From an uncultured Methanosarcinaceae archaeon (GTDB lineage: Archaea > Halobacteriota > Methanosarcinia > Methanosarcinales > Methanosarcinaceae), in contig CAWJYV010000008.1 in NCBI GenBank assembly GCA_963847185.1, positions 768,001 through 832,000 on the forward strand: a stretch of DNA of 64,000 bases, given 5' to 3'. The notes beneath the pieces were generated by a model. It saw nothing but the letters and a program-made list of their open reading frames with translations, had not been told where the DNA came from and did not search any database. The translations under genes and the position numbers were made by a program. This document shows positions 1 through 64,000 of the stretch, piece after piece. How positions within the stretch are numbered: position 1 is the stretch's first letter; the number at the start of each line of letters is the position of its first letter.

Positions 1-107
1 TTCATTACTAAACGAATCCGAATTTAAATTTGGAGAAATATTTCGCAAAATAATTGTTTTTTCGTTTTTTTAACCGGATATCCATACTTCCTTATATCCT
101 GAAAAAT

Positions 108-626
108 CTAAGATTTAAATGTAGAGCCCTCTACTTCTTCTGCGAGGTTCTTTACTCTGTGAATCACCTTTTCTGATACCTCTTTCTGACGCATGAGTTT
201 AATTCTTTCTTCTATGGTTACCCTTTTTGTTCCCTTTACAAGGTTATCTGCATGGGCGACAATTTTTTCTTCAAGGCTGCGTGGGAAATAATCATCCTCT
301 GGGAGCCCTAATTCCCTGGCTTCTTCTTTTGAGATTCCTGCCCCTATATGCCTTTTTATTATTTCGGAAATCTCAGGCTCTATACCTCTGGTTTTAGCCA
401 GTTTAAAACCTTCTACTGCGTGAAAGATTTCATGAGTTCGGCATCTCCCTAAGTCGTGTAGAAGAGCTCCGACTTCAACCATCTCAAGATTTACTTCATG
501 CCCTGATTCTTTTACTTTTTCTGCAATCTCAACTGCAAGAGAGGAAACCTTCTTGCAGTGCTCTATCACATTGGGTGTGCATCCTGCTTCCTCAAGCAGC
601 TTCATCGCTTCTGCTCGGGTGGTCAA
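108..626 (-). CDS. HD/HDIG-domain metal-dependent phosphohydrolase (TIGR00295-like)
   Basis: 172 aa ORF with H..LLHDLG, RHIG and HAD motifs; lies directly downstream of tfe. Confidence 0.88.
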   Translation of the reverse strand: MTTRAEAMKLLEEAGCTPNVIEHCKKVSSLAVEIAEKVKESGHEVNLEMVEVGALLHDLGRCRTHEIFHAVEGFKLAKTRGIEPEISEIIKRHIGAGISKEEARELGLPEDDYFPRSLEEKIVAHADNLVKGTKRVTIEERIKLMRQKEVSEKVIHRVKNLAEEVEGSTFKS

Positions 627-637
627 GATTGATCACT

Positions 638-1132
638 TTATGTTGAACTCAGGGCTTCAACCCGTTTTTTCAGAACTTCTACAAAGCGAGAATTGTCGTA
701 GTAGACCAGGTCTTCTCCACACATTGGGCAGAGAAACTCGGTTTCTGTAGCTTCGTCAAAAAGGAGGCGAACACAGCCCTGCGGGCACGTATAGAAAACA
801 TTATTTTCTTCAAATTCGAGGCGAGTCTTCAGATTTCGTGTCAGTTTTTTCTTCTCCCTCATAAGCTGATGTTCTATGCCCGAGAAGTCCAGGTGCCAGA
901 GGTATGTCAACCATCCGCTGTTTGAATCTCTTTCCCTGCGGCAGATTGCAAATTTATTTTCATAAAGTATGAAAAGAGTTCTTCTTACAGTATTAAGTAG
1001 AATCCCGCTCTTCTGCGCAATCTCTTCATCTGTAACCTCGCCTTCCGGCATTTCTTCTATCATTTTGAGCCCTTCTTCCCCAACAAGACTCATGAGGTAT
1101 CCTCTAATTACCTTGTCATCTAATTCGACCAA
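638..1132 (-). CDS. tfe: Archaeal transcription factor E (TFIIE-alpha homolog)
   Basis: Winged helix (TDEEIA..VRRTL..LYE, GWLTYLW) plus Zn ribbon (CPQGC..CPMCG). Start moved to TTG at 1132, which follows a GAGGTGA RBS. Confidence 0.95.
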   Translation of the reverse strand: MVELDDKVIRGYLMSLVGEEGLKMIEEMPEGEVTDEEIAQKSGILLNTVRRTLFILYENKFAICRRERDSNSGWLTYLWHLDFSGIEHQLMREKKKLTRNLKTRLEFEENNVFYTCPQGCVRLLFDEATETEFLCPMCGEDLVYYDNSRFVEVLKKRVEALSST

Positions 1133-1280
1133 TGTGTTCACCTCAAATCCCTATATGAATTACACATACCAGTATTAAAATTTATATTCTATTTTTTCCA
1201 GAAGTTTTTTGCCACTGGAAAAGTCGTACTTTCGATAACTGAATTTAATAATTTTATAGCATAAAGTTCAGGTATTCAAT

Positions 1281-2447
1281 CTACTTTTTCGCTTGATCTT
1301 CAATAAAAGTCTTTATCCTCTTTACTCCTTTCTCAAGGGACAGGACTGCCTCTTCCCTGGTAGGGGTACAAGAGAGAAGGGAAGTAAGAGGCTTTTCTAC
1401 TTCCACAATAGTCCCCTCTAAGGGTATATCTGCGCCCTTTTCTCTAAGAATGACGTCCATGAGCTTTCTGTCTATAAAAAGTTCTCGATCCGAGTAGATT
1501 ATTGCCCTTGCAGCAAAACATTTTGCTTCGGTTTTCTTTGGGAGTTCACCTCTAAAACAGCCAGCATGAGCCTCAAAAACGTTAATATTCATTGCTTTTT
1601 CTACTGTGTCCAGGCTTCCCTGGAACCTGGGGTTTATTTCAAGCACAACAGGGCCATTGTCTGTAACAAGGAAGTCTACGCCGTTTGAACCTAGAAGACC
1701 AAATTCCAGCATCATTTCTTCGGCAAGCGCCTCCATCTCTTCTGCCTGCTTAGTCTTAAAAGGAGTTATGTTCCCGCAGTAGGCAAAGGGAAGTCTGGAA
1801 AGCCAGGATACTCCTATTAATTGCTCATTAATAGCCAGTGAAAGAGCTTCATTCTTTGTGGAAAGCAAAGAGACACTTGAAGGGGTACCTTCCAAATAAT
1901 CTTGAATAACTACCTCATTTTCATTAAAGTCAGGATCCAGTCTGGAGAATTCCTCCAGGATAAGTAATAACTCCTGTTTATTCCTGGCAACCCTATTGAG
2001 AAATCCTCCTCCACCTAAAACAGGTTTAACCATCACCGGATATTCTAATGCATCCAATTCTTCCGGAGAATAGCATTGAGGGTGAGGAATTCCAAGGGTT
2101 TCAAGCCTTTTTGAAAGGTAAAGCTTGTTTGAGGCTTTCTGCATAGCATCAAGGGAGCTTGCAAGCACAGGACAGGAAAAGCTATCGTGATCAATATTTT
2201 CCAGGCCAGAACCCAGCACAATGGCATCAAATTCCAGTCCAAAAGCATCCATTTTAGCCTTTATCCAGGAAGGATCAAGTTGATGTAGTTCCTCTAAACT
2301 ATTGTACTCCAGAAGAGTAGATGCGTGTGCACATTCCTGCAGGTCAAGATCTTGGAAGGAATCTATGGAGCAGACTGTATAGCCAGCTCTTCTTGCAGAA
2401 CAGACGATATTCCGGGTGCTAAATCCGATTACAAGGATATTCTGCAT
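1281..2447 (-). CDS. ATP-grasp domain protein (predicted carboligase)
   Basis: 388 aa; YPVMVKP..GGGG, IQDYLEG, GVDF and LEINPRFQG ATP-grasp motifs. Confidence 0.88.
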   Translation of the reverse strand: MQNILVIGFSTRNIVCSARRAGYTVCSIDSFQDLDLQECAHASTLLEYNSLEELHQLDPSWIKAKMDAFGLEFDAIVLGSGLENIDHDSFSCPVLASSLDAMQKASNKLYLSKRLETLGIPHPQCYSPEELDALEYPVMVKPVLGGGGFLNRVARNKQELLLILEEFSRLDPDFNENEVVIQDYLEGTPSSVSLLSTKNEALSLAINEQLIGVSWLSRLPFAYCGNITPFKTKQAEEMEALAEEMMLEFGLLGSNGVDFLVTDNGPVVLEINPRFQGSLDTVEKAMNINVFEAHAGCFRGELPKKTEAKCFAARAIIYSDRELFIDRKLMDVILREKGADIPLEGTIVEVEKPLTSLLSCTPTREEAVLSLEKGVKRIKTFIEDQAKK

Positions 2448-2465
2448 ACTTCCTCGGTGTTTTCC

Positions 2466-3530
2466 TCATTTTACTTTTGGGATCTCAGAGTGTGCCAGCG
2501 CAAAGATTCCGTAAGGAGTTTTCAGGACAGGAATTTCACTTCCTGCTTCAGCACTGAATGACACCGGCTTCTTTATAGCGACAGTCTGATAAGTTTCAGG
2601 GTCAAGCACAAGAATTGCATTTTCTTCAATTGAAACCAGAACTGTAAGGACTGCATCCCCTATATTGGCTATCTTTTCTGCACCTTTCAATTCCTCTGGA
2701 GTTGAGATATATCTGGACCCATCCTCAAGGGAAATGCTATTGACTTTTTTTCCTGAACTTTTGATCTGGATAGTCCTTCCCCTGAACCTTATCACATCTC
2801 CGGGCCTGAATTCGGGGAGACGCATAGCAAAAGTAATCCTATAAAGGTTTTTTCCATCCTTCATTCCTACAAGGGTAGGTGATTCGGAAAAACTTCCTCC
2901 AAGTTCGGAACTTATCAACCTGCAGACCTGTCTGCTGGCATTCATCGAACCCATATAAAGGTCGATTCCTTCCTTTTGTTCCAGGATATCACTGATAAAC
3001 GCGAGGCGATCACCTTTTTTTCTCATACTCTCCAGGGCTTCCCTGGCGATATCCATACATCGTTTTTTCTCTTCTTCAGTTGGAAACCTGCCTGCTGCCC
3101 GGACTTGAATTATTGCTTCAAAGTATCCACCTGACTCTCTACTGCACATATCACACGCTGTACGCTGGATTCTTACTTCGGTTTCAGCCTCTGCATGAAC
3201 ATGTTCATCTCTAACTATTGCATCGACCTCAGCCCTTACTATATATATATGGGGTGTAATTTCCCTGGGCTCGAGATAGATCTCCACATCTTTTGCCTCA
3301 CTGTGAATAAAAAGGGCATTTTCCACAGCTTTTAGCACTACATCTTCAACGTTACCTATATCTTCCCATCTGCTTCTATGGAAGTATGCTCCGCACTTTG
3401 AACATATCCTTATATGAAGGACAAGAGGCAGTTCTATGAGTTTAAAGGTTTCAAAAAAGCAGTTCCTGCAAACGGAATCAAAAAGTTTATTGCATTCGCT
3501 GCCGCATTTAGGGCACGTAATGGAATTCAT
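2466..3530 (-). CDS. nmd3: NMD3-family ribosome biogenesis protein
   Basis: Four CxxC pairs (CPKC, CRNC, CSKC, CDMC) and GYFEAIIQVR motif. Confidence 0.9.
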   Translation of the reverse strand: MNSITCPKCGSECNKLFDSVCRNCFFETFKLIELPLVLHIRICSKCGAYFHRSRWEDIGNVEDVVLKAVENALFIHSEAKDVEIYLEPREITPHIYIVRAEVDAIVRDEHVHAEAETEVRIQRTACDMCSRESGGYFEAIIQVRAAGRFPTEEEKKRCMDIAREALESMRKKGDRLAFISDILEQKEGIDLYMGSMNASRQVCRLISSELGGSFSESPTLVGMKDGKNLYRITFAMRLPEFRPGDVIRFRGRTIQIKSSGKKVNSISLEDGSRYISTPEELKGAEKIANIGDAVLTVLVSIEENAILVLDPETYQTVAIKKPVSFSAEAGSEIPVLKTPYGIFALAHSEIPKVK

Positions 3531-3825
3531 CTGTAATCCTTACTTATAGTCTTCTCCGAATAGTAAATTCTTGGTATTCAGGAAATAAGTTTCCTGCAGT
3601 ATAAAACCTGAGCAGTTCCGTTGTTAAGAACGTTCATGCTATTTAAGATAGCTGGATTTGCTGATCTTATTTTGAAATCCAGGCCCCCTATTTTTCTGGA
3701 CTGTAAAACCCGCAAAAAAATGATATAATTCATATTTATTGCAAAAAAATATAGTTCAGGTTTCCATTAACTATGGATTTTTATTCTATAAATATTTTTC
3801 ATCCGAGTGGCTTCCTGAATTGTCG

Positions 3826-4076
3826 CCCGAGTTTCGCTTCGGGAGCACGAGGTCCTTTTCGCTTCGCTCAAGAGGACTATACTTATGGCTTAGAATCTCG
3901 AATTGCGCCTCGGGAGTACGCTGTCCTTTTCGCTTTGCTCAAGAGGACTATACTTATGGCTTAGAATCTCGAATTGCGCCTCGGGAGTACGCTGTCCTTT
4001 TCGCTTTGCTCAAGAGGTCTATACTTATGGCTTAAAATCCCGATTGTAGTTTCTAATCCAAATTGCTCGTCGGGAT
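3826..4076. repeat. Tandem array of about 3 copies of a 71-bp hairpin-containing (REP-like) unit
   Basis: CGGGAG recurs at 3840, 3911 and 3982. Each unit has a GTCCTTTT-CGCTT(C/T)GCTC-AAGAGG(A/T)C stem-loop. The array is closed by an ATCCCGA..TCGGGAT inverted repeat (4037-4076). Confidence 0.92.
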
Positions 4077-4261
4077 CTATAGCTTTCTTTTTTCTCTACA
4101 GATTTTTTACAACGTATTATTAGGTTAGTTCATAAAGTCGTTTTTACTTAGAAAAAATATTGGAAATATAAGAAAACTAAGCTTATTGAAAACTAGACTT
4201 TTAAAAAGCTAATTGATTGCCTTATATAAGTTGGAATGAAGATAGACTGAATCTTAATTCT

Positions 4262-4296
4262 AAAAAGAAAAGAGTTCCGTGTCAGAGAGACACGGA
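4262..4296 (-). terminator. Hairpin plus U-tract terminator of the cdh operon
   Basis: Perfect 8-bp stem TCCGTGTC/GACACGGA (4276-4296) followed on the minus strand by CTCTTTTCTTTTT, just after the cdhE stop. Confidence 0.75.
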
Positions 4297-4325
4297 TTTG
4301 TGTTTTAAAATGCATTTCTGATTAT

Positions 4326-5735
4326 TTATTTTGGAGGCCAGTTCTTCTCCATCCAGCCTGGGAGCCTTCCGGAGTCCATTGGACCAACCATAACTCTTAC
4401 GCCAAGTTTGTCCTCAAGATCACCCTGTAGACGGGCAGCAAGACCCGGAATAACTACACTGTTGTGGGTAACATCTTTATGGATGTCAAAGCCTGACTTA
4501 TCAAAGGAGTCCTTTACTTTGTCCGCGCTCAGCTGGCCACCGGCAGCGGCTGCTTCTACACCAATACCATCGGTGTTAACTGCAAGCAGCCAGCAGTTGA
4601 TGCCATTTGAGGCAAGGTCGCTCTCTACTGTGTAGTAGGTAAGAGCAAAGTTTGTTGTGAAGAGAACTGGGGAGTTCTCGTCCGGGGTTCCTACCTTATA
4701 CATCTTCGAGTCCACAGCGACAGGAGACCTCGGGTCGGTGTAGATTGTCTCGGCCAGGTGCACTTCAGGCATGGTGGCATATGGCTCCATGCTGTGGAGA
4801 AGCATAATGTCTCCGTACCTGATAGTAAAGACCGAGGCAAGAACGGTTTCCCAGTAGGAGGCACTGACAGGGTCCGAAATTCCAGCCATCCAGGCAGTAA
4901 GCGGCATAGCCATGATCGGATATGCGATCTCGGTGTCGCCCATAATGCCTGCTCTCCTGATCTTCAGGAAGTTAGTGAAGGTATCCTTCAGGCCCTTGCC
5001 GCTTGGGTAGGTTCCTGGGTCGAGAACAATGTCCTTAATACCTGCATCTGCAAAGGTTTTTGCGAGGCTCTTAAGGGCATCAAGGTCGTTGAAAGCTGAG
5101 ACTACTACAGGCACTTTATATTCAAGAGCCAGTTCTCCTACTTCTTTCCAGTTGTCTTTGTTTGCAGCATAAAGCAGAGGGTTCTTGTCCTTTGCAGCCT
5201 CAAGTCCTGCCTTCAGGACTGCAGGATTAAAGGAACAGAGAATTACGGGCAGTTCTGTGTTTTCTACAACTTTCTTGACAGCTGCTGCAAACTTTGCAGG
5301 ATCATTGGATACAGCTCTTATTGCCACACCGTCGAGGAGCAGGTTGCGTCCGACGTAGAACTTCTTGTAGTTAGTAATCTTCTTAACTCTTTCAACAAGG
5401 GCAGCTTCTTCCATTGTATCAGTAACATCGAAGAACATCTTTGTCTTGTTGAAAAATGTGAGCTTGTGGCGATACAGGACGTCGTCTCCACCGATTTTGG
5501 CAACTCTATCTCCTACTCCGATAGCAACTTCACGGATTTCAGGAGCAAGGAGCCTATCGAGCTCTGCAAGCTTCTTTGCAAATTTCTTCTCTTTAATCAG
5601 GGGAGGACAGTCGGTTGGCTTGCCTGATCTGTCGATCAGCTTGGAGGCAAAGGCCATACAGGTAGGCTCACCACATTCTCCACAGTTGGTCTGAGGAAGG
5701 TACTTGTAAGCTTCTAATGGGCTGTTTATTTTCAT
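4326..5735 (-). CDS. cdhE: ACDS complex gamma subunit (corrinoid Fe-S protein large subunit)
   Basis: N-terminal LPQTNCGECGEPTCMAFA Fe-S motif, TTNFALTY; position in the operon. Confidence 0.97.
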   Translation of the reverse strand: MKINSPLEAYKYLPQTNCGECGEPTCMAFASKLIDRSGKPTDCPPLIKEKKFAKKLAELDRLLAPEIREVAIGVGDRVAKIGGDDVLYRHKLTFFNKTKMFFDVTDTMEEAALVERVKKITNYKKFYVGRNLLLDGVAIRAVSNDPAKFAAAVKKVVENTELPVILCSFNPAVLKAGLEAAKDKNPLLYAANKDNWKEVGELALEYKVPVVVSAFNDLDALKSLAKTFADAGIKDIVLDPGTYPSGKGLKDTFTNFLKIRRAGIMGDTEIAYPIMAMPLTAWMAGISDPVSASYWETVLASVFTIRYGDIMLLHSMEPYATMPEVHLAETIYTDPRSPVAVDSKMYKVGTPDENSPVLFTTNFALTYYTVESDLASNGINCWLLAVNTDGIGVEAAAAGGQLSADKVKDSFDKSGFDIHKDVTHNSVVIPGLAARLQGDLEDKLGVRVMVGPMDSGRLPGWMEKNWPPK

Positions 5736-5738
5736 GTT

Positions 5739-7064
5739 TTACACCCCCGATCCGATCCAGTTAGCAAGGTCAATAGGTTCTGCTTCAATTGTACCGAAAA
5801 GGGTCTGGGTTATGTGCTTCAGGACAGCAACCGAAGTTGGGTGCATCATCATGAAGAGATCGTTCCCTGCAATGGCAAGAGAGAGACCTGTAACGATTTC
5901 CCAGATCGGACCTCTGTATTCTCTGGGACCCCAGTCCGAGTCTTCCTTAAGTGGAGAGCTAACCATCCAGGATTCACGGGCACCCCATGCATTGGTAGTA
6001 CCTGAGGACATCGGGAAGGTCAGTTCCTCGTCACCCATAAGGGCTGCAAGTCTGATACGTTCCATGTTGGTGTAAGCATAGTCAAGACCATATCCGAGGG
6101 CTGCAGTTGTTGGGTCCATAATGATCCTGTCTCTGGGTACATTGCACTGCTTCATGAGCTTCCTGTTTAATTCCTTCTGGGCGTTCATGTCCAGCTGGGT
6201 CCAGGATAGTACATCATGGTCGTATTTTAGTGCTGCTTCTGCAATTGCAGCATAGTCCAGGTTCAGACTGGCAGATGCAAGGAGGCAGCGTTCACCCTCT
6301 GCAACTTCTGCTGCTCTGGCAAGAACCTCCGGGTCCTTCTGTGGGTTTCCGGAACCGCCTATTGCGATTGGCACATCAACAGCCTGCAGTACCTCTTCGA
6401 CGGTCTTGGCTGCGTCTTTGGGGGAGGTGTCCTTGACTAGCGGGTCGGTTGAAATCAGGTGAATTGTGATCATGTCGGCGTTGAACTTCTCAACGTTCTT
6501 CTTTGCCCATTCTCCAGGGCTGTCCATGACTTCATCATAGTTCTCCTTGACAGCTTTTGCAAGCCCGATCCTCATGTCAAACACGTCAATGGTAACCTGG
6601 TTTCTGTTCGGCATAGGAGCGTCAGGGAAGAATGGAAGGGCTTTTTCGCCACCTACCAGTACCCTCTTGCCACGGCTTCCACCATCTGCAGAGGTGTTGC
6701 CTATTGGGACTTCCTGAATCTGAGTTGTCCATTCTGCAATGTTTGCAACATCGAATTTGGCAGGAATAAGATCCTTAAGTTTCGGGGCTGCCAGAGCAGG
6801 GGATATTCCGGGAGCAGCTGAGGGGGCAGCTGCGGGGGCACCAATGCCTACAGGGACGCCGAACATGCTAGCAAGTCTTCCGAAGTGCTGTGCAAGTACT
6901 GCACTCTCCTGTCCAAGGAGAGCAGCAAGCATCGGGTCAAAGCCGCCTCCGAGTCCACTGAGGTCAATCTCAATGTCCCCTTCTATGGTTACACCTTCAA
7001 GGGCTAATACTTCCACTTCCTTGAACATGTCTGTCATTTCTGATAACTTAATTTTCTTTGCCAT
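5739..7064 (-). CDS. cdhD: ACDS complex delta subunit (corrinoid Fe-S protein small subunit)
   Basis: [27 protein letters not shown] and AWGARESW motifs; GGTGAGG RBS. Confidence 0.97.
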
Positions 7065-7302
7065 GTAAACCTCACCTTTTCCGTAAGTTTTTCGTTTTGA
7101 TGAGTGACTGAATAAATAAAGAATAATACAGGTTTTACTTTCAGATTCTTCCCTTATATGGAAAGAAGGATTGGAGCAGAAGTAAATCCTGTTCTGTTAC
7201 TTTACATGATTTTGAATACCATTTCAAGCCTTGAAACGGGCAAGAACTTTGTTTTCCTTTCCGGCACGACTTCCACAATATAGTGTTGGTAAGAAGCCAG
7301 AG

Positions 7303-8076
7303 TTAAAATTCCAGCTTTTGTACTATTTTTTCGACTTCTATTGCAGCAACCGAGTCATCAGGAATTTCGAAGAGGGGTATACCTTTTATATCCATTTCCT
7401 CGATTTTCGGGTCGAGGGGGACCATCCCAATCAGGTTAAGTTTCAGGTCCTCAGCCAGTTTGACAAGTTTGTCCCTGTTAGAGTCTGTAACCTTATTTGC
7501 AATAACATGAATTCTGCTAACATTTGAGTCCAGTTCATCCACAAGTTCTCGAATCCTTTCAGCAGTCCTGAATCCCCTTCGAGAGGCATCAGTTACGACA
7601 ATAAGGTCATCGATATCCCGGATGATCTTCCGGCTGAAATGCTCAAGCCCAGCTTCAGCATCAATAACAACTACATCGTAATTCACGATCAGTTTATCCA
7701 TGATGCCCCGAAGGAGGTTGTTTACATAACAGTAACAGCCTGAACCTTCGGGTCGGCCCATGACCAGGAGGTCATAGCCAGGCATTTCTTCAATGATCTC
7801 ATAGACCTTGCTCTTAAGTATGGACTCCTTGTTCATATCGGGGTTATCAGGCCTTGGTTTTGTAATTTCAGCCTGCAGGAACTCCTTTGCATCTCCGATT
7901 GTTTTTACGTCCTCACAGCCAAGGGTTTCTGGCAGGTTAGTATCTGCATCTGCATCAACTGCCAGTGTAAATATCCCTTTTTTGGAAAGGGAGCGGATCA
8001 AAAGAGCCGCTACCGCCGTTTTACCAGTTCCACCTTTTCCCGTTATTGCAATTACTTTTGTCACAGAATACCCCAT
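7303..8076 (-). CDS. cooC: CooC/AcsF nickel-insertion ATPase for CODH/ACS
   Basis: GKGGTGKT P-loop, GCYC motif, DAEAGLEH; lies between cdhC and cdhD. Start may be GTG at 8064. Confidence 0.93.
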   Translation of the reverse strand: MGYSVTKVIAITGKGGTGKTAVAALLIRSLSKKGIFTLAVDADADTNLPETLGCEDVKTIGDAKEFLQAEITKPRPDNPDMNKESILKSKVYEIIEEMPGYDLLVMGRPEGSGCYCYVNNLLRGIMDKLIVNYDVVVIDAEAGLEHFSRKIIRDIDDLIVVTDASRRGFRTAERIRELVDELDSNVSRIHVIANKVTDSNRDKLVKLAEDLKLNLIGMVPLDPKIEEMDIKGIPLFEIPDDSVAAIEVEKIVQKLEF

Positions 8077-8124
8077 TGGATTGTTTTTCGTCTTAGGCGA
8101 TTACCTGTCGTCACTCAATTATTT

Positions 8125-9537
<1,413 letters not shown>

Positions 9538-9561
9538 TATTTTTCGCCTCCTAAATCCAAA

Positions 9562-10073
9562 TTATAAAAGGTCAATTATCTCGTCCAGTGCAGCAATGTG
9601 GTCTGCCCTGCTAAGGTTTCCGAAGGACATTGTTGCATTCTGGATGTAGTTTTTGTCTATTGAGATTGATTTTATTTCACTGAAGTTCTTAGTTGCAGAC
9701 AGTACCTGGTTGATGTAATACTTCTTGTGGCCCAGGAGAACAATTGTGTCATAGTTTCCATTGCCATCAAGTCCTGGCCAGTTAGGGTCTGTCAGGTAGA
9801 AGCCAAGCTGGTGCAGGTTGATGTATTTAGCATTAGCATCTTTGCCACAAATCCAGGCATTGAACTTCCTGTTGCTGCAATCGGGATGTTCTTTGACTTT
9901 GCGATCTTCACTGCACGGTCCAGAACTTCAGGGTCAAGAACTCCTGTTCCTACCACTAAAAGCGGTCTCTTTGCCTTTGAGATCAGCTTGGAGGCAACTT
10001 CTGTGGTAATAGCTTTTGAGGTCTTTACACCATAGCTGGTAAACAGCTTTGTGTTCTTGGTAGTGTCAACCAT
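9562..10073 (-). CDS. cdhB: ACDS complex epsilon subunit; 1-nt deletion frameshift near 9846, probably a sequence error
   Basis: [21 protein letters not shown] continues in another frame as [36 protein letters not shown]. The span is 512 bp, one base short of 171 codons. Confidence 0.92.
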
Positions 10074-10075
10074 CT

Positions 10076-12503
10076 TCAGGCCCCCTTGCAAAGTCTCTTG
10101 AGGTTCGTGGGCTGTGAAGAGACATCGAACTTAATCTTCGAGCCGGAAATGATCTTCTTCTTCTTCCAGTCGATCTCCAATCCATGCTCGGCTTCGAGCT
10201 ATCTTCATGAGTGCTTCACGCTTGGAGAGCGGCAGGTCGGCTTCGTGCCTGACAAACTTCCACCAGTCTTCGGGCATAACACCAAGATACTTCTCGCTGA
10301 GCTCCATCCAGTGGGTCAGCTTTATGGCTCTTCCCATGTTGTTGTCGGACGGACGGATACAGTTCTTTGCCATCATTACACAGGCTTCCTGCCAGGTTTC
10401 GGCAGTGGTTATGAGGAACTCAGGAGCTGGTGGGATATCCAGTTCAGAACCGTTTCTGCTGTCGTAAACTTTCCATTTGCTCTCATCATAGGTCTTGGCT
10501 ATAAGGGCTCTCCTGTACTTTCCGCTGTGAGGTCCGAGCACTGCAGGAATACCAAACATGTTGCATCCGGTACCGATAGCTGCTGCCTTCTGGGAGTAAG
10601 CACCCCATGCAAGTCCTACTGCACCGATACGGTTGAGTGTATAGTCAGCAATCTCAGCGAGGTTGCCTGAAAGGTTTCTGCCTGCAAAGATTGCAGCGAC
10701 CTTGTGAGCCGTACCTGAAATGTGAGCGTTCGAGACACATGATCCGGTGTTAAGGATGTTACCTTTCTCGAATCTTCCCGGGAATCTCTCATAGAGAGTC
10801 TTGCCGTCAGCATCCTTGTACATACCAATGTCCATTGCAGAACATCCGGAAACAGCAACCAGGTAGTTCCTGTTAAGGAATTCTTCTGCAATGTTGTATA
10901 CGTCCTTGGAGCCTGCAGGATAGTTGGAACATCCGATAATTGCAATAACACCAGGGGTGGTACCCATAACCAGGTTCAGACCTTCTGCCCTGATCTCGGC
11001 ATCGCTTACCTGACCTCTTCCGGCTCTTACCAGACCCTTCTCTTCGGCAATAGCCTTCAGGGAAGCCTTCTCAATGAGGTTCAGGACTGGTATTTCCTTG
11101 TTACAGACCTGTTCACACCTGCGGCAGCCTATACAGAGGTCGTGCAGTTCTTCAAGAGCAGAATAATCTCCTTCCTTAGCAATTGCAATTGCTGCTGGAA
11201 TTTCCAGTTCTTCAGGGCATGCAAGTGCACATTCTCCACATTCTACACACTTGGAAACAAGAACTTTCATTTCTTCGTCTGTGGGGATGGCTGTAAGCCC
11301 TTCAGCTTCTCGGATCGGAGCCATTGCCATGGCGACCCTGGGCACAAGTTCTCCGAGTTTGTCGTAGTCCAGCATCACACAGCCAGGAATCTTGCCACTA
11401 ACCAGATCTTCCACGATTGCATCGACGTTGTCATTGGTCCTGTCTGGCAGGCCGTACATGATCTTTTCATTGGATGCGATCACCGGAATCTTAAGCTTCT
11501 TACCCTCTTCAACAAGGTCAGCTCTAACACACTGTTCATCAAGAACGATTACATCAGGAATTCCGGAGCGTACAACTTTCAGTTCTTTGGAAATGGTACC
11601 GACAATCTTTGCATAGGGGGCTTTCCTGTCTTCTCTCTTGTACCTGGTCATGTCAAACGCAGTACAGCAGAGACCTCCAATCTCCATTTTGTCAGTAAGG
11701 TTGTTCTCTTCCATATAGTCCATGATGTAAGTGACACCAGCAACATTGTGCCCAATTGCGATTATGACTGGCTTTGAGGCATCAAGTGTTCCCATGCCAA
11801 CTTCTACAAGAGGAACATCAGGATCAGATTTCGGGAAACCAAGTGCAGTAACCTGAGCAATATCGGAAACTTCCATACCTACATGGTCCAGAATTCCGGC
11901 AAGCATTGCCTTGTTGTCGTAGTCAATTGCTGCTCCTTCCTGTCCTGCGTGTATGGTTGCAAGCAACTGGCCCAGTTCTTCTTCGACATATTCCATTATG
12001 GGTTTGAGTTCACCAAGGGTCTTTGGCTGCCGACCTGTAACAAGTTGAATGTTGGGGGCAATTACATTTGAGGCACCCATGTTGATCGGCATGTCCTCTC
12101 CAAAGAGATTTATTATGTGATCAAGCAGGTGACGTCCATGGGCACTGTGGCAGGCACACCCGGTGATGCAGCGCAGGAAGAACTCTCTTGCAGTCTGACC
12201 TTTCATGTCAATACCGCAGGCACCTCTCTTGTTCCCTTCCAGGTTACACGGTCCAAAGGTACAGTAGCAGCACTGGTCACACATGGGGGTATAGACCGGC
12301 TCATAGCGGTCGAACAGTGTGAAACTCCAGTCCCTTAATGTAGCAATTGAGGGGAAGGGGGTAGGACCCATCGGGCCAAGTTCTTCTTTTTCTTTAGCAG
12401 CCCCTTTAGCAACCTCTTTTGCTGCTCCTACAATGTTATTGATAGTGATCTGAACGGATTCCAGATCTTCTATAGAAAAACTCCCGGTAGTTAGTTTGCT
12501 CAT
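10076..12503 (-). CDS. cdhA: ACDS complex alpha subunit (CO dehydrogenase); 1-nt insertion near 10201 shifts the C-terminus
   Basis: [17 protein letters not shown], two CxxCxxCxxxC ferredoxin motifs and GSCVSN. The corrected tail reads [34 protein letters not shown] precedes ATG at 12503. Confidence 0.96.
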
Positions 12504-12910
12504 TTGAGCTTTACCTCCTAAATTTGTTTGAAGATGATTTCGCAAGACGATCGAAATTTATAATATTCGGCGTATTCTTAATGATTATACATTATATATT
12601 TTGCCGTCTGTTTCAAATTTTCAACCGCTCTAATGCCATTTTTGGTAAAACGTTTATTTAACTACTTTTTCAAATAATCAAGCGTCATACCAACGTTTTT
12701 CCAAATAAAACCGTTTTATAGGGGGAACATTTCCCTTTAAAAGTCGTTTTTAGGGCTTTATTTCTCTTCCAAACCCATTTTTACGCCCTATGTCTCAAAA
12801 AAACTGTTTTTACCAACGATTGAGACCTTAATGTTGAGCAGAGGTCGCTACCGATGGATAATAAACACTAATTAAAAGTCTAAATGTACCAAATCTATAT
12901 AACATTTTCT
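12504..12910 (-). promoter_or_regulatory. cdh operon promoter (BRE/TATA) and ~370-nt 5' leader
   Basis: Minus strand AGAAAATG-TTATATA at 12910-12896 predicts a TSS near 12872. This matches the long regulatory leader known for Methanosarcina cdh operons. Confidence 0.7.
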
Positions 12911-13829
12911 AATTTGTAACACCCTATTTCGAGATTGGTTAAATGAGAGTGCTTAAAGTAAGTTTTTTTTAAAAGGTATTGTAGTTACCTGTAAACTGAT
13001 CTATTCACTTCTACAGATATCGTTTTTTTAATTACCCCTCTTATTTTTCCAGCGATCTCTGTTTTTGTATTATTAATTATTATTTTTAAATATTTTCATC
13101 TTACTCATTATAAGTTTAGATGAATTTTTTGTTACGTCTTGTTGTCCAAATTCTTAATTTTGAATTCTCTCCTTTCTCTCTTAAAAAAATATATTATTTA
13201 TTGATATACTTTATCTTTTATATTTCTTGCTTAAATTGATATATCAAAAATTATATATAGCTCTAAAACTTCTGAATCACTTTACAAAGTAAACGCTGTA
13301 AACTGCTTTCTTGTTTTTCTTCAGAAAAGATGTAAGTATCATTTTTTCGTTTGAATATTTATTCATATATTTTCCATTTTCTATATTGCTTATTGGAATT
13401 TAAAAAGAGTTTAGTCTTTATTTATCTAAGCAAAAAATAATTTTATCAAAGATTATATTCGTTAAATGCTTGTAGTTATTTAAACAAGGATTCTAATTAA
13501 GAAAATTACTTCACTTAAATTGGGCTTTTAGTAATGCGAAGTTAAATTTAATTTGACTTTGAATCAAGGTTGAATACTAATGGCCTATCTTAAAATTCTA
13601 TATCACAGCACATCTTTTGTAATGTGCATATCATCTTAGTCATTTCCTGAAGCGATATTCTGGAACTCAGGTAGTTTTGGAACTCAGTAGTTTTGCAATA
13701 TAATATGTAAGTACAACACAGGAATATAAAATACAGAATATGATATAGAGAATACGATACATGAATATAAAATAGAAAATATAATACATGAATATATATA
13801 GAGAATATAAATAGAGAGTTATTGAAAAC

Positions 13830-14495
13830 ATGTTTGACCTTAATATCACATCTTCCGTCAATGGAGACAGAACGAGTGGCAGGGCTAAAAATTTTATTTT
13901 CTCAAGTCCTTCCTTAACGATTATTGTCCTGTGCATACTTTCATTCATTCTGGAACAGGTTCCTATTATAGGGCCTCAATACATCAGTATTTTTCAGTTT
14001 GACCCAAATTCTCTCATACTGCGCCCATGGACACTTGTCACGTACATTTTCCTGCATACAGGTTTATGGCACCTTTTCTTCAATATGTTCGTTCTGTTCT
14101 TTTTTGGGCCTGCCCTTGAAAAAAGAATAGGGAATAAAATGTTTCTAGAAGTCTTTTTCACGGCAGGAGTTCTGTCGGCTTTAGGATTTGCTTTCTTAAG
14201 CAAGCCTATTTTCGATATTTCACCTGGTCTTATGGTTGGGGCAAGCGGAGCAATATACGGAGTATTTGCAGCTCTTACGGTGCTTGAGCCAGATCTTCTT
14301 GTTTATGTATACTTTGTTCCAATGAAACTGAAATATGCTCTTTTACTTTTTGCTCTCTTTGACTTTCTCATGGTTAACTTCCCGGATACGATAGCTCATA
14401 CAGCCCATCTTAGCGGGCTCTTTATCGGCCTCTATATGGGTTTACGCATAAAGAAGGCTCAGGAGAAATACATTAAAACATATGGCAGGTGGTGA
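13830..14495 (+). CDS. Rhomboid family intramembrane serine protease
   Basis: PWTLVTYIFLH..HLFFNM, GASGA catalytic Ser, AHLSG catalytic His. Confidence 0.93.
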   Translation: MFDLNITSSVNGDRTSGRAKNFIFSSPSLTIIVLCILSFILEQVPIIGPQYISIFQFDPNSLILRPWTLVTYIFLHTGLWHLFFNMFVLFFFGPALEKRIGNKMFLEVFFTAGVLSALGFAFLSKPIFDISPGLMVGASGAIYGVFAALTVLEPDLLVYVYFVPMKLKYALLLFALFDFLMVNFPDTIAHTAHLSGLFIGLYMGLRIKKAQEKYIKTYGRW

Positions 14496-14908
14496 GTCTG
14501 GAAGGGAATTTTCTTCTGGATACATATTATTATCCAAAACCTGCTCCAGGAGAAAAAATTCCAATTCAGGTCCTGAATTTCAGGAAATTGTTTGCAGCCT
14601 GGTCTCCGCAGCTGAAAAAGACCCTTTACTTTGAAAAAAGGCCAGAAAATGAAAGCTTGAAACGGGTGCGTGAGATCTCTTTAATTCAGGTATATGATTG
14701 GCTTGCAGGCAGGGAGGGGCTGATAGAACTCACTGACTTTGAGTTTGGACGATTTATGGAGATCTATGAGGCTTTCTTGCAAAAAATGGGGGAAATCCAG
14801 TATATTAGACAAAAGAAGGGGCGAAAGACTGAAAATATCTTTGAACTCAAGGAATCTGCTTATGTTATCCGGGAAGTTAAAAAAGGGCCCTTTTCCGATA
14901 AATTATAA
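14489..14908 (+). CDS. Hypothetical protein
   Basis: 139 aa ORF overlapping the rhomboid stop, with protein-like composition. Confidence 0.7.
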   Translation: MVSLEGNFLLDTYYYPKPAPGEKIPIQVLNFRKLFAAWSPQLKKTLYFEKRPENESLKRVREISLIQVYDWLAGREGLIELTDFEFGRFMEIYEAFLQKMGEIQYIRQKKGRKTENIFELKESAYVIREVKKGPFSDKL

Positions 14909-15054
14909 TTGTATAAATTATACATCGTATAATTATATGTCACTTTTTACCATAGATTTTATTCCTATTTGAGATTCTTCTGTCCTTTTCGTAGGACGAA
15001 TCGATGGGTTTTTCACCCCAACAAATTATATAAGGATCGGTTACAACCTGTAAT

Positions 15055-15272
15055 TGCCTTAATATGCAAATGTTTTACTACAGAAAAGCAGATATTAGAT
15101 ATTACCTAATTGCCATTCAAGTTGCGGCGTCAGGACTTAAAACTCACATATTGAAAACTGCAAACTCCGGAACTTCCGTCGTCGGAGTCTAAAGCTAATC
15201 TAGTACAGGCAAACTGAAAAGCAACTTCAATTGTCGCTTTCCTCCTTTGCTAATGATGCACGGCGGCGCATG
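15055..15272 (+). ncRNA. Candidate structured small RNA, possibly also encoding a 42-aa sORF (15064..15192)
   Basis: Lies between two TATA boxes (15026 and ~15275). Stems ACTCCG/CGGAGT and ATTCAAGTTGC/GCAACTTCAAT; CTTTCCTCCTTT anti-SD-like motif. Confidence 0.4.
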
Positions 15273-15345
15273 AATATATAAAAAGTAAATGAATAGTAAA
15301 ATTGAAGTTCAGATTCCGTGAGATGTAAGGTCGCAGAGGATATTA

Positions 15346-15963
15346 ATGATGAAACCTGTTAAAAGTGGAATTGACTCCATATCAAAATACCTCCGCTCAA
15401 AAAAAGAAGTAGGCAGGAGGAAAATAGGACTTCTAGTGGACGGTCCAAATATTCTCCGAAAGGAATTTGATGTAAATCTTGAAGAGATAAGAGACGTCCT
15501 GAAAGACTATGGGAATATCAAAATCGGGCGCGTTTTCCTTAACCAGTATGCCTCTGATAAGCTCGTTGAAGCTATTGAAAACCATGGGCTTGAGCCCATA
15601 ATATGTTCCAGCGATGTTGATGTGCGCCTCGCAGTAGAGGGCATGGAGCTGGTCTATAATCCTAATATCGACACTCTTGCAATTGTGACAAGAGACGCGG
15701 ACTTCAAACCTCTCCTGAATAAAGCAAATGAACACGGTAAAGAAACGATTATCTTTGGGGTAGAACCCGGTTTTTCCACAGCCCTCAAGAACTCTGCAGA
15801 CTATGTTATTCTAATGAAGAAAAATCAGATGAGTAGTTATGACGAATCCGATGAGGCTGCAGGGTCCGGTGGGGGAAAAATTGATCCCGCGAAAAAAATT
15901 GATGCAGCGGATTTTGAGGAATATCAGGACGATTTATATGAAAGATCTATGGAAAAGACCTGA
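15346..15963 (+). CDS. NYN-domain (PIN-like) protein, TIGR00288-like
   Basis: LLVDGPN, DVDVRLA and TRDADFKP NYN motifs; acidic tail. Confidence 0.9.
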   Translation: MMKPVKSGIDSISKYLRSKKEVGRRKIGLLVDGPNILRKEFDVNLEEIRDVLKDYGNIKIGRVFLNQYASDKLVEAIENHGLEPIICSSDVDVRLAVEGMELVYNPNIDTLAIVTRDADFKPLLNKANEHGKETIIFGVEPGFSTALKNSADYVILMKKNQMSSYDESDEAAGSGGGKIDPAKKIDAADFEEYQDDLYERSMEKT

Positions 15964-16010
15964 TTAATGTCGCTCCTTACGATATCCTCTTTAATCCTCA
16001 GTTTCCGTTT

Positions 16011-16988
16011 TTACGGATAATTTACATCTACGCCAAGGATGTCCTTTTTTCCGGCAAAGACGTCACGTGCTATCTCGGCACATCCTATTGCAGCGTGCCA
16101 TTTTCCGAGGCGCAGGCATTCCTGTCCCAGATGTGCACGGATTTTTGTATGAATATATTCTGTTTCCCCTACAGAGCCCGCAAGGAAAACTACTCCGTTT
16201 GTCCCGTAGTCCTTGAGAAGGATTTGCATTGAAGCTATTTCCATAGCCGCAAAGAGGGCGATAGTGTCCAGAGCCAGAAGGGCTGGTTCCTCTCCTTTTT
16301 TGGCTGCATTGAGTAATTCATCCCGGTCTTTGTAAGGAGTCATCTTCAGGGTTCCTGCCTCAATAAATGCCTGGTTTGCTGTCTGGAGTCCGTTGTCCAC
16401 ATCTCTGATAGCTTGCAGATCAAGGGGGCCATGGTGAATACCTGGAGCAAATATACAGGCATCAATTGCACCAATCACTTTTCCTGCGGCAACTGCAAGG
16501 GTAACAGTATTTGAACTTATATCGGAAACTACAAAGTCCTCATAGCCCAGGCACAGGATATGGTAAGCAATTCCAAGTTTTTCAGGGCTTGTAAGGTGAG
16601 AAAATACCTTCATCCTGGGATCCACTTTGCTCTTAATATGAAGGCCAGGAATTGCTATAGCATGAATTCCGGAGTTACGGATTGCATCAAAAACTCTTGT
16701 GCCGCCACCTGTCTTTTTTCCAGCTCCTTCAATACTCTGAAGCCCTCTTCCTTCAAGGGCTTTTACATTTTTTATTTCGGAAAAACCGTCACCCATGGAA
16801 TATGTCAGGGCTACGAGGTCAATATCTTCACGCTGGACCTCTAAATTCTTTTCAATGGAATCCACTATCTCATTTTCTGACATTGCAGCAGCTTCAGCTC
16901 TTTCAAGCTCAAAGGTCAGAACTTTCTTCCCTTCTATTAGAGCAAAACGCATTGCAGTTGTCCCGTGGTCAATTCCTATAAATGCCAA
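16011..16988 (-). CDS. Methanogenesis marker protein 12 (ASKHA fold)
   Basis: FIGIDHGTTAMRF, YSMGDG, SPEKLG and DISSNTVT motifs. Confidence 0.88.
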   Translation of the reverse strand: MAFIGIDHGTTAMRFALIEGKKVLTFELERAEAAAMSENEIVDSIEKNLEVQREDIDLVALTYSMGDGFSEIKNVKALEGRGLQSIEGAGKKTGGGTRVFDAIRNSGIHAIAIPGLHIKSKVDPRMKVFSHLTSPEKLGIAYHILCLGYEDFVVSDISSNTVTLAVAAGKVIGAIDACIFAPGIHHGPLDLQAIRDVDNGLQTANQAFIEAGTLKMTPYKDRDELLNAAKKGEEPALLALDTIALFAAMEIASMQILLKDYGTNGVVFLAGSVGETEYIHTKIRAHLGQECLRLGKWHAAIGCAEIARDVFAGKKDILGVDVNYP

Positions 16989-17011
16989 TTAGTAGTCTCT
17001 CCTGTAACGCC

Positions 17012-17374
17012 TCAGAGGGCAATTCTTAAGATTTCGTTCAATTCGCTCATGATTCTGTCTCCCTCTTCAGCGGTTCCAACTATTGTTACCAGCCTGATTT
17101 CCTGGAAACTTCTACCTTCAGAGATCAATAACCTTAAATTTCCTCTTGAATCAGCACGCAATACTTTTCCGGTTAGACTTCCGCCTGCAGTACCTTTTAC
17201 GGAAATTACGGATGGAATTATTTTTTTTATTTCAGGATGCTGGCTTACAAGTTTTACTATTCTTTTTCCAGCTCTTCCTCCGATGATTGTTGTATGAGCT
17301 CCGCCAAGTTTAATTTTTGAAGAATTTTGTATATTTTCCTGCAGGTTGTTTTTATCTTCTGTCATCATAGTCAA
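17012..17374 (-). CDS. DUF2103-like conserved protein
   Basis: KLGGAHTTIIGGRAG..IKKIIPSVI..QEIRLVT pattern. Confidence 0.75.
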   Translation of the reverse strand: MTMMTEDKNNLQENIQNSSKIKLGGAHTTIIGGRAGKRIVKLVSQHPEIKKIIPSVISVKGTAGGSLTGKVLRADSRGNLRLLISEGRSFQEIRLVTIVGTAEEGDRIMSELNEILRIAL

Positions 17375-17643
17375 ATCGACAACTTCTTTTCCGGATTTTT
17401 TTCGTTTTCTTATTTTTTTCTTTTTTATATTTATTATGTATATTTATATGTAATGAGAATCTCCGGAATGTTCTCAACTATAAAAACCTTTTCAGGTAAA
17501 AAGTAGCTTTTTGACATGATTTTGCCTTTAAACCGTTATAAAAAGAAGATGTTCCAGAAGTCAAAAATATATTTGACTTCTGATTATCCAGGAATTATTC
17601 TCTGTGGAAACTGCCTTTTCCGCAACTTCGTTTTTTCATTAAC

Positions 17644-18093
17644 TCAGATTTTTTCAAGTTCCTTCATACTTATGAGCTTGATCTTTTCTTCTTCGAGCGT
17701 TTTAACAGCTTTTTCAATCTCATTAACTCTTACTATTAAAAGTGCCTTCTGATCCCTGGTAACAAAGGCATATGCATAATCAAGGTTAATATTAGCTTTT
17801 CCAAAAACCTCTGCAATACGGGACATGCTGCCAGGAACATCTTCCATTTCTATTCCCAGAACGCTGGTTTCGGAAACAGTGAATCCTGCATTATGGAGTA
17901 CACTGTGTGCATAGTCAGATTTATCTACAACCATGCGGATTATCCCAAAGTCTCCAGATTCGGCAATTGTAAATGCTCTGATATTTATTCCCGCATTCTT
18001 CAATTTATCTGCTACGTTTGCAAGCCTTCCAGGTTTGTTTTCCGCAAAAAGGGAAATCTGTTTTATAACTTTGTCTTCCATTCCGGCACTCAT
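17644..18093 (-). CDS. Tandem ACT-domain protein
   Basis: QISLFAENKPGRLA..NIRA plus a second ACT repeat (EDVPGSM..NLDYAY); next to paaK. Confidence 0.9.
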   Translation of the reverse strand: MSAGMEDKVIKQISLFAENKPGRLANVADKLKNAGINIRAFTIAESGDFGIIRMVVDKSDYAHSVLHNAGFTVSETSVLGIEMEDVPGSMSRIAEVFGKANINLDYAYAFVTRDQKALLIVRVNEIEKAVKTLEEEKIKLISMKELEKI

Positions 18094-18229
18094 GTCCTTA
18101 CATCCCTTGTTCTTCTTTCTATTCTTTTTTACTTCCTGCTTTAACCTTTTACTAAGAATATAATAAGTTTCTATGTATATTTTAAGCTTACAGATTATAG
18201 CTTAACTTAGATCTGGCTTCCCTGAAGAT

Positions 18230-19543
18230 TCATAATTTCCGTTTGTCGATAACCTTTTTTGATTTTCCTTCCGAACGAGGCAGGGAACCATGTTCCACAA
18301 GTTCCACCTCGACTGCCAGATTCAATACGCTTTTTAATGCGCCTGAAATTTTCTTTTTGAGCGCCATCATATCTGACATGCGATCGCTGAAAGCAGACTC
18401 ATGCATTTCTATCTGGACTTTCATGGAGTCAAGAGGGCCTATCCTATCAACTATAATCATGAAATGATTCCCAACTTCAGGGATATTCATAAGGACCGAC
18501 TCGACCTGCCCTGGGAATACATTTATTCCACGCACGATTATCATATCATCCGAGCGTCCACTGATACGTGTAATCCTGGGATGGGTTCTTCCACACCTGC
18601 AGGGTTCAGAAAGCTTTCGGGTAAGGTCTTTCACTCTATAGCGAATAAGTGGAAGAGCTTCTTTAGTAAGAGTTGTGATCACAAGTTCGCCACTCTCTCC
18701 GTCACGAACAGGCTCCTCAGTTTCTGGATCCAGGATTTCTATTAAGAATTTGTCTGCCCAGACATGAATTCCTTCCTGTTCTGAACATTCGGTGAAGAGG
18801 GGACCGCTCATTTCTGAAGTCCCGTAAATATCGTAGGCTTTAATTCCGGATTCTGCTTCTATCCGCTTCTTGAGTTCCTCAGACCAGGGTTCTGCCCCGA
18901 AGAATCCCATCTCCAGACTTGTGTCGTCCCTGATACTGATACCCATTTTTCTTGCGGTTTCTATCATATACAGGAAGTAAGAAGGAGTGCAGGCTATAGC
19001 AGTTATACCAAGGTCTTTCATCAGTTCGAGCTGACGTTCGGTATTTCCGGAGCTTGTGGGAAGTACGGTTGCACCCAATTTTTCACTTCCATAGTGAGCA
19101 CCGAGCCCACCTGTAAAGAGCCCATAACCGTAGCTTACCTGAAGGATATCGTCTTTTCCCATGCCGACAGAAGTGAATCCGCGTGCAAGAGATTCAGCCC
19201 ATTCATCGATATCTTTCTGGGTGTATCCTACTACCGTTGGTTTGCCTGTTGTGCCTGAAGAGGCATGAAAACGAGCCAGCTGTGTATTCGGGACGCAAAA
19301 CATGCCTGTGGGATATGTATCTCTGAGATCCTGCTTAAATGTAAACGGTAATTTTCTGACATCTTCAAGAGTCTGGATGTCTTCCGGCTTAACCCCATGT
19401 TCGTCAAATCTCTTTCTATAAAAAGGAGATCTCTCATACACATAATGTGCGAGTTCTTTCAACTTTTCTTCCTGCAGCTTTTTTAAGTCCTCTACAGGCA
19501 TTGTCTCTATTTCAGGATCCCAGTATTCTGGCATTTTCGTCAC
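18230..19543 (-). CDS. paaK: Phenylacetate-CoA ligase family adenylate-forming enzyme
   Basis: HASSGTTGKPT, YGLFTGG, YGTSE, LIRYR and GRSDDM motifs. Confidence 0.9.
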   Translation of the reverse strand: MTKMPEYWDPEIETMPVEDLKKLQEEKLKELAHYVYERSPFYRKRFDEHGVKPEDIQTLEDVRKLPFTFKQDLRDTYPTGMFCVPNTQLARFHASSGTTGKPTVVGYTQKDIDEWAESLARGFTSVGMGKDDILQVSYGYGLFTGGLGAHYGSEKLGATVLPTSSGNTERQLELMKDLGITAIACTPSYFLYMIETARKMGISIRDDTSLEMGFFGAEPWSEELKKRIEAESGIKAYDIYGTSEMSGPLFTECSEQEGIHVWADKFLIEILDPETEEPVRDGESGELVITTLTKEALPLIRYRVKDLTRKLSEPCRCGRTHPRITRISGRSDDMIIVRGINVFPGQVESVLMNIPEVGNHFMIIVDRIGPLDSMKVQIEMHESAFSDRMSDMMALKKKISGALKSVLNLAVEVELVEHGSLPRSEGKSKKVIDKRKL

Positions 19544-19804
19544 ACTCTGTATGTATTATTGCGGGCTTTCGATCTCAGGTCCTGTATTTTCGTACCTGCT
19601 TTTTGTGCATATATTTCCCATTTCATGCCCCTAAGGTCATGTCAATTCTCAAAATATCTATTATTATATTCTGCTTTCTCACTTTGAAAGTTCTAATTTT
19701 CGGTAGATGTAGACTTCCGACAGATATAGTATGAAGATTAAGCTGGATTCTTATATAAAATAATAGCTGTTGAGTAAAAAAGAGGAATTTTAGATGCACA
19801 AGAG

Positions 19805-19861
19805 AATTGAATAATAATAAGATTTAATTGAATAATAATAAGAGTTAATTGAATAATAATA
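19805..19861. repeat. Three 21-bp tandem AT-rich repeats
   Basis: AATTGAATAATAATA recurs at 19805, 19826 and 19847. Confidence 0.85.
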
Positions 19862-20060
19862 TATGATCTTCTGTAAATTGAAATATTTATCTAAAAATTG
19901 TAATATTTATTTTAAAAACAAATGAAATAACCAGTGAAATTACTCAATAGCCATAGACTCTGGATAGGTAATCTCAGGATGGTCTGGCAATTTGAGTTTT
20001 AAAAAGTAGTTTAAAGCCTGAGATTCTGTGAGGTTTAAATACTTCACAATTTTTGAGAAC

Positions 20061-21068
20061 TCATTCCTCTTCGGTTTCTTCGATTTCATCTTCAAGAGCG
20101 ATATCTTTTGATGTTACACCAAGGGAAGCCTCAAGAATTTTCTTTGTCTTTTCCCTGCATTTGCCCAGCACTTCTTCCATATCGGCGATCACATCAATTC
20201 CGGCAGCTCCTGAATGCCCTCCACCGGTGCCGTTGTATTCGTTGCTGATATCTTCCATCAGCTGGCCTAGATTAACTCCTGCACTTACAGCATCACGCTT
20301 TGCCCTTGCACTTATTCGAACGCTTTCACCTCTGGTTGTGCCAACAAAAGCAACATCTGCTCCAATGTTTATAAGCATCGATGATGCCGAGCCTCCGAAT
20401 GAACTTACATGGGAAGATGCGATAAGCATGTCCTGCACTCTATCAAGCTCAAGGCGGCTTGCCGCTTTCAGGATGGCTATACGCATTGAAATATCCTGTG
20501 GGGTAGCGGCCATAAGATCCAGCACTTCTCCATATTCAACTCCGCTGGCCTCTATGATCTTTGCCACTGTACGAAAAGTATCTGCTGACGCATGTTTGAA
20601 ATGTCCGGTATCAGTTACTATCCCCGTAAGCATCCCGATTCCCATTCTTCTGTTAATCGGTGCCCCGATTGATTTTAAAATATCATATACTATTTCCACA
20701 GTAGATGTAGTATTCCTGTGCAGGTAAAATTCGGCATTTTCTGTCAGGGCAGTAGTTGCATGGTGATCTATCACACAATAACTGGTAAGCTCTATCTCAT
20801 TTAATTGTGCCTTTGTCGAAGTATCAACTACGACAACAAAACCATAATTTGCAGGGTTCGGCTTATCCACTACTTCTATACCAAGTCTTTCAATCAGGAC
20901 AGATGCCACACGGTTACAGCCGTCTACAAGTCCGACTGTGCCTCCTATCGCTTGAGACAGGGCAAAAGCACTGCTAACCGCGTCCGGATCTGCGTTCCGG
21001 TGGCACAAATATAAAATGTTTCGATAGTCAAGGAGCCGGTTGAAAAACTCCGCTTCGTCAATTTGCAT
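20061..21068 (-). CDS. DHH/DHHA1 family phosphoesterase (NrnA-like)
   Basis: HRNADPDA, VVDT, IDHH, TDTG and GGGH..AAG motifs. Confidence 0.92.
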   Translation of the reverse strand: MQIDEAEFFNRLLDYRNILYLCHRNADPDAVSSAFALSQAIGGTVGLVDGCNRVASVLIERLGIEVVDKPNPANYGFVVVVDTSTKAQLNEIELTSYCVIDHHATTALTENAEFYLHRNTTSTVEIVYDILKSIGAPINRRMGIGMLTGIVTDTGHFKHASADTFRTVAKIIEASGVEYGEVLDLMAATPQDISMRIAILKAASRLELDRVQDMLIASSHVSSFGGSASSMLINIGADVAFVGTTRGESVRISARAKRDAVSAGVNLGQLMEDISNEYNGTGGGHSGAAGIDVIADMEEVLGKCREKTKKILEASLGVTSKDIALEDEIEETEEE

Positions 21069-21191
21069 TGTCCACTCTGGCTACCGGTTTTATAACGTCA
21101 ATCTCCAAGGATCTGAAAATCTTCCAGGGTCTCAGCAAATTCTAATAAACTGAGTTTTCCTATTTCATATATATGGGAAATAAGAGCTAAA

Positions 21192-21545
21192 TTATTGTGC
21201 CCTGGAGCCCAGTGCCTGCTGGATCTGCTCCTGAAGCTGTTTAAAGCGTGATGTGAGTCTTTCCTCCTGCCTGGAGATGGACTGAAGCCTTAATGAAAGA
21301 GTTTCTTCTCTGTCTTTTAATTTTGAAACAGATTCCTCTTTGCTTGTTTTTATTACAAGCTCCCCTACATTCCGATAGACCACTGCATCGTCAGTAAGTC
21401 TTCCTAACTCTTCAAGAGCCATCTTGGACTCCTTCTGCATAGCTTCAATCTGGGATTTCTGCATGGTTAGAGCCTGGATCTGCTGCTGTACCTGCTGAAG
21501 CTGTGCTATCTGGTTCTGGATTTGAGGGGGTAATTCTGCAGTCAT
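21192..21545 (-). CDS. pfdB: Prefoldin beta subunit
   Basis: Gln-rich coiled coils around a VYRNVGELVIK hairpin; 117 aa. Confidence 0.95.
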   Translation of the reverse strand: MTAELPPQIQNQIAQLQQVQQQIQALTMQKSQIEAMQKESKMALEELGRLTDDAVVYRNVGELVIKTSKEESVSKLKDREETLSLRLQSISRQEERLTSRFKQLQEQIQQALGSRAQ

Positions 21546-21843
21546 ATAATTTTCACCTGAGTCCTCAATAAACCTGAAGAGATTTTAATGTTTCTGTCCT
21601 TCCAGCATCCGACAGCCTCTTCCCCATACAAGGTTAGTTCGAAAGTTTCTCCAAATTAAACAATAAGTTCATATTAATTGATTAACAGTATAATAATTAT
21701 TGATCTAGGATGAAATTAAACTTAACTAATCCTGAACGTGATGATTGTAAAAATCGCTTAGCAAAGCAAAATTATATGTGAGTAATTATACTAATCTTCA
21801 TCAAGAGCTCAATTATAAACTCTAAACTAATATCAGGAGATAT

Positions 21844-22923
21844 TTGAAAATGGATAAAGGCGGAAACCTTAGAGAAATAAAGTCCCTTCTTGAAAAATTC
21901 ACAAACGCTCATGGAATTTCAGGCTCAGAAGATGATATCCGGGAACTTCTTGAAATGGAACTTGAACCTTACGTTGACAATATCCGAAAAGATGTCATGG
22001 GAAACCTTATAGCTGTCAAAAAAGGGGAAGGCCCTTCTATTATGCTGGCTGCTCATATGGACGAAATTGGGCTTATGGTGAGGTATATCGATGACAATGG
22101 TTTCCTCCGTTTTGTTGGGATCGGAGGGTGGTTCGATCAAACTCTTCTCAACCAGAGAGTTATAGTCCACGGAAAGAAGGGTTCCATTCCCGGAGTTATT
22201 GGATCCAAGCCTCCTCATGTAATGAAAGACGAAGACAGGAAAAAGCCTGTGAAACTGGAAGATATGTTTATTGACATTGGAGCAAAGGACAGGGAGGATG
22301 CTGAGAATCTAGGAATTGAAATAGGTACAGAGGCTTCTATTGACAGGGAATTTGTGTCCCTGGCAAATGGGAAGGTGACTTCCAAGGCATTTGACGATCG
22401 TGCAGGAATTGTGATCCTTATTGAAGTTATGAAGCGGCTCTCTAAACATAAGATTGAAGCTAACATTTATGCCGTAGGTACAGTTCAGGAAGAGGTAGGA
22501 CTCAAGGGAGCGAAAACCTGCGCTTTTGGAATTTGTCCGGTCGTTGCTCTTGCCCTTGATACCACCATTCCAGGAGATCATCCCGGTATTAGCAAAACCG
22601 ATTCGTCCCTTGAACTTGGGAAAGGACCTGTAATAACTGTAGCCGATGCATCGGGAAGAGGTCTTATAGCTCATCCTCAGATCCTCAAATGGCTTAAAGA
22701 AACGGCTGCCGAAAACAAGATCCCGTATCAACTGGGAGTTGGTTCGGGCGGCACTACTGATGCAACTTCAATACACCTCACAAAGGAAGGCATTCCTACA
22801 GGTACTGTCAGCATAGCTACTAGATATATTCACTCTCCTGTTGAAGTTCTGGACATTGCAGACATAGAATCCTGTGTTTCCCTGATTGTAAAGGCAATAG
22901 AAAATGTAAAAAGGTATTTCTAA
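21844..22923 (+). CDS. M42 family metalloaminopeptidase (TET/FrvX-like)
   Basis: AAHMDEIG, KAFDDRAG, QEEVG and RYIHS motifs. Confidence 0.93.
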   Translation: MKMDKGGNLREIKSLLEKFTNAHGISGSEDDIRELLEMELEPYVDNIRKDVMGNLIAVKKGEGPSIMLAAHMDEIGLMVRYIDDNGFLRFVGIGGWFDQTLLNQRVIVHGKKGSIPGVIGSKPPHVMKDEDRKKPVKLEDMFIDIGAKDREDAENLGIEIGTEASIDREFVSLANGKVTSKAFDDRAGIVILIEVMKRLSKHKIEANIYAVGTVQEEVGLKGAKTCAFGICPVVALALDTTIPGDHPGISKTDSSLELGKGPVITVADASGRGLIAHPQILKWLKETAAENKIPYQLGVGSGGTTDATSIHLTKEGIPTGTVSIATRYIHSPVEVLDIADIESCVSLIVKAIENVKRYF

Positions 22924-23311
22924 ATTTTTATAGGAATTTTCTAAAAATATTTCCTTGAAATTTCGAGAAAACTCTATTTTGAGGAAATCTCCGTTTTTTA
23001 TTTCTATTTTTTCTTCCAATTAAAGAATCATACAGCTATAATTACAGAATGAAAGCTTATCTCTTTCTTAAAAACCAGATCTATTGTTAACTGGAAACTA
23101 AAAATACTAGGTCTACCTATTGAAAAGGAGTTTCAAATATAGCCAGCACTGTTTCGTGAATTTTCTGAAAGAGTCGGGCTTCTAAGAAAAGATTTATCAT
23201 GTATAATAAGCATGATTCTGTAAAATAGGTGCAAATAGTATAAAATAGTTTTATATTATTCCCCTGTTTTACAAAATGAAGTTACCATAATAGAAAAAAA
23301 ACTGAGGGATT

Positions 23312-24799
23312 ATATTATTCGAAAATATCCGCTTTCTGGATACCACTTTGAGAGATGGTGAACAAACACCCGGAGTAGCCCTGACAAGAGAAAAGAAGCT
23401 CTTAATTGCACGGGCCCTTGATGAATTGGGGGTCTCGGTAATAGAAGCAGGCTCTGCTATAACTTCCGAGGGTGAAAGAGAATCGATCAAGGCTGTCGCA
23501 AATGCAGGTTTAGATGCCGAAATCTGCAGTTACTGCAGGATTGTGAAGATGGACGTTGACCACGCCCTTGAATGCGACGTTGATTCTATTCACCTTGTAT
23601 CGCCGGTCTCGGACCTGCATATCAGAACAAAGATCAAAAAGGATAGAGAGGCAGTAAGGCAGATCGTAGCCGAAGTAACGGAGTATGCCAAGGACCACGG
23701 CCTTATTGTAGAACTGAGTGGTGAAGATGCTTCTCGAGCAGATCTTGAGTTCTTAAAGGCTCTGTATGCGGACGGAATAGATGCAGGAGCTGACAGGTTA
23801 TGTTTCTGCGATACTGTAGGCCTTCTGGTGCCTGAAAGAACCACCGAGATTTTCCGGGACCTATCGGCTTCCCTTAAGGCTCCTATCAGTATTCATTGCC
23901 ACAACGATTTCGGTTTAGCAACTGCAAACACGGTTGCTGCCCTTGCGGCAGGAGCAAAGCAGGCTCACGTAACTGTAAACGGCTTAGGTGAAAGAGCAGG
24001 AAATGCAGCTCTGGAAGAAGTGGTCATGAATCTTGAATGGCTTTACAAGTATGACACCGGGATTAAGCATGAGATGCTTTACCGTACTTCAAGGCTTGTA
24101 AGCCGGCTTACAGGAGTTCCCGTATCCCCTAATAAGGCTCTTGTTGGAGGAAATGCGTTTACCCACGAAGCAGGTATTCATGTCCATGGCCTTCTCGCCG
24201 ACAAGGCAACCTACGAGCCAATGAGCCCTGAGTATATAGGAAGGCAGCGTCAGATCGTACTTGGTAAACATGCCGGAAGGAGCTCGATTACCCTTGCTTT
24301 AAAGGAAATGGGGCTTTCCGCTGATGACGCCCAAACAGAGGAGATTTTCATCAGGGTTAAGCAAATGGGTGACCAGGGTAAGCATATAACTGATGCTGAT
24401 CTGCAGACAATAGCAGAAACCGTGCTTGATATCTATAAAGAACCCCTGGTAAAATTAGAGGAATTTACCATTGTATCCGGAAATCGGGTGACTCCAACCG
24501 CTTCCATAAAGCTCAGTGTGAAAGACAAAGTGATAGTACAGGCCGGAATTGGGAATGGGCCTGTAGATGCTGTAATCAATTCTATCCGAAGAGCTGTAAG
24601 TTCCTGTGCGGAAGATATCATCCTTGAAGAATATCACGTAGACTCCATCACCGGCGGAACTGATGCCCTTGTAGAAGTAAGGGTAAAACTTTCCAAGGAC
24701 GGAAAGGTAATCACCGCAAGTGGAGCCAGAACGGACATCATCATGGCCTCTGTAGAAGCTGTGATGAACGGTATGAACCGCCTCATCCGAGTAGAGTGA
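23312..24799 (+). CDS. cimA: (R)-citramalate synthase (LeuA family); start probably non-canonical, upstream of TTG 23348
   Basis: DTTLRDGEQ, HCHND, GERAGNA, HEAGIH and LeuA-type regulatory domain; next to ilvBN/ilvC. The frame stays open upstream to TGA at 23303. Confidence 0.85.
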   Translation: MLFENIRFLDTTLRDGEQTPGVALTREKKLLIARALDELGVSVIEAGSAITSEGERESIKAVANAGLDAEICSYCRIVKMDVDHALECDVDSIHLVSPVSDLHIRTKIKKDREAVRQIVAEVTEYAKDHGLIVELSGEDASRADLEFLKALYADGIDAGADRLCFCDTVGLLVPERTTEIFRDLSASLKAPISIHCHNDFGLATANTVAALAAGAKQAHVTVNGLGERAGNAALEEVVMNLEWLYKYDTGIKHEMLYRTSRLVSRLTGVPVSPNKALVGGNAFTHEAGIHVHGLLADKATYEPMSPEYIGRQRQIVLGKHAGRSSITLALKEMGLSADDAQTEEIFIRVKQMGDQGKHITDADLQTIAETVLDIYKEPLVKLEEFTIVSGNRVTPTASIKLSVKDKVIVQAGIGNGPVDAVINSIRRAVSSCAEDIILEEYHVDSITGGTDALVEVRVKLSKDGKVITASGARTDIIMASVEAVMNGMNRLIRVE

Positions 24800-24939
24800 T
24801 TTCCAGAAAGGATTGAGCTTCAAAAGTTTCTCAGGGGAACTTTTCCGTTCCCTCTCTTTTTCCTTTTGTAGAAATTTTTGGAATGATAAGTTCTGTTATT
24901 TCTGGAATCCGAAGAAACCCTCATCCATATATACATGAT

Positions 24940-24971
24940 TGATTATGATGTATTTTGATTATGATGTATTT
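24940..24971. repeat. 16-bp tandem direct repeat at the ilvB1 promoter
   Basis: TGATTATGATGTATTT twice, running into TTTATAAA. Confidence 0.75.
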
Positions 24972-25109
24972 ATAAAATTCATAACAAAGCTTGTGAGTGT
25001 GAGAGATAAAAAAGTATTTCTGATAAACACACCTTACTGGAAGCTTGCTCATCTTTCAGGTGAGTATCCAGTTAAAACAACATTTCATGAGATAAGAAGG
25101 AGTTAAATA

Positions 25110-26876
25110 ATGACAACCGGGTCAACAGAAAAAGTTAATGGCGCAAGGGCTTTGATAATGTCCCTGGAAGAAGAAAGGGTTGACACCCTCTTCGGATATC
25201 CGGGTGGGCAGATCATTCCCTTTTACAACGAACTCTATGATTCAAGTCTGCGCCACATACTTGTACGCCATGAACAGGCAGCAGCTCATGCTGCGGACGG
25301 GTACGCCCGTGCTACTGGAAAGACCGGGGTCTGCGTTTCCACCTCAGGTCCCGGAGCAACTAACCTGGTAACAGGCATTGCTACCGCATATATGGACTCT
25401 GTACCTATCGTAGCCTTAACAGGCCAGGTTCCGAATTTCCTTATCGGTAATGATGCTTTCCAGGAAGCAGATATTACGGGAATTACCCTGCCCATTACCA
25501 AGCACAACTACCTCGTACAGGATGCTAAAGAACTCCCCAGAATTGTAAAAGAAGCCTTCCATATTGCTTCTACCGGAAGGCCTGGCCCGGTATTAATTGA
25601 CCTTCCAAAAGACGTTCAGAACGCGGAGATTGATTTTTATTACCCTGACAAGGTAGAGCTGAGAGGGTATAAGCCTACCTATAAGGGCAATATCCAGCAG
25701 ATCAAACGCGCTGCCGAGGAAATTGCAAACTCCTCAATGCCTATAATTTACGCAGGCGGTGGAGTGGTCAGTTCTAATGCTAGCGGTGAACTTGTGGAAC
25801 TGGCAGAAACTATCAATGCTCCGGTTACGACGACCCTTCTGGGAATAAGCTCGATTCCAACACAGCATCCACTGTATGTCGGGATGCTCGGAATGCACGG
25901 GACCAAATACGCAAACTACGCAATTCAAGAATCAGATCTTATTATTGCTGTGGGTGCAAGGTTTGATGACCGCGTGACCGGTAAACTCGAGTCTTTTGCT
26001 CCAAATGCCAGAATTATCCATATTGACGTCGACCCTGCTGAAATCTCCAAGAACGTAAAGGTTCACATTCCAATTGTCGGGGATGCAAAACAGGTACTCA
26101 AATCCCTGAATAAATATGTCAAGCACTGTAAATCCGGGGCATGGATTGAAAAAATAAATCAGTGGAAGAAAGAGTTTCCTCTAACCTACAGGAAGGGAAC
26201 TCAGAATGTAGTGATGCCTCAGTTTGTTATTGAGCAGATATCCGAAGTCTGTAAGGATGCAATCATAGTCACGGAAGTCGGACAGCACCAGATGTGGACA
26301 GCTCAGTTCTTCAAGTTCACAGATCCCCGGACTTTCCTTACATCAGGTGGGCTCGGCACAATGGGCTACGGATTCCCTGCAGCTATAGGAGCCAAGGTCG
26401 GAAGGCCGGATAAAACTGTTATTAACGTTGCAGGAGACGGATCTTTCCAGATGAACTCTCAGGAACTAGCTACTGTGGTTCAGAATGACATTCCTGTCGT
26501 TTCGGTGATCCTGAATAACGGTTACCTTGGAATGGTCAGACAGTGGCAGGAGCTTTTCTATGACAGGAGATATTCACACACCTTCATCAAGGGCAGTGTC
26601 GATTTCGTAAAGCTGGCAGAGGCCTACGGAGCTCTTGGAATACGTGTGGACAGGCCGTCCGAAGTCAGGCCTGCAATCGAGGAAGCTGTCAGGTCAGGTA
26701 GGCCGGCAGTTGTCGAAGTAATTGTTGAATGTGAAGCAAATGTCTATCCAATGGTGCCTGCAGGAGCTGCAATCAATGAGATTCTTGACATTGAAGAACA
26801 TGCAGACAGTCCCTGCGACATGCCTGATTTACGCAGTGCAAGAGCCGATGGAGTTCTTGACCTGGAGGAACACTGA
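25110..26876 (+). CDS. ilvB: Acetolactate synthase large subunit, copy 1 (C-terminally extended)
   Basis: [26 protein letters not shown] and GDGSFQM..NN ThDP motif. Confidence 0.95.
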
Positions 26877-27361
26877 TGAAACATACACTCGCAGTGCTTG
26901 TGGAAAATAAGTCAGGCGTTCTTTCGAGAGTGGCTTCGCTTTTCTCCAGGCGCGGATACAATATCGACAGCCTGGCTGTGGGGATTACTGAAGACCCTGA
27001 GATTTCCAGAATGACCATTGTGGTCCACGGAGATGATCATGTTCTTGAGCAGGTCACAAAACAGCTGAACAAGCTTATCGACGTGATCAAGGTCTCGGAT
27101 ATAGGAGCCGATGACTCGGTTGAAAGGGAACTGGCCCTTATCAAGGTATCAGCTGATGTAGATACAAGAGCCGAAATTATCCAGATTGCAGATATCTTCA
27201 GGGCAAGGATAGTAGATGTGGCTCCCAAGTCAATGACTGTCGAGGTAACCGGAGATGAAGGCAAGATTAATGCTATCGAAAAACTCCTCCGGCAGTTCGG
27301 GATCAAAGAAATGGTCCGGACAGGTAAGATTGCCCTGGTTCGCGGCCCAAAGAAGGTTTGA
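26876..27361 (+). CDS. ilvN: Acetolactate synthase small (regulatory) subunit, copy 1
   Basis: [24 protein letters not shown] domain, ERELALIKV. Confidence 0.95.
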
Positions 27362-27420
27362 ATGTTAGTCTTCTCAAGAAACTATTCAGTGTATTTAAAA
27401 TAGGTCTAAGATACTGATTT

Positions 27421-27586
27421 GAAATTGTCAAAAACATTTGATTACCAGCCCATAAAAAATTAAAAAAACAATCAATAGCCATCAGTTACGGATTATGGAT
27501 CTCCAACTTATCCATTAAATCTTAACTATGATGGCTAATGATGTTGTTTTACTCCGGCTGATAGTTTTTGTTTTCAATTGACATTC
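27421..27586. repeat. Long imperfect inverted repeat (~165-nt fold-back)
   Basis: Nested stems TGTCAA/TTGACA, CAGCC/GGCTG, TAGCCATCA/TGATGGCTA, AGTTA/TAACT and ATGGAT/ATCCAT. Confidence 0.8.
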
Positions 27587-27667
27587 TTTTTTCCAATTTT
27601 CTCAGGTATATACGATAGTTTGAAGATCAGTGGTGGGGTCTCTATCTAAGATTACTCAAGGAGATTT

Positions 27668-29362
27668 ATGATGACAATAGGGTCACCAGAGAAAGTTACT
27701 GGCGCCAGGGCTTTGATAAAAAGCCTTGAAAAAGAGGATGTTACCACCATGTTTGGTTATCCTGGCGCAGCACTGATCCAGATATATGACGAACTTTACG
27801 AGTCCGATCTTCGCCACGTACTTGTGCGCCATGAGCAGGCAGCTGTACATGCTGCAGATGGCTATGCTCGTGTAACAGGTAAAACTGGAGTATGTATGGC
27901 TACCTCTGGCCCCGGAGCAACCAATTTAGTAACCGGAATTGCAACTGCTTATATGGATTCCGTACCTGTAGTCGCGCTTACCGGTCAGGTCCCTCACTCT
28001 ATTATCGGGAATGATTGTTTTCAGGAAGCTGATATCACTGGGATTACTCTTCCCATTACAAAACACAGGTATCTAGTGCCGGAAGCAAAGGATCTGCCCC
28101 AAATAGTAAAAGAAGCTTTCTACATAGCCTCTACCGGCAGGCCGGGCCCTGTATTGATCGACATGCCAAAGGATGTGATCAACGGAGAATTTGAGTATCA
28201 TAATGTGGAAACCGTTAAACTTCGGGGTTACAGGCCTACATATCGTGGGAATGTTCAGCAGATCAAAAAGGCAGCCGAAGAAATCGCAAAATCCGTAAAT
28301 CCAGTAATTTATGCTGGTGGTGGAGTTATCAGTTCCAACGCAAGCGTCGAACTTGTGGAACTTGCCGAAACCTTGATGGCGCCTGTAACTACAACGCTTA
28401 TGGGCATAGGTTCAATCCCTGCCGAACACCCTCTTAATCTCGGGATGCTCGGAATGCATGGAAGCAAGTATGCAAATTACTCGGTTCAGGAATCCGACCT
28501 TCTCATTGCTGTCGGCGCCAGATTTGATGATAGGGTTACCGGAAGACTCCAGTCCTTTGCTCCGAACGCGAAAATTATCCACATTGATATTGATCCTGCT
28601 GAGATCTCAAAGAACGTGCCTGCACATGTTCCTATTGTTGGGGACGCTAAAATAATTCTCAAGTCTCTGATAAAACACGTAAAACAGTGCAGTTCCGAAG
28701 CCTGGCTTGAGAAAATCAGTCAGTGGAAGCGCGAATACCCTCTTTCTTACGAGCAGGGGAAAGCGATAAAACCTCAGTTTGTCATCGAGCAGATATCGGA
28801 AGCTTGCAAGGATGCAATCATCGTTACGGAGGTAGGGCAACATCAGATGTGGGCAGCTCAGTTTTTTAAATATCGCAACCCTCGTACCTTCATCACTTCA
28901 GGCGGACTCGGGACAATGGGTTACGGATTTCCTGCTGCAATAGGGGCCAAGCTAGGTAAGCCCGACAAAGTGGTCTTTGACATTTCAGGAGATGGTTCCT
29001 TCCAGATGAACTCCCAGGAACTTGCAACTGCTGTTCAGAACGACGTTCCTGTTATTTCGGTTATTCTGAATAACGGTTATCTGGGCATGGTCAGGCAGTG
29101 GCAGGAACTCTTCTATGATAGAAGGTATTCTCACACCTGCATAAAGGGAAGCGTGGATTTTGTCAAACTTGCTGAAGCTTATGGCGCTCTCGGGCTTCGG
29201 GTTGAACGTCCATCGGAGATTCTGCCTGCAATCAAAGAAGCAATTGCGTCAGGGCGTCCAACTGTTATTGATGTAGTTGTCGAATGTGAGGAAAACGTAT
29301 CACCCATGGTGCCGGCAGGAGCAGCAATTAATGAGTTCGTTGACCTGGAGGGAAACAAATGA
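27668..29362 (+). CDS. ilvB: Acetolactate synthase large subunit, copy 2
   Basis: Same motifs as copy 1; 564 aa; AGGAG RBS. Confidence 0.95.
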
Positions 29363-29847
29363 AAAAGCACACACTTGCAGTTCTGGTTGAAAACAGATCC
29401 GGAGTCCTGGCAAGGGTTGCTGGGCTCTTTTCCAGGCGTGGATACAATATTGACAGCCTTGCAGTAGGCATTACGGAAGATCCCGAGATTTCCCGCATGA
29501 CAATAGTAGTCCAGGGAGGCGAAGCAGTCCTCGAGCAGGTCACAAAACAGTTTAATAAGCTCGTTGATGTGATCAAGGTTTCGGATATCGGAGAAGATGA
29601 TGCTGTAGAAAGGGAACTTGCTCTCATTAAAGTGGCAGCTGACGTAAACACCCGAGTTGAGATCATTCAGATTGCGGATATCTTCAGGGCTCGGATAATA
29701 GATATGGCTCCCAATTCAATGACTGTTGAGGTAACAGGGGATAAAGGCAAGATTGATGCTATCGAAAAACTCCTCCGGCAGTTTGGGATCAAAGAAATGG
29801 TCCGGACAGGTAAGATTGCCCTGGTTCGCGGCCCAAAGAAGGTTTAA
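29359..29847 (+). CDS. ilvN: Acetolactate synthase small subunit, copy 2
   Basis: ACT domain; ATGA overlap with ilvB2. Confidence 0.95.
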
Positions 29848-30152
29848 ATAATAAGGACAGATTATCAGAGGTAGCTGGTTAATTATTTTTCCACAAATCG
29901 GGGCAGCTGGAATCCCTTTAAAACCCTGAGATCTTCTTAAAGGTATGCTTGGAATTCCATGCCTTTCCTGAAATTTCAAAATGTTGCCTTTATCCACAAA
30001 AAGCAACTTTTGAAAATCAGCTTAATCAACTTAATTTTCAGGGATGTAGATGTATTCTATTGTATTAGAATACTTCCAAAATAATAATAATAGGAATTTC
30101 CCCTAAAAACTAAATAAATTATATTACCGAATAACTCACCAGGAGTTCAAAC

Positions 30153-31160
30153 ATGGCAACAATAATTTACGATAACGAAACCACTTTTGATGCACTTAAA
30201 GATAAGACAATTGCAGTCATGGGCTATGGAAGTCAGGGCCACGCCCACGCACGGAACCTCCATGAATCTGGTCTCAATGTTGTTGTTGGGCTCAGGAAAG
30301 GAAGTTCCAGCTGGGCAAAAGCCGAGAATGACGGCCTGAAGGTCCTGCCTGTGGCAGAGGCTGCAAAAGCCGCAGATGTTATTATGATTCTGCTTCCGGA
30401 TGAGAAACAATCTTCGGTCTACTACTCCGAAATCGAGCCAAATCTGAAGGCCGGTGATGCCCTGGTTTTTGCTCACGGTTTCAACATCCACTACAATCAG
30501 ATTGTGCCCCCGAAAAATGTAGACGTTTTTATGGTCGCCCCCAAAGGCCCCGGACATATCGTGAGAAGGACCTACACCGAAGGTATCGGAGTGCCTGGCC
30601 TTATTGCAGTCTACCAGGATGCAACTGGAAATGCCAGAGATCTCGCCCTTTCCTACGCCAAAGGTATCGGTGCTGCAAGGGCAGGCGTTTATGAAACCAC
30701 CTTCCGTGAGGAAACCGAGACAGACCTCTTCGGAGAACAGGTAGATCTCTGTGGTGGGCTCTCTGCTCTCATCAAGACAGCTTTTGAAGTGCTTGTGGAA
30801 GCAGGATACCAGCCTGAGATGGCCTACTTCGAAACCTGTCATGAAGTTAAACTCATTGTAGACCTTATCTACGAAGGCGGGCTTGAGAGAATGTGGCACT
30901 CCGTTTCCAACACCGCAGAATACGGAGGCATGACAGTCGGCCCCAAGATTATTAATGAATACTCCCGCGAAGCCATGTATGAAGCCCTTGAAAGGATTCA
31001 GAACGGCGAATTTGCCAAAGAATTCGTTCTCGAAGGCATGGTCAATCACCCTGTGCTCAAAGCCATGGAACGCCAGGAAAAGGAACACCAGCTTGAGATT
31101 GTAGGAAAGCAAATCCGTGCAAACATTCCCTGGCTCAACAAAAAGATTGATGATGACTGA
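30153..31160 (+). CDS. ilvC: Ketol-acid reductoisomerase
   Basis: [16 protein letters not shown] and [10 protein letters not shown] motifs. Confidence 0.97.
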
Positions 31161-31235
31161 TTTTGCTGTAATTGACAGTCTGTAAACAGAAGATTCATAA
31201 ATCTGGAAAGAGAAAATCAATCCGGAGGGAAATTA

Positions 31236-31778
31236 ATGCCAGTAACAGGAGAAACCAAAGTCATTGACACTATCCTTAATAGGCGGAGTGTCCGGGAGTT
31301 TACGGACAAACCTGTCAGCAAGGAAGATATTAACATAATCCTGAACGCAGCTCACTGGGCTCCTTCCGGATTGAACAATCAGCCTTGGCGCTTCATTGTT
31401 ATCCAAAATCGGGAGACCATCGAGAAACTCTCAAAATGCACTCACTATTCAGGTATCGTAGCAGGGGCTCCCCTGCTTATTACTACTTTCCTCGACAATG
31501 AAACTTCCTACAACAGGACAAAAGACATCGAGGCAATCGGGGCTGCAATCCAGAACATGCTCCTTACCTGCTGCGAGCTGAGTCTTGGGGGAGTCTGGCT
31601 TGGAGAAATCCTGAACCAAAAAGAGAAGGTTAATTCTATTCTGGGATGTCCTTCACACCTTGAGCTGATGTCTGCTCTTGCAATAGGAGAACCTGTTCCA
31701 AAGGAAAGGACTTCAACACGCAAGGCTCTTTCTGAAATTGTATTCGATGAGATGTACGGCCAAAAATGGCGAGAATGA
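31236..31778 (+). CDS. Nitroreductase family flavoprotein
   Basis: RRSVREF, APSGLNNQPWRF and LGGVW motifs. Confidence 0.92.
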   Translation: MPVTGETKVIDTILNRRSVREFTDKPVSKEDINIILNAAHWAPSGLNNQPWRFIVIQNRETIEKLSKCTHYSGIVAGAPLLITTFLDNETSYNRTKDIEAIGAAIQNMLLTCCELSLGGVWLGEILNQKEKVNSILGCPSHLELMSALAIGEPVPKERTSTRKALSEIVFDEMYGQKWRE

Positions 31779-31953
31779 GCTATATTCTGGAGTTTCCAGG
31801 CCGATTTTCTTTTTAATTTGTTTTTTACTTCTCTTTGAAAATACTTTTAATCTCTTCAAGGATTAAATTTATAAGCTATTTAGAACTATAACCAGCCAGT
31901 TAACTGATTGCAGTTTAATCTGTCAGTTAACCGATCATAACTTTTTACAATGA

Positions 31954-32025
31954 AGGTCTGTAGTGTAGCGGATATCACTGGAGCCTCCGGAGCTCCGAAC
32001 CTGGGTTCGATTCCCGGCAGACCTG
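31954..32025 (+). tRNA. tRNA-Arg(CCG)
   Basis: Acceptor stem AGGTCTG/CAGACCT, anticodon arm GGAGC-CTCCGGA-GCTCC, T arm CTGGG-TTCGATT-CCCGG; TTTATA box at ~31868. Confidence 0.95.
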
Positions 32026-32054
32026 TAGCTAAAAAAGTCTCAAAGGTTCGCTTA

Positions 32055-32234
32055 ATGGTTCGTGGATTAAATCGTCGCTTTTTACGTGTTGGGAGAAAAT
32101 TATCTTTAGTTCATTTAATCTTCATAGTAATAATATTGTATTTTCTACTGCGGATTCTTTTGCCACTTTTGTGGACTTTGATTTTAGTCATTGCTTTGAT
32201 TCTTATTTTAAAATTAGTGCTTGAAAACTTTTAA
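32055..32234 (+). CDS. Small membrane protein (59 aa)
   Basis: Basic N-terminus followed by a long hydrophobic stretch; ATG 30 nt after the tRNA. Confidence 0.5.
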   Translation: MVRGLNRRFLRVGRKLSLVHLIFIVIILYFLLRILLPLLWTLILVIALILILKLVLENF

Positions 32235-32236
32235 TT

Positions 32237-32494
32237 TTGATTTTTATTTTACCCCTATTCCTGCCTGTTTCAGACATTCCTGCTATTCGGTCTCTTACAA
32301 AACAGTCTTATGATCAAAAAAGAGCAATAGAATTGTTCAATGAAGTGCATGATTTTTTAATTGATGTGTACAAGCTTTATTTCAAAGGGTGGGAGTATCA
32401 AGAGCATCATCAAAAATATGGAATGGGTCTTGAGAAGGTTGACATTATAAAGTTTAATCTAGCGATTCGATTCCAAAATAAATTTCTTATTTAA
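32237..32494 (+). CDS. Hypothetical protein or gene fragment
   Basis: 85 aa ORF without a clear RBS. Confidence 0.25.
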   Translation: MIFILPLFLPVSDIPAIRSLTKQSYDQKRAIELFNEVHDFLIDVYKLYFKGWEYQEHHQKYGMGLEKVDIIKFNLAIRFQNKFLI

Positions 32495-32600
32495 TAGAAA
32501 ATTCGTGATTGATAGGTAGATTTAAAAGTCAGTTTTTATGAACATATTTCGGAATCGAAGTACTTGTATAAAATAAAAAGGAAACCAGATTACTCTGGCT

Positions 32601-34010
32601 TCACTTTTCTTTCAAATACTCATCAATTGCCTTTGCTGCTTTTTTGCCTGCACCCATTGCGCTGATGACGGTTGCTGCGCCTGTAACTACATCTCCGCCT
32701 GCAAAGACTCCGCATTTGGAGGTTGCACCGGTCTCTTCGTCTGCAACAACAGTGCCTCTTTTGCTCTGCTCAAGGCCTTCAGAGCCTTTGAAAATGATGG
32801 GATTCGGGGATGTGCCTATGGCAATAACTACAACATCAGCAGGGATTGTGAATTCCGAGCCTTCAACAGGAACTGGGCTTCTTCTACCGGATTTGTCGGG
32901 TTCGCCAAGTTCCATTTTAATGCATTCGACTGCAGTAACATTGAACTTCTCGTCACCAAGGATGCGGATAGGGTTTGTAAGGAGCCTGAAAATAATGCCT
33001 TCTTCCTTAGCGTGCTCGATTTCTTCTCTCCTGGCTGGCATTTCGTCTTCTCCGCGGCGGTAGACTATGCTGACCTCCTCGGCACCAAGGCGGAGGGCAG
33101 AGCGGGCTGCATCCATTGCTACGTTTCCGCCTCCTACAACTACTACGTGTTTCCCAAGCCTGACTCTTGTGTCATACTCAGGGTCATAGGCTTTCATAAG
33201 GTTTACACGGGTCAGGAATTCGTTTGCCGAGTATACCCCGCTGAAGTTTTCGCCCTGAATTCCCATAAAGGTAGGAAGACCAGCTCCCGTGCCCAGGAAA
33301 ACAGCATCAAACTCGTCACAGAGCTCATCCAGGGTCTTGATTCTGCCAATTATATAGTTAGGCTTTAACTCAACTCCCAGATTCTTGATATACTCTATCT
33401 CCTGCCTTACAATTTCTTTTGGCAGCCTGAACTCGGGGATGCCGTAACTCAGGACTCCGCCTGCTTTGTGCAGGGACTCAAAAATTGTTACTTTGTGTCC
33501 CAGCTTTGCAAGGTCTGCTGCGGCAGTGAGACCTGCAGGTCCTGAGCCGACAATAGCTACTTTCTTTTCAGTGGATTCAGGAACTTCAGAGGCCTTTACG
33601 CCTTTCTGACGCTCATAATCGGCACAGAAACGTTCGAGCCTTCCGATCGCCACCGGCCGTCCCTTCTTCCCGAGTACGCAAAGGGCTTCGCATTGGGTCT
33701 CCTGGGGGCAGACGCGGCCACAGATGGCAGGAAGAGCATTTGTGCCTTTTATCTTCTCAATTGCCCCTTCAAAGTCTTCTTCACATACCAGCTTGATAAA
33801 ACCGGGAATATCCACATTCACAGGGCAGCCTTCGACACATTTCGGGTCTTTACAGGAGAGGCAGCGTGAGGCCTCAGCAAGAGCATCTTCTTTTGTGTAT
33901 CCGAGAGCTACTTCATTAAAGTTTTTTCTACGCTCTTCTGCAGGCTGTTCTGGCATAGGGGTTCTTTCTTTCCTTGCTTTTCCTGTTTTCCCTTCATATA
34001 ATTCTTGCAT
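32601..34010 (-). CDS. GltD-like flavoprotein, NfnB/SudA-type large subunit
   Basis: CLSC..CVEGCP and CGRVCPQETQCE Fe-S motifs, GSGPAG and GGGNVAMD dinucleotide motifs; paired with an NfnA-like gene. Confidence 0.9.
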   Translation of the reverse strand: MQELYEGKTGKARKERTPMPEQPAEERRKNFNEVALGYTKEDALAEASRCLSCKDPKCVEGCPVNVDIPGFIKLVCEEDFEGAIEKIKGTNALPAICGRVCPQETQCEALCVLGKKGRPVAIGRLERFCADYERQKGVKASEVPESTEKKVAIVGSGPAGLTAAADLAKLGHKVTIFESLHKAGGVLSYGIPEFRLPKEIVRQEIEYIKNLGVELKPNYIIGRIKTLDELCDEFDAVFLGTGAGLPTFMGIQGENFSGVYSANEFLTRVNLMKAYDPEYDTRVRLGKHVVVVGGGNVAMDAARSALRLGAEEVSIVYRRGEDEMPARREEIEHAKEEGIIFRLLTNPIRILGDEKFNVTAVECIKMELGEPDKSGRRSPVPVEGSEFTIPADVVVIAIGTSPNPIIFKGSEGLEQSKRGTVVADEETGATSKCGVFAGGDVVTGAATVISAMGAGKKAAKAIDEYLKEK

Positions 34011-34026
34011 TTTTTATCCCTTCCTT

Positions 34027-34872
34027 TCAGTGCAGCCCGCACCTGCATTCTTCTTCATACTTCTCTACGGCTTTTGTCTCTTCACCGCGATACATTGCAA
34101 GCCTGTTCATTAGCTCTACAAAGTCAACTTTACGTGCATTAAATTCAGGTCCGTCAACGCAGGTAAATTTCGTTTTTCCATCCACAGTAACCCTGCATCC
34201 GCCGCACATCCCTGTTCCGTCAACCATAATGGAGTTAAGGCTAACCAGAATTTCAACGTCATAGGGGGAAGCTACGCCAGCAGCTACTTTCATCATAATT
34301 GGAGGTCCGATGATCACGACCCTTGCAACCTTTTCGCCGCTGTCCAGGATCCTTTTCATAACGTCAGTCACAAATCCGTGGTGTCCTTTTGACCCGTCAT
34401 CGGTTGCAATATACAGTTCTGAACTGGCTTTTTGCATTTCGTCTTCAAGAATAAGGAGGTCTTTGTTCCTTGCCCCTATAATGGAAATTACCTTGTTGCC
34501 TGCTTTAGTGTAAGCCTTTGCCTGGGGATAAATAGGTGCAACTCCTACCCCTCCGCCTACAAGAATTACAGTGCCGAGTTTTGTGATATCTGCAGGGGTT
34601 CCAAGAGGTCCGACAAAATCTTCCAGAGACTTCTCTACCGAAAGTTTTGCAAGCTGTTTTGTAGTCTTGCCCATCTCTTGGAAAATTACGGTTACTGTGC
34701 CTTTTTCTTTTTCAAAATCAGCAATTGTGAGGGGAATCCTTTCCCCCCTCTCATCAATTCTGAGAATTATGAACTGTCCGGCTTTTGCAGCTTTTGCCAC
34801 GTCAGGGGCATCTATGACCATTCTGTGCACCGACGGGGCTATTTCTTCCTTTTCCAGTATTTTATATGCCAT
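34027..34872 (-). CDS. NfnA/SudB-type (PyrK-like) ferredoxin:NAD(P)H oxidoreductase small subunit
   Basis: ERIPLT, GPLG, GGGVG and MVDGTGMCGGC..CVDGP (Asp-ligated 2Fe-2S motif). Confidence 0.9.
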   Translation of the reverse strand: MAYKILEKEEIAPSVHRMVIDAPDVAKAAKAGQFIILRIDERGERIPLTIADFEKEKGTVTVIFQEMGKTTKQLAKLSVEKSLEDFVGPLGTPADITKLGTVILVGGGVGVAPIYPQAKAYTKAGNKVISIIGARNKDLLILEDEMQKASSELYIATDDGSKGHHGFVTDVMKRILDSGEKVARVVIIGPPIMMKVAAGVASPYDVEILVSLNSIMVDGTGMCGGCRVTVDGKTKFTCVDGPEFNARKVDFVELMNRLAMYRGEETKAVEKYEEECRCGLH

Positions 34873-35509
34873 ACGATCACATTTTCCTGAGTAAAAAGAA
34901 TATTTCCTGAGCAGATGAATCGATAAATTTTAACTGTAGCGGAGTTTCACAAAAGTCTTAAACTCTGTATTTTTCCCGCGTGGATTTCTTCCTATAATGG
35001 TTAATGGGATATATATTCTCCCAAATAATTTTAATTATTCTTCCCAGTTTGCATTATTTTTATTAGATATTGTACGCTGGCTTCTTAAGATCTCTTTCAC
35101 AAAAATAGAATGTGCTTTTTTGTACTCTTTTGTTATTGTCACAAAAATTTAATAAATCTAGTGGGTGTAATAAAATTAGGGGCAAAATCCCAGATCTATT
35201 TTATCAGGGAATAATGGAAAGGAGGGATGAAGGAGAGCTGGTCAACAGGTCTGAAGTCGAACCATTTTAGTTTAAAGATCCATTTACTGAAAAGGAAAAG
35301 TATTACTCAAGAGACTGTTTGCTCGCCGCAATAGGATCTGATAATCTTTCGTAGAACCTCAGTGGATTGAAGGTGTTGAAAAAACAATCTTTATAAGGTC
35401 TGAAAAATGGAAATCCTTCGAAGGTTAACCGGGTCCTGGAAAATTAGATTGAAACCTAATATGAAAATACTATTTTCAAAGGTGTAAGTTGATTAAGGGA
35501 GTTGAATCT

Positions 35510-35626
35510 ATGCCAGAACAAAAGAAGAATGAAGAAAAGAAAGAAGAAGAAGCTAAAGTCGAGCCTATACACCCTTCCGAACAGAGGGGAGGTAAAAAGA
35601 AAGGTCTTCTGGACACCTGTAAGTAA
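35510..35626 (+). CDS. Small charged protein, 38 aa (not in the ORF track)
   Basis: MPEQKKNEEKKEEEAKVEPIHPSEQRGGKKKGLLDTCK*; GGGAG RBS upstream, T-rich terminator downstream. Confidence 0.6.
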   Translation: MPEQKKNEEKKEEEAKVEPIHPSEQRGGKKKGLLDTCK

Positions 35627-35754
35627 TCAGGCTTTTATTTTTACGTTTATTCTATTTTATCCATATTTTTTCTTTTTTTGAACTGGAATAAATTTCAGCT
35701 AAATTTATGCTACACAGGTATTGAGGATAGGAATCAGTCTATTTTTTTCACAAA

Positions 35755-35779
35755 TTTTATATGGGCATATGCCCATATA
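35755..35779 (+). promoter_or_regulatory. arsR promoter with overlapping perfect 22-bp palindromic operator
   Basis: TATATGGGCATATGCCCATATA (35758-35779) overlaps the TTTTATAT box. Confidence 0.8.
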
Positions 35780-35784
35780 TCCAT

Positions 35785-36141
35785 ATGTCTATGCTTGAAA
35801 ATAAAGCTAAATTCTTCAGAGCCCTCGGAGATGAAACAAGACTTACAATTCTCTCCTATCTTCTGGAGCACAGCTACTGTGCCTGTGATTTTGCCCCTCT
35901 TACGGAAAAAGATCAGACAACGGTTTCAAAGCATCTAAGAGTTCTCGTTGAGGCCGATATTTTAAAATACGAAAAGAAGGGGCGAAATATCATCTACAGC
36001 ATAAGAAATGAGGATATCAGGAAAATTCTGCTTTTCCTTGGAGTAGGGGAGGTAAAGCCCTGCTGCAAGGGTCCGGAAGACTTTCGGATTTGTTGTAAGG
36101 ATGAAGTCGAAGACAAAAAAGGAAGTAAAGGACATATTTAA
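35785..36141 (+). CDS. arsR: ArsR/SmtB family transcriptional repressor
   Basis: FRALGDETRLTIL, CACDF, QTTVSKHLRVL HTH; C-terminal CC pairs; upstream of arsM. Confidence 0.88.
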   Translation: MSMLENKAKFFRALGDETRLTILSYLLEHSYCACDFAPLTEKDQTTVSKHLRVLVEADILKYEKKGRNIIYSIRNEDIRKILLFLGVGEVKPCCKGPEDFRICCKDEVEDKKGSKGHI

Positions 36142-36155
36142 GGATAGGTGGAAGA

Positions 36156-36901
36156 ATGGATTCAAGTGAAAAAAAAGAAGCTATTAAAAAAAATATGGCG
36201 AAATTGCAATGGCAGGCGGTTCATGTTGTTGCAACAGTACCTGTTGTGGAAATTCGAATGTAGCTAATATTCTAAATCTATTGGCTACTCAGAGGACCAG
36301 ATTATGTCTGTTCCGGATGCAAATTTCGGCCTCGGCCGTGGCAATCCGACAGCTTTTGCAGAACTGAAATCTGGTGATGTAGCCCTTGATTTAGGCTCTG
36401 GTACAGGATTTGATTGCTTTCTTGCCGCACAGAAGGTCGGAAATTCTGGGAGGGTCATTGGAGTTGATATGACTCAAACTATGCTTGAAAAAGCACAGAC
36501 TAATGCTCTTAGGTATGGTTATCCAAATGTTGAATTCCGTCTGGGGGATATTGAGCTCTTCCGGTTGAGAATATGTCAGTTGACGTAATTATCAGCATTG
36601 CGTTATCAATCTGGCCCCGGATAAAGAAAAGGTTTTCAGAGAGGCCTTTTGGGTCCTGAAACCAGGGGGCAGGATGTACATTTCGGATATGGTCCTTCTC
36701 GCCGAGCTTCCTGAAGACCTGAAAGACAACGAAGATTTGCTTGCAGGTTGCGTTGCAGGTGCGCTCTTAAAGGAAGAGTATCTCAGACTTTTGAAAAAAG
36801 CCGGTTTTTCAGTTGAGATTCTGGGTGAAGATTCGGATATAAGTAAAAGACAATATGGAAGTCTTCCTGTAGAGAGTTTGAAACTGAAAGCCTGGATATG
36901 A
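36156..36901 (+). pseudogene. arsM: Arsenite S-adenosylmethionine methyltransferase, multiply disrupted
   Basis: Pieces of the Cys-rich N-terminus, [18 protein letters not shown] and GCVAGA lie in different frames (breaks near 36190, 36270, 36557, 36597). Conserved GCGNP reads GRGNP. Confidence 0.85.
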
Positions 36902-37301
36902 AAGTTCTCAGCCTTAATGATTACCTTTTCTAAATTCCTTGGTTCTATCAACAGCTTTTGATAGAGCTTTTCATTTTAAATATTTCTCAAAACTCTTCTT
37001 TTTGTAGATAGTTGAAAAAACTTCTTATTAAATGAAAGTATTTAATAATGTTAATTTAAAAGAGATTGGTTGGAAGGATGTAATCTAAAAGATATGCTTG
37101 AAATTATTTTAGCTAATCAGTGGCTCAGGTATTCTTCGTTTAAGAGTCTTTAATGATTCTCTTTTTATACCTTGCTTCATATGTCTTTCAGCGTATTTAT
37201 AATATATTCTTCGAATAATGTCTTTACTTGGCTATTCCAAATTGATCTATATCCTTGACATACTTATCTAAGAGCATAATTGTTTTAACAATCTAAAGGA
37301 G

Positions 37302-38678
37302 TTGACAGGCATAAAATCAATAATTCTTGCAGGTGGCTCAGGAACTCGCCTCTGGCCTCTCAGCCGGGAAATGTATCCTAAACAATTTTTAAAGTTTGGT
37401 AATACATCTCTTTTCCAGGAGACTGTACTCCGATGCCTTGAAGTTTCCGACATATCAGAAATTTTTGTCGTAACAAATGAAGTTCAGAAATTTTTCGTAA
37501 TCGGACAGATAAAGGAAATTGGATGTTCAATTCTTCCTGAAAATGTTTTAATTGAACCTGAAGGTAAGAATACACTTCCTGCAATTTTCTTCGGAATGAA
37601 AGAGATTGAGAAAAAATTTGGGGATTCTGTAGTGGGAGTATTTTCTTCCGATCACGTACTTGACAAAGCTGCAATGCAAACAATTTCTTCAGCTGAAATC
37701 CTGGCTTCGGATTTTCTGGTTACTTTTGGGATTGTTCCTAGTTTCCCTCATACCGGATATGGATATATTAAAACCTCAGAATCCTGCGGTCCCGGATATA
37801 GAGTTTCAGAGTTTAGAGAAAAACCGGATTGCGATACTGCGGAAAAATACCTTAAAGAAGGTTGTCTCTGGAATAGTGGCATGTTTCTTTTTGAGACAGG
37901 GCTTTTCTTTGAAGAGGTTAAGAAGTACGCACCTTCTGTTTTCGCTTCATTTGAGAATGGAAAGGATATAAATGAGATTTATGCAAATGTGGAGAAAGTT
38001 TCTATTGATTACGGGATCATGGAAAAATCCGATAGAGTAGCAGTTGTAATACTTGAACAGAAGTGGAGCGATCTGGGAAATTTTGAAGCAATTTATGATG
38101 AGTTCGAAAAAGATTCTGTAGGGAATGTCGTTTATGAATGCGATCCTCTGCTAATTAATTCTGATGGAAACCTCATATATTCAAAATGCGGTAAAATTGT
38201 CTCACTTATCGATGTTAAGGATATGGTTATCGTTGATACGAGTGATGCTCTTTTGATCTGTCCCAAATCCAGCAGTCAGCAAGTGAAGGAGATCGTCACC
38301 GAACTTAAGAGCAGGGAAGATGAAAGAGCGTATATCGGGCAGACAGTCTACAGGCCCTGGGGCTCCTATACCTTACTTGAGGCCTCTCCAGAACATAAAA
38401 TTAAAAATATCACTGTCCTTCCTGATCACAAATTAAGTCTCCAGCTACACTACCATAGGAGTGAGCACTGGGTAATTGTAAAAGGTATGGCATGTGTGGA
38501 AGTTAATGGTCAGCAATTTTTCCTGAGGCCCGGAGAAAGTACTTTTATCAGGGCAGGGGAAAGGCACAGATTGTCTAATCCCGGTAAGGTTCCACTCGAG
38601 ATTATTGAAGTGCAGTTGGGGGAACTTGTTGATGAAGCGGACATTGTCAGATTTGATGATGTCTACGGGAGGCATTGA
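37302..38678 (+). CDS. manC: Mannose-1-phosphate guanylyltransferase / mannose-6-phosphate isomerase
   Basis: ILAGGSGTRLWPLSR..PKQF, WNSGMF, WSDLG; C-terminal cupin (RPWG, HRSEHW). Confidence 0.95.
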   Translation: MTGIKSIILAGGSGTRLWPLSREMYPKQFLKFGNTSLFQETVLRCLEVSDISEIFVVTNEVQKFFVIGQIKEIGCSILPENVLIEPEGKNTLPAIFFGMKEIEKKFGDSVVGVFSSDHVLDKAAMQTISSAEILASDFLVTFGIVPSFPHTGYGYIKTSESCGPGYRVSEFREKPDCDTAEKYLKEGCLWNSGMFLFETGLFFEEVKKYAPSVFASFENGKDINEIYANVEKVSIDYGIMEKSDRVAVVILEQKWSDLGNFEAIYDEFEKDSVGNVVYECDPLLINSDGNLIYSKCGKIVSLIDVKDMVIVDTSDALLICPKSSSQQVKEIVTELKSREDERAYIGQTVYRPWGSYTLLEASPEHKIKNITVLPDHKLSLQLHYHRSEHWVIVKGMACVEVNGQQFFLRPGESTFIRAGERHRLSNPGKVPLEIIEVQLGELVDEADIVRFDDVYGRH

Positions 38679-39235
38679 AAAATATGAGGGTAATAGATAC
38701 GGAAATAAGTGATCTATTCATACTGGAACCTAAAGTTTTTGGAGATAACCGGGGCTACTTTTTTGAAAGCTATAATAAAATGGCACTGGATAATCTTCTA
38801 GGAATAGGATATGATTTTATTCAGGACAATGAGTCAAAATCGTCGTATGGAGTGATCCGCGGCCTGCACTATCAACTATCTCCCTTCAGTCAGGCAAAGC
38901 TTGTAAGGGTTTTAGAAGGGAAAGTATATGACGTTGCAGTAGATCTCAGGAAAGATTCTCCCACTTTTCTGGACTGGGTCGGAGTTGAGCTTTCCGCTGA
39001 AAATAAAAGACAACTTTTTATTCCTAAAGGCTTTGCTCATGGATTTTCCGTACTGAGTGAAACTGCTATCTTTGTATACAAATGCGATGAATATTATCAT
39101 CCAGAAGCTGAAGCAGGAATTATCTATAATGACCCTTCATTGAATATTGACTGGAAAATTAAAGGCGAAAATGTAAAAATTTCTCAGAAGGATATGTTGC
39201 TTCCAAAAGTGGAAGATGCTAAGATGAATTTTTAA
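38675..39235 (+). CDS. rfbC: dTDP-4-dehydrorhamnose 3,5-epimerase
   Basis: DNRGYFFE, RGLHYQ and GFAHGF motifs. Confidence 0.95.
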   Translation: MKNMRVIDTEISDLFILEPKVFGDNRGYFFESYNKMALDNLLGIGYDFIQDNESKSSYGVIRGLHYQLSPFSQAKLVRVLEGKVYDVAVDLRKDSPTFLDWVGVELSAENKRQLFIPKGFAHGFSVLSETAIFVYKCDEYYHPEAEAGIIYNDPSLNIDWKIKGENVKISQKDMLLPKVEDAKMNF

Positions 39236-39336
39236 TATTTTATAAAATTTTAATTTTGTACTATTAATAGATGAGTTATATAATATCTGTATTGTAGTGA
39301 ATGGATTATTTATTGACATATTAAGGGGTAATCTGA

Positions 39337-40293
39337 ATGAAACTTCTAATAACTGGCGGTTGTGGATTCATAGGCAGTAACTTCATCCATTATATGATGA
39401 AAAAGTGCCCCCACTATCAAGTTGTAAATCTTGACAAGTTAACTTATGCCGGAAATCCTGCCAATCTTAAGGATATTGAAAATAACCCAAATTATTCTTT
39501 TGTGCAGGGAGATATCTGTGATTCTGAAGTTGTTGATAAAGTAATGAATGAAGTAGATCAGGTTGTGCATTTCGCAGCTGAAAGTCATGTTGACCGTTCA
39601 ATTGAGGATGGGTCGGTTTTCGTCAGGACAAACGTGCTTGGGACAAATACTCTTTTGCAAAGTGCGCTTGCACATAATGTTAAAAAGTTTATTCATGTTT
39701 CAACTGATGAAGTTTACGGCAGCATTAAAGAAGGCTCTTTTACCGAAAAAGATAACCTGAATCCATCAAGTCCTTATTCTTCAAGCAAAGCAGGTTCAGA
39801 TCTTCTTGCCCTCTCTTATTACACAACTTACGGCCTGCCAGTTTGTGTTACCAGATGCACAAACAACTTCGGACCTTATCAGTACCCTGAAAAGCTGATT
39901 CCGTTTTTCATCAGCAGATTGATGGAAGGGAAAAAGGTTCCAATCTATGGTACAGGCCTGAACATCAGGGACTGGATCTATGTTGAAGATCATTGTTCTG
40001 CAGTAGATTTTGTCCTGCATAACGGAAAAAACGGAGAAATCTATAATATAGACGGCGGAAACGAACTTACAAACCTCGAAATTACTTACCGCCTTCTTAA
40101 AATGCTTAGCAAAAACGAATTTTCAATTGAATACGTAGAAGATCGAAAAGGTCACGATTTCCGTTATTCTCTTGATGGTAGCAAACTGGAAGAAATGGGC
40201 TGGAAGCCCAGGTATGACTTTGATACTGCACTTGAGCAAACAGTGAAATGGTATGTTGAGAATCGTTGGTGGTGGGAGCCATTAAAACACTGA
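39337..40293 (+). CDS. rfbB: dTDP-glucose 4,6-dehydratase
   Basis: GGCGFIG, AAESHVDRS, STDEVYG and YSSSK motifs. Confidence 0.96.
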   Translation: MKLLITGGCGFIGSNFIHYMMKKCPHYQVVNLDKLTYAGNPANLKDIENNPNYSFVQGDICDSEVVDKVMNEVDQVVHFAAESHVDRSIEDGSVFVRTNVLGTNTLLQSALAHNVKKFIHVSTDEVYGSIKEGSFTEKDNLNPSSPYSSSKAGSDLLALSYYTTYGLPVCVTRCTNNFGPYQYPEKLIPFFISRLMEGKKVPIYGTGLNIRDWIYVEDHCSAVDFVLHNGKNGEIYNIDGGNELTNLEITYRLLKMLSKNEFSIEYVEDRKGHDFRYSLDGSKLEEMGWKPRYDFDTALEQTVKWYVENRWWWEPLKH

Positions 40294-41075
40294 TTATCGG
40301 TGCAAGCGGGATGCTTGGCTTCGATCTCTGTAAAGTGTTTCCTGAGGCTGTCAAGCTGACACACAGGGGACTTGATATCACAAAAAGAGATCAAGTTCTT
40401 GAGTTTATCCAGAAAATAAATCCGGATCTTGTAATAAATGCGGCTGCCTATACTGATGTTGAGGGATGTGAGGATAAGCAGGAATTGGCATTTCAGGTTA
40501 ATGGATATGGGCCAGGATACATCGCTGAAGCCTGCAATAAAATCGGGTCAACACTTGTCCACTTCAGCACGGACTATGTATTTGACGGGTCCAGGACTGA
40601 ATATATCGAGTCCGATACTCCCAATCCTATCAATGTATATGGCCGTTCAAAACTCCTTGGAGAACAGGAAATTGCAAAAAAGCTGGACGATTATAGGATT
40701 ATAAGGATTTCCTGGCTTTTTGGCATCCACGGAAAAAATTTTGTAGATACAATGCTGAAATTATCTGGTGAGATGGCCGAAGTTAAAGTTGTAAATGACC
40801 AGTTTGGAAAACCCACTTATACCTTAGACCTTGCACATAAAATTGCGGCTATTACTGAACTTGAAGCTGGCATATACCACATGACAAATGAAGGGGTATG
40901 TTCCTGGTACGAGTTTGCATCTGCCTTTATAGATAATGCTGTTCCATGTACAAGTGAAGAGTTTCCAAGAAAAGCCAAACGCCCAAAGTACTCAGTTCTT
41001 TTAAATACTAAAGCCGAGCCCATGAGGCACTGGAAAGAAGCACTTAAAGATTATCTTAAGGAGAGAAATGTATGA
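40266..41075 (+). CDS. rfbD: dTDP-4-dehydrorhamnose reductase
   Basis: GASGMLG, NAAAYT, STDYVFDG and YGRSK motifs. Confidence 0.95.
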   Translation: MVVGAIKTLIIGASGMLGFDLCKVFPEAVKLTHRGLDITKRDQVLEFIQKINPDLVINAAAYTDVEGCEDKQELAFQVNGYGPGYIAEACNKIGSTLVHFSTDYVFDGSRTEYIESDTPNPINVYGRSKLLGEQEIAKKLDDYRIIRISWLFGIHGKNFVDTMLKLSGEMAEVKVVNDQFGKPTYTLDLAHKIAAITELEAGIYHMTNEGVCSWYEFASAFIDNAVPCTSEEFPRKAKRPKYSVLLNTKAEPMRHWKEALKDYLKERNV

Positions 41076-41779
41076 AAGGCATAATACTCGCAGGCGGTAC
41101 CGGCAGCAGGCTCTACCCCCTGACTAAAGTCACAAACAAGCACCTTTTGCCTGTTTACGACAGGCCGATGATATTTTATCCTATCCAGACTCTTGTTGAT
41201 GCAGGGATCAAAGAGATTATGATCGTATCCGGTCGAGGTCATGCCGGACATTTTCTTGAGCTTCTGGGGTCAGGTGCAGATATCGGAGTTAAATTCACTT
41301 ACGAAATTCAAGAAGAAGCCGGAGGGATTGCACAGGCTTTAGGCCTTGCAGGGAGTTTTGCCGATGAAGACGATGTTACAGTAATTCTTGGAGACAATAT
41401 TTTCCAGGATAACATTAAAGAGGACGTCTCAAACTTTAAAGACGGTGCCAAAATTTTCTTAAAGGAAGTCCCTGATGCTCACAGGTTTGGAGTAGCTGAA
41501 CTAAAAGGCAATAAAGTAGCAGGAATAGTGGAAAAACCTCGTGAGCCAAAAAGCAATTTTGCGGTTACCGGCCTTTATATATATAGCAATAATGTGTTCA
41601 AAATTATTAAAAACCTTAAGCCTTCTGCAAGAGGGGAACTTGAGATTACTGATGTTAATAATTATTTTGTTAACAACGGAACTATGGAATATCGTATTCT
41701 GGATGGTTTCTGGAGTGATGCAGGTACCTTTGAAAGTTTATTGAGAGCCAGTTTGATAGTTAAAAATCAAATAAGTTGA
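41072..41779 (+). CDS. rfbA: Glucose-1-phosphate thymidylyltransferase (short form)
   Basis: GIILAGGTGSRLYPLT..KHLLPVY, LGDN and SARGELEITD motifs. Confidence 0.93.
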   Translation: MKGIILAGGTGSRLYPLTKVTNKHLLPVYDRPMIFYPIQTLVDAGIKEIMIVSGRGHAGHFLELLGSGADIGVKFTYEIQEEAGGIAQALGLAGSFADEDDVTVILGDNIFQDNIKEDVSNFKDGAKIFLKEVPDAHRFGVAELKGNKVAGIVEKPREPKSNFAVTGLYIYSNNVFKIIKNLKPSARGELEITDVNNYFVNNGTMEYRILDGFWSDAGTFESLLRASLIVKNQIS

Positions 41780-41958
41780 ATTTTAACTATTAATCCCTCT
41801 TTCCGCACTTGATCACAAATGTATAATTAATTTCCAATTATCCAAAAATTCTCGTCAAACGAAAGGCTGGATTTTAACCAATTTTCATTTTTTGAGAAAA
41901 TTAATGGCATTTTTGTGTTTGAGTGCGGAGGGTGGGATCAATCTTGATTTCAATTATT
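41770..41958. repeat. Long imperfect inverted repeat (~190-nt fold-back) after rfbA
   Basis: Nested stems ATCCC/GGGAT, TCCGCACT/AGTGCGGA, CACAAA/TTTGTG, ATTAATTT/AAATTAAT and TCGT/ACGA. Confidence 0.8.
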
Positions 41959-42150
41959 TAAAAATAGCTCATTAGAATGAAATTAAAGTTGTCAGCTACT
42001 AATTACGATGGTCATTTATTTACTTTAGTTTGAAATATTATTAAAATGGCTATATATTCAAAGGGTATAAATATCAAATATTTATTATATGAAGATTCAT
42101 ATAACGCTTAAAATATTTTTATCTGCCCAACTAAAGGAAAAAGAGTTAAA

Positions 42151-43563
42151 ATGAATACAGCCTCAAGAATCTTTAAAAATACCAGTGTATTAGCTTTTGG
42201 CCAGATCATTAGTTATGTACTGGGATTCTTTTATATTGTTTATATAGTTAGATACTTAGGTGCAGAAAGATTTGGAATTTTATCTTTTGCCCTAGCATTA
42301 AGTGCAATAGTAAAAATTTTTGTTGATTTTGGTTTAGATTCTTTAGCTGTAAGAGAGATATCAAGAGATCGATTATTAAGTAGAAAATATCTCGGAAATA
42401 TCTTTGCTATAAAACTCTTTCTTTCTATTATTTGTATTTTATTTATTGTCCTTATAATAAGCTTATTTAATTATTCAATAACAAAAGATAAAGTAATATT
42501 TCTCATATTTTTGTCAGTAATTATTGGCTCATTTAGCTCGACATTTAACTCTTTATTTAGCTCATATGAAAAGATGGAATATTTATCTGTAGGCACAATT
42601 TTGAATAGTGCTATCATGCTTATAGTCGCATTTTTAGTAATAAGTCATGGGTACGACATTGTAATGTTAGCATTTTTGATTTGTATAGTAAGCCTAATTA
42701 ATTTGCTATACACATTTATTGTTTGTATATCTAAGTTCGTAATTCCTTCTTTAGAAATAGACTTAAAATTTATCCGTTTACTTACAACAAATACGTGGCC
42801 ATTTTTTTTATCTGCAGTTGTAGATATCATTGCCTTTAAAATTGACATAGTCATGCTGTCCTCAATGAAGGGCGATCTAGCTGTAGGCTATTATTCTGCA
42901 GCATATAAGTTCTTAGAAGTTTTAATGTTCATCCCTTCGGCATTTGTGGGCTCCTTATTTCCTATATTCTCAAACTTTTACTTCTCTTCAATGGAATCTT
43001 TTAAATTACTGTATGAGAGGTCTTTTAAGTATTTATCAATTGTTGGGCTACCAATAGCAGTAGGTACAACTCTATTAGCGGAAAAAATAATCTTCTTTGT
43101 ATATAAGGAAGGATTTTCAGAATCCATTCTTGCACTTAAAGTACTCATTTGGACAGTGCCACTTATTTTTCTAACTTATTTTTTTGGAACAGTCATAGCT
43201 TCAATAAACAAGCAAATTATGGCTTTGAAAATTAATATTCTTTGTATGTTATTAAACATCGGATTAAATCTTATTCTCATCCCTCAATACAGCCTAATAG
43301 GTGCTTCAGTAGCAACAGTGATAACTTATATATTATCAGTAATTTTGTGTTTCTATTATGTTTCCAAGCATTTATGCAAAATCCAATTTCAGAGCTTTGC
43401 ATCAAAGATATTAATTGCAAACCTAATTATGGCACTATTTATTTTAAGTTTTATAAAAATGAACTTACTTTTAATAATTTTTATTTCGATATTAATATAT
43501 TTTGGGGTATTATTCCTTCTTGGAGTTATAACCAAGGCAGATTATGATTTATTAGCAGATTAA
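42151..43563 (+). CDS. Wzx-like polysaccharide/oligosaccharide flippase (MOP superfamily)
   Basis: Highly hydrophobic 470 aa; RYLGAERFG, DIVML..VGYYSAA and LNLILIP..GA motifs. Confidence 0.92.
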   Translation: MNTASRIFKNTSVLAFGQIISYVLGFFYIVYIVRYLGAERFGILSFALALSAIVKIFVDFGLDSLAVREISRDRLLSRKYLGNIFAIKLFLSIICILFIVLIISLFNYSITKDKVIFLIFLSVIIGSFSSTFNSLFSSYEKMEYLSVGTILNSAIMLIVAFLVISHGYDIVMLAFLICIVSLINLLYTFIVCISKFVIPSLEIDLKFIRLLTTNTWPFFLSAVVDIIAFKIDIVMLSSMKGDLAVGYYSAAYKFLEVLMFIPSAFVGSLFPIFSNFYFSSMESFKLLYERSFKYLSIVGLPIAVGTTLLAEKIIFFVYKEGFSESILALKVLIWTVPLIFLTYFFGTVIASINKQIMALKINILCMLLNIGLNLILIPQYSLIGASVATVITYILSVILCFYYVSKHLCKIQFQSFASKILIANLIMALFILSFIKMNLLLIIFISILIYFGVLFLLGVITKADYDLLAD

Positions 43564-43717
43564 GATCAAAAATATTTATACTAATCCTTTAAATAGGAAG
43601 TTTATCCCAAAAATTAAAGAATTCCAAGTATTTATTTCGGATGAGGAATTTTAGTAGTTATTCTAGGTGGAGTATTTATAAGGCTGTTAAGTTTTGAGGT
43701 CGGCTTGAGGAAACCGT

Positions 43718-44641
43718 ATGATTAATCAAGAGCCAAAGGTAAGTGTTGTAATTCCAACATATAACAGGGCACATTTAATCTCGAGGGCAATTCGGAGTGT
43801 TTTAAATCAGAGTTATCAGAACTTAGAGATCGTTATTGTTGACGATGGTTCAATGGATGATACAGAGGATACTGTAAGAAGCTTCAAAGACGTTCGAATT
43901 GTATATATTCGACATGAGATAAATAAAGGAGCTTCAGCAGCAAGAAATACAGGGATCAAAGCTTCTAGAGGAGAATACATTGCATTTCAAGATAGCGATG
44001 ATGAGTGGTTTCCAGATAAACTAGATCATCAAATGAAGGCTTTCAATAATGGTCCCTCTAAACTCGGAATCGTCTATTGTGGGTTTTACAGAATAGAGTC
44101 TGACAAAAAGACATACATCCCAGGCGATAATATTGCTCAAAAAGAGGGTGATATACATAACGAACTTCTCAAAGGGAACTTTATCGGAACGCCAGCAGTC
44201 CTTATTAAGAAAGAGTGTTTCGAGAATATAAAATATTTTGATGAGAACATTCCTGCTTTAGAAGATTGGGAGCTATGGATTGAGCTTTCAAAATATTACT
44301 CCTTCAAATATATAAATAAACCCTTGTTATGTTCATATTCTACGCCCAATAGTGTTAATCTTAATCACAAAAATCTGCTTAAGGCTCACGAAATCATTTT
44401 AGCAACTCATTTAAGTGACTTTAATAAAAATAAAAGCATTTTATCAGATCATTATTTTAACATTGCTGTCGATTTCTACTCGAACGGCGATTTCAGAAGT
44501 GGAAAAAATTATCTAATAAACTCTATAAAAGCAAATCCTCTGAATACTAAAGCAATTTTACGTCTTATCATCTTGCTCTCTGGTCAAAAGACTTACCTTA
44601 AACTTCGATACATTTATCTAAAAACATTGGGTAGAATATAA
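43718..44641 (+). CDS. Glycosyltransferase family 2
   Basis: VSVVIPTYN, VDDGS, ARNTG, FQDSDD and EDW motifs. Confidence 0.93.
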   Translation: MINQEPKVSVVIPTYNRAHLISRAIRSVLNQSYQNLEIVIVDDGSMDDTEDTVRSFKDVRIVYIRHEINKGASAARNTGIKASRGEYIAFQDSDDEWFPDKLDHQMKAFNNGPSKLGIVYCGFYRIESDKKTYIPGDNIAQKEGDIHNELLKGNFIGTPAVLIKKECFENIKYFDENIPALEDWELWIELSKYYSFKYINKPLLCSYSTPNSVNLNHKNLLKAHEIILATHLSDFNKNKSILSDHYFNIAVDFYSNGDFRSGKNYLINSIKANPLNTKAILRLIILLSGQKTYLKLRYIYLKTLGRI

Positions 44642-44743
44642 AAATAGTCAAAAATGAAAGTAAGTCGATAAGTTTAAGAGATAAATTTTTCTTCTTGTAT
44701 TTAAGTTACATTAAGACATCAGTTTAATGGAGACCCAAAACTT

Positions 44744-45747
44744 TTGAAAATCTCTATCGCTCTTTGTACTTACAACGGTGTTGAATTTTTACAGGAACAA
44801 CTTGAGAGTATAGCTCTTCAGACTCGAATTCCAGATGAAATGGTTATTTGTGATGATCGATCAAAGGACGATACATTAGAAATTTTAAGAAACTTTTCAT
44901 CTAAAGTTTCTTTCCCTGTAAGAATATTTCTCAATGAAAAAAATCTAGGTTCTACTAAGAATTTTGAAAAGGCTATTAAATTGTGCACGGGCGATATTAT
45001 TTTTCTATCTGATCAGGATGATGTTTGGAATCCCGATAAATTAGAAAAAATTGAAAAATTATTCTCAATCTCTCCTTCTACGGCACTTATTTTTTCAGAT
45101 GCGGAATTAGTAGATGAAAATTTAAGACCTTTAGGATATACTCTATGGAAATCCATTGGGTTTAGTAAAAAAGAACAAAGTAACTTTACTCACGGTAAAT
45201 TTATTGAAGTATTACTTAAACGGAATGTTGTAACGGGCTCAACAATGGCATTTCGTTCGGAATTTAAGCAGCTATTTTTCCCGATTTCTGATATTTGGGT
45301 TCACGATGGGTGGATCGCATTATTAATTGCTTTTGCGTCAGATTTGGGCATGATCTCAGAGCCCCTTATTAAGTATCGTCAGCATCATATGCAGCAAGTG
45401 GGAGCTGGTGATGAGCCTTTAAATATATATGACAGAATTCATAGAAAAACAGCCAGTTGAGAAATCTAAAGTCTAGTTTCTATAATTTTCAGCCTGAGTG
45501 TGCCAGATACAAGTTAGCTTATGAGCATTTAGTTAACTCTCGTTTTCCTTCTATAAAAAGAGATAAGATTTCACTTCTTAAGGCTCGATTCACTCATTTT
45601 TGTATACGTGCTAATTTACCTGCAAAAAGAATAAGAAGAATTCCTCTTATTGTAAAAGAGTTACTGAACATGAATTACCACCGTTATTCCGAAGGTATTT
45701 CCAGTTTTGTTGGGGATTTTCTTCGTGATAATAATATTAAGGAATAA
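44744..45747 (+). CDS. Glycosyltransferase family 2 (rhamnosyltransferase-like), split by a -1 frameshift near 45440-45460
   Basis: SIALCTYNG, DDRSKD, DQDD, HDGW and YRQH in the first ORF. The second ORF (45457-45747) reads like the usual helical C-terminus. Confidence 0.8.
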
Positions 45748-45779
45748 GTTAAGGAATAAGTAAATTTGCCGGAGTAACA

Positions 45780-46802
45780 ATGAATCCAAAAGTCGCCATC
45801 ATAATCCTTAACTGGAATGGTTGGGAAGATACTATAGAATGTTTGGAATCTGTTTATCAGATTGCATATCCCCTTTACGATGTTATCGTGGTTGACAACG
45901 GTTCAAAAGACGATTCTATACAAAAAATAAAATACTATGCAGAAGGGAAAATCAAAGCTAAATCCAGATTCTTTGATTATTCCTCCGAAAATAAACCTAT
46001 TTATTTAATGGAATATTCCAAAAGGGACCTGGAATCCTCAGCTTCGATAAAAGAAACCATTAAAAACCCGATTTCAAGAAATAACCTGATTCTTATAAAA
46101 AATGATGATAACTATGGATTTGCTGAAGGAAACAATATTGGTATTAGATTTGCTTTAAACAACCTTAATCCGGATTATATTCTTTTACTTAATAACGATG
46201 CTGTTGTAGATCCTTATTTTTTAAATGAGCTGATAAATGTAGCAGAAAATGATGTGCATATAGGGATTTTAGGGCCAACAGTATACGAATATAAAAATCC
46301 TAATGAAATTCAATCCGCTGGCGCAAAAATTTATTGGAGCAAAGGTGAAACAGTTAACCTGACCTCACATGAAAGTAAATACTCTGACGAACCTGAAGAT
46401 GTAGATAGTGTGATAGGTTGCGCATTGCTTGCAAAAGCTGAATTATTCTATAAAATTGGGTATTTGAATAAGGACTATTTTGCATATATGGAAGAAACTG
46501 AGTGGTGTGTGCGCGCTCACAAAGAGTCGTATAGAATAGTCTATGTGCCAAGAGGAAAAATCTGGCATAAGGGTGGAGCTACAAGCAGCAAAATAACTGG
46601 TTTTACTCTCTATTACCATACGAGGAATAAGTTTTGGTTTATGAGAAAGCATTCCTCCAAAAAACAATACTTTTCTTTTTTAGTTTATTTTTTTGGATTT
46701 AGATTCTGGATGGTTATTTGTGGTATTTTTTACCGTCAAAAAAGTAAGGAAATTTTGCCGTCTATTATTTCTTTCTTGAAAGGAATTAGGGATGGATTAT
46801 GA
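45780..46802 (+). CDS. Glycosyltransferase family 2
   Basis: IIILNWNG, VDNGS, NYGFAEGNN, LLNND and EETEW motifs. Confidence 0.93.
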   Translation: MNPKVAIIILNWNGWEDTIECLESVYQIAYPLYDVIVVDNGSKDDSIQKIKYYAEGKIKAKSRFFDYSSENKPIYLMEYSKRDLESSASIKETIKNPISRNNLILIKNDDNYGFAEGNNIGIRFALNNLNPDYILLLNNDAVVDPYFLNELINVAENDVHIGILGPTVYEYKNPNEIQSAGAKIYWSKGETVNLTSHESKYSDEPEDVDSVIGCALLAKAELFYKIGYLNKDYFAYMEETEWCVRAHKESYRIVYVPRGKIWHKGGATSSKITGFTLYYHTRNKFWFMRKHSSKKQYFSFLVYFFGFRFWMVICGIFYRQKSKEILPSIISFLKGIRDGL

Positions 46803-46809
46803 CTCGAGA

Positions 46810-47874
46810 TCAGAACTCTTTATATACTTTCAATGTTTTTTTTGCCGAATCTTCCCAGCTAAATATTTTTGATCTTTCAAGTCCCTTTTTTATCATTTCT
46901 TCTCTTAGCCCTTCATTAGTTAATACTTCATACATTTCTTCGGCAAATTTGTTTGCATCATAAGGATCTACAGTTATAGCAGCTTCTCCCACAACTTCCG
47001 GCAAAGAAGAAGTATTTGAGGTTATAACCGGTGTCCCACAAGCCATTGCTTCCAGAGGGGGTATTCCGAATCCTTCATATAAAGAAGGAAATACAAACAA
47101 ATCCACAGCGTTGTATATCTCTGCCAATTCGTTCTCTGACACATATCCTGCAAAGATAACATCTTTCTGTAAATTTAAGGACTCAATATGATTCAGGAGT
47201 TTTCCTCTTACTCCTACATCGTTTGGCAAACCTACTTTTAACAATTTTACCTTCTGAAGTTTGTCTTTTAATTTGCTGAATGAGTTTATTAAAAAATGAA
47301 CGTTTTTTCTCGGGTCTTCTGCTCCCACATACAGGACTACCCGCTCATCTTCCTCTATCTTATATTTTTTTAAAGCTTTTCTGTTTCGATTTAAATAATA
47401 TAAATTATAATCTACCGCAGGAGGTATAATCTCTATATTTTCTTCTGGGGCTTTTATATATTTAATTATATCTAGTTTGGAGAATTCAGATATTGTTATT
47501 ATTTTTTCTGCTTTTTTCAGTCCTTTTGCATTGAGTTTCCAAGTAGGATTTAGGGTATTATAATATGCTATAGGTATGATATCGTAGCAGGTGACAATGG
47601 TCTTTTTTAAATCCATTAGCTCCAACAGAAATGCAAGATCCTGACGGGTCACATGCTTAATGTTAGCTTTACTTACTTTTTTTTTCACGATGAGTGGATA
47701 TGCGAGATATTCCACAATTTTATTGACCCCAACTACCTTTACTGCTTTTGATGCATCTGGATACTCTATCCGGTTTAATCTGACATTTTCTAACCTGCTG
47801 TGGATTTCACTTTGATATTTTGACATTCCGAATATCTTATCAGTTTTTAGGCCGTTTATGTAATCAATTTCCAT
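46810..47874 (-). CDS. Glycosyltransferase family 4 (GT-B)
   Basis: PRKN and [22 protein letters not shown] motifs. Confidence 0.93.
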
Positions 47875-47944
47875 GTTTTACTTCCCCAAAAACTCAATAC
47901 TCCTGCATCGAATTTTAATTTCACTCTAAATACATGTTTTGGTT

Positions 47945-49057
47945 TTATTTTGAATCACACATCTTTTTTTGTTTCTTTACATACAGTTCTTCAATTCTAA
48001 CAACTACTTCGCTCCAGTCCAGTAATCCTTCATTTTTTTCCGAGTTATTTAGTTTTTCTACTTTTTTCATTTCTTTAATTGCCTTGACAACTTTATCTTT
48101 TGTTGGGGGCTTCTCTATTCCAATGCAATTTATTCCATTTACAAATTCGTCAAGTGCACTTCCTTTTGCAACCACACATGGAACTCCTGAAGCTAGCGAC
48201 TCTGCAACCGTAATTCCATATGATTCATGGGAAGAAAGCATTAAGAATATATCAGCATCTGCATAACATTCAAGAAGTTCTTTTCTTGAGAGATCTTTTA
48301 ACCATTCTATTCTTTCTGTCACTTTAAGATTTTCTGCCATATTGTGCAGTTCCTTTTCGTAAGGCCCTTTCCCTACAATCTTTAATCTGAAATTTCGAAG
48401 CTCAGGTAAACTCTGAATGATGTATTGAACCCCTTTATATTCTTCAAGGCGTCCTACGTAGAGAAGCACCTTTTCTTTCTTTTCATGTCCTTTTTTATCA
48501 TTTCTTTGACTTTTCAGATTCTCAAATTCTGAGAGATTAAGCCCATTTGGAATTTTTGTGATTTTCCCCGTGACATCAAAATCAGATTCTACCAGCCCTT
48601 TTTCATATTCGGATATACATATAACAGCATCCGCACGAGAAAATATTATTTTTCCAAAGAATTTGTAGGGCTTATGGAGTAGATTTCTAAATGGAGTGTG
48701 TCCTCCACGATGGTAATACGGAGAGAATACAAACTTTTTTTTGCGCTCGCTTAGAGCTGCAAAAAGAGCCGGAAGAGCATGATAACTATGAGCATGGATA
48801 ACGTCGTAATTGTGATTCTTTAAATAGCTGTATATTTGTGGAGCAAAAAAGTATGCATTTCCTGGAGCATACGATTTGAATCTTGTAATCTTCACTCCCT
48901 TTATTACATCTTTTTTTTTCAGTTTTCCGCTGGGATCCGTAGTAATTACTTCTATCTCGTGGCCCTTTGAAACCAGTCTTTCACTAATTTCTTTGACGTC
49001 GGTTTCAACTCCTCCAATCTCAGGGAAATATCTGGGGCAAACCTGTGCGATCTTCAA
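47945..49057 (-). CDS. Glycosyltransferase family 4 (GT-B)
   Basis: GGVE, VGRLEEYKG and ESYGITVAESLASG motifs. Confidence 0.93.
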   Translation of the reverse strand: MKIAQVCPRYFPEIGGVETDVKEISERLVSKGHEIEVITTDPSGKLKKKDVIKGVKITRFKSYAPGNAYFFAPQIYSYLKNHNYDVIHAHSYHALPALFAALSERKKKFVFSPYYHRGGHTPFRNLLHKPYKFFGKIIFSRADAVICISEYEKGLVESDFDVTGKITKIPNGLNLSEFENLKSQRNDKKGHEKKEKVLLYVGRLEEYKGVQYIIQSLPELRNFRLKIVGKGPYEKELHNMAENLKVTERIEWLKDLSRKELLECYADADIFLMLSSHESYGITVAESLASGVPCVVAKGSALDEFVNGINCIGIEKPPTKDKVVKAIKEMKKVEKLNNSEKNEGLLDWSEVVVRIEELYVKKQKKMCDSK

Positions 49058-49124
49058 TAAGAAAACCTCTCTTTAAGGTCTAATGCATTAGCTTAATATA
49101 AAGATAATGTGATAGTTAAGGCAA

Positions 49125-50279
49125 ATGACATCTAATAAAAGTATTTGCATAGTCGGGCCTTCAAAGCGCTTTTTAAGTGGTATCAGTTATTATACTATCC
49201 GTCTGGCCAATGCAATGTCCGAGAAAAAGAATGTCTCTGTCGTTTGCTTCAGGCAGCTGCTTCCAACCTTTCTTTTTCCTGGCAAATCCCATGTAGGAAA
49301 AAATATCTCGGATCTGAATTTTTCGCCTGCGATTCCTGTCTTTGATGGCATGGACTATAATAATCCTTTTACCTGGGCAAAAGCATACAGCTTTCTTAAA
49401 ACTGAAAAACCGGATATTATAGTTTTGCAGTGGTGGACTTCTTCAGTCGCACACATGCAGCTAATGTTAAAAATGTTTGCAGGCCTGTTACATAAACCCA
49501 AAATAATTGTGGAGTTTCATGAAGTCGTGGACCCTTTTGAAGAATCGATACTTCCTATCCGTTTATATTCAAAAATAACGGGAAAACTGCTTCGCAAAAA
49601 CCTTGATGCGTACATCACCCATTCGGAATCGGACAAACAGCTTGTCGCAGAAAGGTATTCTATTAATCCTGAAAAGATCCATGTAATTCCACACGGGCTC
49701 TATGATCAGTACGGGGAATTACTTGAGAGAAATGAAGCAATAAAAAACCTTTCTATCAATGAAGAATTTGTTATTCTCTCTTTCGGTTTAATTCGCAAAT
49801 ATAAAGGAATTCCCTATCTAATCAGGGCTTTTGAGCAGCTTCCCTCAAAAATTACAGAGAAAAGCAGGCTGCTTATTGTCGGAGAAGTCTGGGAAGATCG
49901 AAAAGAACTGCTTGATCAGATTATCTCTTCTCCTCTTCGAGATAGAATCACACTGGTAGATGAATATGTTCCTGACGAGAAAGTTAATGTTTATTTCAGC
50001 GCTGCGGACGTGGTAGTTTTGCCTTATTTAAGGGCTTCTCAGAGTGGAATTGCTCACATTGCCATGTCTTTTGGAAAACCTGTCGTAGTTTCCGAGGTAG
50101 GTGGCTTGAAAGAATCAATGGCTGGCTATAAAGGAACTTTTTTTGTCCCTCCGGGAGATGTGGAATCCATTCAAAAAGCTGTTTTAAGTCAGTTTGGAAA
50201 TAAAAAGTATTATGAAGCTCCTGATCAGAAATGGGATAAAATTATAAACTGTTATATTGAATTAATAGAATCGGTTTGA
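49125..50279 (+). CDS. Glycosyltransferase family 4 (GT-B)
   Basis: FGLIRKYKG, LPY..ASQSG and PVVVSEVGGL motifs. Confidence 0.92.
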   Translation: MTSNKSICIVGPSKRFLSGISYYTIRLANAMSEKKNVSVVCFRQLLPTFLFPGKSHVGKNISDLNFSPAIPVFDGMDYNNPFTWAKAYSFLKTEKPDIIVLQWWTSSVAHMQLMLKMFAGLLHKPKIIVEFHEVVDPFEESILPIRLYSKITGKLLRKNLDAYITHSESDKQLVAERYSINPEKIHVIPHGLYDQYGELLERNEAIKNLSINEEFVILSFGLIRKYKGIPYLIRAFEQLPSKITEKSRLLIVGEVWEDRKELLDQIISSPLRDRITLVDEYVPDEKVNVYFSAADVVVLPYLRASQSGIAHIAMSFGKPVVVSEVGGLKESMAGYKGTFFVPPGDVESIQKAVLSQFGNKKYYEAPDQKWDKIINCYIELIESV

Positions 50280-50420
50280 TTTTCTTTTCTATAGTTCTAC
50301 ACTGATTGAGGAAATTAGATAGAATTATTAACTGTTAATTGAATTAATAGTATCTATTTGATTTTCTTTTCTATATTTCTATACTAATTGAGAAAAATTT
50401 ACCTCTTAAAGAGGATCATC

Positions 50421-52948
50421 ATGAGTTCCCAGAATCGTCCTGTAGCATTAAAAGATAAAATTAAATCCAGCTGGCCATACACTCTGACAGTTGCGATAAT
50501 AGGTTTTGCAGCTTTTTGGATCAAAACAATCCCTTCTAATACAGTGTTTTTATCTGATGGCACTGTGAAGTTCGCTACCAATGATGCCTGGTATCATATG
50601 CGGACTCTAAGACTTCTTCTTGAGCATTACCCCCACAGGATTTTTTTTAACCCAATGACGAATTATCCTAACGGAAGTTACATCCATTTCGGTCCTTTAT
50701 TTGATCAAATGATGGCGATTACTTCCCTGGTTCTCGGTCTTGGCCACCCAAGTTCCGAACTTGTTGACACTATAGGAGCCTACTTTCCTGCAGTTCTCGG
50801 AGCTCTTACTGTTATTCCTGTTTATTATATCGGAAAATACCTCGGAGGACATAAGACAGGGATACTTGCTGCGATCCTAATTGCCTTTGCTCCGGGCCAC
50901 TTTTTGGCCCGTTCAATGATCGGTTTTACAGATCATCATGTTGCTGAGTCTTTATTCAGCACTTTCTTCATGATGTTTTTTATGCTGGCTCTGATTTCAG
51001 CAAAGAAAAATAAGTTGCGCTTTGACCATATAATCAATAAAGACTTCAATGTTGTAAAAGAGCCCCTTATATATTCGATTATTGCCGGTATCATGTATTC
51101 TGCCTACCAGCTTATATGGCCAGGAGCTTCTCTTTTCGCATTAATCGTTGTTATCTACGCTGTTTTCCAGTATATCCTTGATAATTTCCACAACGAATCA
51201 AGTGATTACCTCGGGTTTATAGGAATAATCACTTTTTTGGTAAGTGCAGTTCTTATCCTTCCTTTTGTACATCCAGACATGGGTTTTTCGATGTATTACT
51301 ATTCCTGGTTCCATGTTGTTACTGCTTTTGGAGCAATGGTAGTTTTTGCAGTTTTAAGTTTTAGTCAAAGGGAGTTTAAGAAGAAGAATATTAAGGCTTA
51401 TTATTATCCTCTTTTAATTATCGGGGTTGCATTCTTTGGACTAATTACAGTAAAGATTGCCTCTCCAGCTCTTTATGGTCTTATCATAAATGCTCCAAAT
51501 ACTGTCTTTGGGGTTCAAGAAGGAGGGGCAGCTTCAATTGGTGAAGCTTCATCTATGTTTTATGATAACTATAATAAAACTTTCACTTTCTCGAAAGCTT
51601 TTGCATATCTTACTCTTTCAGGATTTATAGTTTCGACTCTAGGAATTCTCATTCTGTTCGCTAAAATGTTCCGGAAACCCAGGCCTGAAGAAGTACTGGT
51701 TCTTGTCTGGAGTATTCTGCTGCTCCTTGCAATCTACGGTCAGAACCGTTTTGGATACTACTATTCCATTAATGTTTCAGTTCTCTGTGCTTATGTAGGA
51801 GGCCTGGTTTTAGAGGCAGTAAGATGGGATGAACTTGATCAGAAATTTAAGAGTAATGTAAAATCTCCTGCAGATATTCCAAAATTCTTTAAGTTTATCA
51901 AAATCGAACAAATAATTGCAGTTCTTGCTATAGTAATCATTCTAATCTATCCAGTATATGGAGCTGCAAAAGCACAAGCATTAGGCTCCAATGCTCCCAA
52001 TGAACCCTGGATGGAAGCATGTCTGTGGCTTCGTTCAAATACTCCAGATCCTGGAATGGACTATAATGCCATTTATGATGCCCCTGAAGACGGAAAACTT
52101 TTCGATTATCCAGATACTGCATACGGAGTTATGTCCTGGTGGGATTACGGGCACTACATAGAAACAATTGGCTACCGTATGCCTAACGCCAATCCTTTTC
52201 AGGCTGGAATAGGAGGGCGCAGAGGAAGCATTAATGAAACTAATCAGCCCGGCGCTGCACCCTTTTTCACGGCTGCAATCCGAAGAAGAAGCAACATCAG
52301 TGCTTGAAGCTGTAGATCCTGATCCTGATAAAGTCGGAGCACGTTATATTATATCTGACAACTACATGGCTACTGGGATATTTGGAGCAATGGCTGCATG
52401 GACCCTTGATACTGAAGGGTATTCGCAATCTTACTGGATGGGGAGCGGATATCAAAGTCTGCCTTCCACTCGTTACTATAATTCCATGGAATCAAGGCTT
52501 CAAATTCTGGACGGAAATGGGCTGAAGCAGTACCGTATGATTCATGAAACCTGGGCATATCAGACTGAGGAAGTAGTGTATAGGCAGTTCTATAATTTAC
52601 TTTCCGGGAGCAGTATTTCCGAAGTGGATACAGGTTATGTCAAGATTTTCGAATATGTCAAAGGTGCAAAAATAACCGGGACCGCTTCTCCTAATGAGTC
52701 TGTCAAAATAAGTACGACAATTCTTACAGGCCAGGAGAGAACCTTTGAATATTCCCAGTCTACAACTTCGGATTCTCAGGGAAGGTATGAATTTACAGTA
52801 CCCTATTCAACTGAAGGTCCGGTTGCAGGCGAGACTCAGTTCGATACCGCGCCTTCAGGCCCCTATGTAGTGAGCTATGGAGATACGACAAAAGAAGTTA
52901 GAGTAAATGAAGAAGCAGTATTAAAAGGCAGAAGAAGTAAAGGTATAA
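50421..52948 (+). CDS. aglB: Oligosaccharyltransferase AglB, paralog 1; two +1 frameshifts (near 52276 and 52929)
   Basis: NDAWYH, DHHVAE, WWDYG and NPFQ motifs. The frames rejoin when aligned to the two intact neighbouring paralogs. Confidence 0.92.
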
Positions 52949-53396
52949 GCTAAGCGTATGATTGGTTTTAATCCTTCAATTTTTCTTTCCTTTTACCTTT
53001 TTTCCTTACTTAAGGTTATTATCTTTGATGTTTTGACTTAATGTAATTTCAAATTTTTTCTCTTCTATGCACCTACGCTTGAATTTATTATTTCTAATTC
53101 ATATGTCTGAATTCAAAAGTAAATTGCACACATTCTCTCTTTTGGAAAATCTGTTGCAGTCTCCATGTAGGCTGTTTGATAGGAGTGATTGTTGGCTCTA
53201 ACGGAGTCTTTGTTCTCCAAAAAACTGATAAAATTCGGAAAGTCATTTAGAGCTAGTTTGGAGATTAGACCAATATGGGACCCTGTTCAAAAGTGGGAAA
53301 GAGTTATAAGTAGTCGTATTTAGTTAATAGCATCAATTTAATTTTCTTTTCTATAGTTCTATAAGTTATGAAAATATATTCTTAAAGGGAATTATC

Positions 53397-55919
53397 ATGA
53401 GTCTTCAGGATCATCCTGTATCATTAAAAGATAAAATCAAATCCAGCTGTCCTTATACTCTCATAGTTGCAGCGATCTTTTTTGTATCTCTGTGGACCAG
53501 GACACGACCCTCATACTCGGTATTTTTGCCAAGCGGGTTTGTAAAGTTTACCAGCAATGACGGCTGGTATCATATACGTACTTTAAAACTTCTTATTGAG
53601 CATTATCCACACAGAATATTTTTCAATCCCATGACCAACTATCCCAATGGAAGTTACGTCCATTTCGGTCCTTTATATGATCAAATGATGGCGATTACTT
53701 CCCTGGTTCTCGGTCTTGGCCACCCAAGTTCCGGGCTTGTTGATACCGTAGGAGCCTATTTTCCTGCAGTTCTCGGAGCTCTTACTGTTATTCCCGTTTA
53801 TTATATCGGAAAATACCTCGGAGGGCATAAAACAGGAATACTTGCTTCTATTCTAATTGCGTTTGCTCCGGGCCAGTTTTTATCCCGTTCTATGATCGGT
53901 TTTACAGACCATCATGTTGCTGAGTCTTTATTCAGTACTTTCTTCATGATGTTTTTTATGCTGGCTCTGATTTCAGCAAAGAAAAATAAGCTGAGCTTTG
54001 ACCATGTGATTAATAAAGATTTTAATGTTGTAAAAGAGCCCCTTATCTATTCGATTATTGCCGGTATCATGTATTCTGCCTATCAGCTTACGTGGGCAGG
54101 AGCTTCTCTTTTCGCATTAATCGTTGTCATTTATGCTGTCTTCCAGTATATTCTTGATAATTTCCACAACGAATCAAGTGATTACCTCGGGTTTACAGGA
54201 ATAATCACTTTTTTGGTAAGCACAGTGATTATTCTTCCTTTTGTGCATCCTGACATGGGATTCTCACTGTATTACTATTCCTGGTTCCACGTCATCACGG
54301 CTTTTGGATCAATGGCAGTTTTTGCAGTTTTAAGTTTTACTGAGAGAGTGTTTAAAAGAAAGCAGATAAAGGCCTATTATTACCCTCTCTTGATCAGTGG
54401 AGTTGTATTTTTCGGACTTCTTGCAGTAAAAATTGCCTCTCCATCTCTTTACTCCCTTATTGTTAGTGCTCCAAATACTATTTTTGGAATTCAAACAGGG
54501 GGAGCGTCTACAATTGGTGAAGTTTCTTCTATATTTTTCAAGGGTGGCAATTTTACCTTTTCGAAAGTCTTTGGAAACTTCACAACTCCCGGCTTTCTCG
54601 TCTCAACTTCAGGAATACTCATTCTGCTTGCCAAAATGTTCCGCAAACCCAGATCTGAAGAAGTGATGCTTCTTGTCTGGAGTATTCTGCTGCTCCTTTC
54701 AATCTACGGTCAGAACCGTTTTGCATATTACTATTCCATTAATGTTTCAGTTCTCTGTGCCTTTGTCGGTAGCCTCTTGCTTGAGAAGGTAAAGTGGAAT
54801 GAACTTGACCGGAATTTCAAGAATACCATAAAGTCACCTGCAGATATTCCAAAATCCTTTAAATTTGTCAAAATCGAACAGGTCATTGCAGTTCTTGTTT
54901 TAGTTATTGTTCTAATTTATCCTGTATACGGATCTGCAATGAAACAAACTGATGGCGGGTCAAATGACCCCCGATGGGAATGGATTGAAGCATGTCAATG
55001 GCTTGGCTCAAACACCCCAGAACCAGGAATGGATTACAATGCCATTTACGACGCCCCTGAGGATGGAAAACTTTTCAAATATCCAGATACCGCATACGGA
55101 GTTATGTCCTGGTGGGATTACGGACACTGGATTGAGGTTTTCGGACACAGGATGCCTAATGCCAATCCTTTCCAGGCCGGAATCGGAGGGCGCAGAGGAA
55201 GTATTGATGAAACTAATCAGCCCGGAGCTTCTAGCTTTTTCACGGCTTCATCCGAAGAAGAGGCAACATCAGTGCTCGAGGCTGTAGACCCTGACCCCAA
55301 CAAAGCCGGGGCGCGTTATATCATGTCTGATGCGAAGATGGCCACAAGAATATTTCTATCAATGGCTACCTGGACTCTTGATACTGACGGATACTATCAA
55401 TCTTCCTGGACAGGCAGTGGATATAAAAAAACTCCTTCCACTCGTTACTATAATTCCATGGAAGCAAGACTGCATATTCTGGACGGAAACGGATTAAAAC
55501 AGTACCGTATGGTCCATGAAACCTGGGCAGACAAGACCCAGGAAATCTGGTATCGAGAGGTCTATAATTCTCTTTTCGGAAAAAGCATCTCTGAAGTAAA
55601 CACAGGCTATGTCAAAGTATTCGAATATGTTAAAGGTGCAAAAATAACCGGAATAGCCTCTCCTAATAAACCTGTCAAAATAAGTACGACAATTGTTACA
55701 GGCCAGGAAAGGACTTTTAAATATTTTCAATCTACAACCTCGGATTCTCAGGGAAGGTATGAATTTACAGTACCCTATTCGACCGAAGGTCCGGTTGCAG
55801 GCGAAACTCAGTTCGATACCGCGCCTTCAGGCCCTTATGTAGTGAGCTACGGAGATACGAAAAAAGAAGTTAAAGTAAATGAAGAAGCAGTGTTGAAAGG
55901 AGAGGAAGTAAAAGTCTAA
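53397..55919 (+). CDS. aglB: Oligosaccharyltransferase AglB, paralog 2
   Basis: 840 aa; DGWYH, DHHVAE, TIGE and WWDYG motifs. Confidence 0.96.
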   Translation: MSLQDHPVSLKDKIKSSCPYTLIVAAIFFVSLWTRTRPSYSVFLPSGFVKFTSNDGWYHIRTLKLLIEHYPHRIFFNPMTNYPNGSYVHFGPLYDQMMAITSLVLGLGHPSSGLVDTVGAYFPAVLGALTVIPVYYIGKYLGGHKTGILASILIAFAPGQFLSRSMIGFTDHHVAESLFSTFFMMFFMLALISAKKNKLSFDHVINKDFNVVKEPLIYSIIAGIMYSAYQLTWAGASLFALIVVIYAVFQYILDNFHNESSDYLGFTGIITFLVSTVIILPFVHPDMGFSLYYYSWFHVITAFGSMAVFAVLSFTERVFKRKQIKAYYYPLLISGVVFFGLLAVKIASPSLYSLIVSAPNTIFGIQTGGASTIGEVSSIFFKGGNFTFSKVFGNFTTPGFLVSTSGILILLAKMFRKPRSEEVMLLVWSILLLLSIYGQNRFAYYYSINVSVLCAFVGSLLLEKVKWNELDRNFKNTIKSPADIPKSFKFVKIEQVIAVLVLVIVLIYPVYGSAMKQTDGGSNDPRWEWIEACQWLGSNTPEPGMDYNAIYDAPEDGKLFKYPDTAYGVMSWWDYGHWIEVFGHRMPNANPFQAGIGGRRGSIDETNQPGASSFFTASSEEEATSVLEAVDPDPNKAGARYIMSDAKMATRIFLSMATWTLDTDGYYQSSWTGSGYKKTPSTRYYNSMEARLHILDGNGLKQYRMVHETWADKTQEIWYREVYNSLFGKSISEVNTGYVKVFEYVKGAKITGIASPNKPVKISTTIVTGQERTFKYFQSTTSDSQGRYEFTVPYSTEGPVAGETQFDTAPSGPYVVSYGDTKKEVKVNEEAVLKGEEVKV

Positions 55920-56525
55920 AACAGTATGAGGTATGCGGTTGTGCATTCTTCCCCATTAATTATTTTCTTTCTTTTCTATTTCTATTATCTTTTAAATCTA
56001 TTAGAAGCCGATATATCTAAAGTATTTTACTTTTCTGTATCCGCTACCTAGATATACTATTAAAAAAAGTTACTTCACAGGCAAGTATGATGGAAGAGAT
56101 TTCTTATTTTGTTTGAGTTCGGAGGTGTATTTAAAGAATTTGAAGATAATAAACTAAATACCTGCTGAAAAAGGCGACACATGCTGAAAAAGGCCGGTAA
56201 TATCGACAGATGAATTTCTCCGGTCAGAATGTAATTTTCGAGTTTCAGTGTTGTGATCTGGTAGTTCTATCTATCTAAAAGCTTCAAAATTGAAGTTTTC
56301 CGTGCTGTCATTTTTGAAAAACCTGTTTATTCATAAAATGGTCCTGATCTGTTCAGGCAAGGGTATATTATGAAGCTCTTAAGCTGGAAAGGATCTTTAG
56401 TAGGAAATGATAGGATTAATTAGGTATTTGAATTGCTACTTTGAATATAATACAATGGATTTATTTTTCTTTTTCCATAAAATATATATCTCATGAAAAA
56501 ATGGTACCTCTAAAAGGGGATTATT

Positions 56526-59048
56526 ATGAGTTCTCAGGATCATCCTGTATCTTTTAAAGATAAAATTAAATCCAGCTGGCCATACACTCTGGCAGTTGCG
56601 ATAATAGGTTTCGTAGCTCTGTGGATAAGAACACTTCCTTCAGATACTGTGTTTCTATCCGACGGGTTTGTAAAGTTTACCAGCAATGACGCCTGGTATC
56701 ATATGCGTACTTTAAAGCTTCTTCTTGAGCATTACCCCCACAGAATATTTTTCAACCCCATGACCAACTATCCCAATGGAAGTTATATCCATTTCGGTCC
56801 TTTATATGATCAAATGATGGCTCTTACTTCTCTTGTTTTAGGTCTTGGCCACCCAAGTTCCGGGCTTGTTGATACCGTAGGAGCCTATTTTCCTGCAGTT
56901 CTTGGAGCTCTTACTGTCATTCCTGTTTATTATATCGGGAAATATGTTGGAGGGCATAAGACAGGGATACTTGCTGCTATTCTAATTGCGTTTGCTCCGG
57001 GCCAGTTTTTATCCCGTTCTATGATCGGTTTTACAGACCATCATGTTGCTGAGTCTTTATTCAGTACTTTCTTCATGATGTTTTTTATGCTGGCTCTGAT
57101 TTCAGCAAAAAAAAATAAGCTGAGCTTTGACCATGTGATTAATAAAGATTTTAATGTTGTAAAAGAGCCCCTTATCTATTCGATTATTGCCGGTATCATG
57201 TATTCTGCCTATCAGCTTACGTGGGCAGGAGCTTCTCTTTTCGCATTAATCGTTGTCATTTATGCTGTCTTCCAGTATATTCTTGATAATTTCCACAACG
57301 AATCAAGTGATTACCTCGGGTTTACAGGAATAGTCACTTTTTTGGTGAGCACAGTGATTATTCTTCCTTTTGTGCATCCTGACATGGGATTCTCACTGTA
57401 TTACTATTCCTGGTTCCACGTCATCACGGCTTTTGGATCAATGGCAGTTTTTGCAGTTTTGAGTTTCATTGAGAGGGAGTTTGAAAGAAAGCAGATAAAG
57501 GCCTATTATTATCCCCTGTTAATTGTCGGGATTTCACTTCTTGCATTGGTTGTAGTGAAGGTAGCTTCTCCTGCTCTTTATTCCCTGATTGTTAGTGCTC
57601 CAAATACGGTTTTTGGAGTTCAAACTGGCGGCGCAGCTACAATTGGTGAAGCTTCTTCTATGTTTTATTATGGTGGAACTTTCACTCTTGCAAGAGCATT
57701 TGGAAACTTCACGACTACCGGCTTTCTTGTCTCTACTTTAGGAATTCTCATTCTGTTTGCTAAAATGTTCCGCAAACCCAGGCCTGAAGAAGTAGTGCTT
57801 CTTGCCTGGAGTATTCTGCTGCTCCTTGCAATCTACGGTCAGAACCGTTTTGCATACTACTATTCCATTAATGTTTCAGTTCTCTGTGCCTTTGTCGGTA
57901 GCCTCTTGCTTGAGAAGGTAAAGTGGAATGAACTTGACCGGAATTTCAAGAATACTGTAAAGTCACCTGCAGATATTCCAAAGTCCTTTAAATTTGTCAA
58001 AATCGAACAGGTCATTGCAGTTCTTGCTTTAGTGCTCGTTCTAATCTATCCTGTATACGGAACTGCAATGCAATATACAGGTGGCTCAAATGACCCCAGC
58101 TGGGAATGGATTGAAGCATGTCAATGGCTTGGCTCAAACACCCCAGATCCAGGAATGGACTACAATGCCATTTACGATGCTCCTGAGGATGGAGAGCTTT
58201 TCAAATATCCTGATGCCGCATACGGAGTTATGTCCTGGTGGGATTACGGACACTGGATCGAGATTTTCGGTCACAGGATGCCTAATGCCAATCCTTTCCA
58301 GGCCGGAATCGGGGGGCGCAGAGGAAGTATTAATGAAACTAATCAGCCCGGAGCTTCTAGCTTTTTCACAGCTTCATCCGAAGAAGAAGCAACCTCAGTG
58401 CTTGAAGCTGTAGACCCTGACCCCAACAAAGCCGGGGCACGTTATATTATGTCTGATACAAGGATGGCCACAGAAATATTTATGGCAATGGCTACCTGGA
58501 CCCTTGATACTGACGGATACTTCCAGTCTTACTGGACAGGGAGCCAATATCAAAGCCTTCCTTCTGACCGCTATTATAATTCCATGGAAGCAAGACTGCA
58601 TATTCTGGACGGAAACGGATTAAAACAGTATCGTATGGTCCACGAAACCTGGGCAGTCCAGACTGCTGAGGAATCAGGATACAGACAGGTTTACAATTTA
58701 CTTTTCGGAGGCAATATCTCCCAAGCAGATACAGGTTATGTCAAGGTTTTCGAGTATGTTAAAGGCGCAAAAGTAACTGGAACCGCTTCTCCTAATGAGC
58801 CTGTCAAAATAAGTACAACAATTATTACAGGCCAGAACAGAACCTTTGAGTACTCTCAATCTACAACCTCGGATTCTCAGGGAAGGTATGAATTTACAGT
58901 ACCCTATTCAACCGAAGGTCCGATTGCAGGCGGGACCCAGTTCGATACTGCGCCTTCAGGCTCTTATGTAGTAAACTACGGAGATACGACAAAAGAAGTT
59001 AGAGTAAATGAAGAAGCAGTGTTAAAAGGAGAAGAAGTAAAAGTCTAA
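56526..59048 (+). CDS. aglB: Oligosaccharyltransferase AglB, paralog 3
   Basis: 840 aa; DAWYH, DHHVAE, TIGE and WWDYG motifs. Confidence 0.96.
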   Translation: MSSQDHPVSFKDKIKSSWPYTLAVAIIGFVALWIRTLPSDTVFLSDGFVKFTSNDAWYHMRTLKLLLEHYPHRIFFNPMTNYPNGSYIHFGPLYDQMMALTSLVLGLGHPSSGLVDTVGAYFPAVLGALTVIPVYYIGKYVGGHKTGILAAILIAFAPGQFLSRSMIGFTDHHVAESLFSTFFMMFFMLALISAKKNKLSFDHVINKDFNVVKEPLIYSIIAGIMYSAYQLTWAGASLFALIVVIYAVFQYILDNFHNESSDYLGFTGIVTFLVSTVIILPFVHPDMGFSLYYYSWFHVITAFGSMAVFAVLSFIEREFERKQIKAYYYPLLIVGISLLALVVVKVASPALYSLIVSAPNTVFGVQTGGAATIGEASSMFYYGGTFTLARAFGNFTTTGFLVSTLGILILFAKMFRKPRPEEVVLLAWSILLLLAIYGQNRFAYYYSINVSVLCAFVGSLLLEKVKWNELDRNFKNTVKSPADIPKSFKFVKIEQVIAVLALVLVLIYPVYGTAMQYTGGSNDPSWEWIEACQWLGSNTPDPGMDYNAIYDAPEDGELFKYPDAAYGVMSWWDYGHWIEIFGHRMPNANPFQAGIGGRRGSINETNQPGASSFFTASSEEEATSVLEAVDPDPNKAGARYIMSDTRMATEIFMAMATWTLDTDGYFQSYWTGSQYQSLPSDRYYNSMEARLHILDGNGLKQYRMVHETWAVQTAEESGYRQVYNLLFGGNISQADTGYVKVFEYVKGAKVTGTASPNEPVKISTTIITGQNRTFEYSQSTTSDSQGRYEFTVPYSTEGPIAGGTQFDTAPSGSYVVNYGDTTKEVRVNEEAVLKGEEVKV

Positions 59049-59056
59049 GTATTGCG

Positions 59057-59110
59057 GAGAGTGCAGTTGTGCACTCTTCTCATTGATTATTTTCTTTCTC
59101 TTTCATTCTT
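59057..59110 (+). terminator. Hairpin plus T-rich terminator after aglB3
   Basis: GAGTGCA/TGCACTC stem followed by TTTTCTTTCTCTTT. Confidence 0.6.
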
Positions 59111-59221
59111 GAGACTTTATCTTTTGAGCTTCTACTTGAGCAGGTATTTACGAATATTGCTCCAGTTTACCGCATCCGCTATTTAGAATTATTAAAAAAT
59201 CTATTTCGGAGATGAATTCTG

Positions 59222-59734
59222 ATGGAAAACCCTATCACAGGCCGAGTATGGATATTCGGAGATGATGTTGATACAGATGTGATTATACCCGGGAAATACC
59301 TGCGGACCAAGGATATGCAGGTCTTCGCAGCCCATGCAATGGAAGGAATTGATCCGGAGTTCGCGAAAAAAGTCAAGCCCGGAGATATCATTGTTGCAGG
59401 TACCAACTTCGGTTGTGGGTCTTCACGGGAACAGGCCCCCCTTGCTTTAAAACACGCAGGAGTGGCTTGTGTTATAGCAAAGTCTTTCGCAAGGATCTTT
59501 TTCCGAAACTCGATCAATGTTGGACTTCCTCTTATGGAAGCTGATGTCGAATGTCAGGAAGGAGATGAGATTGAAGTTGACCTTCTCAAAGGAGAAGTTA
59601 CAGTTCCTGGAAAAGGTACATTCAAAGGAAATAAATTGCCTGATTTCCTGCTAGAAATGCTTACTGATGGCGGACTTGTAGCCCACAGGAAAAAAAGTCA
59701 AAGCAAGCAGAGTGAATATAACCTGATTCAGTGA
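59222..59734 (+). CDS. aksE: Methanogen homoaconitase small subunit (LeuD family; coenzyme B synthesis)
   Basis: [11 protein letters not shown] and NFGCGSSRE motifs. The YLRT specificity loop is typical of homoaconitase rather than isopropylmalate isomerase. Confidence 0.8.
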
Positions 59735-59810
59735 CTTACTCAAAATTCGATTACCACTCAAGTTTAAGAATTATTGAATATCCGAGAATTATTCAAAGAA
59801 ACCGATACAT

Positions 59811-60680
59811 ATGATTTTTCCTGAAGAATACAAGCATGTTGGCGTAACAAAAACCTTTTGTTCAGCTTCTCAAGAGCCTATTTACTTCTTAACCGACTAC
59901 CTGATAGCTGAGAATGAAAATTCTAACGGTACACCTGAGTATTCAGTTTATCATGTAATAAAAAGTGGAGAAGGGTTGCTCCAAAAGGTCGAAGCCCTTG
60001 AATTAATCGCCTCCAGAGAACAGGTAGTTAAATACGACAGGGAACTTAACATAAAGGATCGTAAACTCCTAATCGAGATTGCAGCAAAAATCTGTACAGG
60101 CAAAGTGAATACTGTAATATTTACAGGTGTAGACAGGCATGTTACTATTATTCACGATCCTGACCCCTCAAGCATTCTGGAGATTCAAATCCTTGATGTA
60201 GCTCCACCTGAGCCTTCCTGGCTTTCTCAGGTTGTGAGAAGGCTTGAAGCAAGTGGAATTTTTGGTGACCTCCAGGTTCGTTTTGTTGAGAAAGTAATTG
60301 ACCTCAGGCAGTTCGAAGGAAAAAATACTGTTTTTCCATGCAGTGCTTCCGGGCTTGAAGGGAAATGCCTGGATTCTGACATCCTTACCGAAAACGGACA
60401 CTTGCTTGTAGGGTGTGAGATCTCAAAAACGCTTTTTGAGACTCGTTTTCCGGAGCTTGAGTACTCTTTTGTAAACATCTGTCCTTTCAAATCCGAAATC
60501 GTTGTGCCCTCAAAGCCTTTTATTACTCGCTGCTGCAGGTCTGAAAAATCAGGGCTTGTAAATATTTCCGGCTTCGAAGGTGCTGTAGTACATTGGGGAG
60601 CGTCGGAGTATCAGGTTGCAGAGGCAATAAGAAATCTTGTTTACAGGTTGAGGAAAAACCAGCTCGATCTTAACAGTTAA
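59811..60680 (+). CDS. Conserved hypothetical protein with Cys-rich C-terminal region
   Basis: 289 aa; FPC, GCE, NICP, RCC and VHWGA motifs. Confidence 0.8.
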   Translation: MIFPEEYKHVGVTKTFCSASQEPIYFLTDYLIAENENSNGTPEYSVYHVIKSGEGLLQKVEALELIASREQVVKYDRELNIKDRKLLIEIAAKICTGKVNTVIFTGVDRHVTIIHDPDPSSILEIQILDVAPPEPSWLSQVVRRLEASGIFGDLQVRFVEKVIDLRQFEGKNTVFPCSASGLEGKCLDSDILTENGHLLVGCEISKTLFETRFPELEYSFVNICPFKSEIVVPSKPFITRCCRSEKSGLVNISGFEGAVVHWGASEYQVAEAIRNLVYRLRKNQLDLNS

Positions 60681-60711
60681 AATGCCTATTACGATATGGA
60701 GTAATTACTCA

Positions 60712-61272
60712 ATGTCCTTTTTAACCAATTTTCTTTTAGCTCTCGGGCTTGCAATGGATGCATTTGCAGTTTCCATGTCCAGTGGTACTACTATAAGGCC
60801 TTTTCAGCTCAAGGATGCCCTGAAGCTAGCTGTTTTTTTCGGCGGTTTTCAGGCTCTCATGCCGGTACTGGGCTGGCTTGGAGGAAGCGCAGTAAGCGGC
60901 TTTGTTTCGGACTACGCTCCCTGGATTGCCTTTTTGCTTCTGGTCTTTATAGGGGGTAAAATGATTTACGAAGCTCTTTATGGAAGTCCTGATGGGAAGG
61001 TAAGTTCTCTTAGCTATTCGGTTCTTTTTGTGCTTGCAATCGCTACAAGTATAGATGCCCTTGCTGTAGGAATCAGCTTTGCATTTCTCAAGACACCTAT
61101 TCTTGAACCTATTATCATTATAGGTTCGGTAACTTTCTTCATGTCCTTCTGTGGTGCAATCCTTGGTTACAGAATAGGTCACTTCTTTGAAAACGAAGTC
61201 GAGATTCTCGGAGGCCTGATCCTCATAGGACTTGGTGGAAAAATTCTTGCCGAACACCTGCTCTGGATCTGA
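60712..61272 (+). CDS. mntP: Manganese efflux pump
   Basis: LAMDAFAVS, FQALMP, ATSIDALAVG and EILGGLILIG motifs; GGAG RBS before ATG 60712. Confidence 0.92.
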   Translation: MSFLTNFLLALGLAMDAFAVSMSSGTTIRPFQLKDALKLAVFFGGFQALMPVLGWLGGSAVSGFVSDYAPWIAFLLLVFIGGKMIYEALYGSPDGKVSSLSYSVLFVLAIATSIDALAVGISFAFLKTPILEPIIIIGSVTFFMSFCGAILGYRIGHFFENEVEILGGLILIGLGGKILAEHLLWI

Positions 61273-61338
61273 AAAATTATTTGTGAATCTTAAAAAGTTT
61301 CGCCAGATTCATATACCTCAAACTATAGATCCAGTAGT

Positions 61339-62335
61339 ATGAAACTGGCTGTAATCGAAGGTGACGGGATTGGCAGGGAAGTTATCCCTGAGGCAGTCAA
61401 AGTTCTTGATGTTTTTGGGCTTGAGCTTGAGAAAGTACCTCTGGAACTGGGATATGCCAGATGGCAGAGAACAGGGACTTCAATATCTGACCAAGACCTA
61501 GAAACTATAAAAGGATGCGATGCCATCCTTTTTGGGGCAGTTACCACTGTGCCCGATCCCAGTTACAATAGCGTACTTCTAACCATCAGAAAGGAACTCG
61601 ATCTCTATGCCAATGTAAGGCCTATAAAACCTCTTCCAGGCATAACTGGTGTTACCGGAAGAAATGATTTCGATTTTATTATTGTCAGAGAAAACACTGA
61701 AGGGCTGTATTCGGGTATTGAGGAAATAGGACAGGATCTTTCATGGACAAAAAGAATCGTCACCAGAAAAGGCTCTGAACGGATTGCAGAGTATGCCTGC
61801 AAGCTTGCAAAAAAGAGAAATAACAAATTAACTATTGTCCATAAGTCCAATGTCCTGAAATCCGATAAGCTTTTCCTTGATGTTTGCAGGCAAACTGCCA
61901 GTGCTAACGGCGTAGAATACTGCAGATATGCTTGTTGATTCAATGGCGTATAGCCTTATGATGCATCCTGAGAGATACGATGTTATAGTTACAACAAACC
62001 TCTTTGGAGATATTTTGAGCGATATGTGTGCTTCTCTTGTCGGAAGCCTTGGGCTTGTCCCAAGCGCCAATATAGGGAAAAAATATGCTTTTTTCGAGCC
62101 AGTACACGGAAGTGCTCCTGATATAGCAGGAAAGGGTATTTCAAATCCTCTAGCTGCAATTCTCTGCGTAAAGATGCTGCTGGAATGGATGGAAGAACCG
62201 TGCTCTCTACTTATTGATGAAGCGATAGCGCATGTACTTGAAAAGAAGATAATTACCCCTGATCTGGGGGGTACTGCCAGCACAGTAGAAGTGGGGAATG
62301 AGATAGAAAGATATATTCGTGACGCTCTTGGATAA
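61339..62335 (+). CDS. aksF: Homoisocitrate/isopropylmalate dehydrogenase family enzyme, likely AksF; +1 frameshift near 61921
   Basis: GDGIG, RENTEG and HKSNV in the first frame; NLFGDILSD and EPVHGSAPDIAG in the second; clustered with aksE. Confidence 0.8.
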
Positions 62336-62498
62336 AAGCTTATATAAATTTTCTAATTTATTCATTGCAGGCTTTTATTATTAATTTCATTTTTTCTTTT
62401 CCCTCACATATTATTGAAAATATTTAATAGGTATTAAGTATGAAAAATATTACACAGAAATCACACTAAATTCAATATAGAATATCATGAGGATGGAA

Positions 62499-63338
62499 AT
62501 GAATAAAAAGTGCCTATTGGTTTATCTCACAATTTTATCATTGATTCTTGTTTCCGGTTGCCTGGAAACTCCAGGTAAACTGTCAAACGAATCCGAAAGC
62601 AACACAAATCTAACCTTACAGGATCCTGCTCCTGGGAATGACGTCCTTTACCAGGTTTCCACAATTGATGCCTTGCTTCAGGGGGTTTATGATGGGGTTC
62701 TTCCTGCTGGGAAGCTTAAAACACACGGAGATTTTGGCATAGGAACTCTTGATGGTCTCGAAGGGGAAATGCTGGCTCTTGATGGTAATTATTATCAAAT
62801 CAAAACCGATGGGATTGCATATCCTGTTACTGAGGAAATGACAACTCCTTTTGCCACTGTCACCTATTTTGAAGCCGATAACAATTTCCGGCTTGAAAAA
62901 CCGATGAATCTTACAGAACTGGAAGAGTATCTGGATCAAAACCTGCCTGCGGAAAATCTTTTCTATGCTGTCAAAGTTGAAGGAAACTTTTCCTATCTGA
63001 AAGCTAGAAGCGTTCCTAAACAGGAAAAGCCATATCCCAAACTTGCAGATGCGGTTTCAAATCAAACTGTTTTTGAATTTGAAAATGTAAGCGGTACACT
63101 TGTAGGTTTCAGGACTCCTGAATATGTAAAAGGGGTAAACGTTCCAGGTTACCATATTCATTTCATCACTAAGGATAGACGCTCAGGAGGACACGTCCTC
63201 GATTTCCGACTTGACGGTGGAAATGCTTCTCTGGATACTACAAATGCTTTTTTTATGGAACTTCCCACTAGCGGAGACTTTAATAAAGTAGAATTGGGAA
63301 AGGATTTACAGGCTGAGTTGGAAACAGTTGAAAAGTGA
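62499..63338 (+). CDS. budA: Alpha-acetolactate decarboxylase with lipoprotein signal peptide
   Basis: YQVSTI..L..G.YDG, HGDFGIGT..LEGE, TPFA and GYHIHF..GGHV Zn motifs; N-terminal MNKK-hydrophobic-VSGC lipobox. Confidence 0.9.
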   Translation: MNKKCLLVYLTILSLILVSGCLETPGKLSNESESNTNLTLQDPAPGNDVLYQVSTIDALLQGVYDGVLPAGKLKTHGDFGIGTLDGLEGEMLALDGNYYQIKTDGIAYPVTEEMTTPFATVTYFEADNNFRLEKPMNLTELEEYLDQNLPAENLFYAVKVEGNFSYLKARSVPKQEKPYPKLADAVSNQTVFEFENVSGTLVGFRTPEYVKGVNVPGYHIHFITKDRRSGGHVLDFRLDGGNASLDTTNAFFMELPTSGDFNKVELGKDLQAELETVEK

Positions 63339-63530
63339 TTTTTCTTTTCCGCCTTTTATTTTTTCTCTTATCTTTTTTATTCTGATTTTCATTTTTCATT
63401 TATTTTTTCTTAACGTTCACTCTTCAACGTCCCAGTTCTTCAGAGATTTTGCAGCTTTATCATCTGGATCTTTACTGTTCTAATTAAATCTATTTTGCAC
63501 AGGAAGTAACAGCTCTTAAAATATATGACT

Positions 63531-63704
63531 TTATATACACATTAATGAAACTTTCATTTTAAGATTTGTTTCTGATATCTCTCCAAACTCTTTTGAATGA
63601 TTTATTTTTGAACGATTTGTTTTTGAATTATTTATGCTTCTGAAACTCTCAAACTGTTCATAGTATTGAGCACGTTCTACCAATCCTTTGAATATTTCCT
63701 CCAT
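63531..63704 (-). CDS. Small hypothetical protein (57 aa)
   Basis: Perfect GAGGTGA RBS just upstream of ATG 63704. Confidence 0.55.
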   Translation of the reverse strand: MEEIFKGLVERAQYYEQFESFRSINNSKTNRSKINHSKEFGEISETNLKMKVSLMCI

Positions 63705-64000
63705 TGTATTCACCTCTATTCTTAAAAACTACTTCAGTACTTATTAATCTCCACCTAGCAGGTGAAAGTATTTTTTCGTAGGGTCTCAGGGAAACGGTTT
63801 CAAAGTTTTGTGTCTGATGATACTGGAATTTTTTATAGATATTTAAAAAATAAGTTATTTGGGAAGAAAGTTGCTGAGAAAGAAAGTTGCTGAAATGGAA
63901 AAAGCCTAGAGTAAAAATGATAACAGGAGTGAAACAAAAATTGGTTAGGTAATATAATAGGAAGTGATGTGATGCCCAATTGTAAATGGAGTGTTAAAAA

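Follow-up and report, generated by a model that had tools for sequence, protein, structure and literature searches.

A conserved prfB-like cassette at the start of archaeal cimA and leuA: a possible built-in amino-acid sensor

The programmed frameshift site of prfB, the gene for bacterial release factor 2, combines a CUU_U shift codon with a Shine-Dalgarno (SD)-like element at a 3-nt spacing. The known sensors that work by +1 frameshifting respond to release factor (prfB) or to polyamines (antizyme). In bacterial leu and ilv attenuation, a short leader ORF with codons for the regulating amino acid lies upstream of the biosynthesis gene, and infC, which encodes IF3, is autoregulated through an AUU start codon preceded by a normal SD at normal spacing. 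Atkins et al. 2016 (PMC5009743) describe how the shifts of Ty1 and Ty3 and the hungry-codon shifts of Gallant move the ribosome +1 when an A-site sense codon is decoded slowly and its cognate aminoacyl-tRNA is limiting. In Archaea, the -1 frameshift in Saccharolobus solfataricus fucA1 is the only cellular programmed frameshift demonstrated, according to a 2021 review (PMC8211752). We describe a cassette at the beginning of archaeal cimA and leuA that resembles the prfB site and is possibly a built-in amino-acid sensor.

The window, which is the whole stretch of 64,000 nt that was analysed, comes from an uncultured Methanosarcinaceae archaeon (GCA_963847185.1, contig CAWJYV010000008.1, positions 768,001-832,000, forward strand); all features below are on its + strand. 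The gene under study adjoins ilvB. An (R)-citramalate synthase (CimA) was defined by an HMGL-like TIM barrel with DTTLRDGEQ, a LeuA-dimer regulatory domain, and orthology to characterised CimA and not to LeuA. The window gene scored 631 bits against the NCBIfam subfamily NF002085 (archaeal IPMS/citramalate synthase) and failed the LeuA equivalog NF002086 at 504.7 (threshold 532), which the paralog L031 passed at 543.9. Precomputed Pfam matches of the cimA orthologs are PF00682, PF08502 and PF22617, and NCBI and UniRef call these orthologs (R)-citramalate synthase, the putative activity of the window gene.

The ORF listing opens cimA at TTG 23348, its first canonical start, which falls inside the catalytic DTTLRDGEQ motif. 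Read from upstream, the enzyme frame is closed by TGA (23303-23305) and continues with GGG, ATT 23309, ATA 23312, TTA 23315, TTC GAA AAT ATC CGC TTT, CTG 23336, GAT ACC ACT and TTG 23348, followed by AGA GAT GGT GAA CAA. The letters are exactly as a preliminary description of this DNA had given them, with no in-frame ATG, GTG or TTG between this TGA and TTG 23348. The TGA is a by-product of (N)TG joined to A(GG), and its position is CGA, AGA, GGA or GAA in other lineages. TGA GGG ATT (A/G)TA TTA TT(C/T) was present in 22 of the 23 Methanosarcina genomes examined, and in none of these 22 did a canonical enzyme-frame start precede DTTLRDGEQ. The aligned region upstream of RDGEQ thus carries a conserved coding signal that lacks a canonical start, and cimA in Methanosarcina cannot begin at a canonical codon, as had been suggested for this gene. 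Conservation of the peptide (G)I(I/V)LFENIRFLDTT, together with enzyme-frame wobble variation from the last base of TTC 23318-23320 onward, places the true N-terminus upstream of MRDGEQ. By wobble variation and the ORF listing, the cimA enzyme frame extends from 23318, where TTC is the first codon after the proposed +1 shift, to the stop at 24799.

Databases hold at least five different versions of the Methanosarcina CimA N-terminus. Among the 46 closest proteins (P0001-P0046), 34 begin M/LRDGEQ, in line with the preliminary description; 3 open with M/LDTTLRDGEQ, 7 start from an ATG further downstream, and MALTREKK and MILFENIRF (P0039) are each the beginning of 1. Sequencing error and RNA-level correction were rejected as causes of the missing start, since the same letters recur in 22 of 23 genomes and RNA contigs cross the cassette without indels; in the RNA-derived contigs from related strains, no inserted or deleted letters were found across 23298-23343, and no usable transcript 5' end either. 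A run of eight A residues (23295-23302) was rejected as a transcriptional slippage site, since it is not conserved in other species.

Alignment of 31 distinct Methanosarcina upstream regions revealed a conserved promoter block at 23253-23272, composed of the TATA-like ATATTATT followed by CCCCTGTTTTAC. With the standard archaeal TATA-to-TSS spacing, transcription would start near 23275-23285, which implies an A-rich, SD-less 5' UTR of about 20-30 nt. The four-codon uORF previously noted here (ATG AAG TTA CCA TAA, 23276-23290) exists as described; it is not conserved, occurring in 2 of the 31 distinct promoter sequences, and 3 others have a different ATG-ORF at this site. It shares the cimA frame, which had been overlooked, and is followed in that frame by the stops TAA, TAG and TGA. 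This mini-ORF is probably irrelevant. Read-through of TGA 23303-23305 was rejected, with TAA and TAG also lying upstream in the same frame and no start between them.

Comparison of cimA with its paralog leuA revealed a common cassette of AGGGAT, 3 nt, an XTT codon and then a sensor codon, the last being ATT (Ile) in cimA vs TTA or CTA (Leu) in leuA. All of these elements lie in a frame, hereafter the leader frame, that is set one base upstream from that of the enzyme. AGGGAT (23305-23310), which is AGGUGAU minus one U, is an internal SD-like element and may act as a frameshift stimulator or as the SD for a start at 23314. Across 88 cimA and 80 leuA distinct segments it is nearly invariant, including its enzyme-frame wobble G (0.09 bit); the compared genomes are relatives, so that these and the following counts overstate independent support. 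The predicted duplex of AGGGAT with the 16S 3' end GGAUCACCUCCU has an energy of -9.4 kcal/mol, within the top ~2% of random 14-mers, and pairing with the anti-SD across cassettes ranges from -9 to -11 kcal/mol, the element sitting 3 nt from the P codon. This would be a duplex of only moderate strength. The spacer codon (TAT, 23311-23313) is Y-R-Y and variable in cimA; its leuA counterpart is CGN, the third base being free (CGA 45, CGT 30, CGC 11, CGG 1), and this hypervariable site (1.52 bits) is at once the leader-frame wobble and the enzyme-frame second position.

The proposed P-site or shift codon is ATT at 23314-23316, alternatively a near-cognate AUU start. In 107 cimA cassettes this codon is ATT (68), TTT (37) or CTT (2), and in the loci that were read it is ATT where no SD and ATG precede it and TTT where they do. 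A tRNA shifted at the leuA contexts TTT_T/C (66 of 91) and CTT_T/C (23 of 91) would re-pair well, and one shifted at the cimA contexts TTT_A (37 of 107) and ATT_A (68 of 107) would re-pair poorly. Ty3-type shifts require no re-pairing. The proposed A-site or 'hungry' sensor codon, ATT at 23317-23319, is an Ile codon in 99 of 107 cimA cassettes (ATT 95, ATC 4), and its leuA counterpart is a Leu codon in 91 of 91 (TTA 88, CTA 3). The enzyme-frame residues F-Y and L-F dictate this identity in part, which makes it less than fully independent evidence. Among the Leu codons of this genome TTA and CTA are rare (10% and 6%), whereas ATT is the commonest Ile codon. The stretch TT plus ATT or TTA is invariant even at enzyme-frame wobble sites, whereas wobble sites just downstream vary; judged from these alignments, the constraint on the cassette is at the nucleotide level. 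The enzyme-frame Leu codon TTA 23315 is frozen (0.09 bit), presumably because the sensor codon overlapping it must stay ATT.

The preliminary description had drawn attention to Ile codons next to an SD-like element, and these proved to be a conserved and non-random feature. The conserved pair is however ATT ATT at 23314-23319, one base upstream in frame, and not the in-frame ATT ATA. Two of the starts proposed there were not sustained by the alignments: ATA 23312 is GTA in 4 of 23 genomes and ACA, GCA, GCT or GTT elsewhere, and CTG 23336 varies synonymously among relatives (CTT, CTA, TTG, TTA). A link to isoleucine status is still the most coherent functional reading.

Of the 406 motif sites in this genome, those of cimA and leuA alone pair the cassette with a long ORF that has no adjacent start, and no wider regulon of such start-less ORFs emerged here. 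Starts are ordinary in the paralogs L032 and L033. The exact leuA 16-mer occurs in 92 of 401 sampled genomes and in 51 of 52 from the home family. Of 18 distant matches retrieved, 6 proved to be leuA cassettes, from five further families. No conserved RNA structure was found near the cassette (alifold -0.7 and -2.0 kcal/mol, z-scores -1.0 to +1.0), no 3' stimulatory structure was found downstream of it, and an Rfam search matched no family.

Outside the Methanosarcinaceae, and in nearly all leuA genes, an ordinary SD and ATG open a short leader ORF in the upstream frame. In the alignments that were read, SDs such as AGGTGAT lie 3-6 nt ahead of the leader ATGs, and a canonical leader start is present in 90/91 leuA and 72/107 cimA cassettes. 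Of the ATGs upstream of leuA, 149 are in phase with AGG, 45 share the enzyme frame and 1 the third; the ATG-to-AGG distance may be 1, 3, 4, 6 or 7 codons, invariably in phase. The eight codons before AGG are free of stops in the leader phase in 89 of 91 leuA loci, vs 9 and 32 of 91 in the other phases. Meanwhile a canonical enzyme-frame start is missing from 85 of the 107 cassette-bearing cimA loci and 41 of the 91 leuA loci. In L124, L159, L160, L167, L169 and L170, Methanosarcina leuA has CTG or CTA in place of the in-frame ATG, and in Methanoperedens leuA a T/C change that makes or breaks the in-frame ATG is synonymous in the leader frame. In some lineages (L044, L058 and L068, with MKEGIDLF-type proteins) an in-frame ATG precedes GGG ATY, so that translation in the enzyme frame can pass across the cassette.

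In Methanosarcina and Methanococcoides, the sole leader start beside the cassette is CTG, at 23302-23304 in the window directly before AGG, with no SD upstream. This position is GTG in Methanolobus, Methanohalophilus, Methanosalsum and Methanomethylovorans, ATG in L046 and L234, and TTG in L022, L241, L247 and L282; L281, L285 and L289 have a true SD 5 nt ahead of GTG AGG GAT. The leader frame opens just 3 codons ahead of the CTG-type start in several species. A leader begun at CTG 23302 would reach the shift site within 5 codons and, read without a shift, would yield a 19-residue peptide ending at TGA 23359-23361, at +20 counted from the D codon. How far away the leader-frame stop lies differs widely between lineages (0 to 23 codons). 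AUU 23314, 3 nt after the SD-like element, is the other candidate start. In Methanosarcina some non-AUG initiation would still be needed, and the leader start would be either CTG 23302 or an SD-directed AUU 23314. One locus (L017) has a 1-nt insertion that places a TGA in the leader phase, which contradicts a start at the NTG codon unless it is an assembly error (the MAG is 81% complete). The Methanosarcinaceae cimA leader may have shrunk so far that initiation itself takes place on the shift codon.

Natural fusions of the two frames were also found. Three distinct ANME-2 proteins, P0106, P0122 and P0124, begin MRKD(R/G)FFVNRD, and each is encoded as one ordinary ORF; P0122 and P0124 are 85-86% identical to P0106, and the three are present on 4, 5 and 1 contigs (P0106, P0122 and P0124, respectively). 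Their N-termini correspond to the leader joined to the enzyme frame in the way that a +1 shift at TTT|ATT would predict for unfused relatives. A single metagenome scan for the DNA of such fused genes returned unfused relatives only. In L059 a 1-nt deletion fuses GTG AGG GG. to the enzyme frame. L162 was considered as a natural leuA fusion and set aside, its enzyme frame closing early, at base 799 of the locus.

Taken with the leaders of the outgroups and of leuA, the sequences favour a leader ORF followed by a +1 frameshift over simple non-AUG initiation. We propose that a programmed +1 frameshift on a 'hungry' Ile or Leu codon starts cimA and leuA, and see about an even chance that this is correct. 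A ribosome would translate the short leader, one base upstream in frame, as far as the prfB-like cassette. When charged tRNA-Ile is scarce, the A-site Ile codon at 23317-23319 would be decoded slowly and the ribosome would move +1, helped by the pairing of AGGGAT just behind it, and would then read TTC GAA AAT ATC and onward to make CimA. With plentiful isoleucine it would keep to the leader frame and stop at 23359-23361. The same cassette with TTA or CTA in the A site would serve leuA, and with cognate sensor codons in both genes the first committed enzymes of isoleucine and leucine synthesis would each be tuned by their own end product. From these comparisons we infer that ribosomes shift here, the codon at which they do so, and their response to amino acids. 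The fuller reading, that throughout the Methanosarcinales and in at least five further families of the phylum CimA and LeuA are made only when a ribosome stalls and slips +1, in an RF2-like feedback loop that senses charged tRNA directly through a single Ile or Leu codon in a tiny leader, falls slightly short of an even chance. Two other shift sites were considered. A shift at AGG_G, moving tRNA-Arg onto GGG, was ranked below XTT: the site is AGG_A in L065 and in L124, L159 and L160, and both the leader-frame CGN wobble of leuA and the P0106-type fusions point further downstream. The other, in which the second ATT would be the slip codon and a stop or rare codon would follow it in the A site (ATT_TGA, ATT_TAA, ATT_CGA), is possible for some cimA lineages and has no counterpart in leuA.

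The main rival to frameshifting is near-cognate initiation in the enzyme frame at ATT 23309, with the -1 leader as a separate regulatory uORF overlapping the start. This is how the NCBI pipeline annotates the gene in Methanococcoides, Methanolobus, Methanohalophilus and one Methanosarcinaceae MAG. NCBI proteins from sister genera start with M(A/I/T/V)LFEN where the DNA reads ATT, and P0039 belongs to the same type. Nearly every cimA and leuA locus has ATY directly after GGG, the codon is ATG in L029, Methanomethylovorans with GTC or GTT instead has gained an in-frame TTG three codons later, and L017 is compatible with such a start. Furthermore, the ANME-2c-like cimA genes lack the cassette and show no canonical start whichever frame is read, so that near-cognate codons probably do serve as starts in some part of this family. 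The preliminary description had taken GAGGGA as the RBS, but ATT 23309 lies 1 nt past the GAGG core, inside the predicted anti-SD duplex, vs a genome peak of 7-8 nt for SD-to-start spacing; no other SD is in range, and the leuA leader SD is ~25-30 nt upstream. A functional RBS distance was thus not found here; the codon is GTC or GTT in Methanomethylovorans, and although it is conserved as ATY elsewhere, the same bases also belong to the SD-like GAU. Initiation at ATT 23309 alone leaves the frozen GGG and TTA wobble positions, the conserved N of NTG and the in-phase SD and ATG leaders unexplained. A ribosome translating the leader or stalled on it would cover the start, so that starvation would be expected to lower the enzyme, the wrong direction for feedback, and the leader-fused natural proteins would require a frameshift mutation three codons into the supposed ORF. 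We consider this rival unlikely.

Another possibility is that GAGGGAT is a genuine RBS for an unconventional enzyme-frame start at TTA 23315 or TTC 23318, which lie 7 and 10 nt after GAGG and fit the genome optimum. TTA is almost invariant, and canonical codons occur at the same spacing, with TTG at 23315 in M. alaskense (L038) and at the next codon in Methanomethylovorans; ANME-2c-like genes have enzyme-frame ATT, ATC or ATA 7 nt after GAGG. Against this, UUA and UUC differ from AUG at two positions, leaving one base to pair with the initiator anticodon, and we know of no precedent for initiation at either. The equivalent leuA codon is TTT, and the in-phase SD and ATG leaders of the outgroups and leuA are again unexplained. 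We consider this reading very unlikely. Least credible is a downstream start at TTG 23348 (MRDGEQ) or CTG 23336 (MDTT), with the upstream conservation as a non-coding regulatory element; we give it hardly any chance, despite the prevalence of M/LRDGEQ and the occasional M/LDTT among database entries and the canonical nature of TTG. Both codons are replaced in relatives, TTG 23348 by TTA in L009 and L015, by CTC in L017 and by CTG, CTA or CTC in other families. The interval 23318-23347 shows enzyme-frame wobble periodicity and encodes the conserved peptide ENIRFLDTT, and such a start would remove residues before DTT that are found in all relatives with ordinary starts, such as (M/L)KARIFDTT in Methanobacterium.

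If programmed +1 frameshifting does start these genes, amino-acid supply, read through one codon, would be a third kind of natural sensor for such shifts. It would offer archaea, in which we know of no attenuation or T-box systems, a route by which amino-acid status feeds back onto biosynthesis, and the annotation of two central metabolic genes would be corrected in hundreds of genomes. The model is directly testable in genetically tractable Methanosarcina species and with existing Ribo-seq data. Among archaeal cellular genes, such a shift would be the first programmed one of the +1 kind, the 2021 review (PMC8211752) listing the fucA1 -1 shift alone as demonstrated. A literature search, with the supplementary tables of PMC11456600 outside its scope, found no frameshift, leader peptide or non-AUG start described for archaeal cimA or leuA.

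Of the known systems, prfB is closely matched. Overlapping ORFs with a functional downstream ORF at +1 and an internal SD-like element are both present, and so, in the outgroups and leuA, is the leader with its in-phase SD and ATG, the Methanosarcina cimA leader itself having no canonical start. As in prfB, a short upstream ORF precedes a main ORF in the +1 frame, with an XUU P-site codon 3 nt after the SD-like element; the CUU_U of prfB has its equivalent in the CUU_U or UUU_U of leuA, a slow A-site codon would act as the sensor, and the product would control its own synthesis. The proposed system differs in that its sensor is a sense codon (Ile or Leu) and not a stop, that it would belong to archaeal biosynthetic genes, that slipped pairing in cimA (UUA) is poor, and that the Methanosarcinaceae leader of ~5 codons lacks a canonical start or SD.

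Like the Ty1 and Ty3 shifts, the proposed +1 movement takes place at a slowly decoded A-site sense codon. Ty elements however rely on a constitutively rare tRNA and a fixed ratio, whereas here the codon would be a physiological sensor at a gene of its own pathway, a use of the hungry-codon +1 shift for which our literature search found no description. Bacterial leu and ilv attenuation shares the short leader with a cognate codon before a branched-chain biosynthesis gene, but works through alternative hairpins and a terminator; no terminator or antiterminator hairpins were found after the leader ORF, conserved structure and Rfam matches are likewise lacking, and the leader shares sequence with the enzyme ORF, in a different frame, rather than lying ahead of it. 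The conserved non-AUG codon (AUU) at the gene start recalls infC, an analogy implicit in the preliminary description and the basis of NCBI-style annotation, but ATT 23309 abuts the SD-like element and the conservation extends to a second frame. The fucA1 frameshift is a -1 shift on an A-AAA-AAT heptamer, in one species and with no known regulatory logic, whereas the present case would be a +1 shift, widespread, and in two paralogous genes.

In the window, cimA lies between an M42 aminopeptidase gene (21844-22923) and ilvB (25110-26876). ORF prediction called the gene from TTG 23348, because this is the first canonical in-frame codon, and this TTG sits within the catalytic DTTLRDGEQ motif. The cimA reading frame (enzyme frame) is TGA(23303) GGG ATT ATA TTA TTC GAA AAT ATC CGC TTT CTG GAT ACC ACT TTG(23348) AGA GAT GGT GAA CAA, with no ATG, GTG or TTG between TGA and TTG 23348. 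The preliminary description had reported these letters and the missing canonical start; both were confirmed in the window sequence and are kept in 22 of 23 Methanosarcina genomes (genus assigned from ortholog names). In those 22 the 5' end reads TGA GGG ATT (A/G)TA TTA TT(C/T) GAA AA(C/T), with no canonical start in either the enzyme frame or, beside this element, the leader frame, which lies one base upstream and offers just CTG, or TTG in L022. The exception, L017, has a one-base insertion giving GAG GCG ATT. A 4-codon uORF at ATG 23276, also noted there, is in the same frame as cimA, followed by TAA, TAG and TGA, and is present in just 2 of 31 distinct promoter sequences. An AT-rich near-palindrome in the promoter region (23216-23276) gave sub-threshold Rfam miRNA-family matches on both strands (E 0.12-0.76), which are almost certainly due to chance.

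The window gene belongs to the archaeal isopropylmalate/citramalate synthase subfamily, and its orthologs carry the name (R)-citramalate synthase in public sources. A second paralog in the home genome, the leuA gene L031, is 46% identical to it and passes the LeuA equivalog cut-off, which the window gene fails; two further family paralogs have ordinary SD and ATG starts. The 46 closest proteins start at M/LRDGEQ (34), M/LDTT (3), a later ATG (7), MALTREKK (1) or MILFENIRF (1), and the NCBI start in sister genera is a codon that is ATT in their DNA. Public protein databases, compared with 23309-24799, hold Methanosarcina CimA entries that differ in N-terminus (at least five versions), in length (453-496 aa) and in name, which is either 2-isopropylmalate synthase or citramalate synthase.

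The 5' regions of 151 distinct cimA and 104 distinct leuA loci were aligned. A cassette recurs in the order AGGGAT, three bases, XTT, and then an Ile codon in cimA or a Leu codon in leuA. It was present in 107/151 cimA loci, with Ile as the final codon in 99 of the 107 (ATT 95, ATC 4), and in 91/104 leuA loci, all 91 with Leu (TTA 88, CTA 3). Its window copy comprises the SD-like AGGGAT (23305-10), the spacer TAT, ATT (23314-16) and the Ile codon ATT (23317-19). Judged from these alignments, the element is more than the preliminary description saw and is common to leuA. The cassette of L031 (G000:C7:6340-6460, outside the window) is the same as that of cimA with a Leu codon as sensor; it lies in the -1 frame, in SD AGATGAT plus ATG AAT GTA ACA ACT GAA AGA AGG GAT CGA TTT TTA CAT ... 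TAA, which overlaps the enzyme frame GAA GGG ATC GAT TTT TAC ATC GAA CCT ATG.

AGGGAT and TT+ATT (or TT+TTA) were essentially invariant in the entropy profile. The enzyme-frame wobble bases of GGG and TTA within the cassette vary by only 0.09 bit each, against ~0.8-1.9 bits at the wobble sites of that frame from TTC onward, and the sole hypervariable base of the leuA cassette (1.52 bits) falls at the wobble position of CGN in the leader frame and at a second codon position in the enzyme frame. The constraint therefore acts on the RNA and the leader frame and not on enzyme residues. The pattern [AG]GGGAT-N3-NTT occurs at 406 sites in the home genome, seven of them ahead of a long ORF, and among these seven only cimA and leuA have no start codon beside the motif. 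Of 401 genomes sampled across the phylum, 92 (from 28 of 121 genera) contain the exact leuA 16-mer, and within the home family 51 of 52 do; a reversed-pattern control gave ~5 matches among the matches listed. When 18 distant matches were fetched, six were true leuA cassettes with leaders, from five further families, and the remaining 12 were chance matches inside unrelated ORFs.

Outside Methanosarcinaceae, a good SD stands 3-6 nt ahead of a leader-frame ATG in cimA. Leaders read AGGTGAT-N5-ATG GCA AGA AGG GAT CGT TTT ATT TGT CAA TAG in ANME-2a, ATG AAC AGA AGG GAT TGC TTT ATT TAA in Methanoperedens, ATG AAT GCG TGG GAT CGC TTT ATT in Methanothrix and AGGAAGTGA-N5-GTG AGG GAT CGC TTT ATT TAA in three further loci (L281/285/289). 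A leader is present at 90 of the 91 leuA cassette loci. ATGs up to 45 nt upstream number 149 in the AGG phase, 45 in the enzyme frame and 1 in the third; no stop interrupts the last eight codons ahead of AGG at 89/91 loci in that phase, versus 9/91 and 32/91 in the other two; and the ATG-to-AGG distance takes five values, each a whole number of codons. The N-terminal part is free to vary and the end is fixed, as ...RDR(F/L)L in leuA and ...RD(R/C/Y)(F/I)I in cimA. Within Methanoperedens leuA, an in-frame ATG ahead of CGA GGG is gained or lost through a T/C change that leaves the leader-frame amino acid the same. Methanoregula and relatives (L074-L079, L083, L087-L090) carry a variant, GGTGAT-N5-ATG A GTG, that retains TTT ATT and lacks AGGGAT; its ATG opens the 7-codon ORF ATG AGT GAG TGT TTT ATT TGT TAA, the GTG four bases after it opens the enzyme frame, and one SD serves both. 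L080, from a Methanobacteriaceae MAG, has a cimA-type cassette, AGGAGGT-N6-ATG AAA GCG GGG GAT CGT TTT ATT GGA CGT TAG, which gene transfer or a contaminating contig could explain; elsewhere in Methanobacterium the loci show a plain SD and TTG/ATG starts, (M/L)KARIFDTT.

The enzyme frame has no start in 85 of the 107 cassette-bearing cimA loci and 41 of the 91 leuA loci, the latter including Methanolobus, Methanomethylovorans and most Methanoperedens; in six Methanosarcina leuA loci the in-frame ATG is replaced by CTG or CTA. Upstream of that ATG, synonymous enzyme-frame changes (TAC/TAT, GAA/GAG, CCC/CCT, read by eye) indicate that the enzyme frame is translated from just past the cassette. 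Translation thus appears to begin in the leader frame and to continue in the enzyme frame. Three ANME-2 proteins, distinct from one another and of separate origin (P0106, P0122 and P0124, on 4, 5 and 1 contigs, the latter two 85-86% identical to P0106), have at the protein level the fused N-terminus MRKD(R/G)FFVNRDIRF. In their unfused relatives the leader ends in ...RRDRF followed by I, and the enzyme frame encodes FVNRDIRF; the fusions therefore correspond exactly to what would be made if the ribosome shifted +1 while TTT occupied the P site. At L059 a one-base deletion joins GTG AGG GG. to the enzyme frame, and the full-length leuA of L155 has an ordinary SD and GTG before ...FYIEP. L162 resembles a leader fusion but was not counted, as its enzyme frame closes early. 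L155 and L162 share 93-94% identity with Methanosarcina LeuA and come from contigs that binning assigned to CPR bacteria (Saccharibacteria, Paceibacterota); their upstream regions are unrelated and A-rich, and each has an ordinary start in frame behind a GGAGG SD. They could result from mis-binning, from transfer or from a mobile copy. Fusions of another kind place an in-frame ATG ahead of GGG ATY or GAA GGG ATY (L044, L058, L068; MKEGIDLF-type proteins). Evidently the enzyme does not depend critically on the residues encoded across the cassette.

Comparison among genomes that are related to one another gives about an even chance that cimA and leuA share a conserved +1 frameshift cassette. In both genes the codon in the A site specifies the pathway's own end product, and in leuA it is rare (TTA 10%, CTA 6% of Leu codons); a hungry-codon sensor is the natural reading. 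When charged tRNA is low, the ribosome would pause at the sensor codon and shift +1, and the enzyme would be made; when the amino acid is ample, it would keep the leader frame and terminate 0-23 codons on. No conserved 3' structure was found at the cassette, and the element matched no Rfam family. In the promoter alignment of Methanosarcina cimA a conserved TATA-like block lies ~50 nt ahead of CTG 23302, which predicts an A-rich, SD-less 5' UTR of ~25-30 nt. How the leader starts there could be explained in two ways, both of which still require the +1 shift. The leader might start at CTG 23302; the position is GTG in four sister genera and ATG or TTG in some lineages, a real SD precedes it in L281-type genomes, and several species have no near-start codon but CTG within the open leader frame. 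Alternatively, AGGGAT would serve as the SD, with initiation on AUU 23314, the shift codon itself. Among the loci read, the P codon is ATT where the upstream SD and ATG are missing and TTT where they are present, the 3-nt gap after GAT fits the spacing at true starts here (3-6 nt), and the L017 insertion disrupts the NTG phase and leaves the SD-to-ATT spacing intact.

The main rival to the frameshift is an NCBI-style start on ATT 23309 in the enzyme frame. It is simple, L029 has ATG at this codon, Methanomethylovorans has lost the ATT and gained a TTG, and ANME-2c-like cimA genes are without any canonical start. However, ATT 23309 lies just 1 nt from the SD-like core, where the genomic optimum is 7-8 nt, and has no other SD; moreover, it would be covered by any ribosome that stalls at the sensor codon while translating the leader, and the regulation would then have the wrong sign. 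A start at TTA or TTC, though at ideal SD spacing, is much less likely, and so are the annotated TTG or CTG starts; the position of TTG 23348 reads TTA, CTC, CTG or CTA in other genomes, and CTG 23336 varies synonymously among relatives. Nine ANME-2c-like cimA loci (L275, L277, L278, L280, L283, L284, L287, L290, L291) read AGA GG(G/A) ATT (C/A)(G/A)C AT(T/C/A) ACA GAC..., with no XTT-ATT cassette and no ATG, GTG or TTG seen in ~100 nt upstream of the DTT motif; their enzyme-frame ATT/ATC/ATA lies 7 nt after GAGG, and genuine near-cognate initiation may therefore occur there. For the window gene, the earlier proposal of a non-AUG start with an RBS beside Ile codons stands as to the missing AUG and the link to isoleucine, but the anatomy points to a conserved +1 frameshift cassette shared with leuA.

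The literature searched, including passages of PMC8211752, PMC5009743, PMC3711429 and PMC11456600, yielded no account of frameshifting, of a leader peptide or of non-AUG initiation for cimA or leuA of archaea; supplementary data of the M. mazei Ribo-seq study may bear on the leader ORFs. According to a 2021 review, the one kind of frameshift reported for archaeal cellular genes is a -1 shift (fucA1), and +1 shifting has been suggested only for a haloarchaeal virus (PMC8211752).

The 16S 3' end of the home genome is GGAUCACCUCCU. An extra copy of its 12-base 3'-end sequence, GGATCACCTCCT, lies at G000:C10:117757, outside the three rRNA operons. The predicted duplex of AGGGAU(U/C) with the 16S 3' end contains one bulged rRNA base and has an energy of -9.0 to -11.0 kcal/mol, a strength that only ~2% of random 14-mers reach. 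At the prfB site an SD-like element, 3 nt, CUU and a slowly decoded A-site codon follow one another and the main ORF continues in the +1 frame, and the arrangement of the cimA/leuA cassette mirrors it. The leuA P codon, UUU or CUU followed by U/C, should allow re-pairing that is perfect or prfB-like. For the cimA P codon, UUU or AUU followed by A, re-pairing would be poor, and a Ty3-like shift without re-pairing would therefore be needed.
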